Positions 1-64,000 of a stretch of 64,000 nt of DNA are shown one piece after another. Numbering within the stretch: position 1 is the stretch's first letter; each line of letters begins with the position of its first letter. The stretch is from an uncultured Burkholderiales bacterium (lineage in GTDB: Bacteria > Bacteroidota > Bacteroidia > UBA8524), in contig CAZUIT010000012.1 in the NCBI GenBank assembly GCA_964620355.1, forward strand, positions 1,070 to 65,069. The letters are read 5' to 3'. Both the position numbers and the translations under genes were made by a program. A model generated the notes under the pieces. It saw nothing but the letters and a program-made list of their open reading frames with translations, did no database searches and was not told the origin of the DNA.

Positions 1-716
1 GCACGCGCTTCTGCGTTTTGAGCAGCTGCATAATCGAGGGCTTCAATTAATGGAAGGTCTTGCACTTTGGATATCATCTGTTTGGTCCGAGCCAAGGATT
101 CGCCTGAAGTTTCTCTGCAAAGTTTGGCGGCAAAGGCATGAGAAAATTCATTGAGATCAGATCCTGGGATGATTTGATTGATTAATCCTAAGTCCTTGGC
201 GCGTTCTGCATCGAATACGTCACCTGTCAATAGGATTTCCTTGGCCTTTCCTTCTCCAATTTTGCGCAATAGGAAGACCTTTACAATAGCCGGAATAAAC
301 CCGATGCGGACTTCCGTATAACCAAACTTGGCCTCTGGTACAGAAAAGGAGAAATCGCAGACAGTCGCTAGTCCACAGCCTCCAGCCAGGGCATGACCTT
401 GGATCCGAGCAATAAAGACTTTCGGACTGTTGTAAATCATAAAAAAGAGCTCCATCAAATGCTGGGAATCAGCCAGGTTCTCTTCATAGGTGTTTCTTTG
501 CAAGGCTTTCAGATAGGCCAAATCTGCTCCCGCACAGAAGGCATCGCCATTCGCTGCAAGGATCACTACTTTGCAGTCGGCATCAGATTCAGCTTTTTGC
601 ACGGCAGCCTTAATCTGACTTACCATATCATAGCTCAATGCATTTCTTTTATCCGGACGATTTAGGGTGATATAGCCTACACGTTCCCTTACTTGATAAT
701 CAACGAGTACTTCCAT
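1..716 (-). CDS. Enoyl-CoA hydratase/isomerase (methylglutaconyl-CoA hydratase-like), 3' end outside window
   Basis: Not in the ORF track. Manual reverse-strand translation from ATG at 716 gives MEVLVDYQVRERVGYITLNRPDKRNALS...FCAGADL...GHALAGGCGL...PEAKFGYTEVRIGF, which are crotonase-family motifs. Overlaps the comEC stop. Confidence 0.9.
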   Translation of the reverse strand, partial: MEVLVDYQVRERVGYITLNRPDKRNALSYDMVSQIKAAVQKAESDADCKVVILAANGDAFCAGADLAYLKALQRNTYEENLADSQHLMELFFMIYNSPKVFIARIQGHALAGGCGLATVCDFSFSVPEAKFGYTEVRIGFIPAIVKVFLLRKIGEGKAKEILLTGDVFDAERAKDLGLINQIIPGSDLNEFSHAFAAKLCRETSGESLARTKQMISKVQDLPLIEALDYAAAQNAEAR

Positions 717-2721
717 AGTTTAATTCAAATGCGCCTTCTGTTCGAATATCATACAAAGAAAGCCGCAAGGAATCAGCTTGTTTTTGCCAATGCTTTCGGG
801 ATTTCCAACTCAGGTTTCTGGCGAGCACAATGTTACAAAAATTGAGTGAGTCGAGCAGGACCGGCAGGCTCCCGTGCGCATCTTTTTCTAAAATAAGTAC
901 TGTTTTGAGTGAAGATTTTGGAAAGGAGCAAGGCGTCTCGGACTGATAGAAGAGGTAACGTGTAGAATCTATCACCACACTGCTTCCCCAGTTGTGAGGA
1001 TCTTGTTTCGCGGTGTCGAATTGCGAGATGCTCTTTTGTCTATAAAAGACCTTTCTTGATTCTTGAATGGATGAGTCATGTGCATTGAAAAGCAATACCC
1101 GGTTTCCTTGATGGAAATCCATAGGAGTACTTGATTTAGAGGAATAGATAATAATTCCAGCTTGATTTTTCATGGTCAACTCTTCATATCCCTGCCATGA
1201 AACAAAAAGACAGGTGAGAAGAATTCCAGTAAAGATGGGTTCGGTATGGTTTAATTTAATGCGCAGGACGAAACACAAGAGCAATCCATAACAAAGCAAT
1301 ACGGCGGAAATGTCCAAGGATTCGATTGGGACGGCCGCATTGGGCAAGCTGCTCAACTGGGTGGCAAGCCAATGAGTCAAACTTAAAAGATGATCAAGTA
1401 ACCAAGAAACAGGTTTTGCAAGCCAGCTTATTTGGTTTGCGAGAAGCATAGAAATTCCGCCATACATCAAGGGGGCGGCGAGGGGCACAATCAATAGATT
1501 TCCTAGCAGAAAATAAAGCGGGAATTGATGAAAGTAGAACATGGCAATTGGAGCCGTAGCCAATTGTGCCGCGATGGAGATTTGCAAATAGGCCCTGAAC
1601 CAGTGAATCACTTTTTGTTTCCTACTTTTCGATCGAGAAGGCGATTGATTGACCAGCAGAATTCCGCTTAAAGCCAAAAAGGAGAGCTGAAATCCTGCAT
1701 TAAAAAGCAATTGAGAATCCCAGACTAAGAGAACAATTAAGGCAAAGGCGATGGCATTCCAGCTTCGGTGCTCACGCTGCAAGGCTTCAGCAAGAAGGTA
1801 GAGACTGCACATGCTTACGGCACGCATAACTGAAGGAGATAGTCCAGTGAACAACGCAAAGGCCCATAGAAGCAGGATGAGTAAAGCATTCTTTAGCACA
1901 CTATTTCGAATCCATCGAAGACTTTGACTGAGCAAGAGCAACAGAATACCTACATGCATTCCCGATACGGCCAGCATATGCATGGTCCCACTTTTGGCGT
2001 AGACTTCGCGGATTTCAGGAATCAATTCTTGGCTATAACCAGTAAGTAGTGCCTTGAGGATGGCCCTGTTTTCCACGGATGAAATATGCATGTCAATGGT
2101 CGTCAGGATGGAATTTCGGCATTGGACTGCAAAGCGCTTTAGGCCAGGCTGTTCGGATAGTTTGGTCCAGCTTCCTGAATCTATCCAAACTTGGGTATAG
2201 ATGTCTTTTCGTCCCATGAAGGAGGCGTAATCAAAGGAGGTAGGATTTTGAGGAGAAGAGATAGGTCTTATATCGCCATTTAGAAGCAAGACATCGCCAG
2301 GAAGCAGGTTTCGAGCAGAGACATCGTCTTTTACACTAAGCTGAGTCTTTTGATTGCCACGCTTAAATGAGGCCTGCAGGCTATCATAATGAAGGACTTC
2401 CGCTTCCATTGAGACCCGTTCATCTTTGATTTTTGGTTCAGATAGTAGTTCAAGGGCAAAATTTTGACTCACTAGAATTGGAGCTGGACTTGTGCGTTGT
2501 TGAGCATGCAATAAAGCGCCAAAGGCTATATAGATAGAAGGAACTAAGAAGTTTATTCGTTTCCATGAGCCGCTTCTGAATCCGAGAATGGCAATTATGT
2601 TTAGCAGGACAAGAATAAGGATCCAGGCTAAATGGTGGATGTTTAACTCAATCAGGAGTATTCCGCTAAGAAGGAATAGTGCAGGTCGAAATAAAGGGTT
2701 CTGACGCCAAAAGTGGTACAT
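700..2721 (-). CDS. comEC: ComEC/Rec2 competence protein
   Basis: Motifs NPTSFDY, SGTMHMLAVSGMHVG, TGLSPSVMRA, GFQLSFLA; multiple TM segments. Confidence 0.92.
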   Translation of the reverse strand: MYHFWRQNPLFRPALFLLSGILLIELNIHHLAWILILVLLNIIAILGFRSGSWKRINFLVPSIYIAFGALLHAQQRTSPAPILVSQNFALELLSEPKIKDERVSMEAEVLHYDSLQASFKRGNQKTQLSVKDDVSARNLLPGDVLLLNGDIRPISSPQNPTSFDYASFMGRKDIYTQVWIDSGSWTKLSEQPGLKRFAVQCRNSILTTIDMHISSVENRAILKALLTGYSQELIPEIREVYAKSGTMHMLAVSGMHVGILLLLLSQSLRWIRNSVLKNALLILLLWAFALFTGLSPSVMRAVSMCSLYLLAEALQREHRSWNAIAFALIVLLVWDSQLLFNAGFQLSFLALSGILLVNQSPSRSKSRKQKVIHWFRAYLQISIAAQLATAPIAMFYFHQFPLYFLLGNLLIVPLAAPLMYGGISMLLANQISWLAKPVSWLLDHLLSLTHWLATQLSSLPNAAVPIESLDISAVLLCYGLLLCFVLRIKLNHTEPIFTGILLTCLFVSWQGYEELTMKNQAGIIIYSSKSSTPMDFHQGNRVLLFNAHDSSIQESRKVFYRQKSISQFDTAKQDPHNWGSSVVIDSTRYLFYQSETPCSFPKSSLKTVLILEKDAHGSLPVLLDSLNFCNIVLARNLSWKSRKHWQKQADSLRLSLYDIRTEGAFELNYGSTR

Positions 2722-2804
2722 GCCAGCAAGGCATCAAAGCATGTGCTAGTCGGCTAGTTTTGTGTCACGGGAAAGTCAAAAGGGGGTCAGGACTGGGTCA
2801 AGAT

Positions 2805-3722
2805 TTAACCCAAATACCTTCTGCGTACTAAATTGGCTAGTTCGAGGAAGTTTTTATCCTCATCATCCCATTTGTGTTCGGAGCGCAGATCATGGAGGTA
2901 GCTAAAGGCCTCATCACCTGATGTGAGGTTATTCATGTGGTGGATAGAGTAGGCGTATTTCTCCACGTTCCCAGCGAATAGCGCGTTGATGAACTCGAAT
3001 TTTTTGGCGATGCTGATGGCCTTCTTCAAGTCGTTGATAGGCGTATTGCTGAATTTATGCGCCAGGTCATTCGCTTCTTCTTCATTATTGGCACCCTTGA
3101 TGGCGTCGGCTTCAACTTTGGCTTCAGCGGCTAGGACCTTTTCTTCTGAAGGGGTTTCCTCTTCGACAGGCTCAGAGACCGGTTTCGTAGAGGTATTGGG
3201 TTCTGGGTTTTGGGTTCTGGCAGGGGTTTCCTCTTCGACAGGCTCAGAGACCGGTGCTGCGGGGGTTTCGGGTTCTGGGTTTTGGGTTTGGGTAGGGGCT
3301 TCCTCTTCGACAGGCTCAGAGACCGGTGCTTCAACCTCAATCTCTTCGACAGGCTTGGAGACCGGTGCTTCAGCTTCAATCTCTTCGACAGGCTTGGAGA
3401 CCGGTGCTTCAACTTCAATCTCTTCGACAAGCTCAGGGACCGGTGTCTCCTTCTCAACCTTAGGGCTTACAGCAATAGGCTCCTCTTTAATTTTCGTTGA
3501 TTCTAAGCCATGGTCTGCGGTCAACGGACTATGGTCTGCCGTCTTCTCCTTCATCACCAATCTTAACCGATTCACCTCTTCATACAAGTCAATGGTATGC
3601 TTACGCAGCAAATCGATATCGAGAACAGATACATCGTTCCGGGTTTTTAGGTCGGCATTAAGTTGGGAAATTTGAGCCGTTAAAGCCGCAATCGATTCGT
3701 GGGTATTATTTCTGTTCGCCAT
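2805..3722 (-). CDS. Hypothetical protein: N-terminal coiled coil, acidic Pro/Glu repeat linker, conserved-looking C-terminal domain
   Basis: ORF 2805-3779, probable ATG at 3722 (MANRNN). C-terminus DLKKAISIAKKFEFINALFAG...LVRRRY resembles a Bacteroidota hypothetical family. Confidence 0.8.
   Translation of the reverse strand: MANRNNTHESIAALTAQISQLNADLKTRNDVSVLDIDLLRKHTIDLYEEVNRLRLVMKEKTADHSPLTADHGLESTKIKEEPIAVSPKVEKETPVPELVEEIEVEAPVSKPVEEIEAEAPVSKPVEEIEVEAPVSEPVEEEAPTQTQNPEPETPAAPVSEPVEEETPARTQNPEPNTSTKPVSEPVEEETPSEEKVLAAEAKVEADAIKGANNEEEANDLAHKFSNTPINDLKKAISIAKKFEFINALFAGNVEKYAYSIHHMNNLTSGDEAFSYLHDLRSEHKWDDEDKNFLELANLVRRRYLG
3159..3443. repeat. Six in-frame copies of the REP-like motif CTCTTCGACA(G/A)GCT(CA/TG)G(A/G)GACCGG, encoding PVS(E/K)PVEE and PVPELVEE
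   Basis: Copies at 3159, 3231, 3303, 3342, 3381 and 3420, with 72-bp and then 39-bp periods. Confidence 0.9.
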
Positions 3723-3837
3723 GTGCTTGTACTTGTACCGAACAAAATTAAGCCCGTCATTTGCATTGACTCCATGCAAGGGCCATTATTAATACACATT
3801 GGAATGTGCAGAAAGGAGGGAAGCAAGAAAAAGCAGT

Positions 3838-4413
3838 ATGTTTATTGAGCCGAGACATCGACCAGGGAGTGAAAAAGGATGGATAGAAGTGATCTGTGGT
3901 TCCATGTTTTCAGGAAAAACGGAGGAATTGATTCGCCGCGTACGACGTGCTCAGTTTGCTAAACAACTCATTGAGATTTATAAGCCAGCAACCGATACGC
4001 GCTATCATGAAACGGATGTGGTTTCGCATGATGAAAATTCGATATCGGCAGTGGCGGTTGACTCTTCCGTTAACATTTTACTCTTGTATAATGGCGCAGA
4101 GGTAGTGGCCATAGATGAAGCTCAGTTTTTTGATCATGAATTACCTCGGGTTTGTGATGAGCTTGCCTCCAAAGGAGTTCGGGTTATAGTCGCAGGCTTG
4201 GATATGGATTTTCGCGGCAATCCATTTGGTCCGATGCCCAACCTCATGGCCAAAGCTGAATTTGTAACGAAAGTCCATGCGATATGTGCTCATTGTGGCG
4301 ATGTGGCCTTATATTCCTTTCGTATTAAGCCTGATGCAAACCAAATTGTATTGGGAGAAAAGGATAGTTATGAACCGAGATGCCGCAAACATTTCGAGGA
4401 AGGAATGGGGTAA
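3838..4413 (+). CDS. tdk: Thymidine kinase
   Basis: GSMFSGKTEEL P-loop, IDEAQFF, AGLDMDF, Zn-binding CxxC...C. Confidence 0.97.
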   Translation: MFIEPRHRPGSEKGWIEVICGSMFSGKTEELIRRVRRAQFAKQLIEIYKPATDTRYHETDVVSHDENSISAVAVDSSVNILLLYNGAEVVAIDEAQFFDHELPRVCDELASKGVRVIVAGLDMDFRGNPFGPMPNLMAKAEFVTKVHAICAHCGDVALYSFRIKPDANQIVLGEKDSYEPRCRKHFEEGMG

Positions 4414-4416
4414 ACC

Positions 4417-5244
4417 ATGTATAAAATTATTCGGCACTTAAGTATTGATGTGGCCATAGGAGCGGCTGCCATGATGTACCTTGTTGCAGGATATTTGGGT
4501 ACCCAGGTTGATGGCGTTTACTATTTTCTCCTCTCTCTCATCACTTGGCTGATCTATACTACCGATCATTTAATGGATGCTCGAAATATCAAGCACGAGG
4601 CCAGTACTCCAAGACATCGCTTCCATCAGAAATACTATAAACCAATCCTTACGGCAGCCATCATTGGACTTTTCCTGTTTGTTGGACTTATTCCGCGTCA
4701 AACTGCTGAATCGCTTTTTCGTTTGTCGCTTGGTCTTTCGGGACTAATTCTGCTTTATTTTCTCAGTCTTATTTGGGCACGCAAGACGCAATACCGCTAT
4801 GTATTTAAAGAGTTGTTTATTGCAGCCTGTTATACGCTTGGAATTAGCCTTGTTCCTGTATTTCAATCTTGGCCGATTGATCTAAATAATTGGCTGTTTT
4901 TACTTGTAATATTCTTCTTGGCTTTAAGTAATCTCCTTCTTTTTTCAGTTCGGGAATTTCAAAACGACCTCAAAGATGAAAACCCGTCGGCCATCCGTTT
5001 TATGGGAATTCAATCATTAACTAGAATTCTTCAAGTTTTGATTTGGGTACAAATTATACATAGCCTCTATCTATTTTTAGTAGATGACATGATGCATGGA
5101 TTGCTTCTTCTCATAATGGGTGTTATGATGGCTTGCCTCTATTATTTCCCTCGATACTTTATTAAAAATGAGGCGTATCGGGTAGTAGGGGATGGGATTT
5201 TTTTGGTGCCATTGCTTTTATTAATTTCCCATTTGTTCTCATAA
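4417..5244 (+). CDS. UbiA prenyltransferase-like integral membrane protein
   Basis: About 8 TM helices; YTTDHLMD and NLLLFSVREFQNDLKDE acidic motifs. Confidence 0.6.
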   Translation: MYKIIRHLSIDVAIGAAAMMYLVAGYLGTQVDGVYYFLLSLITWLIYTTDHLMDARNIKHEASTPRHRFHQKYYKPILTAAIIGLFLFVGLIPRQTAESLFRLSLGLSGLILLYFLSLIWARKTQYRYVFKELFIAACYTLGISLVPVFQSWPIDLNNWLFLLVIFFLALSNLLLFSVREFQNDLKDENPSAIRFMGIQSLTRILQVLIWVQIIHSLYLFLVDDMMHGLLLLIMGVMMACLYYFPRYFIKNEAYRVVGDGIFLVPLLLLISHLFS

Positions 5245-5285
5245 ATTCACCTATCTCTTAGGATTTATTACTTATTTTGCCTCAA

Positions 5286-8200
5286 ATGAACCGGCAACTG
5301 TATCGAGGCATTATATTGGTCCTTATTAGTTTTACTCAAATTTGCTCCTATGGCTCTGATTACTACTGGGTTGGTGGTAAAGGTTCTTGGAATGATATCA
5401 GTCATTGGTCGTCAACTTCAGGCGGCATACCCAGTTATACGGTTATCCCTGGTCCAAATGATAATGTCTTTTTCGATTCAAACAGCTTTTCGTCTAATTC
5501 AGATTCGGTTTTTCTTACCACTGCGGCTTTTTCAAATAGCTTTTCCTACCAATTATCCTATAATGTAGCGTTTAAATCCTCTGGAAGTGGCGGTAAATTG
5601 ACAGTTGAAGGCGATTTAGTACTTAGACCTGGCTCGGATCTTAACATTGTTTTTTACGTTAAATCCAATTCGAATGTCAATCAATTAGGTATTTCAGGGT
5701 GTAGGCTTCGGTGGTTAGTTCTATTTGGTAATGGCTATTGGGAACTGAACGATTTTGCAGAAATAAATGAATTTTTTCTGCAGCAAGGAAAGCTTGTGAT
5801 TAAGTCGGATTCATTCACCTTCACCAATATTTATAGTAATACACAGTATGGAGCAAATAAGACATGCATCCAATTTGAGTCGAGATTTGCACGGGTGGAG
5901 CATTTTAATATGGATGATGATAGTATCTTGGCTGAAAATACAGTCATATATGGATTAGGATCCTTAAATACTAGAAATGCAGGCTATGCCCGGTTTGGCG
6001 AGGTTCATTTGAGTTCAATAACGGGAAGTGTAGGAATTAGTTTTAATAGCGGTTCCATACGTCGACTTTACTGCATTGGCAAAACAGTGAATGTCAGTCA
6101 GGCAACCTCACTAATCGATTCTATATTTTTAGAACAAGGTCAGACTATAAATTTCTCTAATTATCCGATAAATATTGGACATTTTGAAGGCTCGGGTACC
6201 TGTTCTCAACCAATTAAATTTATTGGATCCCAAATTACTGGGTCAACAATCCAAGGGATACAATCCTCAAATGTAAGTTTCGCTCTGTTTAGGAATATGC
6301 ATTTTGCCGGAACCCTGAACGCTACAAATAGTATCGATTTGGTCGGTAATACGGGACTAAATATTCAAAGCTCTCAAACTAGTCAAACCTATTATTGGAT
6401 TGGTGGTGCTGGACAATTCGAGGACCCATCTCACTGGTCTTCGAGCTCTGGAGGGAACCCAGCATCTTGCTACCCAAAAGAAGGAGATACTGCTGTATTT
6501 GATGGTAATTCATTCACCCAACCAGACACCGTTTTTTATAGTAAATCGATTGACTTAGGAGGCCTAATTATTACTACGGATAAGGTGTATTTCAAAGACC
6601 CATCTACACCGGTGAATCAGTTTAATTTATTTGGAAACCTGCACTTGGGAACGCATGTTTTTGGGATGGATAGCGCCAATGTTGATTTTATTTTGGGAAA
6701 TGATGCTTCAGCGCGTTGTTCGGGTACAAAGCTGGAAAGCATTGAAATTTTTAGCCAGTCAAATGCCTTGATCTTATTGGATGATACCATCAAGGTGAAT
6801 AGCATTTTGTTGAGAAATGGGGAATTAAATATTGACGGGCGCGTGGTCAATTGCATAAGTTTTGGAGGAAATTCTATTCAAAATATTTCCTTCAGCATGA
6901 TCAATAGTACAATCAATGCACAAAATTTTGTCATGAAGATTTTGAGTGGTAGCTTGAACGCTTCTGGTTCAAAGGTCTTTGCAAGTAGGAGTTTTTACGC
7001 AAGTGGTTCAATTGTTCATTTGCCATATGTTTCGCTCAAGTCACAGGAGTCTGAAAAAATAGCTGTCACCTTCCTCGTTGCTCACGTCGGATATTTTAGC
7101 ATGGATGGAAATATTGATATGACTGCCTATGATGGAGAAGTGGACACACTTTCATTAGAGCCAGGGAGTTTATTGGATATTTATCAGCAAAATGATCCCT
7201 TAACGATTAATGATGCATTCATAGCTCGTGCAACATGCATGAATCGAATTCGGATTTTGGATGCACGGTTTAAATTTCTTTCAAGCACCCAATTAAATTT
7301 TGAATACATCGATTTTGAAGATGTAAGCATGACTGGTCAAAACGGTATTAGCGCCACCAATTCTTCGAAAGTCCATTTTTGCAGTGGCTTTAACGTGGCA
7401 AATCCATCGAGTTCAAAAAAATATTGGATAGGCGGGAAGGGAAACTGGTTTAATCCAATACATTGGTCTAATCAAAGTGGTGGCAGTGCGATAAACTGTG
7501 TCCCTTCGTGTGATGATACGGCAGTATTTGACCATAATTCATTTAGCAATTCTGGAGATACTGTATTCTTGAATGGAGGGATGATTCCATGCATAGGGTT
7601 TGTAGATGTATCTGGCTTGAATAACGTATTTTCTTTCAGCGGTAATTCTCTAACTACAAAATTTGGCGCGAGGTTAAGTTCCTTTTTAAATCCAACTACC
7701 AGCCTGAAGGTGGATCAAAAAGGTTCAGGAGGAAGCCTGATTGATTTTAATGGATTTTCAGGGCGAACATTGCAGCTAACCTTTGCCGGAAACGGACCAC
7801 ACCAGCTTTTTGGTCAAACGGATTCAGTCTTGGTGATTGAATGTAAAAATGGGGTAATGAATGTTCCTGCATCGAAAATGGTAATCGGATACCTCAGTGT
7901 TGGCGATAAAGATGTTCGAATGGTCACATCAAACTATCCTAAAACAGAGGTACGCTTACTTGCCAATGAATCGTATAAAATCGCCGCTATTGGTTTGATT
8001 GGAATTGGAACATTGCATGCCGATTCAAGCAGAGTGACGAGCCAAACGGCTTTTCAAGACTCAAGGGTGACTAAATCCATAACCAGGTTTGAGCAATTCA
8101 TCGTAGAGCCGGCATCTAAAGAACTCTTAAAAAAGCCATTTTTTATGGTGGGAGGAAGCATTGAAGCCAGAGCAGTTACTTTTAATAGAAATGGAGCAAT

Positions 8201-10274
8201 ACAGCCTCAGTTACTCGTTAAGTGTGATTCATTTAGGATTTTTGGCGCTGATAATCTCGTCATGACTTACTCATCATCCATTGAAGTGGCAGATTACTTT
8301 TTTGCTCAAGGAAATAATTGCTATAAGCTGATTCTTTCTGGTTTAGGGGGCAGTGCAAGTATTCGTTCCAATACGGCTGATTTTAATTGCGATCACCTGA
8401 TTATTGATGAAGTGGAAGCGATAGGGGCGGCTAATTTTTATGCTGGAACTTATTCTCAACTGACGGGTACTACTGGCCAGTGGGTCCAAGGTGCGAATCC
8501 AAATTTAGCAACTCGATTTAATGGAGATACAGTGTCTGCTTGTGGCGACTCCATTTTTATTGACTTATTCCCTTATTACGGAGCCGCCGATTCGGTACGA
8601 CTTTCTAATGGAATTACTGTGTTTAGATCTTGGACAAAGGATACGGGAATCATCTATATTCAAGCCTATTATGATTTAGGGTGCACCATCTATGACACAT
8701 TATGGATTAACAGAAAAACTCTTTCGCCAAGACTACTTGGAACTGACACTTTTGCTTGCGGGCAAGATTCTTTGAAAATTGGCGCACTTAAAAACTTTTC
8801 AAATCCTTGGCAAACAAAATGGAGCACTGGTTCAACAGGCGATTCCTTAATGATTAGTCATAGCGGAAATTATTGGTTCGAAATCTTTCAACCAGGCTGT
8901 CTTTATCGAGATTCGATTGAAGTGTATTTGGGAAAAGAATTTCACTCACCAATGAGTGTTCAAGATACTTTTCTTTGTGCCGGAGATTCGCTGTTGGTCA
9001 ACCTAAAAGAGGCTTCTGGCTATTTAGTTTCGTGGAGTGATCAGGCTTCTGGCCATAACCGATATCTGAAAGATGAAGGCACTTTCATCTATACAATCAA
9101 AGATTCGAGTTGTGAAAGCAGTGATAGTTTTCAGGTACGCTTAATCAATTTGAAAGTAACTATTCTAGGCGACACGCAATTTTGTGAAGGAGACTCTATT
9201 CAACTTTCGCCTTTACAATCTTCGGGTGCATTTACCTGGCAAGATGGTTCAACAAAAACCGATTATTGGGCGAAAACAAATGGTTCGTTTATGCTGATGC
9301 GACGAGACTCTGGGTGTATTGCCATTGATACGCATTCCGCAATGCTGCAGAGCAAACCCCAGCTTATTATTTCAGGGGATACTAGCTTTTGTGAAGGAGA
9401 TAGTATTTCGCTCTCCGTGCAAAGTAATGTCGCTTCATGGCAATGGTTAGATGGTCAAACACATAGCCCCCTTTGGGTGAAGAAGGCGGGAAGTTATAAG
9501 GTTCAAACGATTAATGTGCTGTGTGCAAACCAAGACTCGTTTGTGGTAAGCATGCGCAGTGTACCCATGTATCAATTCCCTGATACAACGCTTTGTGCAG
9601 GTCAGAATATTCAAATACCCTTAGCTGGATTTCCCTCAGGGCTTGAAGTGTTTATGAATGGAACCAACCAATCGGACATGATGCAACTCGAACAAGCGGG
9701 AAGCTATTTTATTCGGTTCGAACAAGACAAATGTGTTGGTTATGATACAATTCATCTGGATTATTTTCCACCAATACCTTCCAACATGACAGATTCCATT
9801 GATTTCTGTTCTATACAAAACCGGTTGTTGGAAGTGCCGCTTGATACTCCATACAGCTATTTTTGGGAAGGCACTATGCTAACCTATGATGAAGTTTATA
9901 TCGATACGGCTGGTGAATATGAATTACTGATTACGGATTCTTCGGGGTGTGAATTGGCCAAGAGTATTCATATATATGACTGTGCCTGCAAACTCTATTT
10001 CCCCAATGCAATAACAATCAATGAGGATAATAAGAATGAGCAATTCATTGGTTCTGGATGTTCAACTGTAAGTTCCTATCGATTATTGATTTATAACCGC
10101 TGGGGTGAATTACTTTTTGAATCAACAAACCCAATGGAGGCTTGGGATGGAACGTATAAAGGCAGGGTCTGCGCTGAAGGAGTATACCTCTATTTGGTTT
10201 CTTATAATAATCAAGCGCAAACCGGAGCTCCGAGTCGTTTTCATGAGAAAGGAACTTTGACTATCTTACGGTAA
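5286..10274 (+). CDS. Large secreted adhesin-like protein with T9SS type B (gliding motility-associated) C-terminal domain
   Basis: Signal peptide; three YWxGGxG...HWS..SGG modules; GDTxFCEGDS Ig-like repeats; C-terminal PNAIT.N.D..NE.F...IYNRWGE...WDGTYKG...GVY.Y...KGTLTILR. Confidence 0.9.
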   Translation: MNRQLYRGIILVLISFTQICSYGSDYYWVGGKGSWNDISHWSSTSGGIPSYTVIPGPNDNVFFDSNSFSSNSDSVFLTTAAFSNSFSYQLSYNVAFKSSGSGGKLTVEGDLVLRPGSDLNIVFYVKSNSNVNQLGISGCRLRWLVLFGNGYWELNDFAEINEFFLQQGKLVIKSDSFTFTNIYSNTQYGANKTCIQFESRFARVEHFNMDDDSILAENTVIYGLGSLNTRNAGYARFGEVHLSSITGSVGISFNSGSIRRLYCIGKTVNVSQATSLIDSIFLEQGQTINFSNYPINIGHFEGSGTCSQPIKFIGSQITGSTIQGIQSSNVSFALFRNMHFAGTLNATNSIDLVGNTGLNIQSSQTSQTYYWIGGAGQFEDPSHWSSSSGGNPASCYPKEGDTAVFDGNSFTQPDTVFYSKSIDLGGLIITTDKVYFKDPSTPVNQFNLFGNLHLGTHVFGMDSANVDFILGNDASARCSGTKLESIEIFSQSNALILLDDTIKVNSILLRNGELNIDGRVVNCISFGGNSIQNISFSMINSTINAQNFVMKILSGSLNASGSKVFASRSFYASGSIVHLPYVSLKSQESEKIAVTFLVAHVGYFSMDGNIDMTAYDGEVDTLSLEPGSLLDIYQQNDPLTINDAFIARATCMNRIRILDARFKFLSSTQLNFEYIDFEDVSMTGQNGISATNSSKVHFCSGFNVANPSSSKKYWIGGKGNWFNPIHWSNQSGGSAINCVPSCDDTAVFDHNSFSNSGDTVFLNGGMIPCIGFVDVSGLNNVFSFSGNSLTTKFGARLSSFLNPTTSLKVDQKGSGGSLIDFNGFSGRTLQLTFAGNGPHQLFGQTDSVLVIECKNGVMNVPASKMVIGYLSVGDKDVRMVTSNYPKTEVRLLANESYKIAAIGLIGIGTLHADSSRVTSQTAFQDSRVTKSITRFEQFIVEPASKELLKKPFFMVGGSIEARAVTFNRNGAIQPQLLVKCDSFRIFGADNLVMTYSSSIEVADYFFAQGNNCYKLILSGLGGSASIRSNTADFNCDHLIIDEVEAIGAANFYAGTYSQLTGTTGQWVQGANPNLATRFNGDTVSACGDSIFIDLFPYYGAADSVRLSNGITVFRSWTKDTGIIYIQAYYDLGCTIYDTLWINRKTLSPRLLGTDTFACGQDSLKIGALKNFSNPWQTKWSTGSTGDSLMISHSGNYWFEIFQPGCLYRDSIEVYLGKEFHSPMSVQDTFLCAGDSLLVNLKEASGYLVSWSDQASGHNRYLKDEGTFIYTIKDSSCESSDSFQVRLINLKVTILGDTQFCEGDSIQLSPLQSSGAFTWQDGSTKTDYWAKTNGSFMLMRRDSGCIAIDTHSAMLQSKPQLIISGDTSFCEGDSISLSVQSNVASWQWLDGQTHSPLWVKKAGSYKVQTINVLCANQDSFVVSMRSVPMYQFPDTTLCAGQNIQIPLAGFPSGLEVFMNGTNQSDMMQLEQAGSYFIRFEQDKCVGYDTIHLDYFPPIPSNMTDSIDFCSIQNRLLEVPLDTPYSYFWEGTMLTYDEVYIDTAGEYELLITDSSGCELAKSIHIYDCACKLYFPNAITINEDNKNEQFIGSGCSTVSSYRLLIYNRWGELLFESTNPMEAWDGTYKGRVCAEGVYLYLVSYNNQAQTGAPSRFHEKGTLTILR

Positions 10275-10283
10275 GTAAGATGC

Positions 10284-10919
10284 ATGGCAAACACGAACAA
10301 AAACGATTACAATAAACTCGCCCCCTTCTACGATTGGCTGGGTCATACGCTGTATTTTGGTGCAATCGAACGTTCACAGCTTGCCTATTTAGACGCTATT
10401 CCAAAAGGAAGGCGCATACTCTTTATTGGGGGAGGGACAGGATTTTTGATAGATGAAGTGTTAGAAACTTGTAGGCCAAGTGAGTTGATCTATATCGAGA
10501 AATCAGCCATCATGATTCACAAAAGTAAAAAGGCGTGTAAGCATGATTTGAAAGAGCGAGTGACCTTCATTCATGGAACCCAAGAGGATTTAGTTGATGG
10601 AGAAAAATACGATGCTGTATTGAGTTTCTTTTTCTTCGACCAGTTTCGTTTTCCTACACTTTCTAAGATTTTTTTGCAATTAGATTCACATTTAAAACCA
10701 GGAGGACTATGGCTTTGGTCGGATTTTATTCCACCTGAAACTTGGTGGCAAAAAATTTTGATGCGCACCATGTTGCTGTTTTTCGATTTAACAACAAGCC
10801 TTGGCACGAATAGAGTATACTCGGTTCCGGAAATTATAATGAAGCGAGAATATCTACTGCAGCAAGAATCTTTTTTCTATGGAGGGTTTATTCGCTCGGT
10901 GGTGCTGAAAAAGCCTTGA
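10284..10919 (+). CDS. Class I SAM-dependent methyltransferase
   Basis: ILFIGGGTG motif I, YDAV and LKPGG motifs. Confidence 0.88.
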   Translation: MANTNKNDYNKLAPFYDWLGHTLYFGAIERSQLAYLDAIPKGRRILFIGGGTGFLIDEVLETCRPSELIYIEKSAIMIHKSKKACKHDLKERVTFIHGTQEDLVDGEKYDAVLSFFFFDQFRFPTLSKIFLQLDSHLKPGGLWLWSDFIPPETWWQKILMRTMLLFFDLTTSLGTNRVYSVPEIIMKREYLLQQESFFYGGFIRSVVLKKP

Positions 10920-11331
10920 GTTGATCGATAGCCATTCGGTCAATTGGCCAAGTTAACGTTTCCGGGTCAAGTTCAGCAAGAGGGGTCCAGAAGATTCCCT
11001 CCGGCTTGCCAATACTGGCCTGGCAATGCTTGTTTAATAAGGAATTGTCGAGACATTTTATGCGGTAATAGATGGAAATCAGCTGATCGTTCTGACTGAA
11101 GGCGCTTTGTTGGAAGAACTCATTCATGTATACGAATTCTCCGACAGCAATAGGCAATTGCCATTCTTCCATAAACTCTCGATGAAGCGAGTCAGTAATA
11201 CCTTCTCCCCACTCTAATCCGCCACCCACGAACTTACACATCGCCATACCTCGGTAGTTTTCTCGAGCCAGGAGGATTTGTCGGTCTTGGATGAGGATGC
11301 CATAAACGCGAATATTAAATTGTTTTTCCAT
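10888..11331 (-). CDS. NUDIX hydrolase
   Basis: GGGLEWGEGITDSLHREFMEE Nudix box; probable start MEKQFNIRVYG at 11331. Confidence 0.88.
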   Translation of the reverse strand: MEKQFNIRVYGILIQDRQILLARENYRGMAMCKFVGGGLEWGEGITDSLHREFMEEWQLPIAVGEFVYMNEFFQQSAFSQNDQLISIYYRIKCLDNSLLNKHCQASIGKPEGIFWTPLAELDPETLTWPIDRMAIDQLKAFSAPPSE

Positions 11332-11397
11332 GGATTGAAGGCATGCAAGAAACAAAACAATCTTGACATCAATCTGGAAGCGTGTAATTTCGTGGCG

Positions 11398-12732
11398 ATG
11401 AAAACGAGTATCCTGAAAAATGCCCGCTTGGTGAATGAAGGCCAAATCACCGAATGCGATGTTTTGATTCGCGGTCAACGGATTGAAAAGATTGCCCCGA
11501 ATATTACTGCAGAAGGCGAAGTTTTTGATTTACAAGGAAAATACCTGCTTCCAGGAATTATAGATGATCAGGTCCACTTTAGGGAGCCAGGCTTAACGCA
11601 TAAAGGAACGATTTATTCTGAGTCTCGTGCGGCAGTTGCAGGAGGAGTTACCTCATTCATCGAGCAACCGAATACGAAACCGGCAGCCTTAACCACGGCG
11701 CTATTAGAGGAGAAATTTTCCATCGCTGCAAAATCATCTTTGGCCAATTATTCCTTCAATCTAGGGGCAAGTAATGATAATTTGGAGGAGCTTCTTCGAG
11801 CCGATTATTCGACTTTTTCGGGCATCAAGATTTTTATGGGCTCCTCCACTGGGAATATGCTCGTGGATGATTTACGTGTGCTCGAACGCATCTTTTCAGA
11901 AGTGCCTCATCTCCTGATTACCCATTGTGAGGATGAGGCAACCATTCGCACCAATATGGCCATCTATGAAGCCCGCTATGGAGATGCTATTCCTGCTTCG
12001 GCACATCCACTCATTCGCAGTGAGGAGGCTTGTTACTTGAGTAGTAGCAGTGCCGTGGCTCTTGCCAAAAAACACGAAAGTCGCTTGCATGTTTACCATA
12101 TATCAACTGCCAAAGAGTGTTTGCTCTTTAGCAATGACTTACCGCTAGAGAAGAAAAAAATTACGGCAGAGGCCTGTATTCATCACCTTTGGTTCAGCGA
12201 TGAGGATTATGCGGAAAAAGGCATGTTCATCAAATGGAATCCAGCAGTAAAAACCGCCGCAGACCGCGAAGGGATTTGGCAGGCGGTTCTGGATAACCGT
12301 ATCGATGTGATTGCCACGGATCATGCGCCGCACACGAGAGAAGAAAAGAATAATCCTTATGCTTCAGCACCATCTGGCGGACCATTAGTTCAGCACGCAG
12401 CTCAGGCGATGTACGATCAAGTTATTTCAGGAAGATTATCTATCGAAACAATGGTTCAGAAAATGTGTCATAATCCAGCCACCTTATTCCGAATCAAGGA
12501 GCGCGGTTTTGCACGCGAAGGGTATTATGCCGATTTCTGTGTATTGGATACCGAAGCAGCCTATTCGGTCTCTGAAGAAAATATTTTATCCCAATGCAAA
12601 TGGTCGCCATTTGAAGGTCATACTTTCGGCTCAAGCATTAGTGGTACTTGGGTAAATGGCGAACAAGTTTGGAATGGCAAACGAATTTTTGACAAAAGCG
12701 TGACGAAAAGACTCGAGTTTTTGACATTGTGA
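11398..12732 (+). CDS. pyrC: Dihydroorotase
   Basis: PGIIDDQVHFREPG, KIFMGSSTG, HCEDE, HIST and ATDHAPH motifs; start at ATG 11398. Confidence 0.93.
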   Translation: MKTSILKNARLVNEGQITECDVLIRGQRIEKIAPNITAEGEVFDLQGKYLLPGIIDDQVHFREPGLTHKGTIYSESRAAVAGGVTSFIEQPNTKPAALTTALLEEKFSIAAKSSLANYSFNLGASNDNLEELLRADYSTFSGIKIFMGSSTGNMLVDDLRVLERIFSEVPHLLITHCEDEATIRTNMAIYEARYGDAIPASAHPLIRSEEACYLSSSSAVALAKKHESRLHVYHISTAKECLLFSNDLPLEKKKITAEACIHHLWFSDEDYAEKGMFIKWNPAVKTAADREGIWQAVLDNRIDVIATDHAPHTREEKNNPYASAPSGGPLVQHAAQAMYDQVISGRLSIETMVQKMCHNPATLFRIKERGFAREGYYADFCVLDTEAAYSVSEENILSQCKWSPFEGHTFGSSISGTWVNGEQVWNGKRIFDKSVTKRLEFLTL

Positions 12733-12779
12733 TGATAACTCTCGTTGGTGATTCGCGAACGAGCTTGTATTTTTGTTTC

Positions 12780-13166
12780 ATGAGTTTAGAAGTAACTGGA
12801 AGAATCGTTCAAATGATGGACGAGGTCAATGGAACCAGCACGAGAGGTTCTTGGAAAAAACGCGAATTCGTCATTGAAACTGCTGAGCAGTACCCAAAGA
12901 AAATATGTCTTTCTGTTTGGGGGGATAAAGTAGATACATTAACCCAATTCAAAGAAGGAGCAAACATCACAGCAAGCATCAATATTGAGTCGCGTGAGTA
13001 CAACGAACGTTGGTATACGGATATCCGGGCTTGGCGTTTGCAGCCAGCAGTTGAAGGAGCTGAAGGCGGACAGTTTGAGGCACATCCTCAGGAGTTTAAC
13101 CAAGAAAACAGCCAAGAAAAAAGCGAAAACTACAAGGCCACAGAAGCCGACGACCTTCCATTCTAA
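12780..13166 (+). CDS. DUF3127 family OB-fold (SSB-like) protein
   Basis: WKKREFVIET..QYPK, SREYNERWYTDIRAW, C-terminal DDLPF. Confidence 0.88.
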   Translation: MSLEVTGRIVQMMDEVNGTSTRGSWKKREFVIETAEQYPKKICLSVWGDKVDTLTQFKEGANITASINIESREYNERWYTDIRAWRLQPAVEGAEGGQFEAHPQEFNQENSQEKSENYKATEADDLPF

Positions 13167-13187
13167 GGAGTTCCTATAATTTAAGGA

Positions 13188-14861
13188 ATGAAGAAGGTTT
13201 TGTTTTTCCTGATGCTTTCGGCCTTTGGGTTGAAGGCCGGAGCGCAAAGTGCGTTGCTTCCTTATGATGAGGAGGATTATTCGCGCATTCAACGTTTGGA
13301 AATCAAGACCAATCATTTTTCTCCTTTTTTCCATTCGGGTGTTGGTCCATATGCAAGAAAGGATATTGCCCGTTTCACGGATAGTTTTCAGATTCAGGGG
13401 CGCCCAATCACATTTCGAGATTTTCAATACCTGAATTTTCTCCAGGCGGATAATCCTGAGTGGTCTCGTTCGGAAACAGGAAGCAGAAAACCTTTCTTGC
13501 GTTATTTCTACCCAGAAAAGGCGGCACTTTTATACCATGAGCAAGCAGACTTTGCTGTTCGAGTAAACCCGATTATTTATACTCAGGGTGGTCGTGATTT
13601 TGCGAGAAATGAAAACCTGTATATCAATTCCAGAGGAGTTGAGGTACATGGTCATATAGGTAAAAAAGTAGGTTTCTATACGTATATCACTGAGAACCAA
13701 GTAAGGGCACCTTTCTATCTCAGACAATGGACTTCGTATGTTGGCTCATATCCAGCAGCTGGTTTGACCAAAACATTTAAGGAAAATGCTTACGACTTCT
13801 TGCAAGCCCGTGGATATGTTACGTTTTCTCCAGTAAAAGACATTATTCGTATTCAGTTTGGGCATGATCGCAATTTCATAGGCGATGGATACCGTTCCTT
13901 TATATTGAGTGATTTTGGCAAGGAATACCTCTTTTTGAAGGTCAATACCAAAGTTTGGAAGTTGAACTACCAAAATTTGTTTGCTGAAATGGTTGGAGAT
14001 AATATTCGGGTTGGTTCAGAAGGGCCAAGCAAGAAATATATCGCTACCCATCATTTGTCCTATAATATTTTAGACAACCTGAATGTTGGTCTGTTCGAGA
14101 CAGTTGTCTTCGATCGCACTGATAGCAATGGTTATAATAGTGGGTTTGAGGCAAATTACTTGAACCCCATCATCTTTTATCGTTCAGTAGAACATGGGTT
14201 AAATAGCAGCGATAATGCCTTATTGGGTATCAATGCCAAATGGAATTTTTTGGGCCATTTCTCGCTCTATGGCCAGTTGACCCTCGATGAATTTAAGATC
14301 GACGAATACCGCAATAATCAAGGATGGTGGGCAAACAAGTATGCCGCCCAAATTGGGGTGAAAATAGTCGATGCCTTGGTGCAGAATCTAGACCTTCAAT
14401 ATGAATTCAACACGGCGCGTCCATATACCTTCATGCACTTTAAACAGACGCAAAATTATACGCATTTTCGCACGCCAGTTGGACATCCTTTGGGAGCAAA
14501 TTTTCGGGAACATATCGCCTTGTTAACCTATCGTCCTACCAAGCGAATTGGGTTTTATGTGACCTATATCTATAGCCAAAAAGGTCTCGATTCAGATTCA
14601 CTTAATTGGGGAGGTGATATATTTCGTAAGGATTATTTAGGGCGTGTTCAAGAATATGGAAATAGCATCGGACAAGGAGCGCTTACTACTGTGAATATTT
14701 TAGAATTACGCCTTAGTTATCAATTTGCTCATCGCATGTTTGCGGAGTGTAGCTGGCTCTACCGCGGCTCAAAAAGCACCTTGGAGCCATATACCAATGA
14801 GTCATCTATACTAAATTTTGGACTCCGAATTAATTTAGCACGGCCGAGGAATTTGTTTTAA
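13188..14861 (+). CDS. RemB/Wzi-like outer-membrane beta-barrel protein
   Basis: Signal peptide; QFGHDRNFIGDGYRSFILSD, NVGLFETVV, YLNPIIFYR and HPLGANFRE motifs. Confidence 0.75.
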   Translation: MKKVLFFLMLSAFGLKAGAQSALLPYDEEDYSRIQRLEIKTNHFSPFFHSGVGPYARKDIARFTDSFQIQGRPITFRDFQYLNFLQADNPEWSRSETGSRKPFLRYFYPEKAALLYHEQADFAVRVNPIIYTQGGRDFARNENLYINSRGVEVHGHIGKKVGFYTYITENQVRAPFYLRQWTSYVGSYPAAGLTKTFKENAYDFLQARGYVTFSPVKDIIRIQFGHDRNFIGDGYRSFILSDFGKEYLFLKVNTKVWKLNYQNLFAEMVGDNIRVGSEGPSKKYIATHHLSYNILDNLNVGLFETVVFDRTDSNGYNSGFEANYLNPIIFYRSVEHGLNSSDNALLGINAKWNFLGHFSLYGQLTLDEFKIDEYRNNQGWWANKYAAQIGVKIVDALVQNLDLQYEFNTARPYTFMHFKQTQNYTHFRTPVGHPLGANFREHIALLTYRPTKRIGFYVTYIYSQKGLDSDSLNWGGDIFRKDYLGRVQEYGNSIGQGALTTVNILELRLSYQFAHRMFAECSWLYRGSKSTLEPYTNESSILNFGLRINLARPRNLF

Positions 14862-14965
14862 GGCTGAGGTTCCCGCCTTCGCTGAAAAAGCCGTGGCGGA
14901 CGCAGAAGGTTGAGGTCGAGGCTGAGCTTAAGTACGGTCTCTAAGCTTGTCGAAGAGTGAGACGG
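14862..14965. repeat. Intergenic repeat mosaic: 6-mer array, REP-like CCGCCTTCGC..GC..TGGCGGAC, and CGGTCTCTAAGCTTGTCGAAGAG
   Basis: Read directly from the sequence; the same motifs recur at 3159-3443, 16949, 29221 and 60758. Confidence 0.75.
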
Positions 14966-15056
14966 CAGATTAGAAGGACTTGCTAGTGACCTCGTATCAA
15001 TCAGTATGAATTCTTGGGATTGAAGCAGCATGAATAATTTATTGGAATTCTATTGC

Positions 15057-15099
15057 GCAGTTAAGTGACTGCGAATATATTTGCAGTCAAGTGGCTGCG
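15057..15099 (+). promoter_or_regulatory. Tandem palindromic operator (likely ArsR autoregulation) flanking a TATATTTG -7 promoter element
   Basis: GCAGTTAAGTGACTGCG (15057) and GCAGTCAAGTGGCTGCG (15083); TATATTTG at 15076-15083; the second site ends 3 nt before the ATG. Confidence 0.75.
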
Positions 15100-15102
15100 T
15101 AA

Positions 15103-15426
15103 ATGGAATTAAGAAGAGATGTTTTTCAGGCGATTGCTGATCCTACAAGGAGGGCAATCATTACTTTGTTGGCCATGCAGGCGATGACACCCACCGCTAT
15201 TGCCGAAAATTTCAATTCCTCACGGCAAACGATTTCCAAGCATATTCAAATTCTTACTGAATGTGAACTCCTCCAGCAAGAACAAAAGGGGCGGGAGAAT
15301 TATTACCACTTGAATGCTGCCAAAGTGAAAGAAATAGCCGATTTCATTGAGCCCTTTCGCGCTTTGTGGGACGAAAGGTTTAATAAATTGGAAAGCCTCA
15401 TGCTACACTATCCTATCAAGAAATAA
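15103..15426 (+). CDS. ArsR/SmtB family transcriptional regulator
   Basis: [17 protein letters not shown]...[12 protein letters not shown] winged HTH. Confidence 0.93.
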
Positions 15427-15894
15427 ATGGAACGCAAAACTAAAATTCAAGCAGAAGAAGGCAAGCAGGAAATCTTCATTCGCCGTGAGTTTGACCTACC
15501 GATAGCGCTTCTTTTTAAAGCGTACACAGACCCGAAAATTGTTGCTCAATGGATGGGAACAAATGTGGTCAAATTAGAAAATAAAAAGCATGGGGCCTGG
15601 GAATTTGAAACATCCGATCCAAAGGGCAATGTCGTATTCCGTGCCAATGGCGTGATTCAGGAAATCGAAGAGAACAGCAAAATCACACGAACCTTTGAGA
15701 TGGAAAATAGTCCTTTTCCCGTTCAATTGGAATTCCTTGAATTTTCACAATTAGCATACACTAGAAGTAAGTTGGTCATACAAATTGTTTTTAAATCAGT
15801 GTATTACCGGGATGAAATGTTAAAGTTACCCTTTGCTCAAGGACTAAATATGGCACATAATCGTCTTGAAGAAGTGGTACAGAATCTAAGTTAA
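15427..15894 (+). CDS. SRPBCC (AHSA1) domain protein
   Basis: REFDLP..LLFKAYTDP...QWMG; usual partner of this ArsR subfamily. Confidence 0.88.
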   Translation: MERKTKIQAEEGKQEIFIRREFDLPIALLFKAYTDPKIVAQWMGTNVVKLENKKHGAWEFETSDPKGNVVFRANGVIQEIEENSKITRTFEMENSPFPVQLEFLEFSQLAYTRSKLVIQIVFKSVYYRDEMLKLPFAQGLNMAHNRLEEVVQNLS

Positions 15895-15899
15895 TAATC

Positions 15900-16277
15900 A
15901 TGTCAAAAAGAAATAGAATAATTTATTGGGTTGCCACAGTTTGGCTTTCCTTGGGTATGGTTTCTACGGGAATTGTTCAGATCCTTCCCATGAAGGAGGA
16001 AGTTTTGAAGTTTTCAGCATTGGGTTATCCAGCCTATCTTCTGACCATATTGGGTGTTTGGAAAATACTCGGCGTACTGGCCGTTTTAGTTCCTAAAATC
16101 CCCTTGCTAAAAGAATGGGCTTATGCTGGGTTTTTCTTCGCCATGTCGGGTGCCATTGTTTCGCATCTTGCCTCGGGTTCTGAATTCGTCGAACTATTTG
16201 GTCCAGCGCTTTTACTTGTCTTAACCATCTTGTCTTGGTATTTTAGACCAGCAGATAGAAAATTCAAAACACAGTAG
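15900..16277 (+). CDS. DoxX-like membrane protein
   Basis: LGYPAYLLTILGVWKILG and LKEWAYAGFFF motifs. Confidence 0.9.
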   Translation: MSKRNRIIYWVATVWLSLGMVSTGIVQILPMKEEVLKFSALGYPAYLLTILGVWKILGVLAVLVPKIPLLKEWAYAGFFFAMSGAIVSHLASGSEFVELFGPALLLVLTILSWYFRPADRKFKTQ

Positions 16278-16278
16278 T

Positions 16279-16929
16279 ATGGCAAGAAACATGAGCAAGG
16301 ATGTAAACGAATATCTAGGTAGGCTGGATAATTGGCAGGATGAGCTCAGTACATTGCGGCACATTGTACTTGGCTGTGGCGTAGAAGAAACGGTGAAATG
16401 GGGAGTGCCTGTTTATATGGCTCATAATGGAAACATTGCTTTACTCGGTTCCTTTAAAGACCATTGTGTATTGAGTTTTATTAAAGGGGTGCTACTAAAT
16501 GATCCAGAAAAAGTACTGGAAAGTCCAGGCGAAAATTCTCAATCCGTGCGTTTATTTCGCTTTCGAAGTGTAAAAGAGATTGAAGAAAAGGAAGGGCTTA
16601 TTAAAGCTTTTATATTCGAAGCGATGGAGGTGGAGAAGGCAGGTATAAAAGTAGCGAAACAGAATAATGAAGACATTGTTTTTGTTGAGGAACTTCAAAA
16701 GAAATTGGTTTCTGATCCTCTTTTTAGCGATGCGTTTTTTGCTTTAACTCCAGGCCGTCGGAGGGCATATAATATATACTTCTCATCAGCGAAGCAGTCT
16801 AAGTCGCGCGACGCCCGGATTGAAAAATATACTCCTAGAATCTTAAATGGCAAGGGGATTAACGATTGTGTATGCGGTCACTCCAAGCGCATGCCCAATT
16901 GCGATGGGTCGCATAAGTTGTATGAATAA
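16279..16929 (+). CDS. YdeI/OmpD-associated protein (YdhG + OmdA domains) with C-terminal CDGSH Fe-S motif
   Basis: ETVKWGVPVY, ALTPGRRRAY...AKQSKSR..RIEK, C-terminal CVCGHSKRMPNCDGSH. Confidence 0.88.
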   Translation: MARNMSKDVNEYLGRLDNWQDELSTLRHIVLGCGVEETVKWGVPVYMAHNGNIALLGSFKDHCVLSFIKGVLLNDPEKVLESPGENSQSVRLFRFRSVKEIEEKEGLIKAFIFEAMEVEKAGIKVAKQNNEDIVFVEELQKKLVSDPLFSDAFFALTPGRRRAYNIYFSSAKQSKSRDARIEKYTPRILNGKGINDCVCGHSKRMPNCDGSHKLYE

Positions 16930-16930
16930 G

Positions 16931-17092
16931 GCATAGAGCATAGAGCATGCGCCTTCGCTAATCGCTATGGCGGACCGGAAGGACATGGGCCTTCGCGCAT
17001 CAGAGACAGTTAAGCGCTTAGTATCACATCTTAGCTCTCACCCTCTCATGTCTCACGGTCTCAAATCTTATATCTAAAGTCTTAATTCTCTC
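16931..17092. repeat. Heptamer microrepeats (GCATAGA; TCTCAnn) with an embedded REP-like palindrome
   Basis: gcatagagcatagagcatg, then cgccttcgctaatcgctatggcggacc, then tctcaccctctcatgtctcacggtctcaaatc. Confidence 0.65.
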
Positions 17093-17117
17093 CGCTTTTT
17101 TCCTATTTTTGAGGCAG

Positions 17118-19160
17118 ATGAAATTTATCAATCCTCAGTTCCTCTGGGCATTTGGCGTGCTAGCCATTCCGATTATCATCCATCTATTCAATTTTCGCCG
17201 CTTTAAAAAAGTGATGTTCCCGAATTTGCGCTTCCTTCAAGAGGTTCAAATTCAGAATAAGAACAAGCAACAGTTGAAAAAACTACTGGTCTTGGCCAGT
17301 CGTTTATTGGCGCTCTCCTTTTTGGTCCTTGCCTTCGCTGGTCCTTTTATTCCGGGGAAAGATGAAGGGGTATCGGCGGCTGGAAATGTGTTGAGTATCT
17401 ATATCGATAATTCCTTTAGTATGAATGCCGAAGGAAGCGAAGGAGAACTTTTGGAAGTGGCTAAAAACCGCGCGCGAAATATTGCGGGGGCCTATAACGA
17501 AACAGATCAATTTCAACTCCTCAGCAATGATTTTGAAGGAAAACACCAACGCCTTGTTAATCGCGAAGCCTTTTTACAGTGGGTGGATGAACTGGGGTAC
17601 AGCGCCAAAACAAGGAATTTAAGTGAAGTATATACCCGCCAAAAGAATCTGCTCCAGAAAGAAGGTGGGAATGAAATGCGGCGCATGGCTTTTTTAATCA
17701 GCGATTTTCAGCAGTCAGTATCGGATATTGATAATTTAGAAACCGATTCTACAATTTCCGTTTACTTCTTGCCCCTAGAAGCACAAACACGAAGCAATCT
17801 TTCGTTAGACAGCGTATGGTTTGAAACGCCATATGTTCGCTCGGGAGAATCTGCTTTGCTCCATGTTCGGGTGAAAAATTTCGGGAGCGACGACCTCGAA
17901 AATGCCACTATGACTTTGGAGGTGAATGGGGTTCAAAAAGGGCTCGCAGCCTTGCAAGTGGAAGGCGGACTAGAATCGACCATCGAGCTTTCCTTCATAC
18001 CGGAAAAAGCGGGATGGAATCAGGCTGTATTGCGTATAGACGATTATCCGATTGTGTTTGATGATGCGCTGTATTTTTCCTTTGAAGTACGTGATTCGCG
18101 TAAGGTTTTGCACATCCTCGCCGATGGAAATGCAGGGAAAGAGATCAAGTCGGTTTATTCCACAGATTCCTATTTTCAGTACCAGCAGATGTCGGTAAAT
18201 GCGTTGGATTACCGCTCATTTTCTGAATATGATCTCATTCTTGTGGAATCTCTACCCGATTTGAGTAGCGGGTTAAGTTCCGAGTTAAAGAAATATACCG
18301 AAGAGGGCGGGAGCTTGGTCTTCATCCCAAATAAAGACAATGCCGCAGCGGGAAATCTATTGGCCACGGCATTGGAACTTCCTTTGCTCAGCACCAAAAA
18401 AGAAGGTGCCCAAGAAATTCGTTTTATCAATACCGAACACCCAATCTATCAAGAAATTATAGAGAAGATGGATGAGCGTATGCCTTATCCTCAGGTGCAA
18501 GCGTATTACCCTTGGCAAGTTCAGCCTTCTGGGGGCTATGCACGATTATTAGGGACAGCAGATGGTCAAAGTATTTTAAGTTTATTTGATCGAGGTAAGG
18601 GGCAGGTATACTATTTATCCTTACCGCTTTCCTTGGAATGGAGCAGTCTTACACGTCACTTTTTATTCCCAGCCACCCTGTTGCAAGCCGGTTTTCGAAG
18701 TATTCCAGGTCAGAGTTTGTACAAGCAAATTGGCGGAGACATGATGATACCCTTACGGCTCAAGGCCAATTCGAATGAAGAGATATTGGAGCTTCGGGGA
18801 GAAAAGGAAACTTCGATTCCTGAAGTCCTAGTTCGCAATAATACCCAGTACCTGCGCATGGATGAAAGTGTACAACAAGCAGGCTCTTTCTGGCTGCATA
18901 AAAAAGGAGAGACAACAAACCTACAATCCATCAGTATCAATTACTCAAGAAGAGAAAGCGCAACGGCGGCTTATGCCAGCGACGAACTTAAAGACCGTCT
19001 GCCTCCAGGTTCTTCCATATCCATCATCAATTCCAAGTCGGAAAGTGTTGGAAAAATGGTGCGTGACCTCGATGCGGGAGAACAATTGTGGAAACTCGCT
19101 GTGCTTTTAACCTTGCTCTTTGTTGCAATTGAGATACTTTTGCTTAGATTTCTGAAATAG
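17118..19160 (+). CDS. BatA N-terminal domain / vWA-like membrane protein
   Basis: PIIIHLFNFRR...FPNLRFL aerotolerance N-terminus, YIDNSFSM MIDAS-like motif, C-terminal TM helix. Confidence 0.85.
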   Translation: MKFINPQFLWAFGVLAIPIIIHLFNFRRFKKVMFPNLRFLQEVQIQNKNKQQLKKLLVLASRLLALSFLVLAFAGPFIPGKDEGVSAAGNVLSIYIDNSFSMNAEGSEGELLEVAKNRARNIAGAYNETDQFQLLSNDFEGKHQRLVNREAFLQWVDELGYSAKTRNLSEVYTRQKNLLQKEGGNEMRRMAFLISDFQQSVSDIDNLETDSTISVYFLPLEAQTRSNLSLDSVWFETPYVRSGESALLHVRVKNFGSDDLENATMTLEVNGVQKGLAALQVEGGLESTIELSFIPEKAGWNQAVLRIDDYPIVFDDALYFSFEVRDSRKVLHILADGNAGKEIKSVYSTDSYFQYQQMSVNALDYRSFSEYDLILVESLPDLSSGLSSELKKYTEEGGSLVFIPNKDNAAAGNLLATALELPLLSTKKEGAQEIRFINTEHPIYQEIIEKMDERMPYPQVQAYYPWQVQPSGGYARLLGTADGQSILSLFDRGKGQVYYLSLPLSLEWSSLTRHFLFPATLLQAGFRSIPGQSLYKQIGGDMMIPLRLKANSNEEILELRGEKETSIPEVLVRNNTQYLRMDESVQQAGSFWLHKKGETTNLQSISINYSRRESATAAYASDELKDRLPPGSSISIINSKSESVGKMVRDLDAGEQLWKLAVLLTLLFVAIEILLLRFLK

Positions 19161-19161
19161 C

Positions 19162-20424
19162 ATGACCCAGCTCATACTCAAACAGGTCCGGATCATTGAT
19201 CCCCAATCCCCTCACCACCTTCATACCCATGATATTTATATCGCTGATGGCATCATCCAAGAAATAGCCGAGTCTATCTCTAAAAAGGGTGTCGAAGAGA
19301 TTTCTGGGAAAGAATTGGCCGTGAGTGCAGGTTGGCTTGATATGCGGGCTAATTTTCGTGACCCCGGATTCGAATACAAAGAAGACCTTGCAAGTGGAGC
19401 GCGTGCCGCTGCTGCCGGAGGGTTTACCGCGGTGGCACTTTTACCAGACACATATCCTGTTCTCCAATCCAAGTCAGAGATAGAATATATCCGTAACGCA
19501 AGCAGAACCCTACCGATAGATGCCCTACCAATGGGTGCTATAAGTAGAGATTTGGCAGGAGAGGAGATTACAGAAATGTTCGATATGCACCAAAGTGGAG
19601 CCGTGGCCTTTAGTAATGCCAATATGCCGGTAAAGGCTGGGGTTATACAACGTGCCTTGATGTACGTGATGGGTTTTGATGGTTTGCTTTGTGTTCATTC
19701 CGATATGCCGAGTATTTCGAATGGCGGACAAATGCATGAGGGATATCAAAGTACCTTATTGGGACTCAAAGGAATTCCAGATCATGCGGAAACTATTGCT
19801 GTAAATCGGGAGTTAGAAATTCTGCGTTATACCGGCGGAAAGATTCATTTTTCACATCTCTCAACCCCCTCGGCATTAAATAGTATTCGTGCAGCTAAAA
19901 AAGAAGGGCTTGCTGTAAGCTGCGACGTAGCGGTTCATCAATTGGTTTTCGACGATACCGACCTCGAAGAATATGATAGTCGCTTTAAAGTATTCCCGCC
20001 TTTTCGTTCAAAGGAGCATGTTAAGGCGCTTCGAAAAGCATTGATTGACGGAACAATCGATGCCGTAGTCTCTGATCATCACCCAGAAGATACGGAACAT
20101 AAACAGGTAGAATTTGATTATGCAGCTTTCGGAATAAGCAGCATCCAAACGGTATTGCCTGCGCTTTTGTCGGCCATTCCAAAAATCAGTGATGAAAGAT
20201 TGGTGGAAGTCCTCTCTGGCAATCCGCGTAGATTATTAAAACAAGAAACAGCGAAAATCGCCCCAGGTGAAGTCGCTAATATCAGCGTGTTCAGTCGCCA
20301 AGAAAGCTGGACATTAAACAAAAGCAGCAATTGCTCGAAATCAATTTATAGTCCGTTTTGGATGAAAGAATTGCAAGGAAAAGTAATTGGTACCTATACC
20401 AAAGGAAAGTGGAACCCAGCATGA
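19162..20424 (+). CDS. Dihydroorotase-like protein, probably catalytically altered (PyrC'-like)
   Basis: AAAAGGFTAV, KVFPPFR and SDHHP motifs present, but the HxH metal motif is replaced by DMRANFRDPG. Confidence 0.8.
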   Translation: MTQLILKQVRIIDPQSPHHLHTHDIYIADGIIQEIAESISKKGVEEISGKELAVSAGWLDMRANFRDPGFEYKEDLASGARAAAAGGFTAVALLPDTYPVLQSKSEIEYIRNASRTLPIDALPMGAISRDLAGEEITEMFDMHQSGAVAFSNANMPVKAGVIQRALMYVMGFDGLLCVHSDMPSISNGGQMHEGYQSTLLGLKGIPDHAETIAVNRELEILRYTGGKIHFSHLSTPSALNSIRAAKKEGLAVSCDVAVHQLVFDDTDLEEYDSRFKVFPPFRSKEHVKALRKALIDGTIDAVVSDHHPEDTEHKQVEFDYAAFGISSIQTVLPALLSAIPKISDERLVEVLSGNPRRLLKQETAKIAPGEVANISVFSRQESWTLNKSSNCSKSIYSPFWMKELQGKVIGTYTKGKWNPA

Positions 20425-21122
20425 GTCAGATAATTCCCCCTATTAAGAATGCCCTACATGCCATGATTCGTTGTTTCGTAGATGGATCGTCGGAAGTAAA
20501 TGCCGAAGAAGGTCAGCTTTTACTTGCCGATATGGTAGCCCTATTGGGACATGCTGGCGAGTTTAAGGCGAAGCTTGCAGAAATGGATAAAAGTATGGAG
20601 GCGCATCCGAATTTTGAGCCCTTGTATGATTACCTTTTCGACCTGCTCATGCTCAGCTTTATTGCTTCTGATTCGGCTCAGATGGACGAGAATTATCTTG
20701 ATTCCGAAGAGTGGCTGAAAATCGAAGATGAAACCAGCGATCGCGGAAGTGAGATGCTGAACATGTATATCTATCTTACCGAGGCCGCCACCCAAGAGAT
20801 TGATATCGACTTGATGGATTTCTTGAATGAATTTCTTTTGGCAGATGATGAACTCTATCAAGATGATTTCTTTGTGTATGAGGAAATTCTCAAGAATGAG
20901 GAAATTGCAGAAGCGGATATTGCTGAGATACTTAGCGCAGCAGAAAAGGTGGAAACGGATGAGTTGAGAGAAATTTACGTTCCTCTCTTAGCCTTTTTTG
21001 ATGTACATGATACCGAAGAAGATGTGCTGAAAGCGATTTCAAATTCAGACTACCAAAAACCAATTCATCTTGCCCTTTATGGAGCCTTATGCGCCTTTGC
21101 TGAGGGTTTAGAGGAGGCATAG
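20421..21122 (+). CDS. Acidic hypothetical protein
   Basis: ATGA overlap with the upstream stop; D/E-rich helical ORF ending 3 nt before uvrC. Confidence 0.75.
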   Translation: MSQIIPPIKNALHAMIRCFVDGSSEVNAEEGQLLLADMVALLGHAGEFKAKLAEMDKSMEAHPNFEPLYDYLFDLLMLSFIASDSAQMDENYLDSEEWLKIEDETSDRGSEMLNMYIYLTEAATQEIDIDLMDFLNEFLLADDELYQDDFFVYEEILKNEEIAEADIAEILSAAEKVETDELREIYVPLLAFFDVHDTEEDVLKAISNSDYQKPIHLALYGALCAFAEGLEEA

Positions 21123-21125
21123 AAT

Positions 21126-22934
21126 ATGGATAAGTCGGCGATAGAAGAGGAGCTCAAGAAGAGCATTCGACAAATCCCCCATTCGCCGGGTATCTACAAG
21201 TATTTCGACGAGCAAGACACGCTCATCTATATAGGTAAGGCCAAGGACCTTAGAAAACGGGTCAGCTCTTATTTCAATAAAAAGCATTACGAAAACCGCA
21301 AAACAGCGGTCATGGTGAGTCGGATTCGGCGCATCGAGTTTGCCTTAGTGGATTCTGAATTTGATGCTTTACTACTGGAGAATAGCCTTATTAAGGAGTA
21401 CCAGCCTAAGTATAATATCAATCTAAAGGACGATAAGACTTATCCATTTATTCGTATCACCAAAGACCGTTTTCCTAAGGTATTTCCAACCCGGAATATG
21501 GTACGTGATGGATCCGAATACTTTGGTCCTTATGCCTCGGTAAGGATGATGCATACCATTTTGGATATGATTCGTCAACTCTATCCCCTGCGAAATTGTA
21601 ATCTTCATTTAAGCGATGCGAATATCAAGGCAGAGAAGTTTAAGGTCTGCTTAGAATACCATATCGGCAATTGCAAAGGTCCTTGCGAAGGGCTTCAAGA
21701 TGAGGCAAGCTATATAGCTTCCTTAGAGCAGGTAAGAAAGATTTTAAAAGGAAGTATTGGAGAGGCGCTGAACCATTTAAAGTCCTTAATGCAAGAAGCC
21801 TCAGATACTTGGAAATTCGAACAAGCCGAAGAATACCGCAAGCGTCTCGAAACTCTGGAAAACTACCAAAGCAAAAGCACCGTGGTGAGTCATACGATTC
21901 ATGATGTAGACGTATTCTCGCTCGCCCAAGAAGGAAAGTATGCCTTTGTGAATTTTATGAAGGTGGCCAATGGAATGATTATCCAAACGCAGACCATTGA
22001 GCTGAAGAAGAATTTAGACGAGCCTCAGGAAGAACTCTTGGCTTTAGCAATCGGAGAAATTCGTGCGCGTTATAATAGCACCAGCAAAGAGATCCTCGTT
22101 CCCTTTGTACCAGATATCAGCGATGAGAAGGTTCAATTTGTTGTTCCTAAAATTGGCGACAAAAAGAAACTCCTCGAACTCTCTCAAAAAAATGCCCGCT
22201 ACTATATGCGGGAGAAGCTGGAACAATACGAAAGGCTTAACCCCGAGGTGAAGGTAGAACGCCTCATGACCCAAATGCGCGACGACTTAAGGCTTACCGA
22301 ATTGCCTTATCATATCGAATGTTTTGATAATTCGAATTTCCAGGGAGCATATCCGGTATCGGCCTGTGTGGTATTTCGGAATGGAAAGCCAGCTAAAAAG
22401 GACTACCGTCATTTTAACGTGAAGACTGTGGTTGGTCCAGATGATTTTGCCACCATGAAGGAGGTGCTCACTCGCCGTTATACCCGTATGATGGAAGAAC
22501 AGGAGCCATTGCCGCAACTCATCGTAGTGGATGGTGGAAAAGGACAACTTAGCGCGTCAGTTGAAGCCTTGAAAGAAATAGGCGCGTATGGTAAGATGGC
22601 CATCATTGGGATAGCTAAGCGTTTGGAAGAAATCTATTATCCCGGTGATCCCGTTCCAATGTTGATTGATAAGAAATCCGAAACCTTAAAAATCATCCAA
22701 CAAATGCGCGACGAGGCCCACCGCTTTGGAATTACCCACCATAGAAACCGCCGCGACAAAGGAACACTTAAAAGCGAACTCACCGATATCAAAGGTATTG
22801 GCGACGAAATGGCGAAGGCTTTGCTTACCCAATTTCGGTCTATCAAAAAAATCAAAGAAGCTTCGGAAGAGAGTCTAGCTGCGGTGCTTGGTCCGGCAAA
22901 GGCAAAGGTTGTCTTTGCGTATTTTCATCCGTAA
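21126..22934 (+). CDS. uvrC: Excinuclease ABC subunit C
   Basis: GIY-YIG (PGIY...IYIGKAK), ECFDNS, VDGGKGQL, RDEAHRFG, C-terminal HhH. Confidence 0.97.
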   Translation: MDKSAIEEELKKSIRQIPHSPGIYKYFDEQDTLIYIGKAKDLRKRVSSYFNKKHYENRKTAVMVSRIRRIEFALVDSEFDALLLENSLIKEYQPKYNINLKDDKTYPFIRITKDRFPKVFPTRNMVRDGSEYFGPYASVRMMHTILDMIRQLYPLRNCNLHLSDANIKAEKFKVCLEYHIGNCKGPCEGLQDEASYIASLEQVRKILKGSIGEALNHLKSLMQEASDTWKFEQAEEYRKRLETLENYQSKSTVVSHTIHDVDVFSLAQEGKYAFVNFMKVANGMIIQTQTIELKKNLDEPQEELLALAIGEIRARYNSTSKEILVPFVPDISDEKVQFVVPKIGDKKKLLELSQKNARYYMREKLEQYERLNPEVKVERLMTQMRDDLRLTELPYHIECFDNSNFQGAYPVSACVVFRNGKPAKKDYRHFNVKTVVGPDDFATMKEVLTRRYTRMMEEQEPLPQLIVVDGGKGQLSASVEALKEIGAYGKMAIIGIAKRLEEIYYPGDPVPMLIDKKSETLKIIQQMRDEAHRFGITHHRNRRDKGTLKSELTDIKGIGDEMAKALLTQFRSIKKIKEASEESLAAVLGPAKAKVVFAYFHP

Positions 22935-22950
22935 AGCAAACCCTCCAAAG

Positions 22951-23052
22951 CCCGTCATCCCGACCGTAGCGGAGGGAAGGGGGGTAAAACATACCACGTT
23001 TGTCGCATTGCCTGGCCCCTCGGTTCCGCTACGCTCCACTCGGGGTGACGGC
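22951..23052. repeat. Inverted pair of REP-like elements (GTCATCCCGA...; REPIN-like) between convergent genes
   Basis: CCGTCATCCCGACCGTAGCGGAGGG ... CCCCTCGG(ttccgctacgctccac)TCGGGGTGACGG; related copies at 48827, 56361 and 56471. Confidence 0.75.
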
Positions 23053-23110
23053 AAGGGTAAGCTGCCTTGTTCCTCATTCCATACGATGTAGGACTGTTCC
23101 AGCAAATACC

Positions 23111-24544
23111 TTACTTATGCGGGTAGAAATATTCATTGCCAGCAACAATGCTGAAATCATAGTCCATAATCAATCCGAACATGCCACGCTTACTGTGTTC
23201 TTCTAAATAAACGGGAATATTCCGAGCCTCAAAGCGTTGAATATCATCTACCGTCAGGTAATAATTGGCGAGGTATTTATATTCGGTAGGATAGTCAAAA
23301 ACCGATAAGTTTTTTAGTCGACAGTTTTGGTAATCGCAACGGAGCGTTGTTTCATTCAAGCGATAGCGTACATTTTTCTGGTAGCTCCAGAAGCTATGGC
23401 TGAATAGAAATATAACGGAAACACTCAGTGCGGCTCCTCTAAGTAAATTCCAAATAATGGCAAGTTGTGGCGCATTTTGGTTGTCGCGCCAAAGTTCAGA
23501 ACGAAAATAAATGGCTGTAAATAAAACGGCACCTAAGCCCATCATGATCAAAAGGATGACTTGATGATCAGGATTACTCTTCACCAGACTAGAATAAAAG
23601 AAGATGGCAGGAAGGATTAAAAAGGAATAAAACCTCAAGACCCTCGGGGTATACGGCTTTTTAATCGTCTTGAGGTAGCCTGGGATTTTCTTCTTACTCG
23701 TTTGATTGGCCTGAGTTATAAAATCAGGGTGCAGTAAATAATTCTCATCTCCATTCAACGGGTCTTGATTCAATAAAGCACATAGATGATTGAAGATATC
23801 AGGTAAACTTTCCTTAAACTTTTGCGGTGCTTCAAAGAAATTCTCTACACAAACGGCAAAAAATTCATGTTCGTTGGCCAATGCTCTTTGCCGTAGAAAC
23901 CCTTCACCACGTTCTACAAAAAGTTTATGTTCTGGCACGGAGAATTGTATAAAGTCAGCAAAGAATAGATCAATAATTTTATCGCTTTTGTTCTGTTTTT
24001 TATGATTCACCTCTAAAGCATGTGCCATTTCATGCAGCCCTAAATTATAACCGTCTGAATCAATTCGAAATCCTTCTTCAAAATCTTTCCAAGAAAAGGC
24101 AACTTGTCCGGTACTGTATGTAAGACCTTTGACTTCCGCTTCAGCTAAATCACTGTAGAAGGTATCAGGATAGAGAAAAATATGATGAAAATAATCGAGT
24201 CGGAAATAGTCTAGCCCAAAGGTTAATTGAGCAGCGGCCCCACATACGAGCAGTCGCTTTGAGTGGTCAATAACAATTCCTCGACGGCCTTCAAATTCCC
24301 AGTCTTCCATAAACTGAAAACTTCGGTAAATAAATTTTGCCCGGCCTTCAGAGTCTAATTTTCGATAGTATGTAAAGCGCTTAGAAAAGAATTCATCAAT
24401 CTGAATGAATTGATTTCTACTGATCCTGTTTTGCCATTTGACTTTATTGAAATAGTAATTATTCCATTCCTTTTCAAGAGTGGGTAGGCTGACTATGATT
24501 AGCAGCATACTTAGAATAAAAGCAATAGTCGAGAGAAGGATCAT
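23111..24544 (-). CDS. MtfA/peptidase M90-like zinc-dependent peptidase with extra transmembrane regions
   Basis: AQLTFGL, DGYNLGLHEMAHAL, EFFAVCVENFFE.P and LLNQDP motifs. Confidence 0.8.
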   Translation of the reverse strand: MILLSTIAFILSMLLIIVSLPTLEKEWNNYYFNKVKWQNRISRNQFIQIDEFFSKRFTYYRKLDSEGRAKFIYRSFQFMEDWEFEGRRGIVIDHSKRLLVCGAAAQLTFGLDYFRLDYFHHIFLYPDTFYSDLAEAEVKGLTYSTGQVAFSWKDFEEGFRIDSDGYNLGLHEMAHALEVNHKKQNKSDKIIDLFFADFIQFSVPEHKLFVERGEGFLRQRALANEHEFFAVCVENFFEAPQKFKESLPDIFNHLCALLNQDPLNGDENYLLHPDFITQANQTSKKKIPGYLKTIKKPYTPRVLRFYSFLILPAIFFYSSLVKSNPDHQVILLIMMGLGAVLFTAIYFRSELWRDNQNAPQLAIIWNLLRGAALSVSVIFLFSHSFWSYQKNVRYRLNETTLRCDYQNCRLKNLSVFDYPTEYKYLANYYLTVDDIQRFEARNIPVYLEEHSKRGMFGLIMDYDFSIVAGNEYFYPHK

Positions 24545-24628
24545 TGGATAGCTTCGGTATGCATAATACGACCTATCGCATATTTATGCAAGTAATTGAC
24601 TTCGTGCCGAATTTACTTTCTTTGTGAA

Positions 24629-25234
24629 ATGGCAGGTCCCACGGAATACTTATCTATCGAAGAAGCAACAAGCGCTGAATTCAAAGACCGTGGATCACGT
24701 TTTTTGGCTTTTGCTTACCCAGTAGATGATGAGGAAGCAATAAAAAGGGAACAGAACACCTTAAAGGAAAAATACCCCGATGCTACCCACCATTGCTATG
24801 CTTGGGTATTAGGTGCTGATCGTTCACGATACCGAGCAAATGATGATGGCGAGCCGAATCATTCTGCAGGAACTCCCATCTTGCGGCAGATAAATTCGTT
24901 TGAACTGAGTCAGGTTTTGGTGGTTGTAGTGCGGTATTATGGAGGCACAAACCTTGGTGTCCCCGGATTAATTCATGCCTATGGTCATGCAACGCGATTG
25001 GCATTGGAAGCGTCATCCATACAGACAAAACGTTTGCGCACTTGGGCAGTTTTTAATTTCCCCTTTGGAGAGGAGGGAAATGCCTACCGCTTAGTAAATC
25101 AAGTGCAAGCTGAAGTGAAAGAATTGCTGTATAAGCCAGAACCGGAATTACACATCCAATTCGATCTAGAGAAAAAAGAAGAACTGGAAAATCTAGCACA
25201 GAATTTCCCTAATATTGAGGTGATATGCGATTAA
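24629..25234 (+). CDS. yigZ: IMPACT family protein YigZ
   Basis: KDRGSRFLA, ATHHCYAW, NDDGEP..SAGTPIL, VVRYYGGTNLG. Confidence 0.92.
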   Translation: MAGPTEYLSIEEATSAEFKDRGSRFLAFAYPVDDEEAIKREQNTLKEKYPDATHHCYAWVLGADRSRYRANDDGEPNHSAGTPILRQINSFELSQVLVVVVRYYGGTNLGVPGLIHAYGHATRLALEASSIQTKRLRTWAVFNFPFGEEGNAYRLVNQVQAEVKELLYKPEPELHIQFDLEKKEELENLAQNFPNIEVICD

Positions 25235-27024
25235 AGAACAGGATTTTAACCCTATGCATGTTTGCATTAATTGGTGCAGGAGCGCTGGCCCAAAATGAAC
25301 CTACCATCGCAGGAAATATGCCCGTGCAACTTTTTCCATCTTTAAAAATAAGCTGGGGAGAAACCATTACACCCGAAGTGGTTTTGCATCAAGGTCTTTC
25401 CTTGGTGCAAGGAAACTTTCATCCAGGTGATTTTAAACTGAGCACAGAAAGGGAAAGTCCTGAAGGGCATTATTATTTATTTAGTTATCTAAAAGAAGGA
25501 GCACCATTCCAGGATTGTTATGTGAAGTTTTTTGTAGACCGTAATCAGGTGCTTCGTCAGGTGCTCTATCAAACAGCACAAGTTGATATGCCTCGTTCTG
25601 GCAGCTTTGCAGACTTCTCAAAACTCAGGAGCAGCTTAAATGGCTATGCACATATTGGTGAGATGAGTAAAGTATGGATTTGGAATGCACCGGTTTGGCA
25701 AGCAGCCGTAGAAGTGGTTATTGTCGAGGATCTCGGTGCCTATGCCGAGAAACGTTTTTACGATGCAGACTTGAATGAGTTGGGTCGTCGCGATTTTGCA
25801 TGGCGTTTTAAAGGGAAGGATAGTACGGTTCGAGGAATGGTGTTTAATCCAGACCCGCTCACAAGTGCCGAAGTTTCTTATGGAGGCGCATACCAAGATT
25901 TTAACGACGGCGATAGTGCTGCATTAAATAATGAACGTTTCAGTCTGCCAATACGTGTTGATTTTGTGAATGACAGTTTCATCCTTCGTGATTCTGTTTT
26001 TCATTTTAATGAGATTGAAAATCCGGCGAGTGATGAACCGAAAGGATTGACTCCTGCGTTTGATTTTACTCGAGCACAGGATGAATTTGAGTATGTCAAT
26101 ACCTATTACCATTTACAAACTTGGGTAAGAAGGGTGCATGACTTGGGCTATAACTTACCGAACACCACGGTACAGGTTGATCCGCATGCCTCCAATGGAG
26201 CGGATGTTTCTGGATTTACACCAGCCTACGGCGAATTGGCGCTACTATTTGGTGATGGAGGAATTGATGATGGTGAAGATGCAGATGTAATTGTTCATGA
26301 ATTAGGGCATGTATTATCTTATGTGGCGGCACCAGGAACAACCAATGGATTGGAACGTACTTCTATGGAAGAAGGGACCTGCGATTATTTTGCGATGTCC
26401 TATTCGCGTCAAATCAGTAATTATGGATGGCAGAAAACATTCAATTGGGATGGAAATGTAACCTGGCAAGGTCGTGTTGTTAATACCGCCAAGAAATTTC
26501 CAGACGATTATACCAATAACAAATACAATAATTCAGAAGTTTGGGTTGCCGCATTGGCAGAAGTATTTGATAGTTTGGGCGCGGATAAAACGGATAAGCT
26601 CGTTTTATGTGCTTTGTACAATCAGGTGAGTAATATGACCTTCATGCAGATGGCAGCAAATTGTCAGCAATGCGATTCTATACAAAATGCGGGAGCCAAT
26701 AGTATGATAATATATAATGCCATGAACCGCAGAGGGCTAGCCCATCCACTTGGCTTTAAACAGGCAACGGTATCGAACTGGAAGTTATTGAATTCGGAAG
26801 GATTTGCGAATCGTGGAGAAACAATGATCGTTGATTTTGCAGGAGCCATGTTAAGCGGACAGGCTGAACTATATGATTTGCAAGGCAGGTTGATTCAGGT
26901 GAAAAATTTCGAAGGAGTTGCTGCGATAAATATCCAAGCTGGGGACATAAAAAAAGGTCTGTATCTGCTAAGGGTCAATAGCGATACAAACCTTTCGTAC
27001 TCGTTTCTAGTTGCCAGACACTGA
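25225..27024 (+). CDS. M36/M4-like zinc metallopeptidase with T9SS type A C-terminal domain
   Basis: Signal peptide, VNTYYH, DGEDADVIVHELGH, EEG..DYFA, LYDLQGRLI...GLYLLRV. Confidence 0.85.
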   Translation: MRLKNRILTLCMFALIGAGALAQNEPTIAGNMPVQLFPSLKISWGETITPEVVLHQGLSLVQGNFHPGDFKLSTERESPEGHYYLFSYLKEGAPFQDCYVKFFVDRNQVLRQVLYQTAQVDMPRSGSFADFSKLRSSLNGYAHIGEMSKVWIWNAPVWQAAVEVVIVEDLGAYAEKRFYDADLNELGRRDFAWRFKGKDSTVRGMVFNPDPLTSAEVSYGGAYQDFNDGDSAALNNERFSLPIRVDFVNDSFILRDSVFHFNEIENPASDEPKGLTPAFDFTRAQDEFEYVNTYYHLQTWVRRVHDLGYNLPNTTVQVDPHASNGADVSGFTPAYGELALLFGDGGIDDGEDADVIVHELGHVLSYVAAPGTTNGLERTSMEEGTCDYFAMSYSRQISNYGWQKTFNWDGNVTWQGRVVNTAKKFPDDYTNNKYNNSEVWVAALAEVFDSLGADKTDKLVLCALYNQVSNMTFMQMAANCQQCDSIQNAGANSMIIYNAMNRRGLAHPLGFKQATVSNWKLLNSEGFANRGETMIVDFAGAMLSGQAELYDLQGRLIQVKNFEGVAAINIQAGDIKKGLYLLRVNSDTNLSYSFLVARH

Positions 27025-27026
27025 TC

Positions 27027-27788
27027 CTAGTATCCTGAAGCGCCCACGGTCGATAATTGACGTGGCTCAACAGTAATAACAGGTACAGAGCTATTTCTTA
27101 TAATCTTTTCAGACATGGAAGTGCTGAAGAATCCAGCATCTCTATCATTCATGATTACAATTAGGTCAGCGTTTTGCTCGTTGGCATAGTCGATAGTTAC
27201 CTGATCAACTTTTCCCCCAAGATGAAAGTGGTAACTGCATTCAACGCCTTTTTCAGACATGAATTTTTCAGCAGAGTGGGCATAAGATTTTACTCTTTTT
27301 TGCTCTTCTTCACTCTTTCCACTTACCGCGATGATGTCGATCATGGCACCAAAATGTTTGGCGATTTCCATGGCTACAGGCACCTTTTGGCGGGTTTCTG
27401 GTTTGTCGTGAATAGGCATAACAATATGCTTCACCGGCTTGGAGCTGAATTCATCCTTGACCGTTAACACTGGAATATCCAATGCATTGACAATTCCTTG
27501 CGAGTTTTTATCCGCAGGAACAATCAGGAGATTCGCCTCAAGCTCAATCGCAGTTTTTACGATTGTTTTTACTGACTCAGATGATTTACGTACAATTTCG
27601 AATTTCACATTTCCTTCCGAAGCTTTTTCTTCAATCATTTTCTCATACACCGCGCAGTTGTCGTCAAAACAAATGAGGTGAAAAGTACAATTGAAAACCT
27701 TAGAAAGGTTAAGTGCGGCATCTAATGTACCAGGGTGCAGTCCATCACTGCGAACGCCAATGGCAATTTTAGTAAAGTCTGTTTTCAT
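27027..27788 (-). CDS. Universal stress protein (tandem Usp domains)
   Basis: ADLIVIM...SEKIIRNSSVPVITV and an earlier IPVLTV. Confidence 0.85.
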   Translation of the reverse strand: MKTDFTKIAIGVRSDGLHPGTLDAALNLSKVFNCTFHLICFDDNCAVYEKMIEEKASEGNVKFEIVRKSSESVKTIVKTAIELEANLLIVPADKNSQGIVNALDIPVLTVKDEFSSKPVKHIVMPIHDKPETRQKVPVAMEIAKHFGAMIDIIAVSGKSEEEQKRVKSYAHSAEKFMSEKGVECSYHFHLGGKVDQVTIDYANEQNADLIVIMNDRDAGFFSTSMSEKIIRNSSVPVITVEPRQLSTVGASGY

Positions 27789-27944
27789 AGGCTTTTGTTT
27801 ATATCTACTTTGTTTCGTTAATTAAATCCTTGGGTAAGATAATTTTTTGCTTGGATATATGCAAGAGAATATTACACGATGGCCCACGAATTTAGGAGTC
27901 TAAAAATCTTATCTTCGCGCCAGAATTAAAGAAATTTATCGAAC

Positions 27945-29120
27945 ATGAAAGAAGTATATATAGTCTCTGCCGTTAGAACACCGATCGGAAGCTTTGGTGG
28001 AGCTTTATCTAGTATTCCTGCTCCTAAATTGGGTGCAATCGCTATCAAAGCAGCTTTGGAGAAAGCAGGCGTGGATGGAAAGGAAGTAAATGAAGTTTTT
28101 ATGGGCTGTGTATTGCAAGCAGGCCTCGGACAAGCTCCAGCGCGCCAAGCGACTATTTTCGCCGGACTATCTGACAACATTCCAGCAACGACTGTAAATA
28201 AGGTATGTGCCAGCGGAATGAAATCTGTTATGTTGGCGGCTCAGTCAATTATGACAGGCGATAATGAGGTTGTTGTGGCAGGTGGTATGGAAAACATGTC
28301 CATGGTTCCTCATTATATGCATGCCAGAAATGGAACAAAACTGGGAAATATTACCATGATAGACGGACTTGTAAACGACGGGTTAACCGACGTATACAAT
28401 GCATATCATATGGGAAATGCAGCAGAGCTTTGTGCTACAGATTGTAAAATTTCTCGTGAGGAGCAGGATGCTTATGCCATTGAATCGTATACACGTTCAG
28501 CCAAAGCTTGGGAAGCCGGTAAATTCGACTCGGAGATTGTTCCTGTATCGGTTCCACAAAGAAAAGGGGACCCAATTGTTGTTACCAAAGATGAAGATTT
28601 TACGAATGTGAAATTTGATAAAATCCCTACACTTCGTCCTGTTTTCCAAAAAGAGGGTACAGTAACCGCAGCGAATGCCTCGAACCTAAATGATGGAGCA
28701 GCGGCGTTGGTATTGATGAGCAAAGAAAAAGCGGAGGCCCTCGGAATTAAACCAATCGCTGTAGTGCGTGGATATGCCGATGCGGCTCAAGCGCCTGAAT
28801 GGTTTACAACGGCTCCCTCTAAAGCATTGCCAATAGCACTTGCTAAGGCTGGAGTTACTTCAGAAGAGGTTGATTTCTTTGAGATCAATGAAGCCTTCTC
28901 GGTAGTTTCTATCGCGAATAACCAAATCATGAAATTGGATCCTGCAAAGGTGAATGTTAACGGAGGTGCAGTATCTCTCGGTCACCCATTGGGTGCTAGT
29001 GGAGCACGGATCTTAGTTACCTTGATTCATGTATTGCACGGAAATAATGGAAAAATTGGTGCAGCCGGAATTTGCAACGGTGGGGGTGGTGCCTCAGCCT
29101 TTGTATTGGAGGCACGCTAA
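27945..29120 (+). CDS. Acetyl-CoA C-acetyltransferase (thiolase)
   Basis: RTPIGSF, NKVCASG, NEAF, GHPLGASG and CNGGGG motifs. Confidence 0.96.
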   Translation: MKEVYIVSAVRTPIGSFGGALSSIPAPKLGAIAIKAALEKAGVDGKEVNEVFMGCVLQAGLGQAPARQATIFAGLSDNIPATTVNKVCASGMKSVMLAAQSIMTGDNEVVVAGGMENMSMVPHYMHARNGTKLGNITMIDGLVNDGLTDVYNAYHMGNAAELCATDCKISREEQDAYAIESYTRSAKAWEAGKFDSEIVPVSVPQRKGDPIVVTKDEDFTNVKFDKIPTLRPVFQKEGTVTAANASNLNDGAAALVLMSKEKAEALGIKPIAVVRGYADAAQAPEWFTTAPSKALPIALAKAGVTSEEVDFFEINEAFSVVSIANNQIMKLDPAKVNVNGGAVSLGHPLGASGARILVTLIHVLHGNNGKIGAAGICNGGGGASAFVLEAR

Positions 29121-29133
29121 GAATAAAATTAAA

Positions 29134-29171
29134 AAGAAGCCGTTCTAGTCTTAGGATTGGAACGGCTTTTT
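29134..29171 (+). terminator. Rho-independent terminator after the thiolase gene
   Basis: AAGCCGTTCTAGTC-TTAG-GATTGGAACGGCTT hairpin followed by a T run. Confidence 0.8.
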
Positions 29172-29179
29172 AGTGAAGA

Positions 29180-29294
29180 GGGCACAGGGCACAGGGCACA
29201 GGGCTTTTTGCTGTGGCCCGCACACCTTCGCCGAAAAGGCTTACACCTTCGCATACGCTTCGGCGCACGCGGCCGGCGCACGCGGTCGACGGAG
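29180..29294. repeat. GGGCACA heptamer array plus a self-nested REP-like element
   Basis: (gggcaca)x3, then cacaccttcgccgaaaaggctt[acaccttcgcatacgcttcggcgcacgcggc]cggcgcacgcggtc. Confidence 0.75.
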
Positions 29295-29326
29295 GACTAT
29301 TTCAAAAGAGCGTTTTAAAAAAGGGT

Positions 29327-30169
29327 ATGAAAATAAGACTGAGCATTCTTCTATTATTTCTCGCAATTTCGGGCTTGACGAAAGCTCAAACTGAGATTGA
29401 AAGGCTCTCTTGGCGCATGTCGGCTTTAGGCTTTGATATGGTCGAATGCCGCAAAGATGCCGAACGAGATTCGTGTATCGCCTTGTTCAATGAAAATATG
29501 GATAGCTTAATCTCCATGCCTGGTTCCTTTAATCATCGATTTGATTCGGTGGCAAATATTCGCATTCTCGATGCACCTAACCATTCGTTTCGTTTATTGA
29601 CCTGGGGGTTTCGTCATCCAAACGACTCCTTTTCCTTTTTTGGCATCCTTCAATATGCTAGCCAAGAGAAGGAAGCGGTATGGCTTAGAGACTCGGCACA
29701 TCGCTTGGGTAATAATGATACCGCTTATCACGCAAGCTTAAGTCCGGAGAAATGGTATGGTTCTATTTACTATCAAATAGAAAAAATCAAGTACAAGAAA
29801 GAGGAATACTACCTGCTCGTTGGTTGGAACGGAAATACGATAAAAACCGACCGAAAGGTAGTGGATGTACTCTCTTGGAATGAATTTGACGAACCGGTAT
29901 TCGGACTCCCCATTTTTGATGTGGGTGCAAGCAGCTATCAAAGTCGCGTTATTTGGGAATATAAAAACGGAGCGAATATGGTTTTGAAGATTGAACCCAA
30001 AGAAAAGCTGATTGTATTTGAGCATACAGAGCCTGCCGACTCCCGTGCAAGGGGAATCTATTCCCTTTACCTTCCTGATGGGACCTATGATTTCTTCCGC
30101 TATAAGAAAGGGCGCTGGATCAAAGAAACGATGCTGTACGATCATTTTAAAAATCCAGGCAGGGATTAA
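29327..30169 (+). CDS. Conserved secreted hypothetical protein
   Basis: Signal peptide from ATG 29327; WYGSIYY, YLLVGWNG, PVFGLPIF and PDGTYD motifs. Confidence 0.8.
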   Translation: MKIRLSILLLFLAISGLTKAQTEIERLSWRMSALGFDMVECRKDAERDSCIALFNENMDSLISMPGSFNHRFDSVANIRILDAPNHSFRLLTWGFRHPNDSFSFFGILQYASQEKEAVWLRDSAHRLGNNDTAYHASLSPEKWYGSIYYQIEKIKYKKEEYYLLVGWNGNTIKTDRKVVDVLSWNEFDEPVFGLPIFDVGASSYQSRVIWEYKNGANMVLKIEPKEKLIVFEHTEPADSRARGIYSLYLPDGTYDFFRYKKGRWIKETMLYDHFKNPGRD

Positions 30170-30188
30170 TAAATACGAAGCTTCACGC

Positions 30189-30914
30189 TTATTTATTCCT
30201 AAAAAAATTATCCATCAATACAGCCGTTGCAACACCAGCATTTAGAGATTCAGCCCTACCAAGACGAGGAATGCTAATTTTGTTGGTGACGAGTGTCAAT
30301 ACTTCTTCCTGGATTCCTTTTCCCTCATTGCCAATCACCAATACCGCATTGTCTGGAAGCTGGGCTTGGTGCACATTCTCTCCATCCATAACAGCCGCAA
30401 AGGCAGGCAAGGTGCAGGCGTTGAAAAATTCTTGAGCGGGTTTAATGAGTAGCTTCACCCGCAGGAAGGAGCCCATGGTGGCGTCTATGGATTTTGGATT
30501 GTACAGTTCTACCGTGTCTTCACTGCACCACACTTGCTTTAGTCCATACCAATCGGCGATACGCAAAATGGTGCCTAAATTCCCTGGGTCACGAATACCG
30601 TCCAAATATAGTTGAATGCCAGAAGTTGGGATTTTAGCATCCCAGGTAGGAATCTCCACCACAGCCAAAGCCCGCTGGGGAGTAGGGTGGTGCGACAGCC
30701 GTTCCATTTCTTTATTGTTCACCAAGACACATTCTACCACGGTTTTCGGAACATCAAATCCATCTATGTAGTAACATGTTATAATTTTCCACGAACTCTG
30801 GAATAATTCATGCACAGCCTTGTCGCCTTCTACCACAAAATGATGGTATTTTTGCCTGAATTTCTTAATTCGCAAAGATTGAACGTATTTTATTGCCGTA
30901 ACTGATAATGCCAT
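30189..30914 (-). CDS. TrmH/SpoU family RNA methyltransferase
   Basis: DPGNLGTILR, IGNEGKG and ESLNAGVA motifs. Confidence 0.93.
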   Translation of the reverse strand: MALSVTAIKYVQSLRIKKFRQKYHHFVVEGDKAVHELFQSSWKIITCYYIDGFDVPKTVVECVLVNNKEMERLSHHPTPQRALAVVEIPTWDAKIPTSGIQLYLDGIRDPGNLGTILRIADWYGLKQVWCSEDTVELYNPKSIDATMGSFLRVKLLIKPAQEFFNACTLPAFAAVMDGENVHQAQLPDNAVLVIGNEGKGIQEEVLTLVTNKISIPRLGRAESLNAGVATAVLMDNFFRNK

Positions 30915-30924
30915 AATCCTTTAG

Positions 30925-33225
30925 GTGACCAGAAAGTTTCAAATATATCTATTTTGTCTGCTCACGTGGGGATTGGCTGCATGTTCTGTAACCCGTCACA
31001 TGGATGAAAATGAATATTTGTTGAACCGCAGCAAGTTAGAGGGCGTCGATAATAAAAATTTAAAGTCGGGGTTAAAGGAAAATTTATTGTTCAGTGAGAA
31101 TAAGAAAATTCTCAATATCTATCCTTTCTATTTGCAAGCATGGAATTTTGGAAAAGATGGCCGAGATACCAATCGCATTAGAATTTTTGTGCGAGATAAA
31201 ATAGGCGAGAAGCCGAACATACTCGACTCGGTGAAATTAGAGGCGAATGCCGACCAGCTTGAGCTTTACCTTTTTAATAATGGCTACTTCAATGCAAAGG
31301 TTGATTACGCGGTAAAAACCCGACATAAGAAGGCGTTTGTAACCTATAAAGTGAATTTAAATAAGCCTTACCGCATTGCTGAGGTAGAATACCGAATTTA
31401 TGATAGGGATATCCATAAACTTCTCATGAAGGATACAGCAGGCCTTCGTTTTCATAGCGGAGAAATTGTCAATACCGATCGGATGGGAGAAGAGCGCGAC
31501 CGCATTGCAGCCTACCTTAGAAATAACGGATATTTCTTCTTCGACAAGCAGTATATCTCTTTCGATGTCGACTCGAATCAAAACAATCATACGATAAAAA
31601 TGGCGGTTGAGGTGAAAAACCCAGGCCTATACAAACGGCATGAGACCTACCAGTTTAATGAGGTATATGTGGATATTGCATACCCTTTCTATCTAGAAGG
31701 AAAAGATGATTCGACGTTTACAGAAATTGATGGAATAAAGGTTCGTACACGCGGAATGCCAATTTCCAAGCAGATTTTCGCCGACTATATTAAGGTGCGG
31801 GCAGGAATGGAATACAGCGATAAAATGGTGTTAAGCGTGTATAACCGTTTATACGGACTTCAAATTTTCTCTGCCTTGCGGGTTGATATGACGCCTGACA
31901 CAACGAACCGCTTAGTTGATATGATGATTGTGCTCACTCCGGATCCATCCATGCGATTTGGAATAGAACCTCAGGTGATTACTTCTGATCAATCGAGTTC
32001 TGCCGTGGCCAGTAATCAGCGGATTTGGGGTATTTCTGGTCAGGTTTTATTTCGGCATAAAAATCTCTTTGGGGGGGCTGAACTTTTTGATGTAACCTAT
32101 TCTGGAGCAACGGAGTTTCAGTATACCAATAAAAAATTCATTCTTTCCAATGTGCAGCAGAGCTTGTCGAACTCACTGGTGATTCCTAAGTTTTTATGGA
32201 TAGATAATTCAAAGTGGGTTCAAAAAAAGGGGAAAGCCATGAATTGGAAATCGCCGTCAACTACCTTTAATTTAACTTTTTCCTACCAGTATAATCCTGA
32301 CTTTATTCAGCGAACTTCACTTTTAAATTTCTCCTATGCTGTAGGAGGTGGTTTTAACTTCTTTCGATTTGTTCCTTTGGAGATGAATCTCAATCAGGTA
32401 ACAATTAAGAGCGATTTCTTGGATAATTTAACTCCTGGGGATCGGGTACTATTGAGTAGCCTGCTGAACCCTAATTTTATCCCTTCAAGCCGTTTTGAAT
32501 GGTATTATGAAGACAAAGGATTATCCCCAACCGGGAACTACCATAAGTTCAGGTTGAATTTAGAGGCAGCGGGAAATGTTTTTTATACGGGTCTGGTTTT
32601 AAGCGGCACCCCGAAGCCGAGCGACGGAATCTACAAAGTTTTTAATACCAACCTGTTTCAATATGCCAAAACAGATTTTGATTTGCGCTATTATATGAAT
32701 GCCAAAAGTGATATAAACCTGGCCTATAGGCTTCATACCGGCATAGCTTTTCCTTATGGAAACTCGCGCGTTGTGCCGTTTGATAAACGGTTTTTTATTG
32801 GAGGAGCAAATAGCCTTAGGGGCTGGGCTCCACGTAGCATAGGTCCCGGTAGTTATAATAGTTCCAATGTTAATCAAATTGACCGTTCTGGAGAAATAGT
32901 GATTGAAGGTTCTGCTGAAGTGCGCTTTCGAGTGATCACAGGACTTTTGGAAGGGGCGCTATTTGTTGATGGTGGAAATATCTGGAATGTCTATGGCGAT
33001 AGTTCCTTACCGGGTGCGAATATCAACTGGCTGTTTTTCAATCAATTTGCCTTTAATGCGGGAATTGGTGCCCGTTTTGACTTTGACTTTTTCCTTGTGC
33101 GACTCGATATGGGAGCACAAATTAGAGACCCGTCTTTCCCGAAAAATGGAGGACTGGTTGTTCAAGATTATAATTATTTAAACCGCCGACTTACCTTCAA
33201 TTTTGGTATCGGTTATCCATTCTAA
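30925..33225 (+). CDS. tamL: TamL / BamA-TamA family outer-membrane lipoprotein
   Basis: Lipobox LAAC, POTRA-like NNGYF, GGANSLRGW, FVDGGNIW, terminal GIGYPF. Confidence 0.88.
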   Translation: MTRKFQIYLFCLLTWGLAACSVTRHMDENEYLLNRSKLEGVDNKNLKSGLKENLLFSENKKILNIYPFYLQAWNFGKDGRDTNRIRIFVRDKIGEKPNILDSVKLEANADQLELYLFNNGYFNAKVDYAVKTRHKKAFVTYKVNLNKPYRIAEVEYRIYDRDIHKLLMKDTAGLRFHSGEIVNTDRMGEERDRIAAYLRNNGYFFFDKQYISFDVDSNQNNHTIKMAVEVKNPGLYKRHETYQFNEVYVDIAYPFYLEGKDDSTFTEIDGIKVRTRGMPISKQIFADYIKVRAGMEYSDKMVLSVYNRLYGLQIFSALRVDMTPDTTNRLVDMMIVLTPDPSMRFGIEPQVITSDQSSSAVASNQRIWGISGQVLFRHKNLFGGAELFDVTYSGATEFQYTNKKFILSNVQQSLSNSLVIPKFLWIDNSKWVQKKGKAMNWKSPSTTFNLTFSYQYNPDFIQRTSLLNFSYAVGGGFNFFRFVPLEMNLNQVTIKSDFLDNLTPGDRVLLSSLLNPNFIPSSRFEWYYEDKGLSPTGNYHKFRLNLEAAGNVFYTGLVLSGTPKPSDGIYKVFNTNLFQYAKTDFDLRYYMNAKSDINLAYRLHTGIAFPYGNSRVVPFDKRFFIGGANSLRGWAPRSIGPGSYNSSNVNQIDRSGEIVIEGSAEVRFRVITGLLEGALFVDGGNIWNVYGDSSLPGANINWLFFNQFAFNAGIGARFDFDFFLVRLDMGAQIRDPSFPKNGGLVVQDYNYLNRRLTFNFGIGYPF

Positions 33226-33226
33226 C

Positions 33227-34261
33227 ATGTATTCGCTGCTCAAACCTATCCTTTTTTCGATGTCTCCAGAGGAGGCGCATTATTTTGCTATGAATTCATG
33301 GCAAAGGCTAAATACTTATACGTGGCAACGCTCCATTATGCGTAGTCTTTTTGCGGCAGAATCCTTTAATAAGCCAGTGGATATAGCCGGAATTACTTTT
33401 CAGAATCAGGTAGGATTAGCTGCTGGATTTGATAAAGACGCTCGTTGGGTAGACGCCCTAGCAAGCATGGGTTTTGGTCATATTGAAATAGGAACCTTAA
33501 CGCCTCGCCCGCAGCCTGGTAACGATAAACCTCGATTATTCCGTTTGGTTGAAGATCAGGCACTCATCAACCGTATGGGTTTTAATAATGAAGGGGTTGA
33601 TGTTGCCGTTTCGCGCTTGGCACGGGTTGAATCGAAGGTGATTGTTGGAGGAAATATTGGTAAGAATAAAATCACAGCCAATGAAGATGCTTGGGAAGAT
33701 TACCGCTATTGCTTCAGAAAACTCTTTCCGCATGTGCATTATTTTACCGTGAATGTAAGCAGTCCGAATACTCCTGGACTTCGTGAACTGCAAGAGAAAA
33801 AGCCATTAGAGCAATTATTAAATGGATTGATGGACCTGCGCAAAGAACTGAGCATCGGAGTTCCGAAACCAATCTTTCTGAAAATTGCTCCAGACCTCAC
33901 CCAGGATCAACTCACGGATATTATAGACCTTGTTTTTTCTACAGGCATTGATGGATTAGTCGCTACAAACACAACCATTAGTCGGGAACATTTAAAGTCA
34001 AGCGCCGCAGAGATAGAAAGTATTGGAGCAGGTGGCCTAAGCGGTTTACCCGTAAAGAATGCCTCAAATGAGGTACTCCGATTTTTGCATAAAGAAAGTG
34101 GAGGTAAATTTCCTATCATCGGGGTCGGCGGTATCATGAATGCCGATGATGCGAAGGCCAAACTCGATGCCGGCGCAAGTCTGGTTCAGGTTTATTCCGG
34201 ATTTATCTATGAAGGAGTCGGATTAATCAGTTCCATCAAAAAGGAGTTGCATCGTTACTAG
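33227..34261 (+). CDS. pyrD: Quinone-dependent dihydroorotate dehydrogenase
   Basis: GLAAGFDK, INRMGFNN, NVSSPNTPGLR, KIAPDL and GGLSG motifs. Confidence 0.96.
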   Translation: MYSLLKPILFSMSPEEAHYFAMNSWQRLNTYTWQRSIMRSLFAAESFNKPVDIAGITFQNQVGLAAGFDKDARWVDALASMGFGHIEIGTLTPRPQPGNDKPRLFRLVEDQALINRMGFNNEGVDVAVSRLARVESKVIVGGNIGKNKITANEDAWEDYRYCFRKLFPHVHYFTVNVSSPNTPGLRELQEKKPLEQLLNGLMDLRKELSIGVPKPIFLKIAPDLTQDQLTDIIDLVFSTGIDGLVATNTTISREHLKSSAAEIESIGAGGLSGLPVKNASNEVLRFLHKESGGKFPIIGVGGIMNADDAKAKLDAGASLVQVYSGFIYEGVGLISSIKKELHRY

Positions 34262-34310
34262 GGCTTTTTTTCTGTCGCTCGCGTATGATTTCGTCTCCGA
34301 GTAAAATAGG

Positions 34311-34360
34311 ACTCCACCTACGCTCCCGATAGTGATCGGGACGCTTCGGCGGACGGTGAC
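34311..34360. repeat. REP-like element carrying an inserted TCCCGAT-AGTG-ATCGGGA hairpin
   Basis: ccacctacgc[tcccgatagtgatcggga]cgcttcggcggacgg; a related free hairpin ccgatagcaatcgg sits at about 35302. Confidence 0.65.
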
Positions 34361-34420
34361 GGAGCCGCAATACATTTGCTTTCGCCAGAATAGAGTCACA
34401 GGAAGTCTTTTGTCTTACCC

Positions 34421-34480
34421 TCTCAAATCTCAATCTCGAAATCTCGAAACCTCGATAAGTCGAAATCTCGTAAAGTCGAC
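34421..34480. repeat. Octamer-like microrepeat (TCTCGAAA)n
   Basis: tctcaatctcgaaatctcgaaacctcgataagtcgaaatctcg; same family at 51177-51237. Confidence 0.7.
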
Positions 34481-34527
34481 CTGTCGATTCGTATATTTGG
34501 CTGAACCAATTGATAAACCATGCCCTT

Positions 34528-35292
34528 ATGAAAACCTTTGCCTTTCGTTATGCTGTGATTCTCACGATTGCATTTGTGTTTATGTCTGCTGAAGTGATAG
34601 ATGATTTTTTGACCCAGCAAAGGAAATATGCTCGGGTGCGTACGGCCATCACGGAAAAGGAGGATGTCATTGATTCAGACTTAGTCAAGCTGAATTTAAC
34701 AAAAGACAATTTTGAGCTCCTTCTTTTGGCATTTAAGGAAGAAAAGGAATTACAGCTTTTTGTGAAAAAGAAAAGTGAGTCGTCATTTCGGTGGTTTAAG
34801 ACGTATGAAGTTTGTGCCTCATCTGGAGAACTTGGTCCAAAGGCAAAACAGGGCGACGGACAAGTACCCGAAGGCTTTTATCATATTGATCGATTTAATC
34901 CTGCAAGTAGTTTCTATTTATCGCTCGGACTCAACTATCCCAATAGTGCGGATAAACGGCGAAACCCCGGAGGAAATCTGGGTGGGGATATTTTCATTCA
35001 TGGAAACTGTGTGACCATTGGTTGTTTACCGATGACAGACGACAAGATTAAAGAAATCTATCTGCTAGCTGTGCATGCCAAAAACAATGGACAGAATAAT
35101 ATCCCGGTTTATGTTTTTCCCTTCAAAATGACGGATGAGAACATGAAGTCTTTTGAAAGCACCTATAAATCAAATACCAAATTGATTGCTTTTTGGAAAA
35201 CACTTAAGCCCGGTTTTGATGCGTTTATTAAAACACGAAAAGCGCTAGATTATAAGGTTAGCGCCAAGGGAGAGTATATAGTAGCTAATTAA
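34528..35292 (+). CDS. L,D-transpeptidase family protein (YafK/DpaA-like)
   Basis: GPK..QGDGQVPEGFY and GGDIFIHGNCVTIGC motifs. Confidence 0.88.
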   Translation: MKTFAFRYAVILTIAFVFMSAEVIDDFLTQQRKYARVRTAITEKEDVIDSDLVKLNLTKDNFELLLLAFKEEKELQLFVKKKSESSFRWFKTYEVCASSGELGPKAKQGDGQVPEGFYHIDRFNPASSFYLSLGLNYPNSADKRRNPGGNLGGDIFIHGNCVTIGCLPMTDDKIKEIYLLAVHAKNNGQNNIPVYVFPFKMTDENMKSFESTYKSNTKLIAFWKTLKPGFDAFIKTRKALDYKVSAKGEYIVAN

Positions 35293-35341
35293 TCATTGGT
35301 ACCGATAGCAATCGGAATTTGACATTGGAATTTATTTTATC

Positions 35342-35680
35342 ATGGCCTATAGTGAATACTTAGCAGAGCGCGTTCGATTGCGTCTTCAGAATGTGGGTCC
35401 TCTTGAGGAAAAAAAGATGATGGGTGGACTTATCTTCATGCTCCATAATAAAATGTGCGTTGGAGTGGATTCTGACAAACAAACGGGGAAGGATCGTTTG
35501 ATGGTTCGGGTAGGGAAACTTCCGTATGAAGCCCTCCTACAAAAGAAAGGAAGCAAAGAAATGAACTTTACCGGCAAACCCATGCGCGGCTTTCTTTTTA
35601 TAGACCCAGAAGGATTCGACCGAGAAGAAGACCTCGATTTCTGGGTCGGAAAAGCCATTGAGTTTAATGCAATGCTTTAG
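35342..35680 (+). CDS. TfoX N-terminal domain protein
   Basis: EKKMMGGL.FM...MCVGV and MNFTGKPMRGF motifs. Confidence 0.88.
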   Translation: MAYSEYLAERVRLRLQNVGPLEEKKMMGGLIFMLHNKMCVGVDSDKQTGKDRLMVRVGKLPYEALLQKKGSKEMNFTGKPMRGFLFIDPEGFDREEDLDFWVGKAIEFNAML

Positions 35681-36028
35681 ATTAACTCATTTTTCCGTTG
35701 CATTTCGGCAAACTGTTCCTTCGCTTCTCCAGATTACTTTGCGGGATTTGCTTCAGCGCAGATGTATGGATGATGGGGGAGTGTCAACTAGTCTAACCAT
35801 TTTATTGACTAAGTATCTAATGATCTCAAAATACCTACTATTGAGTAGAGATATTCTTTCAATAATTGGGAGCTTGCAGGTATTAACCAAAGTTCAATGC
35901 AGACGTTCTGCACAATTTAATTATGTTCACGTGGATATAGTGCGATTTGGGAAAGATGGAAATCAGCAATATGCCCCATGTGACCGATAAATTGCGATTA
36001 AAAGGTGCAAATATCCTAAATTGGATGC

Positions 36029-36961
36029 GTGCACCTTTTTCTATTTTCTAAGCGCTTTTGGCTTACTGTTTTATTGATTATTTGGGCCTTAAATATGCTT
36101 GCTCAACCATCTATACAAGGGACTGTTTATGTTTACCCACCCTTTGAATCAAAATTTATTCAACCAATTGAAGTCGTGGTATGGGTACCAGCGAATTACG
36201 ATACTGCTCGAGATTATGCCGTGCTCTATATGCATGATGGTCAGAATCTTTTTGATTCTACGATAACTTGGAATCGCCAAGAGTGGGGAGTAGATGAAAC
36301 ATTGTCTGCCCTGATCGATGGAAAGCGTGTCCGGCCATGCATCGTTGTAGGAATCTTTAACCAAGGCACAAAACGACTCGCTCAATATTTCCCTCAAAAG
36401 GTCTATGAATCGATGTCGCCAGCAGGAAAAGACTCCATAAAAATGAGGTTCACCGGTAGAGGAATCCCCTTCGAACCGATTTATTCCGATGCCTATTTAA
36501 AGTTTATAGTAGAGGAACTGAAGCCCTTTGTTGATTCGAGTTTTTCTACAATTCCTGATGCTTCAAATACTTTTGTGGCAGGCTCCAGTTTTGGCGGATT
36601 GATTTCCATGTATGCGATGTGTGAATACCCCAATGTTTTTGGTGGTGCGGCCTGTTTATCAAGTCATTGGCCCGGAACTCAGTCGAATAAGTGCCCTGAA
36701 ATCCCTGAGGCCTGTCTCCAGTATATTGACAAGAATACACCAGACCCACGCACTCATAATTTCTATTTTGATTACGGGACTTTGGAATTGGATTCATTGT
36801 ATGAGGACTATCAATTAGCTGTAGACTCAGTCTTACGAAAAAACGGATACGGTCCAGAACAATTGACTACTCAGAAGTTCGAAGGCCATAAACACGAAGA
36901 ATATTATTGGCGCCAACGTTTTGACATTCCTGCCACCTATTTACTGAAGCCAAATGATTAA
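36029..36961 (+). CDS. Secreted alpha/beta-hydrolase (putative esterase)
   Basis: VLYMHDGQNLFD, GSSFGG nucleophile elbow, H.E..WRQR. Confidence 0.88.
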   Translation: MHLFLFSKRFWLTVLLIIWALNMLAQPSIQGTVYVYPPFESKFIQPIEVVVWVPANYDTARDYAVLYMHDGQNLFDSTITWNRQEWGVDETLSALIDGKRVRPCIVVGIFNQGTKRLAQYFPQKVYESMSPAGKDSIKMRFTGRGIPFEPIYSDAYLKFIVEELKPFVDSSFSTIPDASNTFVAGSSFGGLISMYAMCEYPNVFGGAACLSSHWPGTQSNKCPEIPEACLQYIDKNTPDPRTHNFYFDYGTLELDSLYEDYQLAVDSVLRKNGYGPEQLTTQKFEGHKHEEYYWRQRFDIPATYLLKPND

Positions 36962-37346
36962 AACTGTTTCATACCGTTTCCAGGGCTACTATTTTCTAGC
37001 CTTTATATTGCTTCTCGCTATAGAAGTATTCATTGCGCTTTATGTACGAGATTCCTTTATTCGTCCCTATCTGGGCGATACCATTGTTGTATGGCTTATC
37101 TATGCTTTTATCCTGAGCTTTATTGCTTGGCCGAAATCGAAAGTTGCGCTTGGGGTTTTGCTATTCGCCTTCCTCGTAGAAGGCTTGCAGGCCATGCACT
37201 TTATTGAGATAATTGGATTACAAGATAATGCTTTAGCACGTGTAGTGATTGGAACTTTCTTCGCTTGGGAAGATATCTGGGCTTATATTGGAGGGTATTT
37301 GGTAATCTTGTTATTTAATTGGCTTATGTCCATAAACAAGGGGTGA
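36954..37346 (+). CDS. DUF2809 family membrane protein
   Basis: IEVFIALYVRDSFIRPYLGD and GTFFAWED motifs. Confidence 0.82.
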   Translation: MIKTVSYRFQGYYFLAFILLLAIEVFIALYVRDSFIRPYLGDTIVVWLIYAFILSFIAWPKSKVALGVLLFAFLVEGLQAMHFIEIIGLQDNALARVVIGTFFAWEDIWAYIGGYLVILLFNWLMSINKG

Positions 37347-37999
37347 ATAGGCATATCTATATTCTCAGCGGACTCGGCGCAGATGAACGTGCTTTCGCGC
37401 GTATGGATTGGGGTGAATTAGAAGTCCACCATATTTCATGGTTGCCTGTAAAAAGGGGAGATGATTTCCAAGTCTATGTCAAGCAATTGGCCGCATTTAT
37501 AACGGAACCGCATTTTATCCTTTTGGGCATGTCGTTTGGCGGAATGATTGCCCAAGAAATTGCCAAGCTCAAAAAGCCAGATCAACTTATCCTCATCTCT
37601 TCATTCAAGGGACATTGGGAATTGCCCTGGCGCTACCGTTTTATCATGATGATGCGTATAGATGCAATGCTTCGGCCATCCATGTTTAAACAAACAAGCG
37701 GCGTAGCACAGTGGTTTTTTGGCACCAAGCAAAAACGCAACGACGGCAAATTGCTCAAGCGCATTATTGATGATACGAATGAAGACTTTATCGCTTGGGC
37801 CCTGCATCCAATTGTTGTTTGGAGAGGAAATAAAGAAATCCCTACCATTTCTATCCATGGCTCAAATGATCGATTAATCCCTATTGCGAAAGTTCAGGCA
37901 GATTATATCATCCAACATGGAGGCCATTTTATGGTATATAATCATGCGGATGAGATTAGTGCGATTGTGCAGGATGTTTGTCGGGAATCGGCTACATGA
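37343..37999 (+). CDS. Alpha/beta hydrolase
   Basis: SGLGADERAF, GMSFGG, IHGSNDRLIP and GGHFM motifs; GTGA overlap start. Confidence 0.85.
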   Translation: MNRHIYILSGLGADERAFARMDWGELEVHHISWLPVKRGDDFQVYVKQLAAFITEPHFILLGMSFGGMIAQEIAKLKKPDQLILISSFKGHWELPWRYRFIMMMRIDAMLRPSMFKQTSGVAQWFFGTKQKRNDGKLLKRIIDDTNEDFIAWALHPIVVWRGNKEIPTISIHGSNDRLIPIAKVQADYIIQHGGHFMVYNHADEISAIVQDVCRESAT

Positions 38000-38090
38000 C
38001 CACATTCAACCGGTACGCAATAAATCTCATACCTATTTAATTACTTACCTACTTACTTACTTACCGTCTTCTAACCCTCTCAAGTCTACA

Positions 38091-39515
38091 TTACTTCTTC
38101 TTCCTTTGCTCGTAATTCCTGAACTTATTGTCTTTCTGGTAATTCTTCCGGTCATGCTCCTTCATGACTTTAACCGAGTCAATTCCCTGTTCGTAGGCAT
38201 TGTAGAGGGAGTCTTGCTGCAAAAGCTCCTCGTTCTCTGGCGCTACACTGCGGTAGCGTTCTAGTTCTTTTCGTCCTCGTTCTAGTTCTTTCTTGGCATC
38301 TTCAAATTTGTAACTATCAACTCCACGCATGGCGATTTCCATCACTTCATTGCTTTCAAAAATGAGGATTTGCTGCAATACGGTTTCGTTATAATGGGTA
38401 GCATATAAGGCCGGTTCTGTCAGAAAGTTTACTTGGGTTTCCATGCTGATTTCCTGGTCTTTTCCCGAAGTGGCTTCCACGAAACTGATGTTCTCTTTGA
38501 ATACCAAGTCTTTGTTCCATTGTTGATCGACCTTAAAACGGAGCAGTACGGCCTTTTTCTCTTCCGAAAAGATATCGCGGTAATCCACTGTAATTTTATT
38601 TCCTGTTTGCGTATAACGGTATCCAAAAACCTTGTCAAGGCGAACACCATTTGGAATATGGACTTCCAGCTTCAAGTTTTGAGCAGCCACCAAAAGCAGT
38701 CCACTGAGTTCTTTGGCGAAAATGTTTGGAATTTCATCGGGGGAAGAAATGAAATAATAATTCCCACCAAACTCGGCCATACTCTGCATGAGGTTTTCGT
38801 TGAAGTCGGCACCTACCCCAAAAGTGGATAGGCTTATTCCCGTTTCCTCGAGTTTATTGGCAACGGCTTGAACCAGTCCAGCAGAGTCAGAAATCCCCTG
38901 GTTGGCTAATCCATCCGACATGAGTAAAACACGATTGATATAGGCGTCGCTTTTATTTTTGGCAACTTGTTTATATCCTTCGAACATGCCGCCACTCAGG
39001 TTAGTAGAGCCACCTGTAACCATCTTATCTATCAAATTTTTCAGGTGTTGTTTATTGCTTACTTTTTGGGCTTCGGCCACCACTTGAACGCCAGATTCGT
39101 AGGTGACAATGGAAACAATATCGTTCTCACCAAGATTGTCAATTACGAATTTTGCGGCTTCTATAGTATACTTGAGTTTATCTCCGCCCATGGATCCACT
39201 GCGATCGAGTACTAATGAAAGATTTAAAGGGGTACGCTCTCCAGCGGTGATAATTTTTGGAGCCTCCACTTCGGAGTAGAGGTAAATAAAGCTGTCGTTC
39301 CCCGGAAAATAATAGTGATTCTGCGATCCGTTTTTGAAGGTCAATACTTGGGTTTGAACTCCCATGGTATTCTTATATGCAATGCTGTCGGGCGGTACAA
39401 TGATCAGTGCTTTTTCTTCTATCGGCTCATCATCAAAAATGTTGAAGATTAAGTCTAGCGGGAGCTGAAAGGAAATAAGGACACTCAGCAAGAAGGGAAA
39501 AATCAGCGTTCTCAT
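38091..39515 (-). CDS. von Willebrand factor A domain protein (YfbK-like)
   Basis: MIDAS VLDRSGSM, GGSTNL, LMSDGLAN, FGVGADFNE; hydrophobic N-terminus. Confidence 0.88.
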   Translation of the reverse strand: MRTLIFPFLLSVLISFQLPLDLIFNIFDDEPIEEKALIIVPPDSIAYKNTMGVQTQVLTFKNGSQNHYYFPGNDSFIYLYSEVEAPKIITAGERTPLNLSLVLDRSGSMGGDKLKYTIEAAKFVIDNLGENDIVSIVTYESGVQVVAEAQKVSNKQHLKNLIDKMVTGGSTNLSGGMFEGYKQVAKNKSDAYINRVLLMSDGLANQGISDSAGLVQAVANKLEETGISLSTFGVGADFNENLMQSMAEFGGNYYFISSPDEIPNIFAKELSGLLLVAAQNLKLEVHIPNGVRLDKVFGYRYTQTGNKITVDYRDIFSEEKKAVLLRFKVDQQWNKDLVFKENISFVEATSGKDQEISMETQVNFLTEPALYATHYNETVLQQILIFESNEVMEIAMRGVDSYKFEDAKKELERGRKELERYRSVAPENEELLQQDSLYNAYEQGIDSVKVMKEHDRKNYQKDNKFRNYEQRKKK

Positions 39516-39638
39516 AGGCGAAGTTTGTAAGGTAACGAAAAGTGCATCTGCCATGGTATATATCAAAAGGATTCAAGAAGTAAATGATTCACTTTAGTAA
39601 CACCTGGGAGATTAATTACCCTACCTGTTGGATAATTC

Positions 39639-39646
39639 TATTTTTG
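39639..39646 (+). promoter_or_regulatory. Bacteroidota -7 promoter element of the IS-disrupted T9SS gene
   Basis: TATTTTTG (TAnnTTTG) about 40 nt upstream of ATG 39684. Confidence 0.5.
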
Positions 39647-39702
39647 TTGTTGTTGCATTTGGAACTTAACAGCATATTGCAACATGCCAGTATTTAAAAC
39701 TA

Positions 39703-40711
39703 CATGAGTCACCGCCTTCGTACCACTAAATTGGCTTAACGCTAATGCTGACAAGTCTTTCAAAGATATTCAGCCCAAAATTACGTCTGTTTAGCTTATA
39801 GCTGAATTCAGCAAGGTAGCGTTGCAAATATTTTGGGCTAACCGAATGATAAATGCCAAGCAGAAAGCGTTTTAGGTTAGCCGTTACTACTCCAACCCAG
39901 GGCAAATGTTCATCATTATTTTCTTTGTTTGATTTTACACGTTCATGTGTTTCCGCCACTTCCCCAAGCAAAACAAATTCCCGCCCCTTGTCTGTGGTCA
40001 GTTTTTTGACCAATCCAACCATCTTTTTTACCACTCTTAATGCTTCTGCCGAATCATGAGAGTCGATGATTTCTATTTTCGAATAGCCTAGCTTCTTTCC
40101 TCCTTTGTCCTTTTTATCTTCAACGGGTTTTGACTCTACTGCAATGAGTGCAGGCGTATTACGCTGGCTCCCTTTTCCGCGCTTAACTTCTTCATTTTCA
40201 GATAAACTACATGTTGTTCTAAGGAAAATCTCATCTACTTCCATGTCGCCATTTAGGGTATACTTATTTTCCCGCAATTCCATCAGGCACCTTATCTTAT
40301 GCATCATCATCCACGCTGGCTCGTGCCGGTTATAGCACAATTGTCTTTGAAGTTCTTTTGCAGATAACCCCTTTTTTGTACTTGTCATTAAATACATGGC
40401 ATAAAACCAATCCCGAAAGGGAAGGTTGCTAGAATCCATGATGGTTCCGCTTCGTAGCGTGGTTCTGAATTTACACTTGGAATCGGCGCATTGAAATTGC
40501 TCCTTCTTGGGTAGCCAGTAATGCTTCGTATTACCACATTTCTTACAAATGACACCCTGTTGAATGCGTAATTCACGGAAATACTCCCTACAATAGGACT
40601 CTGAACTAAAGTTTTCAAAAAATTCAAATCTTGTCATGGCCTGTTTTTCAGGCAAGTTCAACGCTCGTACCGCCATATTGCGGCGTAGTGGTATAATTGC
40701 GGTGACTCATG
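39703..40711 (-). mobile_element. IS1595-family insertion sequence, 1009 bp
   Basis: Terminal IRs CATGAGTCACCGC..TACCACTA and TAGTGGTA..GCGGTGACTCATG; 8-bp TSD TAAAACTA at 39695-39702 and 40712-40719. Confidence 0.93.
39726..40637 (-). CDS. IS1595-family (ISXO2-like) transposase
   Basis: Zn ribbon CKKC...C....C, KKGLSAKELQR HTH, EVDE, TDKG, GIYHSVSPKYLQRYLAEFSYKLNRR. Confidence 0.94.
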   Translation of the reverse strand: MTRFEFFENFSSESYCREYFRELRIQQGVICKKCGNTKHYWLPKKEQFQCADSKCKFRTTLRSGTIMDSSNLPFRDWFYAMYLMTSTKKGLSAKELQRQLCYNRHEPAWMMMHKIRCLMELRENKYTLNGDMEVDEIFLRTTCSLSENEEVKRGKGSQRNTPALIAVESKPVEDKKDKGGKKLGYSKIEIIDSHDSAEALRVVKKMVGLVKKLTTDKGREFVLLGEVAETHERVKSNKENNDEHLPWVGVVTANLKRFLLGIYHSVSPKYLQRYLAEFSYKLNRRNFGLNIFERLVSISVKPI

Positions 40712-41996
40712 TAAAACTATCTTATTTTGTCTATTGATGGGCACCTTTTGCCTCAGTAGTGATGCGCAAATTCAATATCGTTTAGATCGTAGTGTCTACG
40801 AACAGAATAAAAATGGACAATGGTCTCCATACCTTGTGCTTTCCTATGTACATAATGGAGGAGATCAAATTCTATCCAAGAAGCAAGTGAAGATCAATGC
40901 AAATGGTGACCGTGTCAATTTTGAACAAAAACTGTATACGTTCAATGCACAGAGCGGAATGCTTGAGACAAAGGAAGACCAAAGCTGGTCGGCCCAAACA
41001 TCAAGTTGGGTATCAACGAATAAATACGAGTACCTCAATGTCAATTCAAAGCGTATAACGATGAAGACTTTTAAATGGCAAACTTCTGATAGTACTTGGA
41101 ATATAAGCGATATTGATTCTTTTTTTTACGATACCAATGGCGATCAAATCGACCACAGCACGTATACGTGGGATAACACCGAATTCATCAAGTATTATGC
41201 GGTCCAAACCACATATAAATCGGCGGGGGTAAGGGACTCTGTAATTTCGTGGTCCCGTTCTTCACCGAGCAGACCTTTTTCCTATCATATATACTTCCAG
41301 AATGCAGCTGGAAAAGATACAGCAGTGCATGAATATCGGGTTGATAGGATTACTGGAAAAAAATCATTTACATCCATACTTCGTTTATTGAGAGATTCAA
41401 ATGGAATCGTGGTTAAGGAGGAACATTTGGTTGATTATATAAGCCCTGGTTCACTGGAAGTACTTCTAATCTATGACAATGAGGTGAATGAAAGGGTTGA
41501 TCATTCTTCTGTTTTATACGATACGGAATTAGAAGAAGAAGTCTATGCAGAGAAGGCCGTAGTACGAAGAATATTGTCTCTCGAAAAGGGCGGAAGCTGG
41601 GGACAGAGTACACGGGGTACCTACTACTATGATACGAAGTTGCCGAATAGCCTGATACAGCTTGAAACATCTGAGATTTTTATTTATCCAAACCCTTGCA
41701 CTGATTTGATTCAGTTGGAGCTATTAAAATTTCCTGAGGCAGCCAATATTCGGATATTCGACATGCGCGGGAAGCAAGTCTTGAATCAGAATTTGAGTGA
41801 ATCAAATACGGTAGAAGTGGCTAGCTTGAATGCGGGGGTATTTATACTACAGGTGCTCGAAAGCAATGGTAATGTAGTGGGCATCTCCAAATTTATAAAG
41901 AAATAGACGGCTTTAGGGAAGCTATTTCCATAGTGTCATTCATCGGGTAGGTTGTGCTTGAATTGGAACTGCAGAGCCAAAATCAGATATTGCAAG

Positions 41997-43205
41997 ATGG
42001 ACTTCGTAAAATCGACACTCGTTTGGTTGGCTGGAACCTGTTTTGCTTTATCAGCTCAGGCTCAAATTAACTACCGCCTAGATAGTACTGTCATAGAGAA
42101 AATGACCAATGGCAGTTGGACTCCATATGGCATCTATAGTTATGTGCATAATGGCGGGAATCATTTTGAGTCGTGGACGTATTCTGTATTCGATGTAAAT
42201 GGGATTCGTACCAATTCTCAGAACACGGAATTCACCTATGATGTACAAACCAACATGTTGGAAAGAAGAGAGATCAAATATTGGTCGGGTAACAACTCCG
42301 CATGGGTTAATTCGCAGGCCAAAAACTACCATTATGTAAATAATAAACTGGCTTCGATAGATGCGTTTACCTGGCAAGGAGGCTCTAGCTCTTGGAAGAA
42401 TAATAGTATCGACTCTTTTTTTTATGATGGCAATGGCGACCAAATTGTCAAGGTGACCTATTCGTTGAAGCAAGGCGTTTTCGAACCTTATGCACGCACC
42501 GAGTATTCCTATAAATCTGCGGGAATAATGGATACGTTGAAATATGGGCTAGTCTATGGAACCAAATGGACGATGAGCTCAGCAAGTGTTTACTACCAAG
42601 ATGTACAGGGGAGAGATACTGCGGTGAATCAATATTCAGTTAATGTGAGTAATGGAAAATATTCCTTGCAGACGAAATACCGTTATGTTCGCAATACTAC
42701 TGGTGATTGCATTCGCTTTGAGACCTTAAGATTTGATTTTGTATTAGGAGATTGGGCAGTGATTTCTGCCGATGATTATGAGGTGAATGGTGCCGTTAAG
42801 AGGGAGAATATCCTCATAGATTCCGATAGCTACGTTGCTGGTTTATTTGAAAATACCTTAACGCGCAATACGGTTTCAAAAACGCAAAGTGGAACCTTGT
42901 CTCCGCAAACAAGGAGCACTTATTATTATGATTCGGCCCTGCCAAATGGATTGAAGCCAATGAATAGTCAAGATTTGAAGATTTATCCAAATCCAAGTAC
43001 GAGTCAAATTCATTTGAATATTGATGAATTTCCAACAGCCAAAACATGGATTCTTCATGACCTACATGGAAAGAAATACATCAGCCAAACAATCACTGGA
43101 AATGCAGAAATGGATGTGATAAGCCTTTCTTCGGGGCTGTATGTTCTTAAGCTACTCGATGCCAATGGGAGAGCTCTTGGCATGGCTAAGTTTATCAAAG
43201 AGTAA
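41997..43205 (+). CDS. T9SS type A domain protein, paralog of the upstream gene
   Basis: Signal peptide ..AQAQINYRLD; shares SYVHNGG, IDSFFYD.NGDQI and RxTYYYD with the upstream ORF; IYPNPS CTD. Confidence 0.88.
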   Translation: MDFVKSTLVWLAGTCFALSAQAQINYRLDSTVIEKMTNGSWTPYGIYSYVHNGGNHFESWTYSVFDVNGIRTNSQNTEFTYDVQTNMLERREIKYWSGNNSAWVNSQAKNYHYVNNKLASIDAFTWQGGSSSWKNNSIDSFFYDGNGDQIVKVTYSLKQGVFEPYARTEYSYKSAGIMDTLKYGLVYGTKWTMSSASVYYQDVQGRDTAVNQYSVNVSNGKYSLQTKYRYVRNTTGDCIRFETLRFDFVLGDWAVISADDYEVNGAVKRENILIDSDSYVAGLFENTLTRNTVSKTQSGTLSPQTRSTYYYDSALPNGLKPMNSQDLKIYPNPSTSQIHLNIDEFPTAKTWILHDLHGKKYISQTITGNAEMDVISLSSGLYVLKLLDANGRALGMAKFIKE

Positions 43206-43212
43206 ATATCCC

Positions 43213-43569
43213 ATGAGCGAAGTATCTACCTATATCAGCAGCTTTCCTACCGAGGTTCAGTCAATTCTTGAACAGATCCGCGTTCTGGTTAAAGAAACGG
43301 TTCCCGAAGCACAAGAAAGCATGAGTTATGGCATCATTGGCTACAAACTGAATAATAAGCCATTGGTCTATTTCGGAGCATTTAAAAAGCATATTGGATT
43401 TTACGCTACACCACAAGGACATGAAGCTTTCTCCGGGGAATTGGCTCATTACAAACAAGGCAAAGGCTCGGTCCAGTTTCCGCTAAATAAGGAAATGCCT
43501 TATGATTTGATGAGACGGATTACCCATTATAAAGAGGCGCAAATAAAGGGTGGGAATAGAAAAGGATAA
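43213..43569 (+). CDS. YdhG/DUF1801 family (iron chaperone-like) protein
   Basis: PEAQESMSYG, YFGAFKKHIGFY and GKGSVQFP motifs. Confidence 0.88.
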   Translation: MSEVSTYISSFPTEVQSILEQIRVLVKETVPEAQESMSYGIIGYKLNNKPLVYFGAFKKHIGFYATPQGHEAFSGELAHYKQGKGSVQFPLNKEMPYDLMRRITHYKEAQIKGGNRKG

Positions 43570-44082
43570 TCAAGATCTCTTCTGAAATCTACTTCAAGAG
43601 CGAAGGGTTGGTGCTGGCCATGACTTTCTGTTTGGTTGTAATGCAAAATTTTAATTGACGTACCATGGAGGTGTTTTTGAAAGATTGAACTTTTAACAAA
43701 TCAGCCGATTGAATCGTCAACTGATGCAAGCCTATGTCTTTTTCATTGTATTAACTGCAGCAATGAATGGAGCTCTTTGTCTCCTATTCATGCCGATAAA
43801 TTAAAATGGATCATTTTTCATGCGTTGGAGTATTGTGCTGGTGGACATGGATTGGATTCTCGTTTTTTAACCTTTAATGTTATGGTCCTTAAGTTAGCGG
43901 GCGAAAGGACCGTTAGTTTTTTGATATTTCAAAATCAGCATCGGATACAATGTGTGCAGGAGCTTTGCATGCTTTCTTTTCGTTCAATATTGCTGTCTTT
44001 TGGTGGAAATCATGAATAAAGATGTGAATTAATTTACTCAAGCCTTTTTATTTCTAAACGATTGGTTAGTTTTGCAGTCGGC

Positions 44083-44520
44083 ATGAATAAATTGAGTAAA
44101 GGATTGATAGGAGTTAGCAGTTTGGGAATGGCTTTGATATTGACGCGTTTTGCTGTATCTAAACTTGCTGGGTGGGAGATTTCCATAAAAGCATTTATTG
44201 AAATGGCCCAGCCTCTAGGAATTGATCCTACATTATTTCGGGTGTCTACAGGAATCGTTTTATTGCTCGTTGTATTGGCTTACGCGGCAACCGCACTGTA
44301 TTCAGTCCAAGAAAAACGCTTGGCACCTCGTATCAAATTGAACTACTCCAAATTTGCCAGCTTATCCAATCTCGCAGGACTTCTCACTATGGCTGGGGCC
44401 TTATTAGCAGAATTCTATCTGCGTCTCGAACCCAAATGGCTTTTGGTGTATATCGCCATTGGCATCATTCTTTTTTCATCCATCAACATCTATCTCCTAA
44501 ACAAAAAAAAATACGATTAA
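44083..44520 (+). CDS. Four-TM membrane protein (DoxX-like)
   Basis: Hydrophobic helices; TAATG coupling to the next gene. Confidence 0.65.
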   Translation: MNKLSKGLIGVSSLGMALILTRFAVSKLAGWEISIKAFIEMAQPLGIDPTLFRVSTGIVLLLVVLAYAATALYSVQEKRLAPRIKLNYSKFASLSNLAGLLTMAGALLAEFYLRLEPKWLLVYIAIGIILFSSINIYLLNKKKYD

Positions 44521-45296
44521 TGAAACGCATCCACTTACTATCAACTGTACTAATGGCTTTATTTCTGTTTTCCTGTGGCAATTCGAATTCGCCCAAAACA
44601 GCACAAAATGATACCGATTCACTACCAACGATTATGGAAGAACCAACAAACTTGGCTTCGGCCTTAACGGAGAGGAAGAATAATTCCGCCAAAAAAATTG
44701 ACAGTATAACAGGGCGAATCTATAAAGATGGACTCGAAGCGGTGAAACTTAGTGGAGTATTAGAGTCGGCAAAACAAGTCGGAGATATGGCCCCTGATTT
44801 TTCTTTGCAAAATGCGGTGGGGAACACGGTCAATCTCAAGGAATATCTAAAAAAGGGTCCGGTAGTATTGACTTGGTACCGGGGAGGATGGTGTCCATAT
44901 TGCAACCTTACCTTGCATTATCTTCAACAAGAACTTCCTCACTTTAAAGCAGAAGGAGCCAACCTTATAGCCATTTCACCCGAAATGCCAGATGAGTCGA
45001 TAAGTACCACCGAAAAAAATGACCTCGAATTTCAGATTCTCAGTGACCAAGGAAATACGGTAGCCAAAGAATACGGCGTTTCGTATACCCTCACCGAAGA
45101 TTTAGCAAATGTGTATAACAAGAAGTTTGATCTGAATCAGCACAATGGAGATAGCTCCAATCAATTGCCCATTGCGGCAACCTATATCATCAATCAAGAA
45201 GGAAAAATCGTTTATGCTTTCCTTGATTTCGACTATAGAAACAGGGCTGAGCCAGCGGATCTCACCGCCTTCCTAAAAACGATGAACGCGAACTAA
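44520..45296 (+). CDS. Peroxiredoxin-like (AhpC/TSA) lipoprotein
   Basis: Lipobox LFSC; GDMAPDF, YRGGWCPYC and DYRNRAEP motifs. Confidence 0.9.
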   Translation: MKRIHLLSTVLMALFLFSCGNSNSPKTAQNDTDSLPTIMEEPTNLASALTERKNNSAKKIDSITGRIYKDGLEAVKLSGVLESAKQVGDMAPDFSLQNAVGNTVNLKEYLKKGPVVLTWYRGGWCPYCNLTLHYLQQELPHFKAEGANLIAISPEMPDESISTTEKNDLEFQILSDQGNTVAKEYGVSYTLTEDLANVYNKKFDLNQHNGDSSNQLPIAATYIINQEGKIVYAFLDFDYRNRAEPADLTAFLKTMNAN

Positions 45297-45325
45297 TTGC
45301 TACTTTTGGAATCAAGCAAATGCTT

Positions 45326-45892
45326 ATGGCCAGAAAAAAGGAGTATAGTGAAAGCGAAGTAGTCGAAAAAGCCATGCACCTGTTTTGGAAACATGGTTTT
45401 GAATGCACCTCCATGCAGATGCTGGAAAAGGAGATGGGCATCAATAAGTTTTCTATCTATTCGAGTTTCGGCAATAAAGACGGCGTATTGATTGAAAGTC
45501 TGAAGTGCTATAAACAAAAGCTCAATCAGCTCATCGAGAAACTCCATGCTTCTCAAAATGGCATTGCTGGCATCAAAGCTTATTTTTATGATTTTGTGCC
45601 ATTTTCTCAGGAGAATGATTCCAGCAAAGGCTGTTTAATTACCAATATCACGAATGAGCTGAGCGCAGATACAGATGAGCGAATACGTGCGCTCTTACAA
45701 GAATACACGAGCGATGTGCGTGATGCCTTTTTGATGAATCTGTCGCAAGAATCCACTGACAGCAGCGTGGAATTGTCTAAACAAGCAGATTACCTGCTTA
45801 TCGCTATGTTCGGACTATCCTCCGCTTGTAAGGTCTTCAGCAAAACACAGGTGGAAAATTATATTGAACAAGTATTTGCAAAGAAACAATAG
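45326..45892 (+). CDS. TetR/AcrR family regulator
   Basis: MARKKEY...AMHLFWKHGFE.TS...GINKFSIYSSFGNK; GCLITN. Confidence 0.92.
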   Translation: MARKKEYSESEVVEKAMHLFWKHGFECTSMQMLEKEMGINKFSIYSSFGNKDGVLIESLKCYKQKLNQLIEKLHASQNGIAGIKAYFYDFVPFSQENDSSKGCLITNITNELSADTDERIRALLQEYTSDVRDAFLMNLSQESTDSSVELSKQADYLLIAMFGLSSACKVFSKTQVENYIEQVFAKKQ

Positions 45893-45900
45893 GGAGAATA

Positions 45901-45935
45901 GGGTGCGCTCATTCACGTGAGCGTGCCCTTTTTCC
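45901..45935 (+). terminator. Rho-independent terminator
   Basis: GGGTGCGCTCA-ttcacg-TGAGCGTGCCC followed by TTTTT. Confidence 0.75.
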
Positions 45936-46090
45936 TTTTATCGGCAGAACTTTACCTGAGGCTGACTTACTGTTCACAGATAGCAAGGGCTTTCGAAGAT
46001 ATTGGTCTTTTCTAAAGTTAATATTTAGGGCATTTTATTTCCAATTCAATTCTTGGTAACAATAATTTAATTAGCTGACCCTCTTCATTA

Positions 46091-46106
46091 ATCGTAATAT
46101 TGCAAT
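46091..46106. promoter_or_regulatory. Putative ArsR operator
   Basis: Imperfect palindrome ATCGTAATATTGCAAT just upstream of arsC. Confidence 0.55.
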
Positions 46107-46120
46107 GAATAAAGGAATGC

Positions 46121-46801
46121 ATGGGATTGATCCAAACTGATTTCTGCTTCACGAAAAATGACATGGAAATGACCGAAAGACAAAGCAAGCTTTTTATTGA
46201 ACTCGAACGTTATATCGGGCAATTGGATGTTCAAAGCATTCCTACTGAAAGGAAGGCCATTTTGCAGCCATTGATTGATGCGATTCAATCGAAAGTACAC
46301 CTTGGGCATAAAATTCGTTTGAATTTCATCTGCACGCATAACTCACGAAGGAGTCATCTATCACAGGTTTGGGCCCAGGCAATGGCGGATTATTTTCATG
46401 TGTCGGATGTGTTTTGTTATTCAGGAGGAACTGAAGCAACTGCGCTCTATCCCATGATTGCCGAAACTTTAAAATGCGCAGGGTTTCAGATTCAATTGCT
46501 TTCTCAAGGCAATAACCCAATTCACGGTATAAAATTCGCGGAAAATGAGCCGCCCATCATTGGCTTTTCAAAAAAGATGGACGATCAATTTAATCCCCAA
46601 TCGGAGTTTATAGCCATCATGACCTGTGACTCGGCCAATGAAGCATGTCCGATTGTTCCCGGAGCGGAGAAGCGTATTCCAATTACGTATGAAGACCCCA
46701 AAGCATTCGACGAAACAGCTTTCCAAGCGGAAAAATACCAGGAAAGAAGCCAACAAATTGCCACAGAAATGTATTTCATATTCTCTCAAATCAAAGCGTA
46801 G
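46121..46801 (+). CDS. arsC: Arsenate reductase, low-molecular-weight PTP fold (start uncertain: 46121, 46163 or 46169)
   Basis: FICTHNSRRS P-loop, MTCDSANEACP, YEDPK; adjacent to acr3. Confidence 0.85.
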   Translation: MGLIQTDFCFTKNDMEMTERQSKLFIELERYIGQLDVQSIPTERKAILQPLIDAIQSKVHLGHKIRLNFICTHNSRRSHLSQVWAQAMADYFHVSDVFCYSGGTEATALYPMIAETLKCAGFQIQLLSQGNNPIHGIKFAENEPPIIGFSKKMDDQFNPQSEFIAIMTCDSANEACPIVPGAEKRIPITYEDPKAFDETAFQAEKYQERSQQIATEMYFIFSQIKA

Positions 46802-47845
46802 ATGATTCCGACAAAGAAGTTAAGTTTTCTCGACAGCTATTTAACGCTATGGATTTTTGCAGCGATGGCTGTGGGTGTTGGACTCGGCTATTTTATTCCA
46901 AGCTTGCCAACGCTCATCCATAGCTATAGCAGTGGTACAACCAATATACCGATTGCGATTGGTCTTATTTTGATGATGTATCCTCCCTTGGCCAAGGTCA
47001 ACTATGCGCTTTTACCAAAGGTTTTCAGAAACACCAAGATTCTTTCCATTTCATTGATTCTAAACTGGGTTGTTGGTCCTGTTTTAATGTTTCTATTGGC
47101 CATTGCTTTTTTACGGGATTATCCGGAATACATGGTTGGCTTGATTTTAATAGGCTTGGCCCGCTGTATTGCCATGGTTTTGGTATGGAATGATTTGGCC
47201 GAAGGGAGCAGTGAATATGGGGCAGCCTTAGTTGCCTTAAACAGCATTTTTCAAGTATTCGCCTATAGTTTTTATGCTTGGATATTTATTACTGTTCTTC
47301 CACCATATTTCGGATTTGATGGGGCGATAATCGATATTTCAATTGCCACCATCGCGGAGAGCGTAGCCATCTATTTAGGAATTCCGTTTATGATGGGAAT
47401 ACTGAGCAGGCTACTATTGGTGCGCTTGAAAGGAGAGGACTGGTATACTAAAAAGTTTATTCCTTTCATTTCTCCTATCACCTTAATCGCGCTCTTATTT
47501 ACTATTCTTGTGATGTTCTCCTTGAAAGGAGAGCTTATCGTTCAAATTCCAATGGACGTGCTAATAATTGCCGTGCCATTGCTCATCTATTTTACACTGA
47601 TGTTCTTAATCGGTTTTTTTATCAGCAAGGCTGTTGGCGCAGAATACGATAAAACGGCAGCGGTGGCTTTTACCGCAGCTGGGAATAATTTTGAACTCGC
47701 TATCGCTGTGGCCATCGCCGTTTTCGGATTGAACTCCGGACAAGCCTTTGCGGGAGTGATTGGTCCATTGGTTGAAGTTCCTGCATTGATTGTATTGATG
47801 CGGGTTTCCTTTTGGTTAAAAAAGCGATATTACTTACCGCGATAA
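46802..47845 (+). CDS. acr3: ACR3 family arsenite efflux transporter
   Basis: [33 protein letters not shown] and GPLVEVP motifs. Confidence 0.96.
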
Positions 47846-47937
47846 GATGATCCCTTGCAGGCGTAGTCAGGCTGCTGTAACCAAATCGACTTTTATTCGT
47901 TTCTATTAAAGCAAAAGGGGAGAATAGAACGAAAAGT

Positions 47938-48669
47938 ATGATGGTATTGGTAGTGGGTGCAAGTGGTGCAACTGGAAGGAAATTAGTGGATCAGCTAATT
48001 ATGCTCGGGCAGCAGGTAAAGGTAGTAGTGCGGGCTTCAAGCCAGCTGCCAGCCCATTGGAATGAATCGAATCAAATTCATATTATTACATCAAACATTC
48101 TAGACTTTAGTGAGGTTGAATTGAGGGGGCTAGTTCAGGATTGTTCTGCGATAGCATCATGTTTGGGACATAATATGACTTGGAAAGGCATCTACGGAGA
48201 CCCTAAAAAGCTGGTGACGGATGCCACGCGAAGACTTTGTAAGGCAGTAGAAATGAATGCTCCCAAAGAAGCGGTCAAGTTTGTATTGATGAATACCACG
48301 GGGAACAGAAATCGGGATTTAAACGAACCGATCTCCTTTGCAGAGAAAGCAGCCCTGGGGTTTTTTCGTTTACTCTTGCCACCTCATACCGACAATGAAG
48401 CCGCCGCCGACTACTTACGAAGTGAAATTGGTCAAAATAACACATCCATCAGCTGGGTTGCTGTACGTCCAGACAGTTTACTCCATGAAGAAGAAGTATC
48501 TGACTATTCCCTTTTTCCATCCCCAATACGCAGTGCTCTTTTTAAACCGGGAAAAACCAGTCGCATCAATGTTGCCCATTTTATGGCTACCTTGGTTTAT
48601 GATAATTCATTATGGCTAAAGTGGAAAGGCCAGATGCCAGTAATTTATAATAGGGCCTCCTTAGATTGA
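47938..48669 (+). CDS. NAD(P)-binding oxidoreductase (BVR-B-like)
   Basis: VVGASGATG Rossmann motif, WVAVRP, SRINVAHFM. Confidence 0.88.
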   Translation: MMVLVVGASGATGRKLVDQLIMLGQQVKVVVRASSQLPAHWNESNQIHIITSNILDFSEVELRGLVQDCSAIASCLGHNMTWKGIYGDPKKLVTDATRRLCKAVEMNAPKEAVKFVLMNTTGNRNRDLNEPISFAEKAALGFFRLLLPPHTDNEAAADYLRSEIGQNNTSISWVAVRPDSLLHEEEVSDYSLFPSPIRSALFKPGKTSRINVAHFMATLVYDNSLWLKWKGQMPVIYNRASLD

Positions 48670-49029
48670 TTCTTAAGGACTTGCGTGAATGCATTTGACG
48701 GTGCTGAATTATGCATCTCCTCCAATTTAAAATATATTGCAAGACACTGGATGATATCAGCCTTGAAAATCACGGATAAAAAAAATACGTATTTCATGTT
48801 CGACCCCCAACAAGACTTTCTCTCGCGTCATCCCGAGCAAAGCACGTGCAATATTATCTTTAAGATGGATACTAAGCGAAGCCGAGGGACCGCGCAATAT
48901 GCTGCCCAAGCGCAGAACTATTCACTCGGTACTGAACAATACGAGTGAATGAGGTAATTTGTAACTTCTAAACGAACACAGTTAAAAGAACAATATTATG
49001 GAGGCTACGGAGCCATTAGGCATTGATCC

Positions 49030-49608
49030 ATGAAACCGACAAAACATCCAAAGAGACTAAAATTAACAATCATCGAGCGATTGAAACATTTTTCAATTCC
49101 ACTTTTACTATCTGGATTGACAGCGTTCGTCATCCATACGGAGTATTTTTCGAGTGAACAGTTGACGACGAATCAATTCGTGCCTCCTGGTGAGCCTGCC
49201 AAGTTTTCATTTTTCTGGCTTGTACTATCTCTGGCTTTATTTATCGTTCAATTCTGGAAGTTGAGATATAAGACAATAGCGATTTCCTTGCCGCCAAAAG
49301 AATTTAAAATCAGAGTCCAAGAGATTGGGGATGAATTGGGATGGTCTTTCGGCACCTTAAATCAAAATGAGGCGGTTGCGTATAGCCAGGACAACTTTAT
49401 AGGATGGTTTGAACGAATTACCATTATTCGAAAGAAGAATGAGCTACTCATTAATAGCATTGAGAATCCGGTTTACAATGAGCAATCTATCTTCCTTTTG
49501 TCATTCAGAAACAGACGAAATATTCAATCCTTCAAGAAAAAGATTATTGCCACGACTAATTCTTTACCTAATCCAAGCGACAGAGGTTGGACTGAATTTC
49601 AGGCTTAG
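49030..49608 (+). CDS. Hypothetical two-TM membrane protein
   Basis: 192-aa ORF with two hydrophobic segments. Confidence 0.65.
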   Translation: MKPTKHPKRLKLTIIERLKHFSIPLLLSGLTAFVIHTEYFSSEQLTTNQFVPPGEPAKFSFFWLVLSLALFIVQFWKLRYKTIAISLPPKEFKIRVQEIGDELGWSFGTLNQNEAVAYSQDNFIGWFERITIIRKKNELLINSIENPVYNEQSIFLLSFRNRRNIQSFKKKIIATTNSLPNPSDRGWTEFQA

Positions 49609-49620
49609 ACATTAGACAGT

Positions 49621-49674
49621 CTGTGGACTGTCGACTGTCGACTGTGGACTATTTCAAACTATGGTCTATGGTCC
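49621..49674. repeat. Heptamer microrepeat (CTGTGGA/CTGTCGA/CTATGGT)
   Basis: ctgtggactgtcgactgtcgactgtggact...ctatggtctatggtc; same family at 56320 and in the CDS at 3509-3538. Confidence 0.75.
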
Positions 49675-49746
49675 TTTTTCTCCCTTGGACTTTTCAAGCA
49701 ATTATCCCTTACTTTGTTAACCATGTCTCACAAGGGAGAAATAACC

Positions 49747-50334
49747 ATGTTCGACCCCCAACAAGCCCTGATGGATTTAATGGATCGCGGTGGCCTATTT
49801 GGTGAAGATGAACGCAGAGAAATTGCTTCATTGATTCCAATTCGGGAAGCAAAGAGGGGTGAGCTATTGATGAAAGAAGGGGAGATTTATTCTCGCTGCT
49901 ATTTTGTACTCAAGGGCTTGGTGCGTCAGTTTTACGAGATGGAGGGAGAAGAAAAAACTACCGCATTCTTTTCAGAAAATCAAGCAGTAGCTTCCTTCAC
50001 ACATTATACCATGCAAAAGCCGTCGGATCACTATTTGGCCTGCGTGGAAGATTCCATTTTAGTTGTTGGCGAGTTTGATGTGGAGCCACTTATGTTCGAG
50101 AAATACCCAGCTTTGGAGAAACTAACCCGCATTATGATGGGAGAGGACATGGCCAAAACACAAGAACGACTCTCCGCTTTTGTCACCTCTTCACCAGAGA
50201 AACGGTATCTCGACTTTTTAGAAACACGTCCGGAGCTCGTGCAACGAGTGCCTTTGCATCAGATTGCGAGTTATTTAGGCATTACGCCTGAATCGCTGAG
50301 TCGGATTAGGAAGCGCTTAATGAAGTCTGAATAG
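49747..50334 (+). CDS. Crp/Fnr family cNMP-binding regulator
   Basis: YFVLKGLVRQFY and RVPLHQIASYLGITPESLSRIRK motifs. Confidence 0.92.
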   Translation: MFDPQQALMDLMDRGGLFGEDERREIASLIPIREAKRGELLMKEGEIYSRCYFVLKGLVRQFYEMEGEEKTTAFFSENQAVASFTHYTMQKPSDHYLACVEDSILVVGEFDVEPLMFEKYPALEKLTRIMMGEDMAKTQERLSAFVTSSPEKRYLDFLETRPELVQRVPLHQIASYLGITPESLSRIRKRLMKSE

Positions 50335-50986
50335 CCTTTCCTCTTTTGGCAATAAGCCAGATCGCAAATAAAAGTTCACCTAATGCCATCGGCAATGAAA
50401 AGCCCTTTTCAATCAGTGCTGCAGTTTCTGAATGAACCGGAATGTGCTTTACTCCATGACTAAGCACATAAGAAAGGCCCGCTAAAAACACCAAATACGC
50501 CAACCACTTCGGCGACCAATGAAAGCGGAATTGGACGAACGCTATCGACATTAGATGCAGTCCGAAGAGAATCAGTCCCCAAGACCAGATATTCATAAAG
50601 GCATCAATATGATGAAGTACAGCGGCTTCATCGCCTAACTCAACAAGAGAAGGAATCAAGCTCAATTGATAGATTGCCAAGGCGAAGATGATTCCATAAA
50701 CAATACGTGATCCCGCCACGAGCTTAGACCAAAATGAATGTATAGGGTTGAGAACATAACATAAGCCATAGGCCGCAAGAAGATCCATAGTCAGAATAAA
50801 CCACCAGCCATTGATGCCCATTTTAAAGGAGTCAAGATTTTGCAAAATAGCTGCAAAGGTGGCCGATGCATCGTTCACATGGTAAACAGGGGAAAGAACG
50901 AATCCAAAGGAATAGATGGCAGTAATGGCCATAAGAAGAATAGCGATGCCCGAAATAAGCGCAGCCGGACGAGATGATGTTTGCAT
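50306..50986 (-). CDS. DUF4386 family membrane protein
   Basis: Six TM helices; GLILFGLHL and GELLFAIWL motifs. Confidence 0.78.
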   Translation of the reverse strand: MQTSSRPAALISGIAILLMAITAIYSFGFVLSPVYHVNDASATFAAILQNLDSFKMGINGWWFILTMDLLAAYGLCYVLNPIHSFWSKLVAGSRIVYGIIFALAIYQLSLIPSLVELGDEAAVLHHIDAFMNIWSWGLILFGLHLMSIAFVQFRFHWSPKWLAYLVFLAGLSYVLSHGVKHIPVHSETAALIEKGFSLPMALGELLFAIWLIAKRGKAIQTSLSAS

Positions 50987-51176
50987 AGCAGTGATTTAAT
51001 ACCACAAAAGTAAATGCACCGTTTCGGTTAGTCCCTTGACTAAAGTTAAGAAAGCAGGGGGGAGGTTTTTTTGCTCTGCACTCCACGCTCCAACGCGCAC
51101 TTTCTTTGAATCGGAGAGGGTGGTTTCGTAGGTTAGTAAGTAGGTGGTTTTGGACTGACAATCTGGAGTCTGTTTA

Positions 51177-51237
51177 TCTCGAACTCTCGAAACCTCGCAA
51201 TCTCGAACTCTCGCAATCTCGAACTCTCGCAATCTCG
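51177..51237. repeat. Octamer microrepeat (TCTCGAAC/TCTCGCAA)n
   Basis: About 7-8 tandem units. Confidence 0.8.
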
Positions 51238-51311
51238 TTTTTAAGCTAATGCATGGTTTTTCTAAAATATTCGGGATATTGCTTAGGAAATAAATCAGAA
51301 ATTACGACACG

Positions 51312-52385
51312 ATGAAAAAAATCTTTGTTCTCTTCTTTTTCGCTTTGAGTCTTACATCCTATGGACAGTCGGACAAAGAAAAGGCCCATGATTTGGGAAT
51401 GAAAGCTATCCAGGAAATGGAAAGCGGCAATATAAAAGAAGCAATAAGCTTGCTGAAGAAGGCGAAAAAGCTGGACCCAAAGAATGTCGATTATCCCTAT
51501 GAGATTGCCTATGCTCATTACCTAGATCAGGATTATAAAAAGGCAATCAAGGTACTTAATGGTCTATTGGATTATGAGACGGTAACCGATCGTGTGTATC
51601 AAATGTTGGGCAATTGTTATGATATAGAAGGAGATCCTGACTTGGCCATTGAGACGTACGAAAAGGGAATTAAATTATTCCCGAATTCAGGTCCGCTTTA
51701 TTTGGAAAGAGGCAATATGCACTTGCACAAGGAGGAATACAATAAGGCGCTAAACTATTATGAAACGGGCATTGAGAAAGATCCTCGTTTTCCTTCAAAC
51801 TATTATTGGTCAGCTAAAATTTACATGGCGTCTACTGAAAAATTATGGGGCGTTATATACGGGGAGATCTTCATGAACTTAGAGCGCAGTAGCAAAAGAA
51901 CGTCTGAAATCAGCGAGCTGCTCTATCAGACCTATAAGAATCAAATCACCATCACTTCAGATACCTCTACATCAATCAGCTTCTGCCAACAAATGACAAT
52001 GACCCTGGAGGACCTGACCAACCCTGACGGATTTAAGCTGCCTTTCTGTATGGTATACGAACCTACTTTAATTTTATCCGTCATCGATGTCAAAAAAATC
52101 AACCCGACTACCTTAACCGGCATTCGAAGTAAATTTATCGACAACTATTATAGCTCTGAGCACAATAAAAAATACCCCAATATGCTTTTCGACTACCAAA
52201 AGAAGATTCTTGAAGCGGGTCATTTTGAAGCGTATAATCATTGGATTATGATGAAAGGAGATCCGGAAGACTATGATGCATGGCTCGACAATAACCAAGA
52301 TAAAATGGACCGTTTTGTTGATTGGTTTATGGAAAACCCAATACCCGTTTCCAAGACCAACCATTTTTTCCGCAATCAGTATTAA
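51312..52385 (+). CDS. Secreted tetratricopeptide repeat protein
   Basis: Signal peptide; TPR units such as AIETYEKGIKLFP and ALNYYETGIEKDP. Confidence 0.85.
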   Translation: MKKIFVLFFFALSLTSYGQSDKEKAHDLGMKAIQEMESGNIKEAISLLKKAKKLDPKNVDYPYEIAYAHYLDQDYKKAIKVLNGLLDYETVTDRVYQMLGNCYDIEGDPDLAIETYEKGIKLFPNSGPLYLERGNMHLHKEEYNKALNYYETGIEKDPRFPSNYYWSAKIYMASTEKLWGVIYGEIFMNLERSSKRTSEISELLYQTYKNQITITSDTSTSISFCQQMTMTLEDLTNPDGFKLPFCMVYEPTLILSVIDVKKINPTTLTGIRSKFIDNYYSSEHNKKYPNMLFDYQKKILEAGHFEAYNHWIMMKGDPEDYDAWLDNNQDKMDRFVDWFMENPIPVSKTNHFFRNQY

Positions 52386-52413
52386 TACGATACTTGCCAG
52401 TTAAAAGCCATTA

Positions 52414-53613
52414 TTGTGTGTTTTGAAAAGCATTGAACTCAAATCCAAGCGAATTGAATCCATCGACCTGCTGCGTGGCATTATCATGGTGATAATGGCG
52501 CTCGATCATGTGCGGGATTATTTTCACTATGGAAGTATTGTCGGAGATCCGAGCAATTTGGAAACAACCACCCCCATACTTTTCTTCACGCGTTTTATTA
52601 CGCATTATTGTGCGCCGATCTTTGTCTTTCTGGCTGGGACTTCGGCCTATTTATATGGACGTAAGAAGTCGAAAGGGGAGTTGTTTAAATTCCTCTTCAC
52701 TCGCGGACTTTGGTTGATTTTCTTAGAATTTACCCTCAATAACCTCATCTGGACTTTCGATATTACCTACAGTTTTCAAGTGGTACAGGTTATTTGGGCC
52801 ATTGGGGTGAGTATGCTTTGCTTGTCGCTGTTTATCTATCTCCCAAAGCATCTCATACTAGGCCTTGGACTAATTCTCGTTGCAGGACATAATCTACTTG
52901 ACTCCATCGTGGCAGAAGGCGAAAGTGTTTCATCGCTGATATGGTATGCCTTGCATCAGAAGCATTTCTTGTTGCTGAGTGAAAACCACCTTTTTGCATT
53001 TATGTATCCCCTTGTTCCATGGATGGGCGTGATGGCCTTGGGCTATTGTTTCGGACAGCTTTATTCCAAGGGCTTCAACGAACAGCGCCGCAAGAAAATA
53101 TTGTATGGATTAGGAATTGGGAGTCTTGCTCTCTTTATCATTCTGAGAGGATTCAATTTGTATGGTGACCCAATGCCATGGTCAGAACAAGACAGCATGA
53201 CAAAGACAATTCTCTCTTTTTTCAGTATAACAAAATACCCTCCATCCTTGATTTTTCTGTGCATCACCCTTGGTCCGGCTTTTCTGTTTCTGGCCGTTTT
53301 TGAAAATGCAAAGAACAAACTCAGCGACTTTTTTCTCGTTTATGGAAGAGTACCCTTTTTCTATTATTTCCTACACATGATTTTCATCCACGGTTTTGCC
53401 ATGCTTGCCCTTGTGCTGAGCGGTGGAAATTGGCGGCATATGATCATGAGCGCTGAAAATGTAATGAGCGACAATCTGGCTACCTACGGCTATTCATTAC
53501 CGGTAGTTTATTTGGTCTGGCTAGGAGTCGTGCTTTTACTGTATCCTTTTTGTAATCGCTATATGAAGTATAAGGCCGCGAACAAGGATAAAAAGTGGTT
53601 AAGTTATTTGTGA
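52414..53613 (+). CDS. DUF1624/HGSNAT-like membrane acyltransferase (start uncertain)
   Basis: RIESIDLLRG..MVIMALDH, THYCAP.FVFLAG and KYPPSL motifs. Confidence 0.88.
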   Translation: MCVLKSIELKSKRIESIDLLRGIIMVIMALDHVRDYFHYGSIVGDPSNLETTTPILFFTRFITHYCAPIFVFLAGTSAYLYGRKKSKGELFKFLFTRGLWLIFLEFTLNNLIWTFDITYSFQVVQVIWAIGVSMLCLSLFIYLPKHLILGLGLILVAGHNLLDSIVAEGESVSSLIWYALHQKHFLLLSENHLFAFMYPLVPWMGVMALGYCFGQLYSKGFNEQRRKKILYGLGIGSLALFIILRGFNLYGDPMPWSEQDSMTKTILSFFSITKYPPSLIFLCITLGPAFLFLAVFENAKNKLSDFFLVYGRVPFFYYFLHMIFIHGFAMLALVLSGGNWRHMIMSAENVMSDNLATYGYSLPVVYLVWLGVVLLLYPFCNRYMKYKAANKDKKWLSYL

Positions 53614-53746
53614 AAATAGTCGGTGGTCGATTGATAATGACTAAAAAACATGCAACCTATTAGGCATGCTATGCATTTAAAGAAGGAGAATTTGCAAGGG
53701 CTACATGTCATAGACTCTACTGCACCCCTTGCTACAAGGAATTAGC

Positions 53747-54628
53747 ATGAAATTAAAACTGGCATTACTTGTCGCCCTTCTTTTGATTTTTAGAACAAAT
53801 GGGAATGCGCAAAACTATCAAAGTCAACAAAGTCAATTACTCGTTTATAATGTCGGTTTAAACGCACTGATTGGAGGAATCGGTGGCGTAATCAATAAAA
53901 AGGAGGGTGAAAAATGGCATCAAGCTTTTTTTAAAAACTGTGCCTTTGGTGGACTCGGAGGCCTTGTTAAATACCACTCAAAGTACCTGAATTATCAGAC
54001 CTCGAAAGAGAAGAATTTCGGTTTAAATTATTTGAATCGTGCTTACTATTATTTGGGCCATTCCATCACGAATAATGCCTCCTTAAATCGGGGAATATGC
54101 TCGAATTATTCCTTTCAGTTATACCTGTTTAACGTGGATGTCAATTTTACAGACAAAATTAAAATTAAGCCCAAAATCTCTCTGACTACCTTCTTTTTTA
54201 CGAACTTCTATCTTATAAATGGGTATAAAATTAATTTGAATAAAAGCCTGAAATATGGCGTCATTTATTACGATAGGGGGCATACGCTAGAAAAGCAAAT
54301 AGCCTTTGGGTCGGCCAATACCATAGCGGCAATAGATGGGTTTGAGAAAAAATACCCTGAACCCTCCATTGTTATCCCACATGAAATGACACATACCTAT
54401 CAATTTGCTGATTATTATGCCCTCAATTATTTTTTTGAACCACTTCATTCCAGGATGAGAAAAAACAAAACGATGAAAGTCTTGGATCGTTTCATTTGTT
54501 GGGATCTACCTTTTTTCTTCCTGTCTTACCATACCCAAAACATGCTTAAGCCCGATCCAGTGCACTACAATAATTTTTACGAATTCGAAGCACAGGCCAT
54601 GGCCACACGACGTTATGTTCCTCGTTGA
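53747..54628 (+). CDS. Secreted hypothetical protein with HExxH motif
   Basis: Signal peptide; IPHEMTHTYQ and a downstream FYEFEA. Confidence 0.7.
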   Translation: MKLKLALLVALLLIFRTNGNAQNYQSQQSQLLVYNVGLNALIGGIGGVINKKEGEKWHQAFFKNCAFGGLGGLVKYHSKYLNYQTSKEKNFGLNYLNRAYYYLGHSITNNASLNRGICSNYSFQLYLFNVDVNFTDKIKIKPKISLTTFFFTNFYLINGYKINLNKSLKYGVIYYDRGHTLEKQIAFGSANTIAAIDGFEKKYPEPSIVIPHEMTHTYQFADYYALNYFFEPLHSRMRKNKTMKVLDRFICWDLPFFFLSYHTQNMLKPDPVHYNNFYEFEAQAMATRRYVPR

Positions 54629-54905
54629 CTCATGGTCCAAGCATAATTGTCCTCGGTCTCAGCCTCCCGAACTTTCTTCACGCATAGGGACTCAATATCT
54701 TTAAACCTCTCAAAAACAATCCGTGATTCTGACTAGCGGCATATTCTCTCGTTCTCCTCACTCCGCTTTCGCACTGTAATTGTCGCCGCTTATCATCTGC
54801 ATCGCGGACTAGACGGAAAAAAAACGTCAATCGCTCCTAGTCTAAATCAATAGACCTGACAAAAGCTTAAAGAATGAACAAAAACGAATTAAATTGATGG
54901 ATGAT

Positions 54906-55040
54906 ATGGAAAATTATTTAGATGGATTTATTCTTCCGATTCCAAGGATTCACCTGAACGAATACAAGCGGCGCGTGGCTGATAGATGATTTTAAATTGG
55001 AAGGCACACGTTCTTTTATTGACGTATTGGGTTTCAAGCG
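54906..55040 (+). pseudogene. DUF1428 (YbaA-like) gene remnant
   Basis: MENYLDGFILPIPRIHLNEYK, then DDFKLEGTRSFIDVL in a shifted frame; middle and C-terminus missing. Confidence 0.65.
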
Positions 55041-55108
55041 TTTGTTCAATCAAGCAATAGGCCTACTGAATAGGCGACACCATTTTTTTTTAACACATTG
55101 TTATATAA

Positions 55109-55130
55109 TTAGGAATCCTTACTATATTTG
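55109..55130 (+). promoter_or_regulatory. Palindromic operator plus -7 promoter element
   Basis: TTAGGAATCCTTA followed by TATATTTG; repeated as TTAGGATTCCTA-CCTTTG at 55425-55443. Confidence 0.65.
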
Positions 55131-55172
55131 TCACGGCAATAGGGCCAAAGAACTATTTAAATTTATTTAACC

Positions 55173-55406
55173 ATGACAAAATCAATTTTCTATCACGCTG
55201 GATGCCCAGTATGTATTAGTGCGGAACACAACATTATAAACCTGATTGGTGCCGAAAATGTAGAAGTCGTTCATATCGGCGAAGACCGAAATCGAATTGC
55301 AGAAGCGGAAAATGCAGGAGTAAAATCTGTCCCGGCATTACTTACTCCAGAAGGAAATGTGCTACATATCAATTTTGGTGCTTCAATGGCGGATGTAAAA
55401 GGCTAA
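55173..55406 (+). CDS. Small thioredoxin/glutaredoxin-like protein
   Basis: FYHAGCPVC and GVKSVPAL motifs. Confidence 0.88.
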   Translation: MTKSIFYHAGCPVCISAEHNIINLIGAENVEVVHIGEDRNRIAEAENAGVKSVPALLTPEGNVLHINFGASMADVKG

Positions 55407-55440
55407 AAAAATTTCACCTTCCTGGTTAGGATTCCTACCT

Positions 55441-55476
55441 TTGTGGGGCTGCTTTGTATTGAAAGTAGCCCCACAA
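55441..55476 (+). terminator. Hairpin / probable terminator
   Basis: TTGTGGGGCTGCTTT...AAAGTAGCCCCACAA. Confidence 0.6.
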
Positions 55477-55617
55477 TTTGGATTGAATTAGCTCTTCGCT
55501 CGGGTCGAATAGTGTTGCTTGAAACGGATAATTATAGAATAAGTCAATACCAAAAAAATCGCTAAGTGTATGAATCGGGAAAAAAGCTTGGGTTTATGTG
55601 GCGTTAATTTAGAGAAT

Positions 55618-56223
55618 ATGAAACAAGCATCTTTTAGCTTAAGCGGGCAAAATCAAAAAGTAGAAAGCCGAATTGTTGTGGCTTTGGAGCGAATTTCGGA
55701 AGCATTTAGAGTATTGCTCTGGAATGAAAGTAAAGAAAATGCCTTAAGTCCAATACAAATTCAAATCTTGATTTTTGTTCATTTTCATTCCTCAGAAAAA
55801 TGCAAAGTTGGTTATCTCGCCGACGAGTTTAATATGACCAAAGCCACCATTAGCGACAGTGTGAAGGTTTTGCTCCATAAAAATTTAGTGGCAAAGGAAA
55901 CAGACGAAACAGACACCAGGAGCTATTCACTTTCACTTACTCCAGAAGGTGAAAAAATTGTTAAAAAAGCATCCTTTTTCGCTTCTTCCATTGAACAACC
56001 CCTCGAAAAACTGAGCGACGAGCAAAAATCAACTATGCTCAATGGCTTGCTAAAATTGATATATGACTTGAACCAATCAGGCATCATCACAATTCAACGT
56101 ATGTGTTTTACTTGTTCAAACTACAAACTTGACAATGGCATTCACCACTGCAAACTCCTAAAGTGCGATCTTGCTGAGAACGAATTAAGAGTTGATTGTC
56201 CAGAACACGAAAGCACCTTTTGA
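55618..56223 (+). CDS. MarR family regulator with Cys-rich C-terminus
   Basis: LSPIQIQIL, TKATISDSV, D.RSY.L.LT..G; tail CFTC...HCKLL...DCPEH. Confidence 0.9.
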   Translation: MKQASFSLSGQNQKVESRIVVALERISEAFRVLLWNESKENALSPIQIQILIFVHFHSSEKCKVGYLADEFNMTKATISDSVKVLLHKNLVAKETDETDTRSYSLSLTPEGEKIVKKASFFASSIEQPLEKLSDEQKSTMLNGLLKLIYDLNQSGIITIQRMCFTCSNYKLDNGIHHCKLLKCDLAENELRVDCPEHESTF

Positions 56224-56310
56224 TCGTCTCCGCCTATGGTCTGCATCCCGGATTAGACGGCTTTAAGGATTTCACGGATTTTGTTTGAAAGAGATACCAC
56301 CAACGCAAAC

Positions 56311-56574
56311 TTTTTTTGCTGTGGTCTGTGGTCCGTCGACCGTGGACTTTGCTAGTAGCCTTTTCCCTCCGCTCCACTAGCGTTCCGTTCGGGATGACGG
56401 CTGGCTAATAACTCAACATTCTTTTTTGCCGTGGTCGGAGGTCCGTCGACCGTGGACTTTGCTAGTAGCCTTTTCCCTCCGCTCCACTAGCGTTCCGTTC
56501 GGGATGACGGCTGGCTAAAAACTCAACATTCTTTTTTTGCCGTGGTCGGTGGTCCGTCGACCGTGGACTTTTTT
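56311..56574. repeat. About 2.4 tandem copies of a 110-bp mosaic (heptamer palindrome plus REP)
   Basis: gctagtagccttttccctccgctccactagcgttccgttcgggatgacggctggctaa is identical at 56351 and 56461. Confidence 0.9.
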
Positions 56575-56680
56575 GGCATTTAGCTGGTGGCCTAGACTAG
56601 CTTCACAAAAAATGTAATACCTTGAACTCTCTATAATATAAGGAAAATTGCTTGGAAGGAATAAACCCGCTAGCCTCAGC

Positions 56681-57535
56681 ATGATGAGAGTATCAAAATA
56701 CCTACTCGTTGTTTTTGTTTTAGCCAGCTTTTTGCTCTTCGCTTCTTGCGGTGCCACGCAGCGCAAGGTGGAAGAGCAGGAAAATGTGGCATTAGAAAAT
56801 TTAGAAGGCTACTGGATTTAGACCAATTATGTGGACGAGATTCTGAAAACAAAATCCATTGAAGCGCATATCTATAAACGGCTGACGTGGGATGCCATCA
56901 TCCTTAGAATACAAGGGGATAGTGTCGTTACTCATGGACTGATAATGGGGAATACGTTTCGGCTTTCTAATAATACAGACAGTTTAACGACCATTAAAGG
57001 CTTGCAAGCTTACCAACTCAGTTACGATAAGGCTCTCCAACTAATCAGGGCCAAAGAGACCCATGTAGAGGTAGGCAAAGAAGATACCCTTGTTTATTCC
57101 TTCAGACGGGTGCAGCCCAATGAGCAACGATTGATTGAAGGCATTGATGGCAAGAGGTTCTTTGAAAACCTCGAATCGAATTTTTACTCCTTTTTTATCG
57201 ATAGCCTCATTAGCGGAACCTACGAACCTTTGACAAAATCCACCGAAATAGGCACACTCGTTCTTGGGAAAGCCCACTACACTTCGGGTTTCAAAAACTA
57301 TACGAAGTATGCGATTCACGATTATTTTGGAACGCTTCATCCATTTAGGGGCTATGACGCGATCATTTTTGAAGACACAAGTATTGTATTGCCGTTCAAC
57401 GCCCCGCCAACAAACGAGGTGTATTATAATTGGAGATTTAACGGAGATACCCTCGTACTTACCGAATTGCTGACCGAAACCTTTGAGAGCTATTTCCTCG
57501 GGACAAAAACCTTCAAACTCTTGCGGATAAAATAA
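56681..57535 (+). pseudogene. Hypothetical lipoprotein with an in-frame TAG at codon 47
   Basis: MMRVSKYLLVVFVLASFLLFASC...LEGYWI*TNYVDEILKTKS; stop at 56819-56821, in frame with ORF 56831-57535. Confidence 0.78.
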
Positions 57536-57640
57536 TAGTGCGCTTAAAAACCATGGCGATTTACCTTAAACGCGATTTTTGTTTTAAAAACCAGCGCGGG
57601 GAATGTTGGGTGCACGTGAAGTAGCCTACATTTTCATTTG

Positions 57641-57664
57641 TAAATTTGTATCCAAGTGATTACA
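57641..57664 (+). promoter_or_regulatory. Promoter and putative TA operator
   Basis: TAAATTTG -7 element overlapping the imperfect palindrome TGTATC-caagt-GATTACA. Confidence 0.5.
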
Positions 57665-57665
57665 T

Positions 57666-57971
57666 TTGAAGGTGTTTCTAATTGAGAAAACAGACGAGTT
57701 TGATAAGTGGTTTCGAAAACTAAAGGACATTAAAGCCAAAGCAAAAATCTTATTGCGACTTCAACGAGCAGAAGCTGGAAATTTAGGGGATAGTGCATCC
57801 GTTGGAGAGGGTATTGAAGAAATCAGAATTCATTTTGGCCCAGGCTACAGAATCTATTTCAAAAGACATCAAACTCAACTAATTCTTTTGCTGATAGGTG
57901 GAGATAAAAGCACTCAGGAAGAAGACATAAAAAAGGCAAGAAAACTTTGGGATAAATATAGGACAACATGA
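57666..57971 (+). CDS. RelE/ParE-family addiction module toxin (HI1419-like)
   Basis: GNLGD..SVGEGIEEIRIHFGPGYRIYF and LLIGGDKSTQ motifs. Confidence 0.93.
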   Translation: MKVFLIEKTDEFDKWFRKLKDIKAKAKILLRLQRAEAGNLGDSASVGEGIEEIRIHFGPGYRIYFKRHQTQLILLLIGGDKSTQEEDIKKARKLWDKYRTT

Positions 57972-58249
57972 AAGTTTCAAAATTTGACATAGCTGAATAC
58001 CTTGACAATGAAGAAATGGTTCAAGAATATCTCAACCAAGTTCTTGAAGAAGGAAATTCAAATGAAATCGTAGCAGCACTTGGTCATGTAGCGAAAGCAA
58101 TCGGCATGTCCAAAATAGCGGAACAAACGGGATTGAGTAGACCAAGTTTATACAAAGCACTTTCAGAAAACGCCAAACCGCAATTTGATACTATTCTCAA
58201 AGTCTTAAGAGCAGTAGGTGAACACTTTCATTTGAAACCAAGTTTGTAG
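57968..58249 (+). CDS. Addiction module antidote, HTH (HI1420-like)
   Basis: FDIAEYLD, GMSKIAEQTGLSRPSLYKALS...PQFDTILKV; ATGA overlap. Confidence 0.93.
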   Translation: MKVSKFDIAEYLDNEEMVQEYLNQVLEEGNSNEIVAALGHVAKAIGMSKIAEQTGLSRPSLYKALSENAKPQFDTILKVLRAVGEHFHLKPSL

Positions 58250-58454
58250 TCACGCACCCCCCACACCTTGCTAGCCTATGCTAAGTTTCGTTTTCAAAGT
58301 GCCGTGAAATTCTTAAATTGATCTCGCATAATAGCGGGACCCTTTTCAAACTTGCACGCTTACTCCGAAATCACTGGCATGGTCAGACCGAAATAGCCCT
58401 AAGTGAGGGGATTTGATTGAGGATATAATCCCGATATACCCAGTATTAGAATAA

Positions 58455-59093
58455 ATGAAAATACTTTTAGCGGTACTGACAATTACACTATTTTCAAGTT
58501 GTTTAGAGAGATCTTCGCCAAACAAGAAGGCCGACCTTGAAACGATACAAGACACGACAGATATGGAACCATCTATCTTTTTTCATGAGGACGACTACTG
58601 TCAGGTTCAATTGTCGCTTAAAGAGAACCTAACGCAGCTTCAAAAAGAAGCAGAAGAAATTTTGGGCTTTGCAAAAGAACATTTTGATGGTTCAGGCTTC
58701 ACTGACATTAAGGTAAGAGAAGAAGAAACGCATAAACTTGTGCTCAGACAAATCAAGAAGGATGACATAGAAGCCATAATAATTCATGCGGGTTTCGATA
58801 AAATCCCAAAAGTTTTTACTGGCTATGGACAGACTTATAAAGAGGAATTGGAGAACACTCATGCTTATGGCAAAAATGGTTGTGCAATCTTTTTTGACCA
58901 CAAAGACACTATTGTTGAGCATATTTGGCTTGAATATCATTGGGGAAATGAAGTTAGCGACAAAGACAAGTTTGCTATTTGTCTTAGAGACCTAGGAAAG
59001 AAATGGAACTTGCTTCTTATGGATTGGAATCAGTTAAAACTTGTTGAATTGACAGACAGTTTGGCAACTCAAAAATATTTGAATGAAAGATAG
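58455..59093 (+). CDS. Hypothetical lipoprotein
   Basis: Lipobox FSSC; FFHEDDYCQV motif. Confidence 0.78.
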   Translation: MKILLAVLTITLFSSCLERSSPNKKADLETIQDTTDMEPSIFFHEDDYCQVQLSLKENLTQLQKEAEEILGFAKEHFDGSGFTDIKVREEETHKLVLRQIKKDDIEAIIIHAGFDKIPKVFTGYGQTYKEELENTHAYGKNGCAIFFDHKDTIVEHIWLEYHWGNEVSDKDKFAICLRDLGKKWNLLLMDWNQLKLVELTDSLATQKYLNER

Positions 59094-59102
59094 AAAAAAC
59101 AC

Positions 59103-59220
59103 TGGGCATAACGGCACATCTGCAAAATGCGGGTTTTCGTTCTCCTCAGACAGTTTAATTCTCCGCCTAAACTTATGTAGTGAAAAGCCCGCCCATCGTA
59201 AGTATTTAAAATTATCGTCC
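59103..59220. other. Degenerate attC-like cassette-boundary hairpin
   Basis: GGGCATAAC about 10 nt after the stop; inner stem GCGGGTTTTC/GAAAAGCCCGC with one extra base; decayed ATTATCGTCC end before the next ATG. Confidence 0.5.
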
Positions 59221-59236
59221 ACCCAAATAAACCCCC

Positions 59237-60505
59237 ATGAACGAAATAATATGCCCCCATTGTAAAAAAGCCTTTAAAGTAGATGAGGCCGGTTTTGCGG
59301 ATATCCTCAAGCAGGTGAGGGATCATCAGTTTGAAGAAGAACTGCAGAATCGTTTGAACCTGGCGGAGAAGGAAAAGGAGTCTGCGGTGAAGCTGGCGGA
59401 GGCCAATCTGAAAAATGCCTTGCAGGAAGACTTGGCCAAGAAGGAAAGGGAAATTACCGAGCTGAGAAGTAAAAATGAACGGGTGCTGGCGGAGCAAATG
59501 GGGAAGAAGGAGGCCGAGATTGCTGCCATGAAGGCGAAATTGGAAAAAGCAGAGATTGAGACCAAATTGTCGGTCTCCGAAGCCGTCCATAAAATAGAAA
59601 AGGAGCGGGATGAGCTGGCCAATAACCTCAGAAGCAAGGAAACGGAAAAGCAGCTTCTTGAAAAGTCATTGAGCGAGAAATACTCCTCGGAGCTCAAAAC
59701 CAAAGACGATATCATCAAATTAAAGGATGAAGAAATTGCCCTGCGCAAAGACATGAAGCTCAAGCTGTCTACCAAGATGATAGGCGAAACCCTGGAGCAG
59801 CATTGTGAGACCGAGTTCAATAAACTACGCGCCACGGGTTTCCAAAAGGCTTATTTCGAAAAGGACAATGATTCTCGGTCGGGAAGCAAGGGTGATTATA
59901 TCTATCGAGAAGTAGACGATGCCGGGAATGAGGTGATCTCCATCATGTTTGAAATGAAAAATGAGGGAGATGAAACCGCCACTAAAAAGAGGAATGAGGA
60001 TTTTCTAAAAGAACTCGACAAAGACCGCACAGAAAAAAAATGCGAATATGCCGTGCTGGTATCCCTGCTCGAGGTAGAAAACGAACTCTATAACTCAGGG
60101 ATCGTGGACATGTCGCATAAGTACCCCAAGATGTACGTGGTTCGTCCGCAGTTCTTTATACCCATCATCACCTTACTCCGCAATGCCGCGTTGAATTCCA
60201 TGCACTATAAAGCCGAACTGGCCTTAATGAGAAACCAGAACATCGACATCACCAATTTCGAAGAGAACATCAATAGCTTCAAGGAAGGTTTTGCCAGAAA
60301 CTACGACCTCGCCAGCCGCAAATTCATGACCGCCATCGACGAGATTGATAAAACCATCACCCACCTCGAAAAAACCAAAGCAGCACTCTTGTCCTCCGAA
60401 AACAACCTCCGCCTAGCCAATAACAAAGCAGAGGACCTAACGATAAAGAAATTAACCAAGGGCAATCCGACGATGACCGCCAAGTTTGATGATCTTTCCA
60501 AGTAA
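59237..60505 (+). CDS. DUF2130 family coiled-coil protein
   Basis: [29 protein letters not shown] and [10 protein letters not shown] motifs. Confidence 0.9.
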
Positions 60506-60518
60506 AGGGCACGGCTCA

Positions 60519-61022
60519 TTTTGACGCGGAGGCGCTGAGGCGCAAAACTATTGATGTCGCGAGAGTAAATGCGCAATGTGTTTGTCGTAGTTTAGGATTT
60601 AGACTTGGCTTATGATAGCGTCGCGGAGCATATTGACGCGGAGGCGTGGAGGCGCAAAAAATTTACTGTCGCGAGAGTAAATGCGCAATGTGTTTGTCGT
60701 TGCTTAGGATTTAGACTTGGCTTATGATAGCGTCGCGGAGCATTTTGACGCGGAGGCTCCACCTTCGCATACGCTATGGCGGACGGGGACGGAGGCGCAT
60801 AGGGTGTTGCTTTCGCCAGAATAAAAGGCGCAATGTGTTTGTCGTTGATTAGGATAGCGTCGCGGAGTAAAAAAAGGACGCGGAGCCGCTGAGGCGCAAA
60901 ATAATTGCTGTCGCGAGAGTAAAGGCCCTCCTTCGCCGAAAAGGCCCACACCTTCGCATACGCTTCGGCGCACGCGGTCGGCGGACGGGGACGGAGGCGC
61001 AAAGGCGCGGAGGGTGTTGCAT
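60519..61022. repeat. Degenerate tandem array (112-bp period) with embedded REP-like elements
   Basis: tgtcgcgagagtaaatgcgcaatgtgtttgtcgt at 60555 and 60667; gacgcggag.cg..gaggcgcaaaa recurs; REP inserts at 60758 and 60927. Confidence 0.88.
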
Positions 61023-61083
61023 TGCTTAAATTTTGACTTTAATTAACGGCAGAACTATTTTAATATTGAAACGATTCAAGACA

Positions 61084-62397
61084 ATGAGCATGATTAAAAA
61101 CTTCATACTTCTTATATTCACTCTGATTTTCTGTCAACCCGTTTTTTGCCAAAGAGATAGTTTGATTAACATTGGTCATGTAGACATTATTCAATCAAAA
61201 ATATTAAATGAAAAACGAGAAATCATGGTGCATGTGCCACCAAATCGTTCACTATCAGATTCATTTCCAGTAATGATCGTTTTTGATGGGGACGCTTTAT
61301 TTACTAAAACCATTGGTATAGTAGATCATTTGAGCAGTGATTACGGAAATAATAAATGTCCGAAAATGATTGTTGTTGGAATTAGGCATCCCAACAGAAT
61401 GAAGGATTTGTTCCCTGTTTTTAACGAAGACAATCTATTTAAAAATGACAAGTTTGCCGAATTTATAGAGAAGGAATTAATTCCCCATTTAGACCAAAAA
61501 TACCCGACCACCACGTTTCGCCTATTGGTTGGTCATTCGGTTGGTGGACTTAGAGTAGCAAATTTTGCTGTATACAATTCAAATGCCTTTCATGCATACA
61601 TTGCTTTAGATCCTAGCCTTGGCCATGATTTGAACAAATGGTCGAATAGAGCTGATTCTGTCATAAAGGAGGCGAAATATTCCAATAAATCGATGTTCGT
61701 TGCAATGGCGCAAACCATGCCTGTACTAACGGACACTTCCATTATTAACAAAGATGATTCGGGAGAAGCCAGGCATATGAGAGCCATCATGCGGTTTTGT
61801 TATGGGTTTCAACACTATTCCATTGATGGGATGGATTTTAATTGGAACTATTATCCCAAGGAAAGTCATGCTGGTGTTACCTTTTTAGGCTTGTACGATG
61901 GGTTGAATTCTATTTTTTCATGGTATGAATTTAAAGAATCGCAGCAATTAAACGACACCACAATAAGTGCACAAAAGGCAGTTGCAATTTTGGAAAATCA
62001 CTTTCAATTAATTTCTAAAAAAATGGGGTATACTATTCTGCCTCCAGAATCTAGAGTAAATAATATAATTGACAATTTTTGGCGTAGAAATAGGATTGAC
62101 AAAGCTGCTGCTTTTGCTGAAATTAATTGTAAAAATTACCCAAATAGCGAAAGTGCCACAAACTATTTAGGATACCTAAGAATAGAACAGAAAATGCTAG
62201 AGGAGGCCCTTGTTCTATTTGAAAAAAATACAAAAGATTATCCTTTGTCTTTAAATGCTTGGGACAGTTATGGCGAATGCTTAAAAATGATGGGAAGAAA
62301 AAAAGAGGCGATTAAGGCGTATAAAAAGGTATTAGATTTTAATCCAAATAATAAAAATGCCGCAAATATGATAAAGGAAATGAATGCGAATGATTAG
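61084..62397 (+). CDS. IroE-like alpha/beta-hydrolase with C-terminal TPR
   Basis: Signal peptide, SKILNEKRE, GHSVGG, ESHAG, NAWDSYGE TPR. Confidence 0.87.
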   Translation: MSMIKNFILLIFTLIFCQPVFCQRDSLINIGHVDIIQSKILNEKREIMVHVPPNRSLSDSFPVMIVFDGDALFTKTIGIVDHLSSDYGNNKCPKMIVVGIRHPNRMKDLFPVFNEDNLFKNDKFAEFIEKELIPHLDQKYPTTTFRLLVGHSVGGLRVANFAVYNSNAFHAYIALDPSLGHDLNKWSNRADSVIKEAKYSNKSMFVAMAQTMPVLTDTSIINKDDSGEARHMRAIMRFCYGFQHYSIDGMDFNWNYYPKESHAGVTFLGLYDGLNSIFSWYEFKESQQLNDTTISAQKAVAILENHFQLISKKMGYTILPPESRVNNIIDNFWRRNRIDKAAAFAEINCKNYPNSESATNYLGYLRIEQKMLEEALVLFEKNTKDYPLSLNAWDSYGECLKMMGRKKEAIKAYKKVLDFNPNNKNAANMIKEMNAND

Positions 62398-62604
62398 AAC
62401 GATATGACTATCCGTTTAAATCCCACCTTCGAATTTTTGGACTAGTTGGTAAATTTCCAGTAATATATGCCGTGCGGCTCTTTCATTCCGTTCTCTAGCC
62501 TGTGCTCTATAGCGGATGCGATGGGCGAGCTTTTTAGTGAAGACGGAGCAGCTCATCAAATTTGTCCAAGCAACTAATCGTTCGTCTCAATTATCATAGA
62601 GAGT

Positions 62605-63771
62605 ATGAAGTCATTTTTCATTCTACTCTTCTTATATCTTTGTTCGCTTAGCGGATTTAGTCAACAGCATTATCCTTTAAAATTGAATTTTGGCTACGGC
62701 ACGGCCTATAGCTTTGCCACCGTTGACGGACAAAAATCATTTAGGCCGCACCAACAATCAGCGCTTGTAGCAGAAGGAAGATGGTCGCAACAATGGTCGC
62801 TGAATACAGAGGAAACCAAACTTAAATCTTGGGAAAATTTCCTGTATAACGCTCAGTTCTATTTCGGAGTAGAAAAGCAACTCAATGAACGGTTTATCCT
62901 TGCCAGCGGACTGGAAATCGGTGGCCGAAACTTCACGCTCACCGAATACCGAATTCAGGATGGAAGAGATTTGGGTCCCATAATAGAAGCCTATTATGCC
63001 AATCGCATGCAACGTGCGTATTTAGTCACTAGCTTGCCTTTGTTATTAAAAACCAGTCTAAACCAAAAGGGCAAACTTCAAGTTTTAGCCCTCAGTGGCA
63101 TTGCCTTAAACTATGCCCACTCGCTCGAAAGGAATACTGCCTTCTATAAAAGCAAAGAACTGAGCACTTTTTTCCCAAGCCTGCATGTGGGATTGGAAGT
63201 CAAAGAAAGGTACTTGAATAGGGTGTCTATCGATTTTGGATGGCAGATAGGACTTGCCAATATCTTGAAGGATGAAGTAGTAATTTATACTGGATTAAAG
63301 ACAGGAGATGGCATACAGCGTTACGCCGTTGAATCAAAAGGAAGTCATGTCAGGGCAGGTATCTGTTTTTACTTTAATGCACCATCTATCAAAAAACCAG
63401 TACCGATTGTGGCACTCCCACCAAGCATACCTCCAATAGGAAAAACCATCGATATCGCCTTAGAATCAGGCCCCTTTCAACTCAGTATTGTTGATGATCA
63501 GACCATTGATGATGATTCAGTAAAAATTATGCAAGATGGGCAGGTGGTTATAGAAGCGATTGGGCTTCAAAAAAACGAACAGTGTTTTGAATTGCAGTTG
63601 GATAGCACATTAGGCGAAACAGAAATACGCATCATAGCACTTAATGATGGCCGAATTAAGCCTAATACCATGCGCGTAATTATCAAGCAGTATGGCAAAG
63701 AAGTCAACAACGCTTTTATACGCACCGAAACGACCCATTCAGTACAAATCCTCCTTAGAACAAGCAAATGA
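62605..63771 (+). CDS. Outer-membrane beta-barrel-like protein with C-terminal acidic beta domain
   Basis: Signal peptide, alternating beta-strands, Pro linker, DDQTIDDDSV...ALNDG..PNT. Confidence 0.6.
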   Translation: MKSFFILLFLYLCSLSGFSQQHYPLKLNFGYGTAYSFATVDGQKSFRPHQQSALVAEGRWSQQWSLNTEETKLKSWENFLYNAQFYFGVEKQLNERFILASGLEIGGRNFTLTEYRIQDGRDLGPIIEAYYANRMQRAYLVTSLPLLLKTSLNQKGKLQVLALSGIALNYAHSLERNTAFYKSKELSTFFPSLHVGLEVKERYLNRVSIDFGWQIGLANILKDEVVIYTGLKTGDGIQRYAVESKGSHVRAGICFYFNAPSIKKPVPIVALPPSIPPIGKTIDIALESGPFQLSIVDDQTIDDDSVKIMQDGQVVIEAIGLQKNEQCFELQLDSTLGETEIRIIALNDGRIKPNTMRVIIKQYGKEVNNAFIRTETTHSVQILLRTSK

Positions 63772-64000
63772 AAAAGTTAAATCTCCTCTTCGTTATATGT
63801 ATCGTGAGTTTCTTGAGTTGCACTAAATCTATAGACATACAAGAGCCCGAAAGAACAGATATTACAGGAATCTGGAATGCTTATGGATTCCAAGATCTTA
63901 GTGGATATGTGCCATTGGAAATTATAGAAATAAGCAAAAACGAAACGAATGAATACACCGCATTAAAAATTATGGGCGACAATGGCGTACCAACTGGTAC
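63768..64000 (+). CDS. Hypothetical lipoprotein (partial)
   Basis: ATGA overlap; MKKLNLLFVICIVSFLSC...DITGIW, open to the window end. Confidence 0.75.
   Translation, partial: MKKLNLLFVICIVSFLSCTKSIDIQEPERTDITGIWNAYGFQDLSGYVPLEIIEISKNETNEYTALKIMGDNGVPTG

Follow-up and report, generated by a model that had tools for sequence, protein, structure and literature searches.

The gene and its protein

The window (i.e. the whole stretch of 64,000 nucleotides that was analysed) carries on its minus strand a gene for a 305-residue protein of no named family, in which an acidic linker connects two helical parts:

2805-3722, minus strand: gene (ATG at 3722, stop at 2805-2807) for the 305-aa protein of no named family, delimited by its open reading frame, homologs and conserved ends
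3537-3722, minus strand: N-terminal helical hairpin, residues 1-62 (helices from AlphaFold2; invariant columns fall here)
3084-3533, minus strand: disordered acidic linker, residues 64-213 (delimited by pLDDT and devoid of conserved columns)
2808-3065, minus strand: C-terminal helical domain, residues 220-305 (AlphaFold2 pLDDT; identity among relatives)

A six-frame search recovered homologs of the protein in 34 of 41 related genomes, i.e. in the window's own genome (G000; 3.87 Mb, 123 contigs), in all 14 others of its family and in 19 of 26 from further families of the class; in several genomes of the same genus the matches fell into separate N-terminal and C-terminal pieces. In an alignment of 19 sequences the invariant columns lie without exception within residues 1-53 or 219-302, and the middle of the protein is unalignable, with zero conserved columns. 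The AlphaFold2 model, for which this alignment served as input, has helices at residues 2-27 and 33-62 (block-mean pLDDT 85-98 over residues 1-60) and a helical domain at residues 220-305 (block-mean pLDDT 63-92 over 221-305, and 76-92 from residue 231), and its pLDDT is below 50 at residues 64-99, 101-106 and 109-213. The stretch 3159-3540, which the first-pass annotation had singled out as a linker assembled from repeats, lies inside this disordered part except for its last seven bases (3534-3540). The C-terminal domain is 60-100% identical among 20 database relatives. Searches with the 305-aa protein returned zero families from Pfam, just weak low-complexity matches (E >=0.11) from NCBIfam and zero solved structures from the PDB (Foldseek, E <=0.001), and the matches in the ESM Atlas were 'hypothetical protein' clusters alone, from Bacteroidota. 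Judged by the alignment, 2805-3722 is a real gene whose conserved ends flank a hypervariable, disordered middle; its product, to go by the structure prediction, probably has a helical hairpin at one end, a small helical domain at the other and a long, acidic and disordered spacer between the two.

A hairpin unit repeated in the linker

The linker contains six copies of a 24-mer on the minus strand (three exact and three with 2 mismatches), and a seventh copy (3 mismatches) is found between genes on the plus strand at 14934-14957, where it is overlapped solely by a 57-aa open reading frame on the opposite strand. As 100 shuffles gave an expectation of 0.00 such matches in the window, the proposal that six linker copies match an intergenic sequence at 14935-14957 stands at the level of DNA, although PVSEPVEE, the peptide originally ascribed to all six, is encoded by three of them alone (PVSKPVEE by two and PVPELVEE by one). 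The copies, the tandem arrays in which they are embedded and the intergenic comparator are as follows:

3420-3443, minus strand: hairpin copy 1, PVPELVEE (2 mismatches; core identical to the intergenic consensus)
3381-3404, minus strand: hairpin copy 2, PVSKPVEE (2 mismatches; stem positions decayed)
3342-3365, minus strand: hairpin copy 3, PVSKPVEE (2 mismatches)
3303-3326, minus strand: hairpin copy 4, PVSEPVEE (exact 24-mer)
3231-3254, minus strand: hairpin copy 5, PVSEPVEE (exact 24-mer)
3159-3182, minus strand: hairpin copy 6, PVSEPVEE (exact 24-mer)
3303-3445: 39-bp tandem array, 3.7 copies, each a hairpin unit with a hexamer-like spacer (91% matches by Tandem Repeats Finder)
3150-3330: 72-bp tandem array, 2.5 copies, each a hairpin unit with AACCC-type heptamers (88% matches by Tandem Repeats Finder)
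14906-14957, plus strand: intergenic comparator, a hexamer array at 14906-14926 and, after it, a hairpin unit at 14934-14957

Hexamer and heptamer arrays

Besides the hairpin unit, the linker reads through heptamer arrays, for which comparators exist between genes of the same window:

3509-3536, plus strand: heptamer array of four in-phase units, three of them fitting YRYGGWC, with DHSPLTADHG encoded on the minus strand; one among 87 arrays genome-wide, reversed control 0
3263-3290, plus strand: GGGTTNN heptamer run, with TQTQNPEPET encoded on the minus strand
3198-3218, plus strand: GGGTTNN heptamer run, with part of ARTQNPEPNT encoded on the minus strand
49621-49673, plus strand: intergenic comparator, heptamer arrays CTGTCGA x4.3 and CTATGGT x2.1
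56310-56571, plus strand: intergenic comparator, a 110-bp unit x2.4, each starting with YRYGGWC-type heptamers

Coding and intergenic DNA were told apart throughout the genome by a gene caller of our own, built on open reading frames and codon usage (3009 genes, 88.8% of bases), so that 'proxy CDS' denotes a proxy and not an annotation. Tandem Repeats Finder reported 332 arrays of period 7, 280 of period 8 and 90 of period 6; those of period 7 lie outside proxy CDS in 231 of 332 cases, and the same holds for 30 of 33 ACCATAG, 21 of 26 ACCATGG, 9 of 11 AACCTC and 6 of 7 AACCTT arrays. Arrays with periods of 6-9 occupy 3.24% of intergenic bases versus 0.26% of coding ones. Strict genome-wide pattern counts (three or more units, with reversed patterns as controls) gave:

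GARGYT hexamers: 14 intergenic, 3 in proxy CDS; control 0 intergenic, 0 in CDS
YRYGGWC heptamers: 24 intergenic, 6 in proxy CDS; control 0 intergenic, 0 in CDS
GGGTTNN heptamers: 11 intergenic, 3 in proxy CDS; control 1 intergenic, 0 in CDS

Two of the three coding GGGTTNN runs are those of the linker, which bears out the earlier reading of AACCC heptamers as the source of TQTQNPEPET. Under a looser rule for YRYGGWC (at least 3 of 4 in-phase units), 73 of the 87 arrays are intergenic and 14 fall in proxy CDS, the DHSPLTADHG segment being one of these 14. Two likenesses that had been proposed between particular sequences of the window turned out to be likenesses between families. The spacers encoding IEVE had been matched to the hexamer array at 14908, but the literal 13-mer ATTGAGGTTGAAG meets 14909-14921 just with 3 mismatches, which is chance level (40 matches in the window versus 25.9 +/- 5.6 after shuffling); the correspondence holds for the GARGYT family as counted above, perfect arrays of which also occur in orthologous linkers. 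Similarly, the literal 27-mer behind DHSPLTADHG, formerly matched to the heptamers at 49621 and 56320, finds no second match in the window at up to 3 mismatches, and it is the preponderance of intergenic YRYGGWC arrays, with a reversed control of 0, that upholds the relation. Moreover, the 382-base linker contains 30 12-mers that occur at least three times in intergenic DNA, and by the 12-mers that it has in common with intergenic DNA it comes 6th among 13,355 coding windows (median 0, 99.9th percentile 19).

The hairpin family within and beyond the genome

The whole genome holds 9 exact copies of the 24-mer and 31 at up to 4 mismatches, on many contigs. The 15-nt core of the unit (CTGAGCTTGTCGAAG) likewise occurs 31 times at up to 1 mismatch (approximately 0.3 expected by arithmetic), with 16 copies in intergenic DNA and 15 in proxy CDS. 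In the intergenic copies the bases flanking the core pair with each other in 15 of 16 cases, using all four pair types, and shifting the partner by 1-2 positions lowers this covarying pair to 3-11 of 16; the next pair outward is formed in 15 of 16, and beyond the fourth pair at most 7 of 16 copies are paired. On account of this pairing and covariation among the 16 intergenic copies, the unit is a hairpin in which a stem of approximately 4 bp closes a constant loop of 11 nt, with CCGKTM in front of the stem. Stop codons are absent from five of the six reading frames of the unit, in at least 27 of 31 copies each, and the sixth contains TGA in 31 of 31. On contigs C66 and C14 the unit occurs as inverted pairs.

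A micro-array lies within 80 nt of 7 of the 16 intergenic hairpins (as compared to 13.9% of intergenic bases), and inspection of the flanks by eye found hexamers, octamers or GGGTT heptamers adjoining many hairpins. In view of this proximity and of these flanks, we consider the hairpin plus micro-array to be a usual intergenic composite of this genome, and the linker to be of the same make-up. Rfam gave zero matches at gathering score in the window, and at E <=1 the lone match across six hairpin-rich loci was at chance level (E 0.18, to an unrelated sRNA); neither the core nor its translations were found as text in the literature, where the supplementary lists of PMC3733652 might contain a related family.

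Within the relatives, the core was present in 28 of the 41 genomes (reversed control 0 in all), and the hairpin family is therefore older and wider than the linker. A wider scan over one genome per species, with the 24-nt pattern CCGNTCNCTGAGCTTGTCGAAGNG (21 fixed bases, approximately 0.3 chance matches expected by arithmetic), retrieved at least 120 stretches; those listed belong to Actinomycetota, Chloroflexota, Bacteroidota, Latescibacterota, Desulfobacterota, Planctomycetota, Spirochaetota, Saccharibacteria and others. Over the first 80 loci listed, which contain 108 copies, the two variable bases form C-G in 67, A-T in 23 and G-C in 15 cases and are unpaired in 3. Among 151 matches listed, 18 passed a filter for loci with less than 55% G+C and an open frame of at least 200 aa. 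A Pfam scan of seven of the filtered frames placed the unit between Exo_endo_phos and GDPD in one (L132), inside a stretched Formyl_trans_C in another (L148) and before or between domains in four further ones; the seventh (L044) has no family.

Upstream of one of the genome's two Y1 transposase genes (PF01797) lies a different hairpin family. The hairpin core is absent, at up to 3 mismatches, from both PF01797 loci; a RAYT link was accordingly rejected, since neither gene is flanked by the 24-nt hairpin. A recurrent neighbour gene was discarded as well: among 120 hairpin loci listed, the largest cluster of similar open reading frames comprises just 8 loci, at least 7 of which are Microbacteriaceae records (Plantibacter, Agreia). 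A linked transposase was thus found neither at the PF01797 loci of the genome nor among the neighbours of the 120 listed hairpin loci.

The same unit in other proteins

In G000 the unit is read in frame in FtsH, where it lies in the C-terminal tail beyond Peptidase_M41 (domain end at residue 650), and in an ABC-F ATPase between the second ATPase domain and ABC_tran_CTD (596-662), and it is read antisense in HsdS, after the first specificity domain (domains from Pfam). Two further copies lie in an unnamed protein on contig C71, and the unit also occurs in a repeat protein split over the ends of contigs C56 and C70. Congeners differ in the ABC-F linker and the FtsH tail exactly at the sites of the hairpin unit: the ABC-F linker of G005 has DSDHGPLTIDHG at that site, and those of G003 and G002 are shorter and have no recognisable elements.

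The copies in genes have features of their own. The loop reads GCCTG in 11 of 14 distinct coding copies as compared to 2 of 16 intergenic ones (one of which, on contig C1 at 5550, adjoins a run of N and may be coding), and the nine exact 24-mers are shared among five loci. Given this distinct subtype and the identity across five loci, it is possible that coding copies spread among coding regions and not from the intergenic pool. An explanation in the reverse direction can be built on the same observations, together with the sense orientation of 14 of the 15 proxy-CDS copies: a coding 'linker cassette' (PVSEPVEE and flanks) would have arisen in proteins, would pass between disordered regions by recombination and would have seeded some of the non-coding copies. 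We regard it as unlikely, because the family extends far beyond the host proteins (to more than half of the relatives and to many phyla), because the intergenic copies are more diverse and have a covarying stem, because proteins use the unit in three different frames or orientations, and because selection on a peptide cannot yield heptamer periodicity.

Orthologous linkers in related genomes

The linker DNA of orthologs was examined codon by codon in five genomes of the same genus and one of a sister genus. In G005 and G001 the linker begins, at the same place as in G000, with clean ACCATGG-type heptamers (TIDHGPWTME), cleaner than those of G000 and followed in G001 by a run of N. Both linkers contain the hairpin core with 1 mismatch in frame 0, where it encodes PVLSLSKE, as opposed to frame 1 for all six copies of the G000 linker, and downstream of it hexamer-like DNA (VEAEAEVEA) and AACCC heptamers (TQNPEPITQNPEP). 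We argue that these other frames in two same-genus orthologs point to a shared DNA element and not to a shared peptide. The linker of G004 has a perfect hexamer array and AACCC heptamers and is devoid of the hairpin, that of G003 has hexamers only, and that of G002 has little of any family; the length of ortholog linkers ranges from 79 to 165 aa. G000, G005 and G001 share one order of repeats (YRYGGWC heptamers, then the hairpin, hexamers and AACCC heptamers), and much of the linker is therefore likely to have been inherited and not newly assembled in each species. To judge from these sequences, the repeat composite was probably present in the common ancestor of the three genomes and underwent duplication, loss and local frame changes later.

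When linkers were compared with the remainder of their own genomes, 49 other matching places were found in G005 and 15 in G004, as opposed to 0 in G013, a family-level relative from a different genus with a P/V/E-rich linker. The expectation that termini are conserved while the linker is lineage-specific and matches its own genome's repeats thus holds within the genus (G000, G005, G004) and fails outside it (G013).

Family-level orthologs have P/V/E-rich repeat linkers that lack genome-wide matches, a state in keeping with the view that the linker is an ordinary low-complexity acidic linker with internal tandem repeats, whose likeness to intergenic DNA would be coincidence or shared composition. 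The chance-level match of the 13-mer would also suit such a view, and so would the two tandem units, whose lengths of 39 and 72 bp are divisible by three like those of ordinary coding minisatellites. It is nevertheless highly improbable, being contradicted by the shuffles, which expect zero 24-mer matches, by the reversed controls (0 or 1 for the array patterns, and 0 for the core in relatives) and by the rank of the linker for shared 12-mers.

Length variants and assembly

Database proteins of 244, 281 and 305 residues (the entry for the longest begins at an upstream TTG and counts 324) have C-termini that are 100% identical over the searched region. In these short-read assemblies, in which the differences may represent assembly collapse, the differences between alleles amount exactly to whole units, either one of 39 bp together with two of 72 bp or a single one of 72 bp; in a related species, again from short-read assemblies, 4 versus 6 copies of a 9-residue repeat were observed. 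The contigs of four public runs are broken, in the records listed, into pieces of 32-102 bases across 3154-3460 (with 3382 as the start of the X9 flank piece); they do not reach across the arrays, and their loose ends continue into other sequence, two consensus strings matching by eye the flanks on contigs C66 and C71. A look-up of public sequencing runs that contain the sequence listed none of RNA.

Reads of different repeat-bearing loci could accordingly have been joined in assembly, in which case the linker, or its copy number, would differ from that of the cell. The fragmentation and the loose ends favour this possibility, as do the end of two genome contigs inside a similar array and the length alleles, which could be collapsed assemblies. 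We nonetheless deem it improbable, even more so than a passage from proteins to non-coding DNA, given that the frame is open across the whole linker between two conserved domains, that five separately assembled genomes of the same genus have linkers of the same make-up and that contigs in all four runs cover every piece of the linker.

Origin and implications of the linker

In this genus the linker is encoded by repeat families which in the same genome lie mostly between genes, i.e. the 24-nt stem-loop, the YRYGGWC and GGGTTNN heptamer arrays and the GARGYT hexamers. The explanation that we favour, with a probability of roughly three in four, is that a tolerant spacer took up repeat DNA, which was then amplified within it. 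The repeat composite would have become part of the linker in the ancestor of the genus, passing from non-coding into coding DNA; it would have been tolerated because the region lacks a fold and the hairpin unit is stop-free in five of six frames. The linker may then have grown and changed by duplication of the 39-bp and 72-bp units, small indels may have changed the frame locally, and exchange with other copies probably contributed to its change. Selection would have acted just on an open frame, on length and on acidity.

The first-pass annotation had concluded that selfish micro-elements were exapted here as a tunable disordered linker. What remains of this is a linker that consists of DNA-level repeat families mostly non-coding elsewhere and that is disordered (pLDDT <50 over most of its length); the terms 'selfish', 'exapted' and 'tunable' go further than the evidence, as the searches described above found no transposase link and no more than the role of a spacer can be inferred. 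For 'tunable' there is the soft support of length alleles that differ by whole repeat units.

If the linker does derive from captured repeats, it represents a disordered linker written by repeat DNA rather than by selection on the peptide, and a clean example that is checkable at the level of DNA: one and the same element gives PVSEPVEE in one species and PVLSLSKE in a relative, and heptamer arrays, which are unable to keep the frame on slipping, have been frozen into coding sequence. For annotation, it implies that such linkers break assemblies and create long spurious open reading frames in other frames. A short hairpin present in multiple phyla, and found neither in Rfam nor in the searchable literature, may explain many odd low-complexity inserts in database proteins. 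More tentatively, the 24-nt unit could be an undescribed, translatable stem-loop element found across bacteria, with an 11-nt loop kept constant across phyla perhaps via a shared host factor or a broad-host-range mobiliser, that repeatedly seeds or extends disordered linkers, the Bacteroidota linker being one amplified example.

Comparison with known repeat systems

Heptanucleotide tandem repeats of cyanobacteria are known as STRR. The heptamer arrays described here belong with heptanucleotide tandem repeats in general, since they comprise at least three head-to-tail 7-nt units and are mainly intergenic, with one YRYGGWC and two GGGTTNN arrays inside the linker. Arrays of this kind are known from cyanobacteria, Beggiatoaceae and some Bacteroidetes (PMC4679880), and the 'long simple sequence repeats' of Mrazek et al. 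2007, in the summary given by PMC4679880, resemble them as well. As far as these accounts go, the likeness lies in head-to-tail 7-nt units, in short and mainly intergenic arrays and in a very uneven distribution among bacteria. The arrays of the linker differ in being read through as protein in spite of a unit length that is not a multiple of 3, and their units are unlike TAACTGA.

The hairpin unit invites comparison with REPs. In those of the GTAG and CGTC super-families, as described by Di Nocera et al. 2013 (PMC3733652), a stem of 8-9 bp encloses a loop of 4-5 nt, and GTAG or CGTC stands at the terminus; according to the same account they are mostly intergenic, with a minority wholly inside open reading frames of known proteins in several phyla, their clusters encode 43-82 aa in Thauera and R. 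conorii, and CGTC repeats are reported in Bacteroidetes without a linked transposase. To the extent of that description, our family resembles REPs as a short hairpin repeat, mostly intergenic and with a minority inside open reading frames, and departs from them in its stem of approximately 4 bp and its constant 11-nt loop. CGTC occurs just upstream of only 2 of 16 intergenic copies (by eye). In the sizes of stem and loop, in the terminal tetranucleotide and in RAYT flanking, the unit thus falls outside the definition of a REP.

The precedent that the first-pass annotation had invoked, palindromic repeats lying in frame in proteins, is known from Rickettsia (PMC10969869). These elements (RPEs) are described there as approximately 150 bp long, confined to Rickettsia and encoding a conserved peptide. 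Going by PMC10969869 and PMC3733652, what the two systems have in common is a dispersed palindromic repeat that lies between genes and, in frame, in unrelated genes, to whose products it contributes an extra peptide at sites tolerated by the fold. Here a single family occupies both intergenic DNA (16 copies) and proxy CDS (15 copies) in hosts as unrelated as FtsH, an ABC-F ATPase and HsdS, and its placement is of the same kind: in the linker with pLDDT <50, after Peptidase_M41 in FtsH and before ABC_tran_CTD in the ABC-F protein. In comparison with RPEs as so described, the unit measures 24 nt, has a 4-bp stem, is spread over many phyla, has multiplied in tandem and is joined by heptamer and hexamer arrays; its size (24 nt versus approximately 150 bp) sets it apart from RPE-1 to RPE-10. 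The invoked precedent accordingly holds for behaviour (intergenic and in frame) and does not extend to membership, and the pattern known from RPEs would thereby be extended to free-living Bacteroidota. Within the scope of these published descriptions, the linker is a further case of the 'repeat DNA read as protein' known from Rickettsia, belonging to neither the RPEs nor the REPs and RPE-like in the way it works.

The hairpin unit in other genomes

The 24-nt hairpin unit repeated in the linker (the disordered acidic middle of the 305-aa protein; window 3159-3443) and present once more at window 14934-14957 was recovered in at least 120 DNA stretches belonging to many bacterial phyla (public genome records L040-L159), in which the stem pair covaries among copies and unrelated enzymes carry the unit in frame between Pfam domains. 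An Rfam search returned no match for the unit, and a literature search by sequence found it as text in no paper. Within the genus, the orthologs of the ABC-F ATPase (which, in the window's own genome, G000, bears the unit in frame in its linker) gave six-frame matches interrupted by one or two stop codons in two genomes (L031 of G005 and L032 of G001), the C-terminal part being covered by an open frame; these stop codons could come from a change of frame, or else from misassembly close to the repeat-bearing linker.

Reading frames and upstream region of the linker-protein gene

As the repeat units hold few stop codons, long open reading frames cross the linker in other frames:

2986-3675, plus strand: ORF of 229 aa
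3131-3457, minus strand: ORF of 108 aa
3210-3500, plus strand: ORF of 96 aa

The three ORFs are by-products of the repeat units, and an annotation could mistake them for genes. In a number of database entries and in orthologs, the protein is given an N-terminal extension of ~19 residues (NANDGLNFVRYKYKH), and ortholog comparison revealed that this upstream stretch is kept across the genus. Since it contains TAATTTTG (3743-3750, minus strand; 21-28 nt before the ATG at 3722), which fits the Bacteroidetes -7 promoter motif TAnnTTTG, the conservation upstream of the ATG may be that of a promoter rather than of coding sequence.

Other repeats of the window and its genome

A second dispersed element (~30 nt) produced 9 matches at no more than 6 mismatches in G000, being in frame in three proteins (where it yields LNSSGARGQDD-like peptides) and intergenic in five further copies; window 14877-14903, directly before the intergenic hexamer array, may be related to it. 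Separately, one 72-bp repeat array (ENDIPVSEPVEEIEVEPLSLSGEL) reaches the ends of contigs C56 and C70, whose gene pieces are probably halves of a single gene left unjoined by the assembler; a Pfam scan found no family in either half.

Contig C3, 148941; contig C70, 15062 and 15296; contig C71, 8004: ~30-nt element
Contig C56, 1-564; contig C70, 14705-15730: 72-bp-array gene pieces
Window 56310-56571: intergenic tandem array, 110 bp x 2.4
Window 60517-60757: intergenic tandem array, 112 bp x 2.2
Window 34421-34487 and 51176-51237: octamer arrays, ATCTCGAA type
Contig C10, 9756-13103 (L021): GCCCTTTCAGGGC-like hairpins and Y1 transposase gene

The 110-bp and 112-bp units each open with short heptamer or octamer repeats, and the ATCTCGAA-type octamer family adjoins intergenic hairpin units on contigs C39, C43 and C52. 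At L021, three copies of a small GCCCTTTCAGGGC-like hairpin, different from and unrelated to the linker's 24-nt unit, lie within ~400 nt upstream of the PF01797 (Y1 transposase) gene, an arrangement that looks like classical REP-RAYT.
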